This document shows positions 1 through 14,887 of a stretch of 14,887 nucleotides of DNA, piece after piece. The notes beneath the pieces are model-generated. The model made no database searches and was not told where the DNA came from. It was given only the letters and a program-made list of their open reading frames with translations. Positions within the stretch are counted from its first letter, which is position 1. Each line of letters begins with the position of its first letter. The stretch is from a virus (taxonomy: Duplodnaviria; Heunggongvirae; Uroviricota; Caudoviricetes): IMG/VR virus record IMGVR_UViG_2617270938_000003. One strand, 5' to 3'. The translations under genes and the position numbers were made by a program.

Positions 1-11
1 GGAGCAGCAAA

Positions 12-374
12 ATGGCTAGCGAACGCAGTACTGATGTGCAGGCATTTATCGGGGAGCTGGACGGCGGCGTATTTGAAACCAAAATCGGCGCAGTTCTCAG
101 TGAAGTCGCTTCCGGTGTGATGAACACGAAAACCAAAGGTAAGGTCTCACTCAACCTGGAAATCGAACCATTTGATGAGAACCGTGTGAAAATCAAACAC
201 AAACTCTCATATGTTCGCCCGACTAACCGCGGGAAAATTTCCGAAGAAGACACCACCGAAACGCCGATGTATGTCAATCGCGGTGGTCGCCTGACTATTC
301 TGCAGGAAGACCAGGGACAATTACTGACTCTTGCCGGTGAACCTGACGGAAAACTCCGCGCAGCAGGTCATTAA
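12..374 (+). CDS. yfdP: Prophage early-region protein, YfdP-like (120 aa)
   Basis: ATG at 12 preceded by GGAG at 1-4. Length of 120 aa and position immediately upstream of a 274-aa and an HD-domain ~175-aa ORF reproduce the yfdP-yfdQ-yfdR order and sizes of E. coli CPS-53/KplE1 as I recall them. Symbol rests on that recollection, not a search. Confidence 0.5.
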   Translation: MASERSTDVQAFIGELDGGVFETKIGAVLSEVASGVMNTKTKGKVSLNLEIEPFDENRVKIKHKLSYVRPTNRGKISEEDTTETPMYVNRGGRLTILQEDQGQLLTLAGEPDGKLRAAGH

Positions 375-439
375 TATCGTTCTTAATTAACTGATTATTT
401 ATCTCATCACTGAATATCTTTATATAGTGAGGACTTATT

Positions 440-1264
440 ATGTCTCAGAACTTAGACGCAACCGCAATTAATCAAATCCATGCCCTTATTTCTGCTCAGG
501 GTGTTAATGAAATTATCAGTAAGATTGGTGCCGATGCTGTGGCATTGCCTGAGAATTTCCGCATTCATGATCTGGAAAAATTTAATTTAAATCGCTTCCG
601 TTTCCGTGGTGCGCTTTCCACTGCCAGCATCGATGACTTTACCCGTTATTCTAAAGATCTTGCGGATGAAGGCACCCGCTGCTTTATCGATGCCGATAAT
701 ATGCGTGCCGTCAGTGTGCTTAACCTAGGTACTATTGATGAGCCTGGTCACGCAGATAACACCGCCACTCTCAAACTGAAAAAGACAGCACCGTTCTCTG
801 CTCTGTTGTCTGTTAACGGCGAGCGTAACTCCCAGAAGTCACTGGCAGAATGGATTGAAGACTGGGCCGACTACCTTGTGGGCTTTGATGCTAATGGTGA
901 TGCCATTCAGGCAACAAAAGCGGCTGCGGCAGTCCGTAAAATCACGATTGAAGCAAACCAGACCGCTGATTTTGAAGACAATGACTTCAGCGGCAAACGC
1001 TCCCTGATGGAGTCTGTCGAAGCGAAGACCAAAGATATTATGCCAGTGGCATTTGAATTTAAATGCGTTCCGTTTGAAGGCCTGAAAGAACGTCCGTTTA
1101 AATTACGCCTCAGCATTATCACTGGCGATCGTCCTGTACTGGTTCTGCGCATTATTCAGCTGGAAGCAGTGCAGGAAGAAATGGCTAACGAATTTCGTGA
1201 TCTGCTTGTTGAGAAATTCAAGGACAGCAAAGTAGAAACCTTTATTGGTACTTTTACCGCCTGA
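440..1264 (+). CDS. yfdQ: Prophage protein, YfdQ-like (DUF2303-type), 274 aa
   Basis: ATG at 440 with GAGGA about 7 nt upstream. Uninterrupted 274-aa ORF with host-like codon usage; size and synteny match YfdQ between YfdP and YfdR. No catalytic motif recognised. Confidence 0.55.
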
Positions 1265-1276
1265 TTTCATTACTGC

Positions 1277-1298
1277 AAATGCCCCTGCGGGGGCATTT
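1277..1298 (+). terminator. GC-rich hairpin downstream of the yfdQ-like gene, possible weak terminator or RNA stability element
   Basis: Perfect 9-bp inverted repeat AAATGCCCC / GGGGCATTT around a 4-nt loop, 13 nt after the stop codon. Only a short T tract (TTT) follows, so intrinsic-terminator strength is uncertain. Confidence 0.3.
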
Positions 1299-1391
1299 AT
1301 GGAAACGTAATTGACTCAATAATCGCCGGATGGTGAGGGCTTTCTTTTACCAGAATTCAGCGCGGTGCAGCGCATATACGTGGAGAACAAA

Positions 1392-1916
1392 ATGTCATTT
1401 ATTAAAACTTTTTCCGGGAAGCATTTTTATTATGACAGGATAAATAAAGACGACATCGTTATTAACGATATCGCGGTTTCTCTTTCAAATATCTGTCGCT
1501 TTGCAGGACATCTTTCACATTTCTACAGCGTCGCCCAACATGCGGTGCTTTGCAGCCAACTGGTACCGCAGGAATTTGCTTTTGAAGCGTTAATGCATGA
1601 TGCAACAGAAGCGTATTGCCAGGACATCCCGGCGCCACTGAAACGCCTTCTTCCTGACTATAAACGGATGGAAGAAAAAATAGACGCCGTAATCCGTGAG
1701 AAATACGGGTTACCCCCGGTTATGAGTACGCCCGTGAAATATGCCGATCTCATCATGCTGGCAACCGAACGCCGCGATCTCGGGCTTGATGATGGCTCTT
1801 TCTGGCCCGTACTGGAAGGTATCCCGGCAACAGAGATGTTCAAAGTTATTCCACTGTCGCCAGGCCATACCTATGGGATGTTTATGGAACGCTTTAAAGA
1901 GTTAACTGAGTCGTAA
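1392..1916 (+). CDS. yfdR: HD-domain phosphohydrolase, YfdR-like (5'-deoxynucleotidase family)
   Basis: ATG at 1392 with GGAG 6 nt upstream; the track ORF begins at GTG 1365, and GTG 1380 would give 178 aa. The protein carries an H...HD metal-binding signature (AQHAVL ... LMHDATEAY) typical of HD hydrolases, and follows the yfdQ-like gene. Confidence 0.6.
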   Translation: MSFIKTFSGKHFYYDRINKDDIVINDIAVSLSNICRFAGHLSHFYSVAQHAVLCSQLVPQEFAFEALMHDATEAYCQDIPAPLKRLLPDYKRMEEKIDAVIREKYGLPPVMSTPVKYADLIMLATERRDLGLDDGSFWPVLEGIPATEMFKVIPLSPGHTYGMFMERFKELTES

Positions 1917-2024
1917 AAATCAGCACGTACGAATTCAAACTCTGCCATAAAAGAACATATAAGTAATTTATTAACATATAGATATAGGTTATATTACAAA
2001 TTGAAAAATTATTGGAGAGCAACA

Positions 2025-2891
2025 ATGAATCAAAATCCATTCTCATTCTATGACTTTCTTGGATATTTAATACCAGGTGGTTTTTTTATCCTATTAATGT
2101 ATTTCTGTGGTTTGACATTCGATCTAGATATTGTTATTGACTTAAGTGAATTGCTCAGAGGTCAAAGTCAAATCTTTGGCATTTTGAACTACGCTTCAAT
2201 AGTTATTATATCTTATATAGCTGGACATTTTATTTCTATCACGTCAGCATTTTTTATCGAAAAATACATGAATAAAGAATTAGGATATCCTTCCAAATAT
2301 CTATTTAAAAAATTGATAGATACCTCAGAAAGCATTTGTAGCCCATCCTGCGATGAGAGAAGCGCTGATAAAAAAACAAAAATAAAGAATCGCATAATCA
2401 AATGCGTATTATGTCCAATAATACTATGGGATTTTATAACACAAAAACTATGTTATTCTCAATCTCTACCATTTCATTTAGCTAATACAACATGGTTAAT
2501 GATCAAAGAAGGTTATGAGAAAAAGTTCATAACAAATCGCCAATTATTACAAGATAAAAACGGACTTGATGATGATCTCTTCAGATTGGCATATCATTAT
2601 GTTTATGAGTTTTCAAAACAACATCAAACAAAAATTCAAAACTATGTTGCATTATATGGTTTTTGCAGAAACATATGTTTAATCTTTATAATTTCATTTT
2701 GGGTATCAGTTCCAACCTTTATTTATCGATTATGTACTCATAGTGATTATCTTTATAGTTTACTTTCAATAATGCTTAGCTTTTTCTTCGTCTATGTTTT
2801 CTATGTTGGTTTTGTTAAATTTTATAGAAGATATACTTTAGAAGTATTAATGGCATTTGCTGTACTTCAAAGTAACGACATTATTCGTTAA
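2025..2891 (+). CDS. AT-rich polytopic inner-membrane protein of unknown function (prophage moron candidate)
   Basis: ATG at 2025 with GGAGA 6 nt upstream; the track ORF starts at TTG 2001. About four to five hydrophobic helices (e.g. FFILLMYFCGL, IVIISYIAGHFISITSAFFI, ICLIFIISFWVSVPTFIY, LSIMLSFFFVYVFYVGFV) flank a charged central segment. Codon usage is markedly more AT-rich than the flanking yfdR-like and xis/int genes. Confidence 0.6.
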   Translation: MNQNPFSFYDFLGYLIPGGFFILLMYFCGLTFDLDIVIDLSELLRGQSQIFGILNYASIVIISYIAGHFISITSAFFIEKYMNKELGYPSKYLFKKLIDTSESICSPSCDERSADKKTKIKNRIIKCVLCPIILWDFITQKLCYSQSLPFHLANTTWLMIKEGYEKKFITNRQLLQDKNGLDDDLFRLAYHYVYEFSKQHQTKIQNYVALYGFCRNICLIFIISFWVSVPTFIYRLCTHSDYLYSLLSIMLSFFFVYVFYVGFVKFYRRYTLEVLMAFAVLQSNDIIR

Positions 2892-2932
2892 TAATGTTGC
2901 TCCCGTGTGCAGACGGGATAATGGAGAAACGT

Positions 2933-3139
2933 ATGCTGAACCTCGATTGTGTTCCTATCTCAACTTATTGCAAAGAAACTGGCGAAACTCCTGAAGCAAT
3001 AAACAAACGTGTACAGCGCGGTGTTTGGCGTGAAGGTGTTCAGGTTTTAAAGGTTGAAGGCGTTAAGGAGAGGTGGATTGATCTTAGTGAGGTTGCAAAA
3101 TGGGCCAGACAAAACTGCTCAAACTACCGCGCGGCGTAA
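2933..3139 (+). CDS. Putative excisionase / small DNA-binding recombination directionality factor
   Basis: Small basic ORF directly upstream of, and overlapping by 40 nt, a tyrosine integrase gene. ATG at 2933 has GGAGA 5 nt upstream; alternative starts at 2894 and 2921. The W/R-rich C-terminal half (RGVWREGVQVLKVEGVKERWIDLSEVAKWAR) looks like Xis-type winged-helix proteins. Assignment is from position and composition, not a confirmed match. Confidence 0.5.
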   Translation: MLNLDCVPISTYCKETGETPEAINKRVQRGVWREGVQVLKVEGVKERWIDLSEVAKWARQNCSNYRAA

Positions 3140-4272
3140 CAATCAGGAAACACCGCCAGGGAGAAACGATCAATATAACTTTCACCTACAAAGGAGTTAG
3201 ATGTCGTGAGCCGCTTTCCAATCTGGAAGTAACACCAAAGAACATTAAATACGCCGAGCGTACACTCGGCGAAATCCATAATAAGATCGAAAGGGGAACA
3301 TTCATTTATGCAGAATATTTTCCCCGTTCTGCTCGTTTGAAAATTTTTGGTAATGCTGCTGCAGGCAAAACGGTAAAGATGTACCTGGACGAATATCTTG
3401 AAATCTGCGAAACAAGAAAACTTTCACCCTCTACGATTGGTGGCTATAAAAAATGCCGTAGTGCGTTAGCCTCACTTCACATTTGCCCTGCAAGTGAATT
3501 AACACCAGCAACCCTGAAAGCGTGGATTCAAAGCCAGAAAACAACCTTAAAAACCATTCGCAACCAGTTATCTTTCCTACGGTCAGCACTTGATGAAGCC
3601 GTGACCGATGGGGTACTTCAAATTAACCCCGTATCGTTAGTAACAGCTTCGCGCTACCAAAGTGATAAGTCAGAAGCAGAAAGCAGCTATGTGGTTGATC
3701 CGCTATCACCAGCAGAAGTTGATGCATTACTAGCAGCAGCCGGAAACAAACAATGGGAAAATCTGTTCCGGTTCGCCATACATACAGGCCTGCGTAGTTC
3801 TGAATTATGTGCCCTACGATGGCATGATATCGACTTTGTTGGAAAAACAGCCCATGTTCAGAGCGCAAGTGTTGTCGGAGTTATCAAAGGAACAAAGACA
3901 AAAGCCGGTACCCGTAAAGTTGAACTGACTGAAGAAGCAATGTTGGCGTTGATAAACCAGAAGCCATTTACATTCATGAAGGATGCTACTGTCTTTGAAG
4001 ATCCAAAGACCAATAAACCCTGGGCAAGTGCTGATGCAATTAGGAAAAAAGCATGGGTGCCAACATTGCGAAAAGCAGGTATTCGTTACAGAAACCCATA
4101 TCAAACCAGGCATACATTCGCCCCCAGCCATATCAGCCGGGGAGCAAACCTGTTTTGGCTTGCGGCTCAAATGGGCCATAAAGGGCCTGAAATGTTATTC
4201 AGGCACTATGGACAATACTTGAAAGAGTATGATGGGAGGGCAAGTATCAAGGATAAAAAGGCTTTATTTTAA
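3100..4272 (+). CDS. Phage tyrosine integrase (site-specific recombinase, lambda-Int superfamily)
   Basis: 390-aa ORF with GAGG 8 nt upstream. C-terminal catalytic signature of tyrosine recombinases is present: TGLRSSEL (box I Arg), HxxR in NPYQTRHTFA, and the nucleophile region GHKGPEMLFRHYGQY. The N-terminus resembles arm-binding domains. Confidence 0.85.
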   Translation: MGQTKLLKLPRGVTIRKHRQGETINITFTYKGVRCREPLSNLEVTPKNIKYAERTLGEIHNKIERGTFIYAEYFPRSARLKIFGNAAAGKTVKMYLDEYLEICETRKLSPSTIGGYKKCRSALASLHICPASELTPATLKAWIQSQKTTLKTIRNQLSFLRSALDEAVTDGVLQINPVSLVTASRYQSDKSEAESSYVVDPLSPAEVDALLAAAGNKQWENLFRFAIHTGLRSSELCALRWHDIDFVGKTAHVQSASVVGVIKGTKTKAGTRKVELTEEAMLALINQKPFTFMKDATVFEDPKTNKPWASADAIRKKAWVPTLRKAGIRYRNPYQTRHTFAPSHISRGANLFWLAAQMGHKGPEMLFRHYGQYLKEYDGRASIKDKKALF

Positions 4273-4881
4273 GTCATTATGCCAATCGTCTACTGTTTGA
4301 AACCAAATTTTTAACCTTTGCATAAAGGTACGATCCTTTTTGGGAGGATGGTACCTTTGAAAAGAAGTATGTAACGCTTCGATAACTCCCATACAAGCAT
4401 CAATTACTTCTTGTGCTTTAACCGGGCGATCGGCATCTGAAAGCTTGTGAGCGACCTCACAATCCAGAGTTGCTTTCTCTAGTACAGATGAGAACACCTC
4501 GTCAGGTATATACAGTCCTCTGCTTTCCAAAATGCAAATCAGTTTGGAAACTTGTTGAGCTTTAGCCAAGATAGTTAACAAGTATGAAACAGAAGCCTTT
4601 GTTCTATCCTTTTGCAACCTTAACAATCGATGCTTTGATGCTCTAATTTTAGGTTGAGTTGTCTGACTGAGCCAATAGTTAGAAGAAATATCAGAAATTT
4701 CAATAACTAACTTTGAAATAGCATCAATAATTGATTTCGATTCAGAACGTGTCGCCAGTTTTACAGAATTATTGTACGCAACTCGCCATCCAATGAAAAC
4801 TAAGCAGACGCTAACTACTGTGATACACCACGAATACTGTCCTATTTGTGCTACTAATGACATTGGTTCCGTACTGATCAA
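4264..4881 (-). CDS. Single-pass membrane protein, third gene of a GHKL-ATPase/STAS-like operon
   Basis: One N-terminal transmembrane helix (YSWCITVVSVCLVFIGW) followed by a soluble domain of about 170 aa. Probable TTG start at 4881 with AAGAGG 6 nt upstream (ATG alternative at 4863). A 10-nt gap separates it from the upstream gene; its 3' end overlaps the integrase stop convergently. Confidence 0.55.
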   Translation of the reverse strand: MISTEPMSLVAQIGQYSWCITVVSVCLVFIGWRVAYNNSVKLATRSESKSIIDAISKLVIEISDISSNYWLSQTTQPKIRASKHRLLRLQKDRTKASVSYLLTILAKAQQVSKLICILESRGLYIPDEVFSSVLEKATLDCEVAHKLSDADRPVKAQEVIDACMGVIEALHTSFQRYHPPKKDRTFMQRLKIWFQTVDDWHNDLK

Positions 4882-4891
4882 CTATCGCCTC

Positions 4892-5218
4892 TTATACTCT
4901 TTCTGGTTGTGCTAAATCAATAAATTTATCAATCTGTTCTTTGTAGAACGGAACATCACTTTTTATAATCAAACGTGCTTTAACGTTGGCTTTAGGTATC
5001 CCTTCCTTACGGATGAGACCTCCAAACGCCTCTTCTAAGAAAGAGGAACCAACACCCAGTGCTATACCGCGAAAATCAACCACAATCTCCTGTTCAGTAC
5101 CCTTCAGCGCAGGCACCAAAAACTCTCTACGAAATCTTTCCGCACTGTGTGGGCTATCCGTTGTGTAACGTCCGAAAGGTGTTCTGGAGAACTCCTTCGC
5201 TATGACGATATTTCTCAT
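4892..5218 (-). CDS. Small STAS-like (anti-sigma-antagonist-like, DUF4325-type) protein
   Basis: 108-aa ORF; ATG at 5218 with AGGAGA 7 nt upstream, lying inside the end of the upstream GHKL gene. The motif VVDFRGIALGVGSSFLEEAFGGL resembles the STAS/DUF4325 core. Fold assignment is from motif resemblance only. Confidence 0.55.
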   Translation of the reverse strand: MRNIVIAKEFSRTPFGRYTTDSPHSAERFRREFLVPALKGTEQEIVVDFRGIALGVGSSFLEEAFGGLIRKEGIPKANVKARLIIKSDVPFYKEQIDKFIDLAQPERV

Positions 5219-5222
5219 AAAA

Positions 5223-6134
5223 TCATCTCCTGGGAACCAGCGACCATTGTAGTAAAGTACCCGGTATGTACTCAGCTAGCTTCTCACATCGAGGACTACT
5301 GTCATTAGAATTATAGCTATAACGAGCCCTTCCTGTTAGTATCAGAAGTGTCTCATTATCCTCACAACCTGCCCCAATAGGTCTCTTGATATCTTCAGAG
5401 CCATTTCCCCGTCCGGAACCAACAAAGCGGGATTCCCCTACTAACATAGCTCTTTCCACAGAAGATACTTCGTTTTGAATGCTATGACCATCACCATTAG
5501 GCACGAAACTTCTATAAATCCCCAATCCAAGGTCACAAACGATAAAAACGACTTTATTTTCATCACGATTGAACCAAGCGCACTGCCACCATCGTTTACC
5601 TTTGAGAAGCTGAATATCTGACTCGAACCCCTCATCTTCATACGCATGATGAGAAACATTGAGCAAAGCTTCACTAATCGCTGTCAGCAGTAAGCCTAAC
5701 TGTTCATTATTAAGCAGAGCACTTTTCTGCAGCATGAGTACTGTTTCAACAATATGCTCGTAAGGTTCGACAGCTGACTGAAAGTATCGTTCCTCCCTCG
5801 TAAGTGCATTCAGTTTCTCTTCTGTGCCAGCAAGCAAAGCACGAGCAAGTCCAGTACCAACGATCCATCTATGCCCAGATGGGTTATCATCCTTTTTAGG
5901 CCATTTAAAACGTATAAAATTAGGGTCCCGGGTTAAAAATTGAGCTCTATTTACTATGGCAAAGAACAGTACCGATGCCGCAGCTGAGGCAAATTTTACC
6001 TTGGACAAATCAACTATAACTCGACCTTTATTTTTTACTCCAATCGATTCAATCGAGTTGATGAAGTTCAATGTCCCAGCCCTAGAATCATCTGAGTAAA
6101 TGCAAAATTTGCTTGGGGGTACCAGTATGGTCAT
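5223..6134 (-). CDS. GHKL-superfamily (HATPase_c) ATPase/kinase-like protein with N-terminal extension
   Basis: 303-aa ORF. All three Bergerat-fold motifs were read directly from the minus strand: N-box EALLNVSHHAY (5640-5672), G1 box DLGLG (5520-5534) and G2 box GSGRGNG (5400-5420). Residues 40-56 (VDLSKVKFASAAASVLF) resemble the STAS phospho-acceptor region. No strong SD at the ATG. Confidence 0.7.
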   Translation of the reverse strand: MTILVPPSKFCIYSDDSRAGTLNFINSIESIGVKNKGRVIVDLSKVKFASAAASVLFFAIVNRAQFLTRDPNFIRFKWPKKDDNPSGHRWIVGTGLARALLAGTEEKLNALTREERYFQSAVEPYEHIVETVLMLQKSALLNNEQLGLLLTAISEALLNVSHHAYEDEGFESDIQLLKGKRWWQCAWFNRDENKVVFIVCDLGLGIYRSFVPNGDGHSIQNEVSSVERAMLVGESRFVGSGRGNGSEDIKRPIGAGCEDNETLLILTGRARYSYNSNDSSPRCEKLAEYIPGTLLQWSLVPRR

Positions 6135-6286
6135 AGCGATGTCATTCTTATACGATGGATTTATAGATTATCTACTATTCATAGTTGGTTATGAAGACTG
6201 GGATATAACAGTAAAAGATACGTGTAAGATCCGCAAGATAGTTAATGTCGAAAAAAATCATTAATTACATCAAGTTAGTGATATTT

Positions 6287-6318
6287 GGACTCGGGTTCAA
6301 CTCCCGCCAGCTCCACCA
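6287..6318 (+). other. att core: copy of the 3' end of tmRNA (ssrA) without the rest of the gene
   Basis: GGACTCGGGTTCAACTCCCGCCAGCTCCACCA. The last 27 nt are identical to the 3' end (T-arm, acceptor stem, CCA) of E. coli tmRNA as I recall it; similarity decays upstream. The ~345 nt of tmRNA that should precede it are absent, since that space is intergenic and a protein-coding gene. Confidence 0.75.
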
Positions 6319-6352
6319 AATATTGATGTACTGAAGTTCAGTAAAGTCTACT

Positions 6353-6387
6353 AAGCCCGCACAGCACAAGCTCTGCGGGCTTTTTTA
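6353..6387 (+). terminator. Rho-independent terminator downstream of the tmRNA 3'-end copy
   Basis: Stem AAGCCCGCA / TGCGGGCTT (9 bp) with a 12-nt loop, immediately followed by TTTTTT at 6381-6386. Confidence 0.6.
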
Positions 6388-6484
6388 CGTCTATTGTAGT
6401 CTAGTGAGAATTGCTGAGAACTACGAGTTATGGCACCCTGAATGGGACCCACGAAGATGGGTCCTAAAATCGAGGGTCCCAAAC

Positions 6485-7714
6485 ATGGCCAAAATCGCTA
6501 AGAAGCTCACTGACACTGAAATCAAAAGCACCAAACCTGCCGAAAAAGAGGTTAACCTTTTTGACGGCGATGGTTTGCTGTTGCGAATCGCTCCCCTGGC
6601 GAAGGGAGGGAAGAAAAATTGGTATTTCAGATATGCAGTGCCTGTGACCAAAAAGCGAACTAAGGTGAGCTTAGGAACCTATCCTCACCTTACACTTGCG
6701 AAGGCACGAGCTTTACGTGATGAATACTTGTCGTTGCTTACAAATGGTATAGACCCCCAAGTTCATAACAACCAAAAAGCCAATGCACTGAAAGATGCCA
6801 CGGAACATACATTTCAAGCAGTAGCCAAGAAGTGGCTTGATGAGAAAGTCAAAACGTCAGGCATCTCCCAAGATCATGCTAACGACATCTGGCGAAGCCT
6901 AGAGAGAAATATCTTTTCCACATTGGGTGATACCCCAATTAAGGAGATTCGCCCTAAAATGCTTAAACAGCATTTAGAACCCATAGAAAAACGAGGTGTC
7001 CTTGAAACACTTCGCCGCATCATATCCCGCCTGAATGAAATTTTCCGCTATGCAGCAACAGAAGAACTCATAGAATTCAACCCGGCAGACAACCTGGGGC
7101 AACGGTTCAGCAAGCCAAAAAAACAGAATATGCCAGCATTACCCCCTTCCGAACTCCCTCGCTTCTTGGTTGCTCTAAACAATGCTTCTATCCGTTTGGA
7201 AACAAGGCTACTGATTGAGTGGCAACTTCTCACATGGGTTCGCCCAGGTGAAGCTGTTCGCACAAGATGGTCAGATATTGATATTGAAACTGGCATGTGG
7301 AACATCCCGGCGGAGTTTATGAAAATGAAGAAGCCTCACAAAGTTCCACTGAGCAAAGAAGCTTTGCGAGTTTTGGATTTAATGAAAGTCATCAGCGGGC
7401 ATAGAGAGTGGGTGTTCCCCAGTATCAAAGCTCCACTCAATCACATGCATGAACAAACAGCTAATGCGGCCATAATCCGTATGGGTTTCGGAGGTGAGCT
7501 TGTAGCTCACGGTATGCGATCCATTGCTAGAACGGCTGCTGAGGAGTCTGGCAAGTTTAGGACTGATGTCTTAGAAGCCGCCCTTGCCCACTCGAAGAAA
7601 GATGAAATAATTGCAGCCTACAATCGTGCAGAGTATCTCACTGAACGGGTGGTTCTCATGCAATGGTGGAGTGACTATGTTTCGTCTCAAAAATGCAAAG
7701 TTATTGCCGCATAA
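6485..7714 (+). CDS. intA: P4-type tyrosine integrase, IntA-like (CP4-57 family), tmRNA-associated
   Basis: From ATG 6485 (GAGGG upstream) the protein MAKIAKKLTDTEIKSTKP...NLFDGDGLLLRIAP...WYFRY...TKKRTKVSLGTYP aligns along its length with E. coli IntA as recalled (LTDTEIK, DGDGL, DIWRSLER, ALETLRR, KKNMP, MQWW). It sits immediately 3' of an ssrA 3'-end sequence as in E. coli. The track ORF starts at GTG 6404. Confidence 0.85.
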   Translation: MAKIAKKLTDTEIKSTKPAEKEVNLFDGDGLLLRIAPLAKGGKKNWYFRYAVPVTKKRTKVSLGTYPHLTLAKARALRDEYLSLLTNGIDPQVHNNQKANALKDATEHTFQAVAKKWLDEKVKTSGISQDHANDIWRSLERNIFSTLGDTPIKEIRPKMLKQHLEPIEKRGVLETLRRIISRLNEIFRYAATEELIEFNPADNLGQRFSKPKKQNMPALPPSELPRFLVALNNASIRLETRLLIEWQLLTWVRPGEAVRTRWSDIDIETGMWNIPAEFMKMKKPHKVPLSKEALRVLDLMKVISGHREWVFPSIKAPLNHMHEQTANAAIIRMGFGGELVAHGMRSIARTAAEESGKFRTDVLEAALAHSKKDEIIAAYNRAEYLTERVVLMQWWSDYVSSQKCKVIAA

Positions 7715-7776
7715 CTCTCCCATGATGGATTAACTATCTTGATTTAGTTAAAGAATTAATAATCACACCATTAACC

Positions 7777-7826
7777 TATGTGGACTAAGCATAGCCATTT
7801 ACAAATGGGGACATTGAGTCCACATA
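7777..7826. repeat. 50-bp two-fold symmetric site (nested inverted repeats around a central AC dinucleotide)
   Basis: TATGTGGACT-aagcatag-CCATTT-AC-AAATGG-ggacattg-AGTCCACATA. Outer 10-bp arms are perfect reverse complements, as are the inner 6-bp arms; both share the same centre (7801/7802). It lies in the intA / serine-recombinase intergenic region, about 170 bp upstream of the recombinase start. Confidence 0.6.
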
Positions 7827-7996
7827 ACGAAAGCTGTCGGTCATATCAGCTAAATAATTCACATCTCTTCTCGATTATCATACACCTCGAAGATCTACCA
7901 AATTCGCTCTAATCAATGATAAAACAGTTGAATTCGGTTAAAATTTGATCAATTTTATCCTCTACATTGTATTGAATCACCCATGAGGTTTCGTGC

Positions 7997-9553
7997 ATGG
8001 CTAGCGAAAATGACAAAAATCATAGAGTTAGGGTCGCGCAGTACTTGAGGATGTCTACCGACCATCAGCAATATTCTTTACATAATCAGTCCGAATATAT
8101 CAAAGATTATGCTGAAAAGAACAATATGGAAATCGCTTATACCTACGATGATGCAGGTAAGAGCGGAGTCAGTATCGTAGGCAGGCATTCTTTGCAGCAG
8201 TTACTTAGCGATGTAGAACAAAAGAAAATAGATATACAGGCTGTATTATTTTATGATGTGAGCCGTTTTGGTCGTTTTCAAAATAGTGATGAAGCGGCAT
8301 ATTATTCCTTTCTATTTGAGAGAAATGGTGTAGATCTTATATATTGTTCCGAACCTATACCCACTAAAGATTTCCCTTTAGAGTCCTCTGTTATACTGAA
8401 TATAAAAAGATCTAGTGCTGCATATCACAGCAGGAATTTATCTGAAAAGGTATTTATAGGGCAAGTAAATTTAATAAAGCTTGGTTATCATCAAGGCGGT
8501 ATGGCTGGTTATGGGCTGAGACGTCTTTTAGTAGACGAAAATGGCATAGCTAAAGAAATATTGAGTTTCCGCAAAAGAAAGAGTATTCAAACAGATAGGG
8601 TAATATTAATTCCGGGACCAAAAAATGAAATAAAAATTGTAAATAGAATATATGATCTCTTTATAGATAATAACGTCCCAGAATTCATTATTGCTGAGAG
8701 ATTAAATGAACAGAACATACCTGCAGAAAATGGAACATTATGGACTCGTGCAAAAATACATCAAATTTTGACAAATGAAAAATATATTGGAAACAACATA
8801 TATAACAAAACCTCATCTAAATTAAAAAGTAGGCTTGTAAAAAACCCCAAACATGAATGGGTTAGATGTGACAAGGCATATAAACCTATTATTTCAAAGA
8901 AAAAATACAATAAAGCTCAAGAAATAATTCAGCTCCGATCCATTCATTTGACTAATGAAGATCTATTAGAAAAACTAAAACAAAAATTAGAATCTAATGG
9001 AAAACTATCAGGCTTTATCATTGATGAAGATGATACAGGCCCTTCATCTTCTGTTTATAGAACCCGATTTGGTGGTCTTTTAAGAGCATATACTTTGATT
9101 GGTTATAAGCCAGAACATGATTACAGCTATCTCAAAATAAATGAAGCACTAAGATCATTTCACTCAGAGATAATTGAGGATTTTAAGGGTGAAATTTTAA
9201 AAAGTAACTGTCATATAGACGAGTATAAATATGCCCCAATGCTTTACATCAATGATGAGTTTTTAATTTCCATCCTTGTTACTAAATGCATACATATGAA
9301 ATCAGGTAAACTTAGATGGAAAGTCCGGTTTGATAACTCACAGAAAGCAGACATAACAATTGTTATACGAATGAATTCACAAAATATTTCACCTCTTGAT
9401 TTTTATATCATACCAAAGATTGAAAACGAATATAATAAAATGTGTATGACGGAAACAAACAACATTCGATTAGATCTCTATAGATTTGATAATCTTGATA
9501 AACTTCTACAAATTATTACTCGCATGAAAGTGAGGGAACTATATGCTGCCTGA
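7997..9553 (+). CDS. Large serine recombinase (resolvase/invertase catalytic domain plus recombinase domain)
   Basis: N-terminus RVAQYLRMSTDHQ matches the serine-recombinase active-site motif (YxRxSTxxQ, nucleophile about Ser20, codon near 8054). Resolvase-like block ...DDAGKSGVSIVGRHSLQQLL...VLFYDVSRFGR and recombinase-domain-like block GYHQGGMAGYGLRR...LWTRAKIHQILTNEKYIGN follow. No classical CxxC zinc-ribbon seen in the C-terminal third. GAGG 8 nt upstream of ATG; very AT-rich. Confidence 0.8.
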   Translation: MASENDKNHRVRVAQYLRMSTDHQQYSLHNQSEYIKDYAEKNNMEIAYTYDDAGKSGVSIVGRHSLQQLLSDVEQKKIDIQAVLFYDVSRFGRFQNSDEAAYYSFLFERNGVDLIYCSEPIPTKDFPLESSVILNIKRSSAAYHSRNLSEKVFIGQVNLIKLGYHQGGMAGYGLRRLLVDENGIAKEILSFRKRKSIQTDRVILIPGPKNEIKIVNRIYDLFIDNNVPEFIIAERLNEQNIPAENGTLWTRAKIHQILTNEKYIGNNIYNKTSSKLKSRLVKNPKHEWVRCDKAYKPIISKKKYNKAQEIIQLRSIHLTNEDLLEKLKQKLESNGKLSGFIIDEDDTGPSSSVYRTRFGGLLRAYTLIGYKPEHDYSYLKINEALRSFHSEIIEDFKGEILKSNCHIDEYKYAPMLYINDEFLISILVTKCIHMKSGKLRWKVRFDNSQKADITIVIRMNSQNISPLDFYIIPKIENEYNKMCMTETNNIRLDLYRFDNLDKLLQIITRMKVRELYAA

Positions 9554-10439
9554 AAAAAATGAATTCCCAATAATTCAAATTGAGATTGCAAAAATAAAAT
9601 TTCTTAACCCACGAACAAGAAATAAGTTAGTGCATGAAGAAATAAAGGAAAGCATAAAAAAAAGAGGATTAAGCAAGCCTATAAGCGTAAGAGCTATTGA
9701 TGAAGGCGATTTCAAATATGCTTTAATTTGTGGTCAAGGGAGAATAGAGGCTCTCGTTGCATTAGGTGAAACTATTATTCCAGCAATTATAAGAGATGTA
9801 TCAGAAGAAGATGCTTACGTTATGAGTTTAGTTGAAAACATTGCAAGGAGAAGACCACGTTCTAATGAGTTATTACAGGTGATTAAAGACATGAAAATCA
9901 GAGGACTTTCAGACTCCGAAATAAGTGAGATTACTGGATATTCATCGAACTGGGTGAGCAGTATTAATATGCTACTTGATAAGGGAGAGCATAAACTTCT
10001 CTCAGCAGTCGAACGGGGTAATTTGCCTCTGTATCTCGCAGTGCAATTTGCAAGATGTGAAACTGAGGAAGCACAAGATATTCTTACCGAAGCATATGAT
10101 AAAAAATTAATAAAAAGTCGGGACATTATAAAGATAAAACACATTCTAAATCAAAGAACAGTTGGGAATAAAGGTGCAAAAGCAGCCGGATTTTATTATC
10201 ACAAACCATCAAAAAGGATGACTGCAGAGGAGTTGATTGAGCTTTATGAAAATAGTATCGCTGAACATAAATCTGTTTATAACAACTCAAAATTCATAAA
10301 AACCAACCTACTAATAGTAAATGAGATTTTTAACATCATAATGATGAATAAAAGCTTTCAACATATACTTGAACAAGAGAATCTTTCAGAACTACCATCT
10401 CAGATATTAACCCCAGTAAACAAAGAGGTATTAAAATGA
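9543..10439 (+). CDS. ParB/Srx-fold protein with HTH (ParB-like N-terminal domain), 298 aa
   Basis: Collinear with the chromosomal ParB N-terminal domain: ...NPR..., GQGRIEA at 9732-9752 (ParB GERRxRA-type arginine motif), IPAIIRDVSEEDAYVMSLVENIARR (ParB box ENLQR-like), then an HTH-like LSDSEISEITGYSSNWVSS. Start overlaps the recombinase stop by 11 nt, with GAGGGA 6 nt upstream. Confidence 0.75.
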   Translation: MLPEKNEFPIIQIEIAKIKFLNPRTRNKLVHEEIKESIKKRGLSKPISVRAIDEGDFKYALICGQGRIEALVALGETIIPAIIRDVSEEDAYVMSLVENIARRRPRSNELLQVIKDMKIRGLSDSEISEITGYSSNWVSSINMLLDKGEHKLLSAVERGNLPLYLAVQFARCETEEAQDILTEAYDKKLIKSRDIIKIKHILNQRTVGNKGAKAAGFYYHKPSKRMTAEELIELYENSIAEHKSVYNNSKFIKTNLLIVNEIFNIIMMNKSFQHILEQENLSELPSQILTPVNKEVLK

Positions 10440-11332
10440 TTCAGATACGTTTTGGCGATAATTTTATTTACCTGGAAACTAATAAGTTAATTCCATCTAA
10501 GGAATTATTAGAAAACGTAAAGCGAAGCCATAAATATCATCAAATAGTTACCTCTATCGAAAGCTTAGGTATTATTGAACCAATAATAGTATTCTATGAC
10601 AAAGATAAAGATGTCACTAAGATACTTGATGGCCATTTAAGGGTTGAGGCTTTAAAAGACTTAGGTATAGAAAAAGCTCCATGTATACTTTCGAGCATAG
10701 ATGATGCTTTCACTCCTAACAAACAAGTGAATCATATAAATGTAGTTGAAGAACATAGAATGATAATTAAGTCTCTGGCAAAAGTATCAATTGAAAAACT
10801 TAGTGCTGCTTTGGGCATATCTGTTGATGCCATAAAAGATAAAGCGAATGTGATGAACGGCATAGATCCAAGTGTAATTGCGAAACTTTCTGATAAACCT
10901 ATACCTAAGGCTACATTTGACGTTTTGAGGAAAATGAAGCCAATTCGCCAAATTGAAGCAGTCGGTACAATGATTAATTTTGATAATTATAGTAAAAAAT
11001 TTGCAATGAGCATCTTGGATGCAACACCGGCATCGATGATAGTAAATAAAGGGAAAAACACTCCCTATAAAAAGGATATAAAAAAAACCATACTTCGTCT
11101 GGAACAAGAAATGGCAACAACTTCGGAAGAAACGAAAAAGCTTCAAACCGAGTATGGTTCAGATATGTTGAAATTCGTTATAATCCAGTCATATATTAAT
11201 AAATTACTTGGCAATTCTAAAGTTCTTCATTGGTTCTTAGAAAACGAGGTTGATTATCTTAATGAGTTAAAAAGAATTTCTAGAATAAATTCTTTGGATG
11301 ATAAGACTCTTACTGAAAACAGCAAGTCATAG
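10436..11332 (+). CDS. Second ParB/Srx-fold protein, divergent paralogue-like, 298 aa
   Basis: N-terminal segment IIEPIIVFYDKDKDVTKILDGHLRVEALKDLGIEKAPCIL (DGHLRVEA at 10628-10651) has the ParB/Srx arrangement of a beta-strand, Gly/Arg motif and hydrophobic helix. ATGA start/stop overlap with the upstream gene, AGAGG SD. Same length as its neighbour. Confidence 0.6.
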   Translation: MIQIRFGDNFIYLETNKLIPSKELLENVKRSHKYHQIVTSIESLGIIEPIIVFYDKDKDVTKILDGHLRVEALKDLGIEKAPCILSSIDDAFTPNKQVNHINVVEEHRMIIKSLAKVSIEKLSAALGISVDAIKDKANVMNGIDPSVIAKLSDKPIPKATFDVLRKMKPIRQIEAVGTMINFDNYSKKFAMSILDATPASMIVNKGKNTPYKKDIKKTILRLEQEMATTSEETKKLQTEYGSDMLKFVIIQSYINKLLGNSKVLHWFLENEVDYLNELKRISRINSLDDKTLTENSKS

Positions 11333-12560
11333 TCATGTTTTATATAGCCTAAATAAACCAAGAAGTATACTTACACAACGACCTTCACGCCGAAGAAGCT
11401 GTCAGATACGCCAGCAACCAAAGCATTACGTTTAAGTGTCAGTCATTGATACGAAGGGATAACTGCGTATCAGCAGCCGGACATTGAGTCGAATAAAGGC
11501 TGGTAGAGAGGGACAGTTCTGTGTCACCGGGAGATTCGTCAGAAACATCAGCGGCAGAACAGATGAACCAGCAATTGGTAGTGCACAGAAAACTCTCCAG
11601 TATTTAATTATTCAACTTAACACTAAAAAAAATCACATATTTAATATCATAATTTTTCTTTGGTCTACGTATGCGAGAGTTATTGTGGCTTTAACCGGGT
11701 ATTAGGAGTCGTTTCAGATAAAAGATGTTCTTCGATTCGACTGGACTTGGTAATAGCAATAAGTAATCGTTAATATTGAAGGACGAAAGGCTACTTCAAA
11801 ACAAAGTAACCTTTCCAATATTCCCATCTATGGGACAAGTGGTACATTAACTGCACATAGTGCAGGATACATATGACATAAAACTTTTTATTTATGGCAT
11901 ACATTATAAATAACTTGTATTTTATGAATGTCAATAGGTTCTTGTTTAATACTTTTAAAATAATTAATTGATTGTTTTTATTATAGCTTCGCTTGTACAA
12001 GCGAAGATCCTATTGTTCTTGAATGAATAATGCCAATTATAAGAGAAGCAAGGGCTAACTCTGCGAAGCCGCTGCGCTTGCTTCTTCGAGTTCCCCTTGC
12101 TTTTCTGCCCTTCGGTTAGAAAAGAAGCCAAACTGCTACCAACCTTGAATCTCTATATTTTTGAATAGACAAACATTACCCGCTCCCTTAATCACCACTA
12201 TCAAACATAAAAAATCATCTTACAAATAACCCCATACACATCATTTTAGATTGCGACCTTATTAAATTAAAAATTCAACCTTAGATGGAATTTAATGTAC
12301 AAGGAGTGTCCTACTGTAACGGAGAATTTTAAACATTAAAAATTACAACTATGGTTTGTCATAGCCTGTACATCTATTCACCTCATGCATATGCACTAAG
12401 AAAGCTTTTTTGAATACTGGAGTTGTCCCTGCTAAAACGGACACGGCTAATTAACTGCTAATATGGCATCACGATATTCGCGTGGCGATTTCATGTTCAA
12501 CCCCTTGTGTGGATGCAGATTATTATAATCCTCTATCTATTCTGCCATTGTTTCCATCAT

Positions 12561-12767
12561 TTAGACTGCATCCAGCAGATCATCTACGTACACATAATCC
12601 CGCTTGAACGTCTTTACAAACGATTCTGCCATGCCGTTACTTCCCGGACTGCGTACTGGTGTAGTACACACGATGAACCACAGTGAACTAGCGAATGTGC
12701 GCGTGGCATCGGCTGTGCAGCAATTATGCCAATGACACTGGCTCCATTGACGGCAATGACCTGACAT
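12561..12767 (-). pseudogene. Remnant of an IS3-family (IS2-group) transposase orfB
   Basis: Translation ...TRTFASSLWFIVCTTPVRSPGSNGMAESFVKTFKRDYV matches the DDE-glutamate region of IS2 InsD (...[38 protein letters not shown]...) as recalled. The reading frame is only 68 codons, with neither the N-terminal catalytic region nor the normal C-terminus intact. Confidence 0.6.
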
Positions 12768-12927
12768 CTACAATCCCGCTACAAAGCATTTACTCCATGA
12801 GTCATTGCACTTGCTGAGCTACACGAACACACTAAAACCAGATAATAATTAATCGCTGTATAAGCTCGTAACAAGCGGAACTTTAAGGCAAAATAGGGCC
12901 ATCTTCCACCTTCACAAAGTTACGCTA

Positions 12928-14475
12928 ATGGCCAGAAAACCTAAAGAAATCAAAACAGACCCGTTAGAGGTCATCCTGTGGAAAGCGGCTGACAAGCTAC
13001 GTAAGAACATTGATGCAGCCGAGTACAAGCATGTCGTGCTGGGCCTGATTTTCCTTAAGTATATTTCTGATTCTTTTGAATCTCATTATGAGTTGCTGAA
13101 GGCTGGTGAAGGCGAGTTCGCAGGCGCTGACCCGGAAGATAGAGACGAGTACACCGCTTACAACATTTTCTTTGTCCCTGAGCTTGCACGCTGGAACTAT
13201 CTAATATCTAAGGCAAAGCTACCCGAAATCGGTAAGCTGGTTGATGATGCTATGGAGCTTATCGAAGCGGGTAACCCACAGCTAAAAGGTGCGCTGCCGA
13301 AAGTCTACGCTCGCCAGAACCTCGACGCAACTGTGCTGGGTGAACTGATAGATCTGATTGGCAACATTGCACTGGGAGATGCCAAAGCGCGTTCTGCTGA
13401 TGTATTAGGCCACGTATTCGAATACTTCCTTGGTGAATTTGCACTGGCAGAAGGCAAACAGGGCGGTCAGTTCTATACGCCAAAATCCATCGTAAGCCTG
13501 CTGGTTAACATGCTGGAACCCTATAAAGGCCGAGTCTTTGACCCTTGCTGCGGTTCCGGTGGTATGTTCGTTCAGTCAGAAAAATTTGTTGAAGCGCATC
13601 AGGGAAATATTGACGATATTTCGATTTACGGTCAGGAATCCAACCAGACCACCTGGCGTCTGGCAAAAATGAACCTGGCTATCCGGGGTATCAATTCAGA
13701 ACACGTCCGCTGGAACAGTGAAGGCTCATTCCTTAACGATGCCCACAAAGATCTAAAATCTGATTTTATCATTGCCAATCCACCGTTTAACGTGTCTGAC
13801 TGGTCCGGTGAGCAGCTTCGTGGCGATGCCCGTTGGCAATACGGTATCCCACCTACCGGGAATGCTAACTTTGCCTGGATGCAGCATTTTCTGTATCACC
13901 TGTCGCCAAAAGGTCAGGCTGGTGTTGTACTGGCAAAAGGGGCTTTAACATCTAAAAGTTCTGGTGAAGGTGATATCCGTGCCGCACTGGTAAAAGATGC
14001 CAATGTGATTGACTGTATCGTAAATTTACCTGCAAAACTGTTCCTGAACACCCAGATCCCTGCGGCGTTATGGTTTATGCGTCGTGATCGTGAAAATAGC
14101 AGCCAATATCGTGATCGCAGTAAAGAAATTCTGTTTATTGATGCCCGGAATTTAGGCCATTTAATTAATCGTCGAACCAAAGTCCTGTCTGACTACGATA
14201 TTAAAACCATAGCCGATACCTACCATAACTGGCGTAACAAAGGTGGCGACTACGAAGACGTCGCTGGTTTCTGTGCGTCAGTAGACATTGCTGAAGTTGC
14301 TAAACTCGATTATGTGCTGACACCTGGCCGTTATGTTGGTCTTGCTGATGAAGAAGACGATTTCGACTTTAAAGAACGCTTTACGGCTCTTAAAGCTGAG
14401 TTTGAAGCGCAACTGGAAGAAGAGGCGCGTCTGAACAGAGCCATCGTTGATAATCTGGCGAAGGTGGTTTTATGA
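12928..14475 (+). CDS. hsdM: Type I restriction-modification system DNA methyltransferase subunit HsdM
   Basis: 515-aa ORF with the N6-adenine methyltransferase motifs: AdoMet-binding motif [13 protein letters not shown] and catalytic motif IV NPPF ([12 protein letters not shown]). Typical HsdM N-terminal helical region and acidic coiled C-terminus; stop overlaps the next gene's ATG (ATGA). Confidence 0.9.
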
Positions 14476-14518
14476 GTAGGTGGAGAAATTTTTGTATAAC
14501 TGAATTAGCAGATTTTTG
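14472..14518 (+). pseudogene. hsdS: 5' stub of hsdS (type I specificity subunit) truncated by IS1 insertion
   Basis: ATG at 14472 overlaps the hsdM stop, with AAGGTGG SD upstream. It encodes [16 protein letters not shown] and then runs straight into the IS1 terminal sequence at 14519, hitting a stop seven codons later. Confidence 0.6.
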
Positions 14519-14887
14519 GGTAATGACTCCAACTTATTGATAGTGTTTTATGTTCAGATAATGCCCGATGACTTTGTCATGCAGCTCCACCGATTTTGAG
14601 AACGACAGCGACTTCCGTCCCAGCCGTGCCAGGTGCTGCCTCAGATTCAGGTTATGCCGCTCAATTCGCTGCGTATATCGCTTGCTGATTACGTGCAGCT
14701 TTCCCTTCAGGCGGGATTCATACAGCGGCCAGCCATCCGTCATCCATATCACCACGTCAAAGGGTGACAGCAGGCTCATAAGACGCCCCAGCGTCGCCAT
14801 AGTGCGCTCACCGAATACGTGCGCAACAACCGTCTTCCGGAGACTGTCATACGCGTAAAACAGCCAGCGCTGGCGCGATTTAGCCCC
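14519..14887 (-). mobile_element. IS1 insertion sequence (partial; continues beyond window end)
   Basis: Begins with the characteristic IS1 terminal sequence GGTAATGACTCCAACTTATTGATAGTGTTTTATGTTCAGATAATG. The following DNA is the reverse complement of the insB end of IS1; the encoded protein ends ...[23 protein letters not shown], as in IS1 InsB. Confidence 0.9.
14534..14887 (-). CDS. insB: IS1 transposase InsB / InsAB' C-terminal portion (5' part lies beyond the window)
   Basis: Minus-strand frame encodes ...[88 protein letters not shown]. The frame stays open upstream to the window edge. Confidence 0.85.

Follow-up and report, generated by a model that had tools for sequence, protein, structure and literature searches.

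The described systems that come closest to the gene studied here are the type VI-B CRISPR accessory protein Csx27 and a cassette carried by P2-like phages. Csx27 is a protein of about 200 amino acids with four transmembrane (TM) helices, whose effect on Cas13b interference in E. coli is repression and not enhancement. As described in papers that cite Makarova et al. 2019, proteins of the Csx27 family carry four TM helices, are encoded near natural-transformation genes, and are predicted to be ssDNA channels. In P2-like phages, two papers have identified the gpA-gpQ region as a hotspot for defence genes; a gene for a four-TM protein is located there, 42 bp downstream of the gene for a 165-aa, one-TM DUF4760 protein. 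This "DUF4760 + 4TM" cassette is system #3 in the P2-hotspot supplementary table, with 1,102 occurrences (Rousset et al. 2022, PMC9122126), where it is listed but undiscussed and is not among the cloned constructs in the file. In P4 satellites, cargo of unknown function protected against phages when taken from six of eight randomly chosen defence hotspots, and among unknown P2 proteins 15-32% are scored as antiviral. Classical prophage morons and the single-gene inner-membrane exclusion proteins SieA (P22), SieB (lambda/P22), and T4 Imm offer a further comparison.

Here, we describe a gene in a stretch of 14,887 nucleotides of Caudoviricetes DNA (the window) that resembles each of these systems in part. 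Like Csx27, it is an accessory gene linked to mobile-element conflict and encodes a four-TM protein, but it has no cas13b gene or CRISPR array next to it, its neighbours being yfdR and xis/int, and its family, in contrast to Csx27, occurs in Proteobacteria, in many other phyla, and in phages. Like the P2 cassette, it is uncharacterised cargo in a variable slot of a temperate coliphage, yet that slot is the lambdoid yfdR-xis interval rather than gpA-gpQ, and the DUF4760 partner is missing. As with the classical morons and exclusion proteins, its product is a small membrane protein encoded by an independently acquired, atypical insertion in a temperate phage, but it has no sequence relationship to SieA, SieB, or Imm.

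The gene and its insertion site

The gene and its surroundings comprise the following features, given in window coordinates.

1392 to 1916, plus strand: left flank, yfdR (HD-domain 5'-deoxynucleotidase), the last conserved gene ahead of the cassette
1912 to 2901, plus strand: swapped accessory cassette of about 990 bp (GC about 0.29) with a leader and a single gene, delimited by comparison with AREA_497
1967 to 1995, plus strand: putative promoter-like element, TTTATT (1967-1972), 17-nt spacer, TATATT (1990-1995)
2001 to 2891, plus strand: open reading frame with a TTG start and an in-frame ATG at 2025
2014 to 2017, plus strand: Shine-Dalgarno element GGAG, seen directly in the sequence, 7 nt before ATG 2025 and kept in most homologous leaders
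2025 to 2891, plus strand: coding sequence of 288 aa for a four-TM inner-membrane protein of an unnamed family, identical in sequence to WP_032248121.1
2902 to 2917, plus strand: CCCGT...ACGGG, a short inverted repeat read from the sequence where the cassette meets its right flank
2933 to 4272, plus strand: right flank, with excisionase (2933-3139) and tyrosine integrase (3100-4272)

ATG 2025 is the true start, as GGAG lies upstream of it, as the homologues all begin with M-x-QNPFS at the equivalent position, and as RefSeq annotates an identical 288-aa coding sequence in UTI89.

GC content drops to 0.27-0.30 over positions 2000-2900, versus about 0.42-0.48 on both sides. In the UTI89 copy of the prophage, the gene itself (GC 0.284, GC3 0.215) is the minimum among 34 genes (mean 0.498, z = -3.6), with values of 0.459, 0.459, and 0.441 for the neighbouring yfdR, xis, and int. 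The original prediction of a strongly AT-rich gene with a distinct codon bias was thus borne out, and the gene is the compositional extreme of its prophage rather than unremarkable within it. The accompanying description of the flanking genes as host-like was roughly right: they match what is typical of the prophage early region but lie slightly under the E. coli average.

Comparison with a sister prophage in E. coli AREA_497 delimited the insertion. The two sequences are 96-97% identical through position 1911 of the window and again from position 2902, while the AREA_497 prophage carries between these junctions 610 bp with a GC content of 0.47 and two unrelated small genes. As homology stops at 1911 and restarts at 2902 with other cargo in between, we regard 1912-2901 as a swapped cassette. 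Clean junctions, alternative cargo in the same place, and a composition distinct from that of the surrounding phage genes together support the view that this segment is a moron, occupying the variable position that separates the early-left operon (yfdPQR) from xis-int in a lambdoid E. coli prophage, so that both the proposed independent acquisition and the proposed insertion point between a yfdR-like gene and xis held up, the sister prophage differing exactly over the cassette.

The right-hand inverted repeat has a similar GC-rich counterpart, CCCGTGTGCAGCGGGC, at the same position in the AREA_497 prophage, and, with no T-run behind it, it is not a terminator. A consensus scan for promoters and terminators returned none at the gene and no terminator before xis. 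A pair equivalent to the promoter-like element (TTTATA/17 nt/TACATT) is present in relatives with different upstream genes (L108, L110, L135). The gene may be expressed in the lysogen. Read-through from the early-left operon at induction, rather than expression in the lysogen, could also account for its transcription, which is plausible since the genes share a strand, are not separated by a terminator, and lack a strong consensus promoter. Scans of the window for tRNA, Rfam, tandem-repeat, and direct-repeat features yielded nothing relevant and no CRISPR-like repeats.

Topology and conserved motifs

Within the coding sequence, we distinguish the following segments.

2034 to 2078, plus strand: N-terminal motif NPFSxYDFLGYxxPG (aa 4-18), where the chain enters TM1 from the cytoplasm
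2055 to 2120, plus strand: TM1 (aa about 11-32) from hydropathy; helix 8-32 in the model
2121 to 2177, plus strand: acidic periplasmic loop (aa 33-51), short and poorly conserved (0.60 bits per column)
2178 to 2261, plus strand: TM2 (aa 52-79), with a conserved stripe of Y64, G67, H68, S74, and E79
2262 to 2621, plus strand: central cytoplasmic helical domain (aa 80-199), K/R-rich, with helices in the model
2622 to 2672, plus strand: juxtamembrane motif HxxKxQNYVALYGFxR (aa 200-216), leading into TM3 (3.15 bits per column)
2661 to 2732, plus strand: TM3 (aa about 213-236), from hydropathy and the model
2754 to 2816, plus strand: TM4 (aa about 244-264), from hydropathy and the model, preceded by a periplasmic loop of 7 residues
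2811 to 2858, plus strand: C-terminal cytoplasmic motif FxKFYRRFTLExLMA (aa 263-278; 3.17 bits per column)

Hydropathy analysis placed hydrophobic helices at residues of about 11-32 and 52-79 near the N-terminus and about 213-236 and 244-264 near the C-terminus, around a central domain of about 120-130 residues that contains 11 lysines and arginines between positions 80 and 125. An AlphaFold2 model built on a 141-sequence alignment is all-helical and reproduces the same 2 + 2 layout with a pLDDT of 90.3; it replaced the poor model (pLDDT 65.6) of an earlier run on a shallow alignment of 14 sequences. Two clusters of hydrophobic helices around a charged middle, as first recognised from the sequence, are hence found by both approaches. 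As the loop of residues 33-51 carries a net negative charge, we placed it outside the cytoplasm; both termini of the protein are cytoplasmic and only two very short loops face the periplasm. A reading of the N-terminus as a signal peptide or lipoprotein signal was rejected, as it lacks positive charge and coincides with the conserved cytoplasmic motif.

Residues 1-18 form the most conserved segment, with a mean of 3.47 bits per column over 141 diverse members of the family. The central cytoplasmic region is found in every one of these members at a length of 103-154 aa, and features a conserved Y88-P89-S90, invariant-like P131 and H191, a variable linker at 97-115, and a moderately hydrophobic helix pair at 116-139.

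A Foldseek search of the PDB with the AlphaFold2 model gave no informative fold match, and the best hit of a PDB sequence search with the family profile was a chance match to an IP3 receptor (E 0.48). The stator-type proteins MotA, ExbB, TolQ, and ZorA share the arrangement of four TM helices in which a large cytoplasmic domain separates TM2 from TM3 and the C-terminal helix is cytoplasmic, and they occupied the top Foldseek rows; these hits were, however, non-significant, and we do not count the protein among the stator subunits, for which a significant match in fold or sequence and a MotB/ExbD-type partner gene would be expected.

Family size and spread

While the original prediction could recognise no family, the protein does belong to one: it matches phrog_12528 from end to end, a group that PHROG assigns to the category "unknown function", and it shows the reproducible remote similarity to Csx27 described below. 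Nor did it prove to be a core phage gene such as a lysis gene. Next to this PHROG category, the lysis genes of the UTI89 prophage (L001, 8310-9512) lie about 11 kb from the target gene (L001, 20661-21527), and we discarded a lysis function.

The family is large and horizontally mobile, and it has neither a name nor a Pfam entry, as no Pfam family matched the window protein or any of the 141 members. It comprises 952 representative clusters at 50% identity from Proteobacteria, Bacteroidota, Bacillota, Chloroflexota, and other phyla, and the strong conservation of its motifs across these clusters means that the frame at 2025-2891 is not a chance one. Most representatives are full length, given that 136 of 149 newly returned ones span 255-340 aa. 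The 141 members are only about 30% identical overall, with seven invariant columns and about 30 columns conserved at 90% or more. With a Flavobacterium member as the query, all 120 matches listed were members of this same unnamed family.

Among 5,426 complete E. coli genomes, 492 (about 9%) carry a homologue at the DNA level, in several allele classes, and the frame is intact in 181 complete genomes at a DNA identity of at least 95%. Carriers include the ExPEC reference strains UTI89, S88, APEC O1, and IHE3034. The low GC content is a property of the family, since the gene lies below its neighbours in all 75 loci compared, from many phyla, and has the lowest GC3 in 28 of them. A search of the literature and its supplements for the accessions WP_001075212, WP_032248121, A0A0B1MB33, and others turned up no mention of the protein; the DefensePredictor tables, covered in part, do not add to this result.

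Relationship to Csx27 and to the P2 cassette

Profile searches indicate that the family bears a real, if remote, relationship to Csx27, the accessory protein of type VI-B1 CRISPR systems. The PADLOC Csx27 model matched 100 of the 141 members (best E 2.2e-10) and the VI-B "tm_4" model 33, whereas none of 30 reversed-sequence controls matched anything; the NCBIfam Csx27 model matched 24 members at E <= 0.01 (best E 2e-6), far more weakly than a 65-bit equivalog match. In the alignment to PADLOC PDLC01605, residues 6-268 of the protein (263 residues) are set against profile positions 4-188 of 206 (185 positions), covering TM1 to TM4. The protein exceeds Csx27 by about 80 residues, which is due to the cytoplasmic domain that every member carries between TM2 and TM3. 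With profile similarity and four TM helices, it falls within a wider Csx27-like family. Csx27 proper was nevertheless rejected: against NCBIfam NF040557, the window protein scored 14.9 bits (E 0.02), far under the curated equivalog cut-off of 65 bits, and cas13b and a CRISPR array are missing from its surroundings.

PADLOC returned nothing for the window protein beyond this remote similarity, and marginal matches of six members to its PDC-M48A model (E about 1e-3) were disregarded. SieB (PF14163) matched a single member of the 141 marginally (E 0.0013) and the window protein not at all. One related prophage carries a bona fide SieB gene elsewhere.

The second protein of the P2 cassette is a much closer relative, being 43% identical to the window protein over 273 residues (1-273; tblastn E 4e-60) and sharing the N-terminal motif QNPFSFYDFLGYLIPGG as well as QNYVALYGFCRN and RRYSLEVLMAFAVLQ. 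A tblastn search with the DUF4760 protein found only ten P2-like loci, and the partner was absent from the window and from every other locus fetched. Outside P2-like phages, the four-TM protein has no conserved partner and probably works alone.

Genomic neighbourhoods

Whether homologues occupy the same slot in related prophages, a question raised along with the original prediction, can be answered in the affirmative: homologues are found immediately ahead of xis-int in prophages whose integrases are of at least four types and whose genes further upstream differ, and they also fill the P2 gpA-gpQ hotspot. The family reaches beyond phages, unlike the classical exclusion proteins, in the form of chromosomal single-gene islets. 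Such islets of about 1 kb, low in GC and containing this gene alone, are found in Pseudomonas/Stutzerimonas and in one flavobacterium, with two Pseudomonas islets (L059, L078) located downstream of nrdAB.

Guilt by association is uneven across the 79 genome loci. In accessory regions of Bacteroidota ICEs, the gene occurs together with Hachiman, YoeB/Phd, or an AAA_15/21 ATPase, and in one case its direct neighbour is a DpnII/MboI restriction endonuclease; in Bacteroidota phages it lies beside or near NgoBV and BglII restriction-modification (R-M) systems, in a Serratia prophage it adjoins an HNH/SduA-like nuclease, and further neighbourhoods place it near P4-cII-like, RES, and HsdM genes. The immediate neighbours are mostly housekeeping or polysaccharide genes, with integrase or R-M genes in the minority. 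The commonest Pfam families at positions +/-1 were Phage_integrase (4 loci), Ribonuc_red_sm, FAA_hydrolase, and Glycos_transf_2 (3 each), and two of seven Pfam-annotated non-enterobacterial contexts were plain chromosomal islets. Upon clustering all neighbours within 6 kb, no partner was found in more than 4 of the 79 loci; no cas gene recurred, and the 25 commonest neighbour families included no natural-transformation, ubiquitin-system multidomain, WYL-HTH, or DNA-modification partners.

Discussion

With moderate confidence, we propose that the gene is a self-contained mobile moron whose Csx27-related four-TM product is a stand-alone inner-membrane factor directed against phages or other mobile genetic elements (MGEs). 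As it sits where phages keep anti-phage genes, we consider it a good defence candidate. Its most likely function would be that of an inner-membrane exclusion or abortive-infection factor that acts from the cytoplasmic face. The protein would act alone at the inner membrane, sensing a target at the cytoplasmic face or in the inner leaflet, or acting on one; we suggest this site because all strongly conserved residues (D10, Y14, H68, S74, E79, H191, H200, K203, N206, R215, K265, R268, and E273) lie where the TM helices meet the cytoplasm. The outcome may be a block of productive genome entry or, more likely, an opening or perturbation of the membrane that aborts the infection. Expression in the lysogen, a defence role, and a pore or gating mechanism are all inferred; the gating idea draws on topology and the conservation pattern only, the fold searches having been uninformative. 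The fullest version of the proposal, a new single-gene anti-phage system of the Csx27 superfamily in which infection or nucleic acid is detected at the cytoplasmic-face site and leads to gating or perturbation of the inner membrane, is put forward tentatively and is, in our estimate, rather less probable than not.

Genes at this position in temperate phages had also been thought to include envelope modifiers, next to superinfection-exclusion and abortive-infection functions. P22- and SfV-type phages carry gtr and oac genes beside int. A small membrane enzyme acting on a lipid, on an intermediate linked to undecaprenyl phosphate, or on a phospholipid, and so changing the cell surface (serotype conversion or receptor masking), would suit this int-adjacent slot, and the +/-1 neighbours at the 79 loci include GT2 (3) and GT1 (2) glycosyltransferases, WecG (2), epimerases or dehydratases (2-3), and hexapeptide transferases (2). 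Residues D10, H68, E79, H191, E195, and H200 at the membrane-cytoplasm interface would be compatible with a metal-dependent active site. Against this, polysaccharide neighbours occur in about a tenth of the loci and are themselves hotspots of horizontal transfer, while the nrdAB-downstream islets of Pseudomonas have no glycan context. The gene is solitary, although surface modification usually needs partners (GtrA/B/C). We rejected a Gtr- or Oac-type modification, as Pfam and NCBIfam yielded no match to GtrABC or Oac/acyltransferase_3 for the window protein or the 141 members, nor does any member match glycosyltransferase or polyprenyl-phosphate transferase families, and the fold searches gave no match to such enzymes. 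Of the three functions originally offered, envelope modification is the least supported, and we judge it unlikely.

An improbable reading, in our view, is also that of a nucleic-acid conduit or regulator, in which the protein would handle nucleic acid on its way in or out (uptake, degradation, or control of a nuclease of host or phage), either as a channel through the membrane or by anchoring ssDNA or RNA, and phage exclusion would be at most a by-product. The reproducible similarity to the Csx27 models argues for it, along with the predicted ssDNA channels near natural-transformation genes that citing papers attribute to Makarova et al. 2019, and DNA methyltransferase or R-M genes are occasional neighbours. 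However, associations with DprA or other competence genes, ubiquitin-like multidomain proteins, WYL-HTH proteins, or cas13b did not recur in the 79 loci, and the 103-154-aa cytoplasmic insert present in all members falls outside the Csx27 profiles (206 and 223 positions). Moreover, the ssDNA channel of Csx27 is itself a prediction. Nor does E. coli show natural competence under ordinary conditions, which speaks against the conduit as well.

The patchy distribution and foreign composition of the gene, and the toxin-antitoxin genes near it in some contexts, would also be expected of a selfish or neutral passenger, or of an addiction-type toxic protein, spread via recombination-prone slots. We think that this is quite unlikely in view of the very strong purifying selection on the four motifs across phyla in 141 sequences, the predominance of full-length representatives, the intact frames in E. 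coli genomes, and the lack of a conserved cognate antitoxin-like partner. Very unlikely, finally, is a function in the phage life cycle (lysis timing, induction or excision, or DNA injection or exit) served from the lytic early-left transcript only: the gene shares its strand with yfdPQR and xis-int and in lambdoid relatives always lies just ahead of xis, but it is absent from the 96-97% identical sister prophage with its other cargo, occurs in lone chromosomal islets and ICEs without a surrounding phage, is far from the lysis cassette, is kept in another E. coli/Shigella prophage context on more than 1,000 contigs, and has a promoter-like element that travels with it.

If the gene does serve in defence, as in the stand-alone inner-membrane factor that we favour, then a very compact one-gene membrane system, unusually widespread, would join the anti-phage repertoire, and the third most frequent cargo system of the P2 hotspot would acquire a role. 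It would also provide an E. coli-native, tractable relative with which to study Csx27 in type VI-B CRISPR, and a first functional handle on what Csx27 does there. Even without a defence role, a family with highly conserved cytoplasmic-face motifs that lacks a partner, a Pfam entry, and a structural relative makes a well-defined target for work on function.

An AT-rich gene fills a variable prophage slot

The AT-rich gene lies in an open reading frame at 2001-2891 (+), from which a 288-aa product is read from the in-frame ATG at 2025. This ATG is the true start, as a GGAG motif is positioned 7 nt 5' of it, all homologues have their N-terminus (M-x-QNPFS) exactly at this position, and RefSeq lists an identical 288-aa CDS in UTI89 (UTI89_RS27040, 'hypothetical protein'). 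GC content drops to 0.27-0.30 over 2000-2900, compared to 0.42-0.48 on either side, and the gene itself, at GC 0.284 and GC3 0.215, ranks below all others in the UTI89 copy of the prophage (34 genes, mean 0.498, z = -3.6). Hydropathy gave two hydrophobic helices near each terminus, flanking a K/R-rich domain of ~130 aa. As the reading-frame, GC and hydropathy checks agree, the original prediction of a strongly AT-rich gene at 2025-2891, whose product has N- and C-terminal hydrophobic helix clusters around a charged centre, was correct in all its elements.

The region is 99.8-99.9% identical to E. coli phylogroup-B2 and related strains (UTI89, S88, APEC O1, IHE3034, ATCC 11775), and the full yfdR-to-int stretch was present in 181 of 5,426 complete genomes. 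Its UTI89 counterpart forms the int-proximal end of a lambdoid prophage that has a head module of the HK97 type and is inserted alongside glaH/csiD; the gene order there is yfdP, yfdQ, yfdR, AT-rich gene, xis, int. In a prophage of the same family in E. coli AREA_497, identity (96.1%) extends up to position 1911, within the last yfdR codons, and resumes at 2902 (97.2%), 11 bp beyond the stop codon of the gene; between these junctions AREA_497 carries 610 bp (GC 0.47) with two genes, one for a DUF551 'phage protein' and one for a protein of 71 aa. Hence, 1912-2901 (~990 bp, GC ~0.29) is one alternative filling of a variable slot. A simple consensus scan found no promoter in the 108-bp leader of the gene and no terminator before xis. 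The leader contains a promoter-like pair with a 17-nt spacer:

1967-1972 (+), TTTATT, -35-like element
1990-1995 (+), TATATT, -10-like element

As relatives with different upstream genes keep an equivalent pair (TTTATA/TACATT), the sequences suggest, without proving, that a promoter moves together with the gene.

Immediately after the integrase, three co-directional genes occupy 4264-6134 (-), none of which matched a PADLOC model:

within 4264-6134 (-), hypothetical protein, phrog_30059, 205 aa
within 4264-6134 (-), STAS-like DUF4325 protein, 108 aa
within 4264-6134 (-), protein with a weak HATPase_c_2 match, phrog_3364, 303 aa

Because other strains (loci L084 and L091) carry different genes after the same integrase, this segment resembles a separate variable islet, perhaps a further module for accessory or defence functions. 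At 6404-11332, a second, P4-type integrase (436 aa) precedes a block of low GC (0.28-0.36) that encodes a 518-aa large serine recombinase with weak CcrB-like matches and two overlapping 298-aa ParB/Srx-like proteins, as if a second island were stacked at the same site in the chromosome. Within 12507-14887, reading of the translations gave a putative hsdM-like type I R-M methylase gene (12928-14475) with apparent IS remnants on both sides: ORF fragments at 12507-12767 and, at 14534-14800, an IS1 InsB-like fragment. In the UTI89 prophage, two small AT-rich genes (L001 7988-8212, GC 0.36, and 9664-9999, GC 0.33; mean 0.50) bracket the lysis cassette and are additional moron candidates.

A widespread family with a constrained cytoplasmic face

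The protein had no Pfam match and an end-to-end match to phrog_12528 (unknown function). A word-indexed search returned 593 relatives; the 120 matches listed were all unnamed and all from Enterobacteriaceae. When 1.84 billion cluster representatives were searched with a profile, 952 clusters scored at E <= 1e-3, of which 206 reached E <= 1e-30; nearly all have 265-310 aa and match across their full length, and a genome scan placed members in Gamma-, Beta- and Deltaproteobacteria, many Bacteroidota, Bacillota, Chloroflexota, Gemmatimonadota, Acidobacteriota, Spirochaetota and Verrucomicrobiota. Upon aligning 141 family sequences, with members ~30% identical to the prophage protein, we found seven invariant columns (Y14, Y64, G67, S74, E79, R215, K265), ~30 further columns conserved at >= 90%, and four motifs:

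aa 4-18, motif 1, NPFSxYDFLGYxxPG
along TM2, motif 2, Y64/G67/H68/S74/E79
aa 200-216, motif 3, HxxKxQNYVALYGFxR
aa 263-278, motif 4, FxKFYRRFTLExLMA

AlphaFold2 with a deep alignment modeled the protein as all-helical (pLDDT 90.3, pTM 0.89), and the charge distribution placed the N-terminus, central domain and C-terminus in the cytoplasm, with only 19 + 7 residues in the periplasm. Conservation was strongly polarised: the four motifs, at junctions between TM helices and cytoplasm, reached 3.2-3.5 bits per column, compared to 0.3-0.6 for the periplasmic loops and 0.57 for the cytoplasmic linker at aa 97-115. The constrained surface of the family therefore faces the cytoplasm and the inner leaflet. 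Foldseek of the model against PDB and BFVD gave no match at E <= 0.001, and a PDB sequence search for the family was empty; the top Foldseek rows, MotA, PomA and ExbB, had chance-level scores and share only the topology. As this topology mimics MotA/ExbB, an ExbD-family gene ~480 bp upstream of a homologue on a marine Bacteroidota contig (L184 5153-5518) is worth recording, but this single occurrence is probably a coincidence.

Remote similarity to Csx27

Among the PADLOC models, the protein matched Csx27 (E 1.4e-5, residues 6-268 on profile positions 4-188 of 206) as well as 'tm_4', a second VI-B membrane model. Because a lone match could reflect hydrophobic noise, the test was run family-wide: Csx27 was matched by 100 of 141 members (best E 2.2e-10), tm_4 by 33 and the independent NCBIfam Csx27 model by 24 (best E 2e-6), and none of 30 reversed family sequences matched any PADLOC model. 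Judged from these profiles, the similarity is real. Membership in Csx27 proper was nevertheless rejected, because the protein reaches 14.9 bits against a curated cut-off of 65, neither cas13b nor a CRISPR array was found near the gene in the window, and the cytoplasmic insert found in every family member (103-154 aa) lies outside the coverage of the Csx27 profiles. In papers that cite Makarova et al. 2019, Csx27 is a 4-TM protein whose gene accompanies natural-transformation genes and which is hypothesised to form an ssDNA channel; it is also reported there to down-regulate Cas13b.

A solitary gene in mobile elements and defence hotspots

Clustering all ORFs within 6 kb at 79 genome loci of the family revealed no neighbour family in more than four loci, and the 137 immediate neighbours were heterogeneous in Pfam and PADLOC scans. 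In 75 of 75 loci the GC of the family gene was below that of its neighbours, on average by 0.10, and in 28 of them its GC3 was the lowest of the neighbourhood. It stands alone in ~1-kb low-GC islets in Pseudomonas/Stutzerimonas (L055, L059, L078; the latter two immediately downstream of nrdAB) and a flavobacterium (L063), which is an argument for a protein that works without a dedicated partner; of the seven non-enterobacterial clusters sampled, two are plain chromosomal islets. In a Pseudomonas MAG, the low-GC islet holds a second gene (L054 8343-8810) for a membrane protein of 156 aa that matches Pfam 8xMP, 'octameric membrane protein family', below the threshold (27.3 bits, cut-off 30), and unrelated small TM proteins lie directly downstream of the homologue in L079 and L004.

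In enterobacterial prophages, the gene sits directly upstream of xis-int. The integrases there are of at least four types (that of the window, 390 aa; that of Klebsiella P7641, 330 aa; one of 336-338 aa, 45-46% identical to the latter; and types of 393/401 aa), and the genes upstream of the family gene vary. DNA-level searches detect a homologue in 9% of complete E. coli genomes (492 of 5,426). Another E. coli/Shigella prophage, located beside yjbM-zur-dinF-lexA, has a 78%-identical allele after the same yfdPQR module; the collection has this allele in 2,138 blocks. This is the commonest E. coli/Shigella allele (L179-L183, 6001-6867; yfdPQR module identical), with its ORF intact in >1,000 contigs; 3' of it lie genes for a PyocinActivator-family and a SocA/Panacea-domain protein, and no integrase gene separates it from chromosomal yjbM-zur in these loci. 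In a Serratia prophage the family gene adjoins an HNH/SduA-like nuclease candidate. Bacteroidota ICE-like elements (RteC, HTH_17) carry it as cargo, one with a Hachiman system 3.7 kb away and another with YoeB/Phd and an AAA_15/21 ATPase; a DpnII/MboI enzyme directly adjoins it on one contig. Two Bacteroidota phages also have it as cargo, the first with an NgoBV R-M system directly adjoining and the second with a BglII R-M system ~2.3 kb off, and P4-cII-like, RES and HsdM genes lie close to it in this phylum as well.

P2-like phages carry a 43%-identical allele between portal gene Q and replication gene A, a position that two experimental papers describe as a defence hotspot. In the supplementary table of Rousset et al. 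2022, P2-hotspot system #3 is a cassette labelled 'DUF4760' (1,102 occurrences), comprising a 165-aa one-TM DUF4760 protein and a 280-aa '4 TM' protein, MTQNPFSFYDFLGYLIPGG...RRYSLEVLMAFAVLQ. At 43% identity to the window protein (E 4e-60), the latter is by sequence a member of the family. The main text does not mention this cassette, the family motif is absent from the cloned-construct file, and the newly validated P2 systems of that study are DUF4238, a three-gene hypothetical-protein system and DprA+PRTase. The DUF4760 gene lay 42 bp upstream of the family gene in 10 of 10 P2-like loci fetched and in neither the window nor any other fetched locus; being confined to P2-like loci, it is a lineage-specific companion, not an obligate partner. 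In Escherichia phage vB_EcoM-705R2, the 165-aa partner ORF (L003 5464-5958, +) is unannotated in GenBank, which has small minus-strand ORFs over the same DNA, and the hotspot also holds a ParM/StbA and StbB plasmid-partition pair. Longer DUF4760 proteins are 'predicted novel defense genes' in DefensePredictor. In a 2026 study, eight P4 defence hotspots were picked at random and the unknown-function cargo of six gave protection against phages; among unknown P2 proteins, 15-32% scored as antiviral, a reasonable prior for a defence role of the family gene.

Proposed function

The gene is a mobile, single-gene AT-rich cassette for a 4-TM inner-membrane protein with a conserved cytoplasmic-face site and similarity to the Csx27 superfamily; it recurs in accessory slots of phages and ICEs and in defence hotspots. 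We infer, with roughly even confidence, that the protein is an autonomous anti-phage/anti-MGE factor that would sense or act at the cytoplasmic face of the inner membrane and respond by aborting infection through membrane perturbation or by blocking productive genome entry. The periplasmic loops, tiny and unconserved, speak against any mechanism needing a conserved periplasmic surface, although they could be diversifying specificity determinants.

A membrane enzyme modifying envelope lipids or glycans is unlikely, its support being occasional polysaccharide-gene neighbours and a His/Asp/Glu cluster. That the protein acts as a conduit or regulator for nucleic acid, the role proposed for Csx27, likewise has a small probability, as none of the defining gene associations were found. 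That the gene is a selfish or neutral passenger is doubtful given the strong purifying selection, and a phage life-cycle function is very improbable, since the gene is missing from the sister prophage and occurs outside phages.

The gene is annotated as hypothetical only, no mention of the protein was found in searchable literature, and searches gave it no Pfam family and no structural relative. Its kind is familiar, namely a prophage moron and hotspot cargo related to a described membrane-protein superfamily, and we rate it as a stand-alone, phage-borne branch of the Csx27 superfamily with a cytoplasmic insert. Next to being a clean, abundant and directly testable single-gene candidate for an anti-phage factor, it could also illuminate Csx27.

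Follow-up and report, generated by a model that had tools for sequence, protein, structure and literature searches.

What is the function of three small genes packed between the integrase and the attachment site of an Escherichia coli prophage, and do they belong to a known kind of bacterial immune system? The question arises from a stretch of 14,887 nucleotides (Caudoviricetes, IMG/VR record IMGVR_UViG_2617270938_000003), the whole of which is called the window below, and in which three tightly packed minus-strand ORFs, here A, B and C, occupy positions 4264-6134. In an initial annotation of the window, these ORFs had been read as a GHKL ATPase, a STAS-like protein and a single-pass membrane protein, and proposed as a candidate for an undescribed phage-defence or abortive-infection module.

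Gene organisation and place in the prophage

The cassette spans 1,871 bp, and its genes are separated by 4 nt (A/B) and 10 nt (B/C); the ORFs gave the same coordinates and gaps as had been annotated, and the three protein calls proved correct by Pfam, alignments and hydropathy. An AGGAGA motif lies within the 3′ end of A, 5′ of the ATG of B, and an AAGAGG motif covers the stop codon of B and the start of the 10-nt gap, 6 nt ahead of the TTG of C. The start of C is placed at this TTG (position 4881) by the ORF call and at an ATG at position 4863 by RefSeq. At the other end of the cassette, C and the integrase gene overlap convergently by 9 nt. In homologous cassettes, the genes overlap instead of being separated by the 4-nt and 10-nt gaps.

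Table 1. Positions of the genes, domains, motifs and flanking elements in the window.
Feature	Positions	Strand	Basis and remarks
Prophage tyrosine integrase	3100..4272	+	ORF and annotation; convergent with C, stops overlap
Gene C, 205-aa single-pass membrane protein with predicted cytoplasmic four-helix bundle, WP_000060412.1	4264..4881	-	ORF call, TTG start
C juxtamembrane motif, residues 31-49, GWRVAYNNSVKLATRSESK	4735..4791	-	Most conserved stretch of C; A or B may dock here
C predicted transmembrane helix, residues 17-35	4777..4833	-	Highest-scoring hydropathy window (19 residues, 1.81)
Gene B, 108-aa single-domain STAS-like protein, family DUF4325, WP_001244589.1	4892..5218	-	ORF call; Pfam DUF4325 E 6e-14; next after A in every locus examined
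B GSSF motif, residues 57-60, candidate phospho-acceptors S58 and S59	5039..5050	-	In all 13 aligned B proteins
Gene A, 303-aa STAS-GHKL protein, putative serine kinase, WP_000154254.1	5223..6134	-	ORF call
A GHKL (Bergerat-fold) ATP-binding domain, residues 124-303	5226..5765	-	N box E155/N159; G1 box D201-x-G-x-G205; G2 box R242-G243-x-G245; G292
A STAS-like alpha/beta domain, residues 1-121	5772..6134	-	A51 at SpoIIAA phospho-serine position
AT-rich region 5′ of the cassette, one sigma-70-like match at 6195-6167	6135..6286	-	Consensus scan
attR core, copy of ssrA (tmRNA) 3′ end	6287..6318	+	Sequence read; partial tmRNA match

A lambdoid prophage that integrates at ssrA carries the cassette as accessory cargo. 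The sequence at 6287-6318, GGACTCGGGTTCAACTCCCGCCAGCTCCACCA, is the 3′ end of tmRNA/ssrA and is included in a partial Rfam match to tmRNA (6192-6318, E 9e-7); beyond it lie the ssrA terminator and a P4-type integrase. The att core that had been annotated at 6287 is therefore real, and the same core is also found 5′ of A in three Salmonella loci (L002, L004 and L005). In four Salmonella loci and 15 of the 38 IMG/VR proviral contigs, C is directly followed by a homologous integrase in convergent orientation. In the Salmonella loci, the integrase flank is constant and the opposite flank variable, and in other E. coli strains the same integrase-att slot is occupied by PD-Lambda-5 or by another gene; both patterns agree with the earlier reading of the genes as cargo between integrase and att site. 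The integrase was detected in 419 E. coli genomes, the cassette in only about 131. PD-Lambda-5, which occupies the integrase-to-attR(ssrA) slot in the sister prophage of E. coli MY1-8 (subunit B match, E 1e-123), is reportedly a defence system validated by Vassallo et al. in 2022 and is modelled in PADLOC-DB; its proteins, an AAA_15 ATPase and a D12 adenine methyltransferase, are unrelated to A, B and C. A promoter in the region 5′ of A is not established, since sigma-70 consensus matches are no more numerous in 6135-6286 than in shuffled sequence. Some copies of the cassette adjoin core genes with no integrase detected nearby, for example a Colwellia copy that follows gcvP and the copy in locus L028 that follows rplU-rpmA. 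In one E. coli genome, evidently viable, an IS3 element is inserted within the cassette.

The order A-B-C was found in all 65 related loci long enough for checking (all 18 genome loci, all 9 from distant relatives and all 38 proviral contigs), and it holds even in relatives with A at 25-30% identity. The co-occurrence test suggested in the initial annotation thus came out in favour of a conserved three-gene cassette. This cassette is under purifying selection according to dN/dS, which was 0.03-0.22 in 6/9 comparisons with unsaturated dS; A and B gave a ratio in more than one comparison, C in a single one, with the Salmonella-type homologue L048.

Properties of the three proteins

Protein A joins a STAS domain to a GHKL domain of the SpoIIAB/RsbW type, whose ATP site is intact. 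Across an alignment of 43 sequences, there is no variation at E155, N159, D201, G203, R242, G243, G245 or G292, and 39 of the sequences have G205. The score of A against HATPase_c_2 was 22.9 bits, under the Pfam cut-off of 27.4, and among solved structures, the anti-sigma serine kinases SpoIIAB and RsbW are closest to it in fold. Nothing usable was obtained for A from NCBIfam, where the only match was to RsbW, with 11.7 bits against a cut-off of 145. Within the STAS-like domain, alanine A51 is invariant across the close family of A, at the position where SpoIIAA has its phospho-serine. The A profile matched up to about 2,300 protein clusters; by tblastn, no match to A was found in 50,697 phage genome records, and a single one (30% identity, Pasteurella) was found in plasmids. 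An ordinary sensor histidine kinase was rejected as an identity for A, as Pfam detected no HisKA domain and no response regulator is encoded nearby. Hence, the housekeeping sensor kinase that the initial annotation had named as a possible refutation did not materialise. A is the only enzyme of the cassette.

The most conserved gene of the three is B, whose product consists entirely of the DUF4325 domain. The GSSF motif is kept even in the distant Colwellia and Teredinibacter loci. In the alignment, S58 of B stands opposite S48 of VapS, and S59 opposite S54 of CapS, the phospho-sites of these two proteins being taken as given in PMC13373217. Judged from its sequence, B belongs to the DUF4325 STAS proteins and has invariant serines at the presumptive phospho-acceptor position. 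A sequence search of a PDB copy with A, B and C returned nothing meaningful, and the VapS-VapC entry 9Z7O was not among the matches of B.

A single hydrophobic helix is present in protein C, with about 170 residues beyond it. No K/R residue precedes the helix, and the next 20 residues contain 4 K/R against 1 D/E, a distribution which, by the positive-inside rule, predicts an N-terminus outside and a C-terminus inside. The structural model consists of the transmembrane helix and a generic four-helix bundle, so that C is predicted to be a single-pass inner-membrane protein. No Pfam family matched C, and no known toxin or pore fold was recognised in the model. Residues G31, W32, V34, Y36, N38 and L42-K49 are invariant in 24 homologues, and a core GW...N..K.A.R.E is kept even in the most distant members; this juxtamembrane segment (residues 31-49) is a likely candidate for the contact with A or B. 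Divergence is much faster in the bundle than in A or B: between locus L032 and the window, A and B are 87% identical and the C bundle 43%. Three further readings of C were discarded. An enzymatic role was considered from its TLDCE and HPP motifs, which are lost in distant members; the stretch ATRSESKS is not a universal phospho-acceptor, as relatives have N, A or T in place of S46; and C is not a swappable effector, a protein of the C family following B in every locus, the most distant included.

Relation to known kinase-STAS systems

The closest counterpart in the literature is VapKSC, an anti-phage operon of a kinase, a DUF4325 protein and a PIN toxin (Chambers, Rani, Min, Villa, Corbett, EMBO J 2026, PMC13373217). 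VapKSC stops only Bas42; VapS is antitoxin-like and VapC toxin-like, the third protein being the output of the system (PMC13373217). Like the cassette, VapKSC has three genes in the same order and of similar sizes, encoding first a STAS-GHKL kinase (about 300 aa), next a STAS partner of the DUF4325 family (about 110 aa) and last a third protein. In both VapK and A, a STAS domain precedes a GHKL domain within about 300 aa, and there is no HTH. The match between them was marginal (BLASTP E 0.06; 16.9 bits with the A-family HMM), and profile-profile comparison of the two families gave a collinear alignment of 248 columns with an E value of 1e-4 at an hhalign probability of only 56%. Similarly, B and VapS are both DUF4325 STAS proteins with a conserved serine phospho-site (candidate in B), their sequence relation being remote. 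However, the C-terminal helix of VapS (residues 94-116), which blocks the active site of VapC, is absent from B, and in the alignment B and its homologues stop where this extension starts. Besides, the third gene of VapKSC encodes a PIN nuclease, whereas C is a single-pass membrane protein with a predicted helical bundle, and VapKSC protects against Bas42 whereas the cassette has no demonstrated phenotype. In A, an aromatic residue aligns with F54 of VapK, a putative ssDNA-binding residue; 25 of 40 close relatives have F or Y there, and across the wider family the position is not conserved. The cue sensed by A may differ from that of VapK. Altogether, the cassette looks like a variant of the recently described VapKSC-type switch, with a membrane output. 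The earlier statement that no named system matches is outdated, since VapKSC shares the three-gene arrangement and also has a DUF4325 protein as partner.

CapK-CapS, a regulator pair of immune operons, is also similar to the cassette, with a GHKL kinase containing an internal STAS domain and a STAS substrate with a conserved SSF serine (PMC13373217). However, CapK has 368 aa and an N-terminal HTH, whereas A starts directly at the STAS-like domain. CapS has a winged-helix DNA-binding domain that B lacks; therefore, B cannot be a CapS-type repressor. Membership of A in the CapK clade was rejected, the A-family HMM giving CapK just 1.4 bits. With SpoIIAB and RsbW, A shares the GHKL serine-kinase fold and the N, G1 and G2 boxes but, unlike them, carries its own STAS domain. 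Moreover, the SpoIIAB-SpoIIAA and RsbW-RsbV pairs have a sigma factor as partner, whereas the third component of the cassette is a membrane protein. Neither the cassette nor the annotation within 12 kb of it contains a sigma factor, and no phosphatase is annotated within that distance; PP2C phosphatases are absent from the annotation of the 26-kb region and from the Pfam lists of related loci. The PADLOC comparison recommended by the initial annotation came back empty, no family of PADLOC-DB 2.0.0 matching A, B or C at E<=1. Main texts searched for DUF4325 or for the accessions of A, B and C contained nothing relevant; a domain-centric defence paper (NAR 2026) and a paper on Vibrio WASA were of no relevance to the cassette.

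Proposed switch and alternative explanations

The cassette had been taken as unnoticed in the initial annotation, but it is already listed as candidate VPUS in Table S6 of the DefensePredictor study (Science 2026, PMC13092281): the protein accessions are identical and the 1,871-bp span is the same. There, VPUS was predicted to be defensive (log-odds 5.75, category “structural defense homolog”), yet when carried with its native promoter region on the low-copy plasmid pCV1 in MG1655, it was not defensive against 24 phages; it did not validate and received no DS name (PMC13092281). In the portions of the text searched, no mechanistic discussion of VPUS was found. The cloned-operon experiment that the initial annotation had called for is thus partly in print. 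Its negative outcome counts against a role in defence without disproving it; no mention of Bas42 was found in the panel and supplementary files, where Lambda is the only temperate-type phage noticed (PMC13092281). The cassette illustrates the limits of such screens, being conserved, located in a proven defence slot and predicted to be defensive, yet silent on a standard panel.

From sequence considerations, A quite probably phosphorylates B. It is an even call, in our judgement, whether the cassette as a whole is a three-part phospho-switch of the VapKSC kind with a role in conflict and with C as output, its function being unproven. In such a switch, A would sense a cue and phosphorylate B at S58 or S59; phosphorylated B would then change its binding partner, by which C would be freed or activated. 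At the membrane, C could cause growth arrest or block an incoming or competing phage, i.e., abortive infection or superinfection exclusion. Its juxtamembrane motif would be the likely point of contact with A or B, and the fast-diverging bundle would be the part facing the arms race. If this model is true, the GHKL-kinase/STAS phospho-switch of CapKS and VapKSC is a reusable sensor that can drive a membrane output besides a repressor or an RNase; the idea of a modular bacterial immunity would be extended, with DUF4325 as a general phospho-regulated adaptor. More doubtful is the broader proposal that the triad represents a widespread family of uncharacterised immune or exclusion systems, in which a SpoIIAB-like kinase and a DUF4325 partner would control a membrane protein whose bundle senses or resists phage factors, and in which the negative 24-phage screen would reflect a narrow specificity (temperate or Bas42-like phages, native-host context).

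The same three proteins could instead form a phospho-relay serving the prophage or the host, for example in lysogeny, induction, lysis timing or, through C, envelope stress. This is unlikely in our view, although the lack of protection by VPUS against the 24 phages in the published screen, the absence of PADLOC models for A, B and C and the copies that adjoin core genes with no integrase detected nearby are all in line with it, and Chambers et al. call the boundary between immunity and stress responses blurred (PMC13373217). A core role in the life cycle is argued against by the presence of the cassette in only about one third of otherwise near-identical prophages; the slot shared with PD-Lambda-5, the fast divergence of the C bundle and the machine-learning prediction also speak for defence rather than for such a relay.

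Distinctly unlikely is a scheme in which the kinase itself is the effector: A would act on host or phage proteins, B would restrain it as a pseudo-substrate or antagonist, and C would anchor the pair at the membrane or sense DNA entry. Being the sole enzyme, A would suit this role, as would a C protein without toxin-like fold whose best-conserved part is a short juxtamembrane segment fit for docking. Classic partner switching offers a precedent, the kinase SpoIIAB doubling as an inhibitor that binds its output protein, sigma F. However, the substrate of SpoIIAB/RsbW-type kinases is their STAS partner and not a broad range of proteins, and a mere anchor is not expected to diversify as the bundle of C does. 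The third protein is, besides, the output of VapKSC (PMC13373217). Very improbable, finally, is an addiction module of toxin-antitoxin style, in which C would be the toxin and B the antitoxin; such a module would stabilise the prophage or island and affect phages only incidentally. VapS and VapC do act as antitoxin and toxin (PMC13373217), the genes are tightly coupled (by short gaps here, by overlaps in homologues), and the cassette is carried on mobile elements. Nevertheless, a simple module needs no ATP-dependent kinase, which the family keeps invariant, and the E. coli genome with IS3 inside the cassette is evidently viable. Carriers of the cassette include extraintestinal pathogenic E. 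coli lineages (for instance UTI89, IHE3034, NU14 and APEC O18), in which any effect on phage susceptibility or on the prophage would bear on phage therapy.

Organization and conservation of the cassette

The three minus-strand ORFs, namely A (STAS-GHKL protein, putative serine kinase), B (DUF4325 STAS-like protein, E 6e-14) and C (single-pass membrane protein with a cytoplasmic four-helix bundle), lie exactly where the initial annotation had placed them, and the intergenic gaps of 4 and 10 nt as well as the 9-nt overlap between the stop of C and the convergent integrase were recovered. Ribosome-binding sites had been located within the preceding gene. This holds for AGGAGA, within the 3' end of A, and only partly for AAGAGG, which straddles the stop codon of B and runs into the 10-nt gap, 6 nt upstream of the TTG of C. 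The RefSeq start of C is an ATG at 4863.

Coordinates of the features in the window
Feature	Position	Strand	Description
Second variable slot ORF	2001-2891	+	296 aa; 29-31% GC vs about 45% around
Integrase	3100-4272		convergent with C
C	4264-4881	-	205 aa ORF, TTG start
Bundle of C	4264-4663		residues 73-205
Integrase-attR slot	4273-6286		
B	4892-5218	-	108 aa ORF
A	5223-6134	-	303 aa ORF
ssrA-end region	6287-6386	+	ssrA-end copy and terminator
ssrA island	6404-11332	+	30-36% GC
P4-type integrase	6404-7714		
Short ORF	12561-12767	-	presumed transposase remnant
HsdM-like ORF	12928-14475	+	putative methylase
Short ORF	14534-14800	-	presumed transposase remnant

A, B and C are one conserved unit. 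A homologue of A followed directly by B and a C homologue was found in 18 of 18 genome loci of sufficient length (Salmonella, Citrobacter, Budvicia, Rouxiella, Serratia, Photobacterium, Rheinheimera, an Oceanospirillaceae MAG, Colwellia and Teredinibacter), and the same order was observed in all 38 IMG/VR proviral contigs and in nine metagenome loci whose A proteins are far more remote, bearing out the co-occurrence of the three genes in other genomes. In these distant loci, the third protein (156-173 aa where not truncated by the contig end) retains the N-terminal helix ending in GW and matches the C-family HMM with E from 2e-33 to 1e-3 where scored. Hence, C is a fixed third component; a swappable effector was rejected, since a C homologue came third in every locus checked. 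An exhaustive profile search with A returned 2,338 cluster representatives at E<=1e-3, with end-to-end alignments for the majority of the top 150. The GSSF(L)EE-FGG motif was present in 13/13 aligned B proteins. The dN/dS ratio was 0.03-0.22 wherever dS was computable, i.e., in more than one comparison for A and B and in one only for C.

Divergence is far faster in the bundle of C than in A, in B or in the membrane-proximal part of C (related loci L032-L039). This is illustrated by L032, in which identity with the window is 87% for A, 87% for B, 70% for membrane-proximal C and 43% for the bundle. Besides, identity in the list of C homologues drops from 90% straight to 53%, whereas the A list is continuous. 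Judged from sequence, such fast divergence fits a conflict role and may stem from diversifying selection or from allele swapping; dS is saturated in these comparisons. The conserved portion of C is the juxtamembrane motif GW..Y.N..KLATRSESK, which makes it a natural candidate site of contact with A or B.

Attachment site and cargo hotspot

The att core proposed at 6287 is real: GGACTCGGGTTCAACTCCCGCCAGCTCCACCA is the terminal 32 nt of ssrA (tmRNA). The ssrA terminator comes next, then a P4-type integrase, and ARAGORN detected no complete tRNA or tmRNA gene in the window. This site thus marks the right junction of an ssrA-inserted prophage, where the 3' end of the gene has been displaced, and a second ssrA island stands in tandem with this prophage. 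This separate island encodes the P4-type integrase, a 518-aa large serine recombinase and two consecutive ParB_N/RepB-like proteins. The terminator behind the ssrA-end copy resembles the 3' end of the IsrM sRNA model of Rfam (E 1.5e-11) at a score far below the gathering score; instead of an IsrM gene, this match probably indicates a terminator common to regions downstream of ssrA.

The sequence originates from E. coli. Of 5,426 complete genomes, 131 (UTI89, IHE3034, NU14 and APEC O18 among them) carry the cassette with at least 99% identity, in every case on the chromosome; its host element is a lambdoid prophage with yfdP, yfdQ and yfdR homologues, at the end of which it is located. In E. 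coli FDAARGOS_1303 (NZ_CP070045.1), an IS3-family transposase within the cassette region splits the match to window 4264-6300 in two, disruption being therefore evidently compatible with viability.

The cargo position assigned by the initial annotation between integrase and att core was also retrieved in Salmonella loci, where the integrase flank is constant, the other flank is variable (P4-type integrase, P2-like phage, 1,526-aa gene, or csiD) and 3/4 loci have the ssrA core upstream of A. Hence, the cassette belongs to the prophage, between integrase and attR. A homologous integrase was convergent directly after C in 15/38 proviral contigs, and the cassette lay <300 bp from the provirus end in 14/38. 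The integrase occurs in 419 E. coli genomes, with 92-100% identity that ends about 40 nt short of its stop, and the cassette in only about 131. In sister prophages, the same slot holds a 259-aa protein without family match (ST131 strain 4993, L020 7215-7994) or PD-Lambda-5 (strain MY1-8, L021 7226-9938; subunit B match E 1e-123, plus an AAA_15 ATPase). This slot thus acts as a hotspot for interchangeable cargo and, in one sister prophage, harbours a validated defence system. In Rheinheimera (L006 1676-7725), two NERD-domain and two DUF1240 genes precede the cassette in what may be a small defence island; no integrase was detected nearby.

Kinase-STAS relatives and putative function

VapKSC is a three-gene operon encoding VapK (STAS+GHKL, 302 aa), VapS (STAS, 116 aa, phosphorylated on S48) and the PIN toxin VapC, which is neutralised by VapS and not by phosphomimetic VapS; the operon confers about 2-log protection against phage Bas42. 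CapK is an ssDNA-activated HTH-STAS-GHKL kinase, and the STAS-wHTH repressor CapS is phosphorylated on S54 in the same study (Chambers et al., EMBO J 2026, PMC13373217). Using the sequences from its supplementary files, VapS was, like B, a DUF4325 protein (E 2.7e-17), S58 of B aligned with S48 of VapS, and S59 with S54 of CapS. The A- and VapK-family profiles are collinear over 248 columns including the N-terminal domain, at only E 1e-4 and probability 56%. The A-family HMM scored VapK at 16.9 bits and CapK at 1.4 bits, so that A and B form a distinct, remotely related lineage of the same architecture. In contrast to VapKSC, the third gene encodes a membrane protein instead of a PIN nuclease, B is devoid of the C-terminal inhibitory helix of VapS, and the position of VapK F54 (putative ssDNA-binding) is aromatic in only 25/40 close relatives of A and not conserved beyond them. 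Membership of VapKSC or CapKS was rejected, since defining features of each were looked for and are absent from the cassette.

The cassette is already flagged in the literature as an unvalidated defence candidate. Indeed, entry VPUS of DefensePredictor Table S6 lists WP_000060412.1, WP_001244589.1 and WP_000154254.1 (maximum log-odds 5.75, category 'Structural defense homolog', defensive = FALSE, no DS name), and MG1655 pCV1-VPUS appears in the strain list (Science 2026, PMC13092281). These accessions are the RefSeq ones of C, B and A, respectively, and the 1,871-bp span is that of the cassette. Transcription units, together with the predicted native promoter region, were carried on the low-copy plasmid pCV1 and challenged with 24 phages, 42 of 94 being validated; according to the authors, non-validated systems may require other phages, another host or other boundaries (PMC13092281). 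The phage resistance expected from the operon cloned with its native promoter was thus not observed in MG1655 with these 24 phages. Lambda was the sole temperate-type phage seen among the listed phages, and no mention of Bas42 was found in the supplementary files (PMC13092281). The 'pBAD' column of Table S6 is TRUE for VPUS and almost every row, the methods describe only three units in pBAD and Table S11 gives pCV1-VPUS; this label seems inverted or of other meaning.

The folds, motifs, conserved gene order and mobile-element hotspot are established, and by analogy the cassette is most suitably classed as a GHKL-kinase/STAS phospho-switch conflict module of putative function. As in SpoIIAB-SpoIIAA, CapK-CapS and VapK-VapS, A would phosphorylate B on S58 or S59, and the phosphorylation state of B would control C, presumably the only possible output component besides kinase A itself. 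The negative 24-phage screen, the lack of any toxin-like feature in C and of any phosphatase annotated within 12 kb of the cassette count against this switch. The defence module envisaged initially is partly supported, in that the conserved unit in a cargo hotspot and the bundle divergence fit it, and the negative screen and the lack of toxin-like features in C do not.

Other features of the window

The 296-aa ORF, with several hydrophobic stretches, lies between yfdR and the integrase in a second variable slot, which contains different small genes in strain 4993. Pfam gave no match for this ORF, and PADLOC a weak one only, to Csx27 (E 1.4e-5). From its motifs, we take the HsdM-like ORF to be a putative type I restriction-modification methylase; the short ORFs flanking it are presumably transposase remnants, one of them putatively IS1 InsB-like.

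Follow-up and report, generated by a model that had tools for sequence, protein, structure and literature searches.

An orphan tmRNA 3' end at the probable junction of a phiNP-like prophage remnant and a P4-type integrase island in Escherichia coli

Why would the last nucleotides of the tmRNA gene ssrA stand without the rest of the gene, ahead of an integrase gene? The question is raised by positions 6287-6318 of a stretch of 14,887 nt (the whole of which is called the window here), filed as viral DNA and in fact part of the E. coli chromosome. An earlier note, made from the letters of this DNA, had read the orphan tmRNA tail as the junction of two tandem mobile elements at ssrA, and both the nearest genomes and the empty sites described below agree with that reading. 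Very probably, a phiNP-like prophage has integrated at ssrA, and the orphan sequence is the duplicated att core lying between two stacked elements.

The segment 6287-6318 (GGACTCGGGTTCAACTCCCGCCAGCTCCACCA) matches the last 32 nt of E. coli ssrA at 31 positions of 32, the sole mismatch being T6291, which is G in ssrA. The block of exact identity with the ssrA 3' end covers 6292-6318 (27 nt); with A6319 it extends to 28 nt, since an A also follows the CCA at the intact gene. The claim that only the last 27-32 nt or so of tmRNA are present was borne out by searches for the remainder: ARAGORN found no tmRNA gene in the window, Rfam gave no tmRNA match there at gathering thresholds, and a permissive Rfam run yielded a partial tmRNA (RF00023) match ending at 6318, with 21.9 bits against a gathering score of 47. 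As both ARAGORN and Rfam at gathering thresholds were empty, a complete tmRNA or second ssrA gene in the window was rejected. The sequence just upstream is accounted for in the way the earlier note had described, 6135-6286 being intergenic and 5223-6134 being protein-coding, with a minus-strand open reading frame represented in RefSeq as WP_000154254.1.

An origin by decay, from an ssrA gene that had been duplicated or truncated, or by chance match, in either case unrelated to att, would fit the presence of the 3' end only and the weak, partial Rfam match. The probability of such an origin is close to negligible, given that the ssrA 3' core occurs once across the window at up to three mismatches and that none of 200 dinucleotide shuffles produced a match, while remnants of the tmRNA 5' part were not detected upstream by ARAGORN or Rfam. 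Moreover, the exact block spans the published 25-bp att sequence of phage phiNP, its left flank is a conserved phage P arm and its right flank is the left end of an island, and the same ssrA-tail scar recurs at other junctions. The duplicated core (6292-6319, plus strand, an exact 27-nt match unique in the window) is at once attR of the left element, a prophage, and attL of the right element, an island with a P4-type integrase.

The exact source of the window was absent from the complete E. coli genomes compared. The nearest genomes were those of strain 13C1079T, with 99.6% identity over window positions 1-11565, and strain WL164, which covers 96% of the window with 98.6% identity; both are 100% identical to the window over 5200-7800. 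In these two strains the array is ordered as smpB, intact ssrA, a prophage remnant, a second identical core and the P4-type integrase gene, followed by a serine recombinase gene, two ParB-like genes and then strain-specific island genes, which in WL164 include a type I restriction-modification (R-M) system, like the window. The far end of the array carries ypjA', pinH', ypjC, ileY and ygaQ. The intact ssrA of the tandem strains is a 363-nt gene with the tag ANDENYALAA (ARAGORN), and its end is identical to the core at 6292-6319. From one core 3' end to the next, the distance is 19,030 bp in 13C1079T and 19,559 bp in WL164. The search for a complete ssrA and for more copies of the core, proposed in the earlier note, was carried out in these genomes and located smpB-ssrA 19.0-19.6 kb upstream of the scar. 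An intact ssrA had been predicted upstream of position 1, and in 13C1079T it ends 12,713 nt before the equivalent of that position. Both the intact ssrA and the left end of the prophage lie outside the window, and the model rests on genomes that are 98.6-99.6% identical to it.

The left side of the junction had been taken for the end of an integrated prophage plus a cargo operon, and the gene content (xis, int, a three-gene cargo, P arm and core) supports this. The window opens with a lambdoid-type early-left region (1-2891, plus strand) comprising yfdP, yfdQ, yfdR and an AT-rich gene for a 296-aa protein, as assigned from RefSeq annotation of the 99.6%-identical 13C1079T locus and from open reading frames. 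It is followed by the gene for a 68-aa excisionase (2933-3139, plus strand; PHROG 2917, E=7.7e-44), which also matches phiNP xis at the DNA level, and by that for a 390-aa tyrosine integrase of the phiNP type (3100-4272, plus strand) with the Pfam domains Arm-DNA-bind_2, Phage_int_SAM_5 and Phage_integrase. In 13C1079T, the left part of the remnant encodes a type II restriction endonuclease, a DNA cytosine methyltransferase and a GIY-YIG protein; next come an invertase pseudogene, ClpP and tail-fibre fragments, then rusA, replication genes and a cI/cro pair, and, at the right end, yfdPQR, xis, int, three minus-strand genes and the core.

The 296-aa gene, located between yfdR and xis (2001-2891), lies in a region of about 30% GC (2001-3000). 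It belongs to PHROG 12528, for which no function is assigned, had no Pfam match, and was matched weakly in PADLOC by Csx27 and tm_4, both membrane proteins. Its appearance is that of an accessory gene, rich in AT, within the early-left operon.

The Citrobacter phage phiNP is the closest described system. It excises precisely, forms virions and lysogenises E. coli K-12, where it inserts into ssrA as in C. rodentium (Petty et al., 2011; PMC3072379). Its att is a 25-bp sequence, which is duplicated on integration with reconstitution of ssrA (Magaziner et al., 2019; PMC6456863). The integrase of the window is 91% identical to that of phiNP over 387 aa, and window positions 2902-4235 are 83% identical to phiNP DNA. 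The order xis-int-cargo-core is shared, the cargo in the phiNP record being an AAA ATPase gene and another, unannotated open reading frame, and so is the 25-bp core GGTTCAACTCCCGCCAGCTCCACCA, which is included in 6292-6319; window 6294-6318 is the reverse complement of the att as published, TGGTGGAGCTGGCGGGAGTTGAACC (PMC6456863). The phiNP record has the core at both its start and its very end, and the approximately 125 nt after the core at its start (P' arm) are homologous to the sequence right after intact ssrA in 13C1079T and WL164. Both ends of the 19-kb stretch are therefore of the phiNP type, so that the DNA between the two identical cores is one element, a degraded phiNP-like prophage remnant of which the window holds the right end. 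Several differences from phiNP were also found. First, the E. coli element has CGGG where phiNP has CTGG, which gives it a block of identity with E. coli ssrA of 27-28 bp. Second, other cargo lies between int and att. Third, the element in the nearest genomes is a 19-kb remnant without head, tail and lysis genes. Finally, the neighbouring island is not CP4-57. By analogy, a phiNP lysogen of K-12 carrying CP4-57 at ssrA would show the same layout of phage, repeat and P4-type island.

A much fuller prophage of the same family was found in strain H1827/12, where the part of the locus retrieved includes genes for portal, terminase, lysis and Q; this prophage shares the xis-int pair, carries a different, single cargo gene, and lies ahead of the same P4-type integrase gene. 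The prophage integrase of the window is situated at the scar end of its element, away from ssrA; ssrA phages of the phiNP and P2 types normally have it there, and the tandem model is unaffected.

The P arm of the prophage att site (6135-6291) is conserved over its last 100 nt or so before the core among the window, H1827/12 and phiNP. Upstream of the exact block it shows further, imperfect similarity to ssrA. Within it, a promoter scan pointed to 6195-6167 on the minus strand as a promoter-like site from which the cargo operon could be transcribed. The motif GATACG..AAG..CCGC (6217-6234) is kept by three elements of the phiNP family in their P arms, and a similar motif recurs in the P' arms (13C1079T locus, about 2180-2200), which makes it a candidate arm-type binding site of the integrase. 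The ssrA terminator contributed by the prophage is located in the P' arm, about 120-150 nt past the CCA.

Sequence resembling a phiNP-type P' arm, about 150 nt long and including a terminator, directly follows ssrA in 13C1079T (locus 2090-2250) and at equivalent positions elsewhere. It was found right after ssrA in 2,528 of 5,426 complete E. coli genomes, CFT073 included; the 3' trailer and terminator of ssrA are therefore phage-derived in nearly half of E. coli.

To the right of the core, the left end of the P4-type island (6320-6484, plus strand) is identical to the post-ssrA sequence of strain BLR(DE3) and contains an intrinsic terminator, a hairpin with a T-run, at 6353-6386, which serves ssrA in strains without the prophage. 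Thus each element supplies its own terminator for ssrA. The terminator is followed by the gene for a 409-aa P4-type tyrosine integrase (6485-7714, plus strand) with the Pfam domains Arm-DNA-bind_3, Phage_int_M and Phage_integrase. A terminator and then an IntA-like integrase had been recognised here in the earlier note. The protein scores 444.6 bits with the NCBIfam model PRK09692 (cutoff 434) and is 48% identical to IntA of K-12; it is a member of the IntA family and not the CP4-57 orthologue. The same integrase accession, WP_001062342.1, is common to BLR(DE3), GmF046, H1827/12, 13C1079T and WL164, and the layout, integrase after terminator, is that of ssrA-intA in K-12.

Rfam also matched the small RNA IsrM (RF02763) to window 6309-6386 (E=1.3e-11). 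An IsrM gene was rejected, as the two share the terminator only: the alignment scored 46.3 bits against a gathering score of 376, and the aligned part of the 329-nt model was limited to its 3' terminator and to 8 nt of its 5' end (these overlap the tmRNA tail), 272 internal positions being absent from the window. The match suggests that, in Salmonella, IsrM has its end at the corresponding, homologous terminator in a related island at ssrA.

The rest of the window (7997-14887, plus strand) is further island cargo, assigned from Pfam, the PADLOC MTase_I model and the annotation of WL164 and GmF046. It includes genes for a large serine recombinase (7997-9553, Pfam) and two tandem ParB/RepB-like proteins (9543-11332, Pfam), and hsdM of a type I R-M system (12928-14475, PADLOC MTase_I) followed by the start of hsdS. 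The recombinase and the two ParB/RepB-like genes (7997-11332), with a GC content of about 30-37%, lie directly after the P4-type tyrosine integrase gene and are conserved as a trio in GmF046, H1827/12, 13C1079T and WL164; in BLR(DE3), the part of the locus retrieved reaches only the recombinase. The presence of two unrelated recombinases in the island hints at a nested element. The 1.6 kb or so that follow (11333-12927) contain no open reading frame of at least 80 aa, and the corresponding region of GmF046 carries the annotation of an integrase-core pseudogene of IS type. The identity of 13C1079T to the window stops at the equivalent of position 11565, the insertion point of an IS3 element in that strain.

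The junction sequences show how the parts fit together. In BLR(DE3), where the prophage is absent, the end of ssrA reads ...GGACGCGGGTTC...CCACCA and is followed by AATATTGATGTACTGAAG... In the tandem strains, the left junction reads ...GGACGCGGG...CCACCA followed by ATCATGATTGGACGG..., and the scar reads ...GATATTTGGACTCGGG...CCACCA followed by AATATTGATGTACTGAAG... In the alignment, the right flank of the scar is thus the sequence directly 3' of intact ssrA in BLR(DE3), and its left flank is the phage P arm, with the similarity to ssrA broken at T6291. In the proposed mechanism, Xis and Int of the prophage (2933-4272) would recombine the chromosomal ssrA 3' end with a phage attP in which this end is present as a copy. 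Integration would rebuild an intact ssrA at the far left, now trailed by the phage P' arm and the phage terminator, and would leave the phage P arm and the second core at the right end, against whatever formerly followed ssrA. Here the former neighbour would be the P4-type island, whose left end gives the terminator at 6353-6386. The array would then be read in reverse order of arrival, the island having come first and the prophage later, and excision of the prophage would restore a junction of ssrA with AATATTGATGTACTG. The xis and int genes and both cores are intact, while in the nearest genomes degradation has left about 19 kb of the prophage; judged by its sequence, it may still be able to excise.

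The junction alone leaves the order of arrival unfixed. We infer that the island preceded the prophage because genomes with ssrA joined to the island are abundant, because an empty-site strain with 99.9% identity is available, and because of the phiNP experiments in K-12. The survey covered 5,426 complete E. coli genomes. The left end of the island was found in 1,153 of them and was joined directly to ssrA in approximately 983, the rough difference leaving about 170 carriers with something in between, typically another element. The arrangement after the scar had been described in the earlier note as that seen after intact ssrA in E. coli, and the same sequence indeed occupies this position in the approximately 983 genomes. 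Strain GmF046 has smpB-ssrA joined directly to the island, with 99.9% identity to window 6283-14887 and with the same integrase accession. When related strains without the element were compared, as had been proposed, BLR(DE3), GmF046 and these genomes provided empty sites for the prophage.

In the opposite order, the phiNP-like prophage would have come first and the P4-type island would have entered the orphan core later, as a secondary attB. The orphan does hold the whole short core of P4-type ssrA islands, as the CP4-57 feature of K-12 starts 15 nt before the end of ssrA and the K-12 fragment psaA, a 14-nt copy, is consistent with such a short core; in addition, genomes where the attR of a phiNP-like prophage abuts something other than this island show that a prophage-first state is possible. 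We nevertheless consider this order unlikely in view of the prevalence of the island directly on intact ssrA and the small number of carriers with something in between. Furthermore, phiNP has been integrated experimentally into ssrA of K-12 derivatives (PMC3072379, PMC6456863), and MG1655 has CP4-57 directly after ssrA; the island, without an intact right repeat in the nearest genomes, also looks old and fixed.

The last alternative concerns the place of the event. The whole array, or the prophage with its flanks, could have been imported from another strain by homologous recombination following transduction or conjugation. The flanks, ssrA on one side and the island on the other, are nearly identical across many E. 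coli genomes and would offer long homology for allelic replacement, and the exact combination of cargo and junction was found in only five of the 5,426 genomes (at 100% or 88.9% identity). Import, which we hold to be quite unlikely, shifts only the place where integration occurred; the structure still requires a phiNP-type integration. That a phiNP-like prophage integrated at ssrA thus stands for either place. Arrays of this kind are common: a 32-nt probe for the ssrA end hit 6,487 places in the 5,426 genomes, about 1,060 of which are extra copies, with up to four places per genome, and recurring stacks elsewhere consist of a phiNP-like prophage followed by a CP4-57-type or P2-like element.

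The earlier note had also predicted a further att repeat downstream of the window, and this held in part. In the 13C1079T and WL164 loci, no other downstream copy was found at up to three mismatches of 27 nt; a 10-mer search detected one decayed copy of 17-18 nt, between pinH' and ypjB/C, 16.4-21.5 kb past the scar (CTGCCAGC-CCACCAAATA at 37481-37498 of the 13C1079T locus and CCGCCAGCTC-AACAAATA at 42795-42812 of the WL164 locus). A downstream copy thus exists, but it is not an intact repeat and probably represents the junction of an older island, since remnants of ypjA' and pinH' separate it from the P4-type island of the window. Its left flank resembles the right end of CP4-57 (P4-type), and its right flank matches the P' arm of the P2-like ssrA phage Cartapus at about 55 of 62 nt. 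In both strains IS3 abuts a truncated ypjA and a psaA-type junction is missing, and the right junction of the island itself has apparently been lost beside IS3. In the nearest genomes the island has no recognisable right-end repeat, and its bounds as a currently mobile unit are not set. A synthetic empty site, in which the 3' end of ssrA was continued by the right flank of the decayed copy, was found in none of the 5,426 genomes at a coverage of at least 80%. The reading of this flank as native chromosome was rejected, as about 62 nt at its start come from the P' arm of a P2-like phage of the Cartapus type; the search is therefore not a valid empty-site test.

The same stack can be followed in K-12. 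In MG1655 the order is ssrA, CP4-57, psaA, a remnant of a phiNP-type P' arm, ypjA, pinH', a P4-type right end, the same decayed copy, a remnant of a P2-type P' arm, ypjB, ypjC and ileY. This order suggests that ypjA-pinH is the remnant of a phiNP-like prophage in a four-layer stack. The third ssrA 3' fragment of MG1655 (CTGCCAGCCCACCAAATA, NC_000913.3 2,783,468-2,783,485), between pinH and ypjB, is apparently unannotated; it has a CP4-57-like right end on its left and about 62 nt of a Cartapus-type P2-like P' arm on its right.

The closest annotated counterpart of the scar is psaA (b4645) at the right end of CP4-57 in K-12, likewise an orphan ssrA 3' fragment that separates a P4-type ssrA island from the element after it, and followed by the phiNP-type P' arm remnant. 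Unlike the copy in the window, which is a perfect 27 nt and belongs to a phiNP-type phage as attR and to a P4-type island as attL, psaA has 14 nt with a 1-nt deletion and is attR of a P4-type island. The tmRNA 3' end is also used as attP by P2-like (Peduoviridae) ssrA phages, such as Cartapus of Escherichia and RE-2010 and SopEPhi of Salmonella, whose records match window 6283-6322 at 95%. Cartapus carries 47 nt of the ssrA 3' end beside int plus cargo, and P2-like phages stack with phiNP-like prophages at the same site. They represent another family with other arms, whereas the flanks in the window match phiNP-type and P4-type elements. In other bacteria, tandem genomic islands at ssrA are said to have been described by Williams in 'Traffic at the tmRNA gene' (J Bacteriol, 2003). 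The vinyl-chloride islands of Dehalococcoides (PMC3146451) are tandem islands at ssrA as well, but in other organisms and with other integrases and cargo.

The slot between int and att of the prophage is filled by a three-gene cassette on the minus strand (4264-6134), whose products were described by Pfam and by PHROGs of unknown function. They are a 303-aa GHKL-ATPase-like protein (5223-6134; weak HATPase_c_2 match in Pfam, PHROG 3364), a 108-aa STAS-like protein with the Pfam domain DUF4325 (4892-5218), and a putative membrane protein of 205 aa with a hydrophobic N-terminus (4264-4881). In the 303-aa protein, the motifs E155..N159..H163 (N-box), D201-x-G203-x-G205 (G1) and G243-x-G245 (G2-like) are invariant in 41 homologues. 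Its predicted structure, a confident model with pLDDT 86.7, combines an N-terminal alpha/beta domain with a GHKL ATPase domain; among PDB folds only GHKL ATPase domains matched it, all weakly, and a sequence search of the PDB gave no match. Its homologues form 162 clusters, mostly from Enterobacterales, none with a functional name, and tblastn gave no match in the phage collection. The 205-aa protein had one insignificant match to PDB sequences (E = 0.51), none of the cassette proteins matched PADLOC or NCBIfam models, and the literature search on DUF4325 returned mentions of the domain and no reported function.

The trio is conserved as a unit (38-70% identity); other phiNP-like prophages carry it in their int-att slot, and it also occurs in another prophage context in Yersinia. 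In related phages the slot holds other accessory genes. By analogy with pairs of anti-sigma kinases and STAS proteins, the cassette could be a partner-switching module. Tentatively, we consider that it may be an undescribed prophage-borne module of this kind that acts in phage defence or superinfection exclusion and possibly moves as a unit between unrelated prophages.

In itself the scar is an att duplication of the textbook kind, at a hotspot that is well known. The arrangement is already known: experiments have characterised the phage family responsible for it, and K-12 has a comparable scar, psaA, in its annotation. No new mechanism is revealed, and the most interesting by-product is the uncharacterised cargo cassette. 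The use of the finding lies mainly in annotation: the border between two mobile elements is fixed to the base pair and each integrase is assigned to its element, which helps to delimit prophages and islands, with the int-att slot as a place of accessory cassette exchange. For E. coli, it presents the ssrA locus as a multi-layer stack of phiNP-, P4- and P2-type elements, the junctions of which persist as tmRNA-tail scars.

Follow-up and report, generated by a model that had tools for sequence, protein, structure and literature searches.

A serine recombinase and two ParB-like paralogues form an apparent cargo cassette of other mobile elements

Overview

The window analyzed here is the whole of a 14,887-nucleotide stretch from IMG/VR record IMGVR_UViG_2617270938_000003. 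It contains a trio of genes composed of a serine recombinase (REC) and two ParB-like proteins (PB1 and PB2). The trio is best read as a single representative of a widespread cassette, so far undescribed, that other mobile elements bear as cargo. Enterobacteria have it on an island with a P4-type integrase at ssrA, and carriers in other taxa include a Tn7-like element, plasmids, and chromids. Cargo status is supported by the chromosomal location of the copies, the constancy of the integrase, the different cargo found in the same slot of strain 0-4, and the TniQ context.

The initial annotation did not recognize the trio as a named system, and the searches agree with it. In PADLOC-DB v2.0.0, REC is unmatched, no model covers the trio, and PB1 and PB2 have marginal matches only, to the ParB-like part of methyltransferase models. 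A known defense system was rejected for want of a real PADLOC match. PHROGs labels both ParB-like proteins "unknown function", and no published description of the trio was found in the openly accessible literature.

The locus and its boundaries

All three genes lie on the plus strand. REC (7997-9553) encodes 518 amino acids, and PB1 (9543-10439) and PB2 (10436-11332) encode 298 each. The 11-nt REC/PB1 overlap and the 4-nt PB1/PB2 overlap (ATGA), first noted for the interval 7997-11332, are borne out by the open reading frame coordinates. The genes are translationally coupled and almost never separate. Chance reading frames are ruled out because all three genes have Pfam domain matches; the proposed HMM check recovered Resolvase, Recombinase, ParB_N, and RepB domains. 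GC content is 0.30-0.36 over positions 8001-11500 versus 0.44-0.47 in the integrase gene and 0.45-0.48 in hsdM (30-36% versus 44-48%), so the trio is indeed more AT-rich than its flanks.

On the evidence of sequence comparison, the trio is a discrete cargo cassette spanning about 7682-11382. The left end was placed using the trio-less island of strain 0-4, whose integrase is 96% identical to the window up to position 7681 and is then followed by different cargo. Homology stops 33 nt before the integrase stop codon. The left end and leader (7682-7996, plus strand) extend from this limit to the REC start codon, with a GAGG ribosome-binding site 9 nt 5' of the ATG and a mean column identity of 97% among E. 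coli variants. On the right, E. coli variants share a 3' tail of about 50 nt (11333-11382, plus strand) that runs up to ...TACACAAC. Variants that are 95% identical diverge at this point into two unrelated downstream sequences. The suggestion that the trio is a separately acquired unit is thus upheld by the other cargo borne by the same integrase and by the sharp ends. Promoter and terminator scans gave the same results as shuffled sequence. What looked like an empty site in strain EC2641 had been scrambled by IS elements and gave no information.

The leader contains an imperfect 50-bp palindrome at 7777-7826 (TATGTGGACT-N8-CCATTT AC AAATGG-N8-AGTCCACATA; no strand assigned). Two half-sites were found versus 0.18 expected. 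The palindrome is kept in BL21 and strain H5 and decayed in AR_0119, in which the integrase gene upstream has become a pseudogene. Candidate roles are a protein-binding site, a recombination site, and the integrase terminator.

Some features of the boundaries would suit a small self-mobile integrative element, with REC as the integrase, PB1 and PB2 as directionality or accessory factors, and att sites at about 7682 and about 11382. Both ends are sharp, and the palindrome is close to the left one. H5-type islands carry a decayed integrase 3' fragment directly after the trio, as if the cassette had entered the integrase gene and replaced its 3' end. Against this, islands of the window type lack such a fragment behind the trio, and no convincing terminal direct or inverted repeats or att sites were found at either end. 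Together with the distribution of the copies described below, these points make self-mobility quite unlikely.

The recombinase

REC was correctly described at the outset as a serine recombinase without a zinc ribbon. Pfam matches are to Resolvase (E 7.8e-22, aa 14-152) and Recombinase PF07508 (E 6e-22, aa 210-312), and no zinc-ribbon family was matched. Motifs of the catalytic domain include YLRMSTDHQ and YDVSRFGR; the YDVSRFxR form is the same in PhiC31 Int. Among 19 diverse homologues, Y16, R63, and D87 are invariant and R18, S20, Q24, R90, and R93 are nearly so. Two of the three homologue searches returned almost solely near-identical enterobacterial proteins and added little diversity. By its residues REC is predicted to be catalytically intact, as all catalytic residues are present.

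The order of domains is a catalytic domain, an alpha-E helix, the recombinase domain, an HNH-repeat-like helical module (about aa 319-367, with a weak HNH_repeat match), a long helix, and a beta-rich C-terminal domain. The family of this C-terminal domain comprises 1370 clusters. The AF2 model (pLDDT 84) has short helices, one long helix, and a beta domain in its C-terminal part. Foldseek matches the model to SPbeta SprA, Bxb1, and PhiC31, with most alignments only 320-370 columns long and confined to the N-terminal catalytic and recombinase domains.

In large serine recombinases, a zinc-ribbon and coiled-coil domain normally picks and pairs the att sites and governs synapsis and directionality. 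In REC, residues 320-518 contain three scattered cysteines only, and neither Pfam nor the AF2 model revealed the coiled coil. REC shares its catalytic and PF07508 domains with PhiC31 Int, Bxb1 Int, SPbeta SprA, and CcrA/B. It differs from them in that the HNH-repeat-like module and beta-rich domain replace the zinc ribbon and coiled coil, in its obligate link to two ParB-like genes, and in that no att sites or element ends were identified. The NCBIfam model for staphylococcal CcrB scores 63 against a cut-off of 900.

A Tn3-type transposon resolvase was rejected since REC is 518 aa, has no adjacent transposase, and is conserved without transposases in other taxa. The initial annotation had allowed for a transposase just outside the window. 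None was found in the window or the 45-kb context, apart from unrelated IS remnants.

The ParB-like paralogues

PB1 is composed of an N-terminal ParB/Srx domain, an HTH DNA-binding domain, and a C-terminal helical region. It matches ParB_N (1.5e-13) and RepB (8.4e-08) in Pfam and scores 60.0 with TIGR00180, for which the cut-off is 58.45. PB2 has a divergent ParB/Srx N-terminus, an HTH/RepB domain, and long C-terminal helices, with Pfam matches to RepB (2.2e-24) and, weakly, ParB_N (1.1e-05). The earlier view of two 298-aa ParB-like proteins, the second more divergent, is upheld. An hhalign probability of 96.6% indicates that PB1 and PB2 are paralogues. The PB2 AF2 model (pLDDT 69) matches Myxococcus ParB, Noc, and KorB over about 200 residues in Foldseek. 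The Agrobacterium PB2 appears in one source under the name "plasmid stabilization protein ParB".

Both proteins have the full ParB architecture with non-canonical nucleotide motifs. The motifs first reported for PB1 held up on proper alignment: CGQGRIEA and VENIARR align with GERRYRA and VENLQRE of Thermus Spo0J. In PB2, the corresponding motifs are DGHLRVEA and VEEHRM. The canonical GERRxRA CTP motif is replaced by GQGR in PB1 and GHLR in PB2, and the last Arg and Ala alone are retained. CTP binding and hydrolysis by either protein are therefore uncertain. No parS-like palindrome was recognized.

ParB-type CTP-switch proteins that act without ParA include Noc, KorB, ICEclc BisD, and Shigella VirB. 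PB1 and PB2 share their architecture, match Spo0J, Noc, ParB, and KorB in sequence and fold, and likewise have no ParA. They differ in being tandem paralogues, in their GQGR/GHLR box II, and in being coupled to a recombinase, whereas Noc, KorB, BisD, and VirB are coupled to transcription control or membrane binding.

Distribution in Escherichia coli

The trio is present in 656 of 5426 complete E. coli genomes (about 12%), including BL21(DE3), and also occurs in other Enterobacteriaceae. Its 657 places in these genomes are all chromosomal; of 709 matching places, none was on a plasmid, with thousands of plasmids searched. In every E. coli context inspected, the trio lies downstream of the same P4-type integrase, in the integrase-proximal slot of the island at ssrA. 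The tmRNA locus is E. coli defense hotspot #9 (PMC10121019). Neighbors of the trio include hsdMSR, Hxs with TIGR04141, and a type ISP enzyme, and the island also has a MOB relaxase. In BL21(DE3), the trio is kept in an island stripped of everything else. Self-movement finds no evidence in E. coli, where all copies are chromosomal, the integrase type is the same in every context inspected, and no terminal repeats were found.

The initial annotation had also judged the trio to be something other than a partition locus. Neither the genes of the window nor those annotated across the 45 kb surrounding the identical PapRG-04-4 locus include a ParA or Walker ATPase. A partition locus was rejected on this ground, together with the chromosomal location of all E. 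coli copies and the degenerate CTP motifs.

In the window, hsdMSR lies directly downstream of the trio, and type I restriction-modification neighbors occur beside it in two other taxa. An inversion or phase-variation switch governing such genes is nonetheless very improbable. No credible inverted repeats were found on either side of a promoter or an hsdS segment, the neighbors vary among islands and taxa, and the BL21 trio persists without any neighbor.

Relatives in other taxa

At least 484 species scored in the scan, with relatives at 35-45% identity. The order REC-PB1-PB2 is kept in 76 of 80 loci from other species, which answers in the affirmative the question of joint movement. Gene order, protein sizes, and overlaps are all retained in Agrobacterium, Piscinibacter, and Paraburkholderia. 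The trio follows TniQ in a Tn7-like element. Many copies are on megaplasmids or chromids of Rhizobiaceae and Burkholderia, and many non-E. coli copies are on Mb-sized chromosomal contigs. ParA was absent beside the trio in the plasmid and Logan contexts. Among the two genes closest to the trio on either flank at about 70 loci, the 25 commonest Pfam families had no ParA-specific member, although generic AAA ATPases were represented. IMG/VR matches are mostly at the edges of provirus calls. The trio was rejected as a phage gene, the INPHARED database offering one dubious 7.5-kb "Bacteriophage sp." contig.

Relatives of the trio usually adjoin defense systems. Among 99 downstream neighbor proteins in other taxa are WYL (six), ZacA (three), TmtA, DrmD, GajB, and SoFic, as well as type I methyltransferases and McrBC/EVE proteins, and plasmid copies adjoin AbiEii, Fic, and Abi. 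Upstream neighbors are a mixture of host and toxin-antitoxin genes. This counts against a defense reading, since it is expected for a module at an island edge, the place where an integrase would sit.

The copies in other taxa also bear on self-mobility. Some genomes have two copies of the trio, as a self-mobile element might, but copies in one genome are less than 90% identical. This divergence and the lack of terminal repeats argue against recent self-transposition. The same integrase type upstream in E. coli also weighs against it, and tRNA genes lie near the trio in just 6 of 60 loci. No common left junction was seen among alphaproteobacterial copies, for which the alignment was uninformative.

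In alphaproteobacteria, the majority of copies have an additional divergent HTH gene, and some have a ParDE toxin-antitoxin pair as well. A supposed upstream conserved DNA motif in these copies was the 5' coding end of the HTH gene (MSFPKKGKFFP). Most alphaproteobacterial copies also have a structured RNA of roughly 230 nt downstream of PB2, with strand-specific covariation and no Rfam match. A protein-coding fragment or target gene was rejected for this segment, which has no codon periodicity. The E. coli version of the trio is without the element.

The ParDE pair and HTH gene, on the same conserved block in some alphaproteobacterial copies, raise the possibility of island or plasmid maintenance. 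REC would resolve multimers or tandem copies of the carrier at a nearby site, and PB1 and PB2 would have a tethering or architectural role independent of ParA. The addition of ParDE would make this a classical stability cluster of resolution, partition-like function, and post-segregational killing. The megaplasmid and chromid copies, the name given to the Agrobacterium PB2, and the MOB relaxase on the E. coli island fit such a role. The absence from E. coli plasmids, the many copies on large chromosomal contigs, and the retention of the trio in the emptied BL21(DE3) island do not, and no res-like repeated site was found. Maintenance is accordingly a minority explanation, unlikely yet deserving of some weight.

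At four loci (L039, L070, L077, and L084), integrase-less cargo of 3.6-4.4 kb lies immediately 3' of the module and encodes a McrBC/EVE-like or DUF676 protein. On both sides of this cargo are direct repeats of 36-210 nt, which begin within the final hairpin of the RNA element and run about 100-200 nt into the promoter of a neighboring WYL gene. These four loci also speak against a defense reading of the module. They and the highly variable downstream cargo would fit an integron-like capture platform, in which REC inserts promoterless or promoter-bearing defense cassettes at the 3' end of the operon. In alphaproteobacteria, the insertion site would be the terminal hairpin of the RNA. Such a platform is highly unlikely. 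The repeats are found in just 4 of 64 genome loci and 0 of 33 IMG/VR loci, their extension into the WYL promoter fits homologous recombination or duplication equally well, and the E. coli version lacks the RNA. An integron proper was rejected on the same counts and because REC is serine-type, whereas IntI is a tyrosine recombinase.

Comparison with stability clusters and anti-phage islands

The pSM19035 beta-delta/omega-epsilon/zeta and RK2 parCBA-parDE clusters combine a serine recombinase with segregation-type and toxin-antitoxin genes. The trio has comparable parts, namely a serine recombinase and segregation-type proteins that bind DNA, joined by ParDE in some alphaproteobacterial copies. 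In pSM19035 and RK2, the recombinase is a small resolvase that has a defined res or six site, and the partition proteins have a cognate NTPase or unrelated folds. The trio also differs from these clusters in being mostly chromosomal.

The integrase of the Vibrio cholerae PLE is a large serine recombinase whose excision activity is triggered by a phage protein (PMC6002521). It resembles REC as a large serine recombinase inside an anti-phage island and is a precedent for infection-coupled recombinase activity. PLE Int differs from REC in being canonical, in moving its own island, and in having no ParB-like partners.

Proposed function

Gene content and context tentatively suggest, at somewhat less than even odds, that the trio is a machine for site-specific recombination assisted by ParB-type proteins, borne by islands as cargo and probably acting in exclusion or defense. 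PB1 and PB2 would form a heterodimeric DNA-loading or bridging factor. This heterodimer may supply the site selection and synapsis control that REC has lost, so that REC, PB1, and PB2 would act as one regulated machine for site-specific recombination or cleavage. The DNA substrate would most likely be incoming or competing DNA (phage, plasmid, or rival island) and not the ends of the cassette itself, given the lack of any sign of self-movement, the defense slot, and the defense neighbors. The cassette would then be an exclusion or defense module. Recombinases in defense islands are usually mobility genes, so the association of the trio with defense could merely reflect mobility. To our knowledge, no serine recombinase is known as a defense effector.

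A more specific form of the proposal is rather improbable. In it, the trio would be an anti-MGE or genome-editing machine in which a sliding or bridging heterodimer of the ParB type finds the target and licenses a serine recombinase without its own site-pairing domain. The structured RNA of most alphaproteobacterial members would be a scaffold, sensor, or specificity factor.

Significance

The current annotation of these genes as "recombinase family protein" and "ParB/RepB/Spo0J partition protein" wrongly implies a partition locus. The presence of the trio in BL21(DE3) makes it open to direct testing. The associated RNA is a new, strongly constrained motif. If the ParB pair does replace the site-pairing domain, it would represent a new mode of control for serine recombinases, enzymes already in wide use for genome engineering, and a new job for ParB-type switches. 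A role in defense or exclusion, if true, would add a recombinase-based mechanism to bacterial immunity. Should the anti-MGE or genome-editing reading be true, the trio would be without precedent as a serine recombinase system directed by ParB-type proteins and possibly assisted by RNA.

The recombinase–ParB trio

REC, PB1, and PB2 are encoded on the + strand of the window. REC (7997-9553) is a serine recombinase of 518 aa, and PB1 (9543-10439) and PB2 (10436-11332) are ParB-like proteins of 298 aa each. These positions, the 11-nt overlap of REC with PB1, and the ATGA overlap of PB1 with PB2 were reported in the initial annotation and are confirmed by ORF calls. The AT-richness noted there is also observed, with a GC content of 0.30-0.36 in the trio vs 0.44-0.47 in the integrase gene on its 5' side and 0.45-0.48 in hsdM.

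Pfam searches bear out the proposed families. REC matches Resolvase (7.8e-22) and Recombinase (6e-22), PB1 matches ParB_N (1.5e-13) and RepB (8.4e-08), and PB2 matches RepB (2.2e-24) and, weakly, ParB_N (1.1e-05). The trio proteins score below the cut-off of every specific NCBIfam family; PB1 passes the generic ParB domain model TIGR00180 (60.0 vs a cut-off of 58.45). As had been claimed, ParA is absent, both from the window and from the annotated context of the PapRG-04-4 locus, and a partition locus is thus ruled out.

REC, PB1, and PB2 proteins

REC keeps the catalytic signature of its family. Among 19 diverse homologues, Y16, R63, and D87 are invariant, and R18, S20, Q24, R90, and R93 are nearly so. 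The AF2 model (pLDDT 84) contains a catalytic domain, an alpha-E helix, and a recombinase domain, followed by a small helical module (aa 320-367), a long helix (aa 377-402), and a beta-rich domain (aa 405-510). Foldseek neighbours of the model are the SPbeta SprA, Bxb1, and PhiC31 integrases. Most of these alignments cover only the two N-terminal domains (320-370 columns), and the few longer ones, to SprA, fit poorly. Pfam gives neither a zinc-ribbon nor a coiled-coil match, in agreement with the lack of an obvious zinc ribbon described earlier. Residues 319-364 weakly match HNH_repeat (E 0.039), a repeat present in several tandem copies in related recombinases. The C-terminal domain belongs to a family with 1370 clusters at 50% identity. 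A transposon resolvase was considered and rejected.

An hhalign probability of 96.6% identifies PB1 and PB2 as paralogues. Profiles of both match Spo0J, Noc, ParB, and KorB. About 200 residues of the PB2 model (pLDDT 69) align with Myxococcus ParB, Noc, and KorB, and the model has long helices at its end. Hydrolysis and binding by ParB CTPases depend on the Glu and the first Arg of the GERR motif. At the position of GERR in Spo0J, PB1 has GQGR and PB2 has GHLR, so, judged by this motif, canonical CTPase activity is doubtful. Both proteins fall in PHROG families listed as unknown function.

Relatives outside Enterobacteria

Relatives identified by tblastn keep the gene order and have comparable gene sizes and overlaps; identity is 42-46% for REC and 31-39% for PB1 and PB2. 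When one genome per species was scanned with a PB2 alignment as query, at least 484 of the first 600 candidate stretches listed encoded a relative. Those listed are mostly from Rhodobacterales and Hyphomicrobiales, with some from beta- and gammaproteobacteria. The trio is in the same order in 76 of 80 fetched loci, which agrees with the idea that it moves as a unit; the remainder are two decayed remnants and two loci ended by contig ends. A few genomes have two divergent copies. The trio forms a discrete unit that is ancient and tightly coupled. Because REC has lost the usual site-pairing domain and is inseparable from two ParB paralogues, PB1 and PB2 would probably serve in DNA loading, bridging, or licensing, with all three proteins probably acting as one recombination or cleavage machine.

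Some relatives are found on plasmids, e.g., pAt of Agrobacterium fabrum C58, a 30-kb Paraburkholderia plasmid, and a Piscinibacter plasmid, where the trio lies directly behind the TnsABC-TniQ genes of a Tn7-like element. The 657 places occupied in E. coli are all chromosomal. A function in island or plasmid maintenance is rather unlikely.

The trio is absent from curated phage genomes, and IMG/VR matches are mostly at the edges of provirus calls. The sole phage-collection match is a human-faecal contig (MT837206.1, 7458 bp, "UNVERIFIED: Bacteriophage sp."), which is probably not a phage genome. It has a complete trio on the - strand (REC 2648-4201, PB1 1782-2678, PB2 884-1789).

Island and cassette ends in E. 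coli

Window positions 7700-12900 match E. coli PapRG-04-4 at 100% identity. That strain has, in order, ssrA, a P4-type integrase, the trio, an IS remnant, and hsdMSR. The end of a tandemly inserted prophage (yfdPQR) at ssrA occupies window positions 1-6400. Rfam identifies a partial tmRNA 3' end at 6192-6318 (E 1.7e-5, below the gathering score), adjoined by an IsrM-like match. The two matches (6192-6386) mark where att is duplicated, between this prophage and the integrase island of the ssrA site.

Two other regions of the prophage end were observed. A three-gene cluster on the - strand (4264-6134) adjoins the prophage integrase and encodes proteins of 303 aa (weak HATPase_c_2 match), 108 aa (STAS-like, DUF4325), and 205 aa (no Pfam match). 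All three belong to PHROG families of unknown function, and the cluster is possibly an accessory or defence module carried by the prophage. A very AT-rich region (2001-3139, 29-31% GC) looks like a moron. It contains the gene of a 296-aa multi-pass membrane protein, which weakly matches Csx27 in PADLOC (E 1.4e-5), and behind it an ORF of 81 aa.

A trio match is present in 656 of 5426 complete E. coli genomes, 619 of which cover at least 80% of the query. BL21(DE3) is among them (NZ_CP053602.1 2623822-2629765); its ssrA island is made up of the integrase, an intact trio, and IS1, with glaH directly next. Near-identical recombinases also occur in Salmonella, Klebsiella, Enterobacter, Citrobacter, and Cronobacter. 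In E. coli, the tmRNA locus is known as defence hotspot #9 (PMC10121019), and the trio is cargo of an integrase island in this hotspot.

The left end of the cassette is seen in strain 0-4, which has a 96% identical integrase and other cargo. Homology to the window ends at 7681, 33 nt ahead of the integrase stop codon. The 0-4 cargo in this slot (1996-5952 of locus L152) encodes a 138-aa hypothetical protein, a "response regulator receiver domain" protein, and an "ATP-binding protein", and may be another uncharacterised hotspot system. At the right end, 95%-identical variants share sequence only up to ~11380-11383 (...TACACAAC), past which two unrelated sequences follow. Depending on the E. coli island, the 3' neighbours are hsdMSR, a TIGR04141 protein with an Hxs cluster, a type ISP enzyme, or nothing. 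Islands of the strain H5 type have a decayed integrase 3' fragment directly behind the trio; window-type islands have none. In the window, an IS3-family transposase remnant (12447-12716, - strand) lies between the trio and hsdM. The identical RefSeq locus annotates it as an "integrase core domain" pseudogene and has no feature across 11384-12450.

No terminal direct or inverted repeats were found around the trio. A 50-bp imperfect palindrome (7777-7826) is present between the integrase stop and the REC start. Its arms have perfectly symmetric outer 10-bp and inner 6-bp blocks with 8 non-symmetric bases between them and a central AC, and it is decayed in strain AR_0119. That the trio is a small self-integrating element is improbable, and that it is a phase switch is very improbable.

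Extra parts and neighbours in relatives

In most alpha- and betaproteobacterial loci, a divergently transcribed gene for a protein of ~110-130 aa lies directly 5' of REC (on the - strand, e.g., L002:7532-7936, L064:2931-3326, and L017:6856-7353). The protein has the N-terminus MSFPKKGKFFP and an HTH-like segment (WTGANERTVKNWF) with only marginal Pfam HTH matches. In one subgroup, a ParD/ParE pair follows this gene in the same conserved block (L017:6196-6760). The E. coli trio has neither the HTH-like gene nor ParDE.

Among 99 proteins from the two genes 3' of the module in ~70 non-enterobacterial loci, the commonest families are defence-related. These include WYL (six), AAA_5/EVE (McrBC-like), ResIII, GmrSD_N, Fic, HsdM, ZacA (three), TmtA, DrmD, GajB, SoFic, and PDC-S24. 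The 5' neighbours are a mixture of ParE, AbiEii, Mrr, and ordinary host genes.

RNA element 3' of PB2

A GC-rich element of ~230 nt is found directly 3' of the PB2 stop codon in 64 of 80 loci. Examples are L010:4812-5044, L020:9391-9634, and L085:10904-11111; ~100 other loci also have it (alignments A8 and A9; model R1). The 129-nt core of the element has 92.8% mean pairwise identity where the trio genes have 76-79% (DNA). The consensus folding energy is -88 for the sense strand vs -46 for the antisense. The structure is composed of five helices with 31 pairs, 99.4% paired; sliding the partner columns lowers pairing to 35-51%. Compensatory changes are observed in 12 pairs, a number reached by 0 of 500 shuffles. 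One-sided changes are nearly all G-U, with A-C very rare, which points to a + strand RNA.

No match to the element is present in Rfam 15. A covariance model places it right behind PB2 in 39 further loci and does not find it in the window, Agrobacterium C58, or the beta- and gammaproteobacterial loci tested. The element is thus clade-specific and no part of the core mechanism.

Four loci have 3.6-4.4 kb of cargo, lacking an integrase, next to the RNA element, with direct repeats on either side that start within its terminal hairpin (L039:11086-11251 and 14970-15135; L077:10569-10780 and 14535-14746; L070:11044-11105 and 15507-15565; L084:10971-11053 and 14611-14693). The cargo encodes an EVE-McrB/McrC-like or DUF676 protein and separates the module from a gene for a WYL regulator, the module's immediate neighbour in other loci. 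No such repeats are found in 33 IMG/VR loci having the element. That the trio is an integron-like capture platform, acquiring cargo of this kind, is highly unlikely.

Role of the trio

The favoured role is, tentatively, exclusion or defence, on the basis of the genomic context and the status of the trio as island cargo. The trio was rejected as a catalogued defence system, and no description of the REC-PB1-PB2 combination was found in the literature searched, consistent with the earlier view that it is not a named system. Its parts belong to known families, and the combination is new to the literature examined. The trio is rated as a serine recombinase system with ParB-type partners, most alphaproteobacterial relatives of which come with an undescribed RNA motif.

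Follow-up and report, generated by a model that had tools for sequence, protein, structure and literature searches.

When a type I restriction-modification locus breaks off at an insertion sequence a few codons into its specificity gene, two questions arise: whether what is left can function, and whether the missing part has been displaced by the element or removed. Such a locus lies at the right-hand end of the 14,887-nt stretch of DNA analysed here (‘the window’). Exact-protein look-up with HsdM identified the window as the entire contig JNMO01000094.1 of assembly GCA_000700385.1, a short-read contig that breaks off 369 nt into a multicopy IS1. Because this end is an assembly break in a repeat, content beyond position 14887 supports no conclusion. 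Judged by sequence comparison, the window carries the left part of an Escherichia coli integrative island bearing the hsd locus; the features of this part are collected in Table 1.

Table 1. Features of the hsd island in the window, with the basis of each assignment.
Feature	Position	Strand	Basis
Left part of ssrA-type integrative island	6286..11332	+	Pfam of called genes, identity to PapRG-04-4
att copy	about 6286-6317		copy of ssrA 3′ end
Integrase of hsd island	6485-7714	+	Pfam
Serine recombinase (large)	7997-9553	+	Pfam
ParB-like genes, two	9543-10439 and 10436-11332	+	Pfam
AT-rich spacer, second parB-like gene to hsdM	11333..12927	.	ORF, GC and Rfam scans
IS3-family transposase fragment (pseudogene)	about 12412..12723	-	nucleotide identity, weak Pfam
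hsdM, type I methyltransferase subunit, intact, 515 aa	12928..14475	+	single ORF
hsdS 5′ remnant, 47 nt (15 codons + 2 nt)	14472..14518	+	identity to PapRG-04-4 hsdS
Hybrid ORF, 22 codons, hsdS remnant into IS1 end	14472..14540	+	translation
IS1 right end, 369 nt, ended by contig edge	14519..14887	-	inverted repeat, nucleotide identity, Pfam

Positions 6276–14518 were 99.9% identical to an island adjoining ssrA in E. coli PapRG-04-4, which comprises an integrase, a large serine recombinase, two ParB-like genes, an AT-rich spacer with an IS3-family pseudogene, hsdM, hsdS, hsdR and a decayed IS1. At window 6286–6317 the last ~31 nt of ssrA are duplicated, with one mismatch, between two integrase-bearing elements. 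The first of these (positions 1–6275) carries yfdP/Q/R-like genes and an integrase at 3100–4272, and the hsd island begins at about 6276. In other strains the hsd island directly adjoins ssrA, and the arrangement of positions 1–7714 resembles islands arrayed in tandem where ssrA provides the attachment site. Between both integrases lies a minus-strand module of three genes (4264–6134; products of 205 aa, 108 aa with a DUF4325/STAS-like domain, and 303 aa), to which a PADLOC scan returned no match; nor were other defence systems found by that scan among the neighbouring genes. The ParB/RepB-like pair at 9543–11332, 3′ of the large serine recombinase, consists of adjacent genes, both of 298 aa, the second of which gave a weak PADLOC match to a type II methyltransferase model via its ParB_N-like N-terminus. 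Rfam and tRNA/tmRNA scans of the window produced no matches.

The first-pass annotation, made from the sequence alone, had regarded the DNA upstream of hsdM, AT-rich and with nothing but a transposase fragment, as part of the picture of a decayed locus. The description holds: GC content in the spacer is 0.33–0.47, there is no ORF >73 aa and no Rfam match between 11333 and 12927, and the fragment is 86% identical in nucleotides to a transposase annotated as IS3-family, with a weak rve_3 match. As a sign of decay it fails, since the same spacer and IS3-family fragment are also found in strains with an intact M-S-R system. The annotation of PapRG-04-4 (locus L001) and of loci L020–L022 lists the equivalent fragment as a pseudogene for an ‘integrase core domain-containing protein’, and the AT-rich spacer upstream of hsdM in TUM9812 (L020) contains two more IS3-family elements.

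That hsdM is intact, as had been proposed, was borne out: the gene is a single ORF whose product carries the HsdM_N (PF12161, 2.5e-24) and N6_Mtase (PF02384, 1e-106) domains and the SAM-binding and catalytic motifs (DPCCGSGG, residue 205; NPPF, residue 284), as expected of a type I M subunit, and matches the PADLOC MTase_I model at 2.9e-188. It is identical at 514/515 residues to the HsdM of complete M-S-R loci, the sole difference being V122A. On the NCBIfam hsdM equivalog TIGR00497 it scores 179.3 bits, below the cut-off of 242.75. By Pfam, PADLOC and context, then, the protein is a type I M subunit of a subfamily distant from the TIGR00497 model. The type I families IA–IE are defined by subunit exchange (PMC12707154), and the system shares its three-subunit architecture with EcoR124I/EcoprrI (type IC) and EcoKI (type IA). 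Its HsdM has a match of 5e-40 to the M subunit of EcoR124II, covering part of the protein, and one of 1e-17 to that of EcoKI; the best solved relative is 3khk, an archaeal M subunit. Domain content makes this a type I restriction-modification system, with an HsdM that is distant from the classical-family models.

The start of hsdS was likewise as first described, its ATG at 14472 overlapping the hsdM stop as ATGA, and so was the break at about codon 16. Through position 14518 (...GCAGATTTTTG) the window is the same as the intact hsdS of PapRG-04-4 (L001, from 10773), and it diverges from there on: past nt 47 the intact gene reads CAACGCACAAAG, whereas the window reads GGTAATGACTCCAACTTATTGAT, an exact copy of the 23-nt IS1 right inverted repeat, at 14519–14541. 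Codon 16 is TGC (Cys) in intact hsdS and TGG in the window, the third base being supplied by IS1. The intact allele encodes 383 aa with PF01420; the 47 nt kept in the window hold neither of two target-recognition domains. The IS1 segment shows 99.2–99.5% identity over its 369 nt to annotated IS1A copies in L002, and its minus-strand partial product of 117 aa, the C-terminal part of the transposase, carries DDE_Tnp_IS1 (PF03400). It is the right inverted repeat (IRR) end that faces hsdM. Matches to the segment number in the thousands across plasmids and genomes.

The junction is not peculiar to one contig. Among the matches listed, the identical hsdS–IS1 junction was present in 10/10 assemblies with the exact window HsdM, the contigs each ending 26–369 nt into IS1. 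These comprise NCBI isolates, ENA metagenome assemblies and Logan assemblies of SRA runs, with MEGAHIT k141 assemblies and metagenome scaffolds among them. One Logan contig (L009, from SRR1186721) agrees with window 2928–14544 save for one mismatch. They were retrieved by exact HsdM match, from which the intactness of hsdM in them follows. Altogether the window-type junction was seen on at least 17–24 contigs, and in two upstream contexts, either directly beside ssrA or, as in the window, behind a second integrative element. A chimeric hsdS–IS1 join at the contig end, hsdS being really intact in the strain, can hardly be entertained: the contig does end in a multicopy repeat, where misjoins can occur, but the same junction recurs in ten independent assemblies from different assemblers and is linked to the lineage-specific substitution V122A. 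Being identical across independent assemblies, the junction is real and marks a lineage, rather than reflecting misassembly.

Among complete E. coli genomes the junction was found in 0/5,426, whether queried with 2.2 kb or with 111 nt of junction sequence. Species-representative genomes and JGI metagenomes were scanned for two exact patterns, the left junction as observed and the right junction that a simple insertion would create; the four scans gave 0 matches and are uninformative, as the known junction is itself absent from both collections. No assembly spanning the whole IS1 at the junction occurred in the 5,426 complete genomes or in either scanned collection. One junction contig (L011, sample ERR13952266) has an IS1 right end at either side (1–27 and 6467–6492). 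The gene called first on it, for the serine recombinase, is incomplete, and the contig may start at another IS1 that lies within this gene or immediately ahead of it.

What should lie beyond the junction can be read from related loci. The order hsdM-hsdS-hsdR followed by IS1 was found in PapRG-04-4, N1718, WL164, ET745, TUM9812, CEA601S and 19AR1724. The hsdR gene is thus expected downstream, past the contig end, and its absence upstream of hsdM, earlier counted as decay, has no such meaning. That the window contains no hsdR is true but equally uninformative, the contig ending inside IS1 before the position at which relatives carry the gene. The relatives' HsdR has HSDR_N, ResIII/SWI2_SNF2 and T1RH-like_C domains and scores above the TIGR00348 cut-off, with only a weak match to the HsdR of EcoR124I. 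About 45 nt 3′ of hsdR the relatives carry a copy of IS1 whose transposase, like that in the window, is encoded on the minus strand. The copy found in the closest complete relatives is decayed and 96.7% identical to the window IS1.

The nearest intact loci are those of TUM9812, CEA601S and 19AR1724, which have a near-identical allele with all three hsd genes intact (HsdM WP_032343002.1, HsdS WP_032343003.1, HsdR WP_033548215.1). The window HsdM is one residue apart from theirs, and shared features are the IS3-family fragment, the AT-rich spacer and the hsdM–hsdS overlap in ATGA; identity from the island att copy to hsdS nt 47, measured against PapRG-04-4, is 99.9%. In these strains a full 383-aa HsdS and a 1079-aa HsdR precede the decayed IS1; in the window, IS1 follows hsdS nt 47 immediately. 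In TUM9812 the decayed IS1 adjoins a truncated ypjA, at a place where other relatives have an ankyrin-repeat gene, a sign that a further rearrangement next to an IS has taken place on the right of that locus (the TUM9812 observations, the extra spacer elements included, fall in L020 2838–5844 and 12768–14754). PapRG-04-4, the closest complete relative, has intact hsdM and hsdS, but its hsdR (L001 11983–15222) is annotated as a pseudogene because of an internal stop, so that the same system has decayed there by an independent route; hsdS, hsdR and the decayed IS1 of this strain are covered by L001 10773–15300.

Two origins of the junction have to be weighed, and an IS1-associated deletion of the hsdS remainder and hsdR is considered the probable one. 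In relatives the island encodes a complete hsdM-hsdS-hsdR operon followed by an old, decayed IS1 copy, and in the window lineage the junction after hsdS nt 47 would be the edge of the deletion. This could have arisen in one step, as a replicative ‘adjacent deletion’ from an IS1 resident 3′ of hsdR, or by insertion of IS1 into hsdS followed by recombination with a downstream IS1. By either route the remaining hsdS and hsdR would be removed and a solitary, intact hsdM left. As their products are identical, the two routes are indistinguishable.

The other origin, implied when the locus was first described as restorable by excision, is a simple insertion: a 768-bp IS1 in codon 16 of hsdS, flanked by a target duplication of 8–9 bp, with the hsdS remainder and an intact hsdR on another contig. 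It is possible, but on balance rather unlikely. It is the commonest outcome of IS1 movement and would take a single step from what the closest complete relatives carry; the hsdS sequence at the junction is an A/T-rich run (AGATTTTTG), and A/T-rich targets are typical of IS1. Moreover, in another lineage (L016) an independent IS1 end lies 33 nt upstream, with the remainder of hsdS retained.

A simple insertion makes a prediction that can be looked for in the same assemblies. Each should contain a contig of ~4.6 kb running from an IS1 left end through the duplication, hsdS nt 48 onward and hsdR to IS1, and with a 9-bp duplication the IS1 left end should be joined to ...AGATTTTTGCAACGC. The hsdS remainder would be expected to yield a product of 358 aa from M26, one of 361 or 375 aa from a TTG further upstream, or one that begins at the contig edge. 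A search with intact HsdS of the protein collection from the same assemblies recovered no N-truncated product starting at codons 13–26 except one (P0023), and the clusters contained no partner of 358–378 aa among the matches listed. Thus no hsdS remainder starting near codon 16–26 was found for the assemblies of at least 17–24 junction contigs, a negative result that derives from database gene calls. The exception, which has the M26 start, occurs on two contigs only and belongs to the other lineage. On one (L016 1–200) it follows a different IS1 event, with an IRR end against hsdS nt 14 in the opposite orientation to the window, and the other contig simply begins at hsdS nt 19. These contigs act as a positive control, since they demonstrate that such an hsdS remainder does assemble and that its product is on record, in that lineage and not in the lineage of the window.

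The orientation of the window IS1 is that of the IS1 3′ of hsdR in relatives. A deletion requires this match, which an insertion would give half of the time, so that it counts as evidence at only two to one. A resident element of the appropriate kind is on record: 3′ of hsdR in L016 (4608–4900), the decayed IS1 is interrupted at its nt 155 by a nested standard IS1 of the same orientation, 100% identical to the window IS1 over 138 nt. Judged by its sequence and position, this nested copy is rightly oriented to start such a deletion. Against a deletion stands the fact that the window contig stops inside IS1, leaving the far IS1 end outside the sequence. In addition, the closest complete relatives have the decayed IS1 variant only, so that a deletion needs an extra prior step, the arrival of a standard IS1 downstream; in complete genomes, the best matches listed carry a single decayed IS1 only, without IS1-in-IS1 nesting.

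A further line of evidence comes from strains in which a comparable junction is resolved. In the complete genome of W13-16, hsdS is cut at about nt 754 and followed by IS1 and unrelated DNA, hsdR being absent; in that of ETEC4068, hsdM is cut at about nt 1454 and followed by IS1 and the backbone gene glaH. Both resolved complete-genome cases of IS1 against a truncated hsd gene in the window orientation are therefore deletions. Like the window, both strains have a same-orientation IS1 directly against the truncated gene, and the downstream hsd genes are missing from them; they differ from it in having an IS1 variant 91.5% identical to that of the window, other breakpoints and an island allele of 98% identity. 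Between the two strains the island is 99.99% identical and the 768-nt IS1 100% identical, while the flanks differ on both sides, just as adjacent deletions occurring one after another would leave them. IS activity commonly gives rise to such deletions, and they are not accompanied by a target duplication (PMC11708052).

The production of replicative adjacent deletions by IS1 is known from classical work, in the gal region of E. coli K-12. In those deletions the IS is kept, the DNA between the resident IS end and the new target is lost, and there is no target duplication; unlike them, the window shows the near IS1 end only. Taking these lines together, we infer that the lineage has lost the hsdS remainder and hsdR, and that they have not simply been shifted by 768 bp. 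The suggestion of a simple insertion with an hsdS remainder that excision could restore is accordingly doubtful, there being no remainder on record for the lineage and the resolved comparable cases being deletions.

IS1 has affected this locus more than once. Across strains, at least five distinct IS1 junctions were observed, at hsdS nt 47, nt 14, codon 378 and about nt 754, and at hsdM about nt 1454 (junction coordinates L016 1–200, L018 9480–9560 and L015 9640–9720). At codon 378, the left end of IS1 is fused to hsdS in a protein (P0009) ending ...AEEAGDAANLLI. The hsd locus is, on these alignments, a recurrent IS1 target. It was also considered whether a single event, such as an inversion or a composite element, could account for the junctions of both the window and L016, and this was rejected: both are right-inverted-repeat ends, and a single event would leave the two sharing 34 bp of hsdS (nt 14–47), an overlap that does not arise by IS1 transposition. 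In a replicative inversion, unlike the window, hsdS nt 1–47 would be joined to the left inverted repeat.

For function, the choice between deletion and insertion makes little difference. In type I enzymes, M2S1 is the form that methylates and R2M2S1 the form that restricts, R being inactive outside the full complex (PMC12707154). The claim that, lacking HsdS, HsdM forms no sequence-specific methyltransferase thus agrees with established type I biology, and extends to the R2M2S1 nuclease (PMC12707154). As 15 codons of HsdS are left, no target-recognition domain can come from this hsdS, and neither methylation nor restriction is expected; the system lacks its specificity subunit and, judged from what is encoded, should be inactive under deletion and insertion alike. 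An insertion would inactivate it through lost translation of HsdS and could in principle be reverted by precise excision. Such reversion would be rare under an insertion and impossible under a deletion.

A mobile element interrupting a type I hsdS has a parallel in EcoDXXI (type IC), where, as cited in PMC12707154, both EcoDXXI::Tn5 and a truncated HsdS gain a new, palindromic specificity. Those mutants, as described there, keep the N-terminal target-recognition domain and the central conserved region and can dimerise, whereas the window keeps 15 codons. With 15 codons only, a functional half-HsdS is impossible and the EcoDXXI precedent does not apply.

The solitary HsdM might instead pair in trans with the HsdS of a same-family type I locus elsewhere, an explanation that would fit either origin of the junction and that we regard as highly improbable. 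Subunit exchange is the very property by which type I families are defined (PMC12707154), and hsdM is undamaged in every junction contig; however, that observation follows from retrieval by the exact protein, and the junction may simply be recent. It is likewise highly improbable that hsdM has been kept because it is working, whether with an HsdS partner in trans or as an orphan subunit with a regulatory or anti-restriction role.

An IS1-truncated type I locus is ordinary decay of a defence locus, known in kind. It adds one more case of insertion sequences eroding such a locus in an E. coli genomic island and matters little beyond annotation. For annotation, a gene missing at a contig end inside a repeat is no evidence of its loss, and hsdR can be called absent only once it is known in which order the particular type I family arranges its genes. 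For the bacteria themselves, strains of this lineage are probably without one restriction barrier and one methylation motif.
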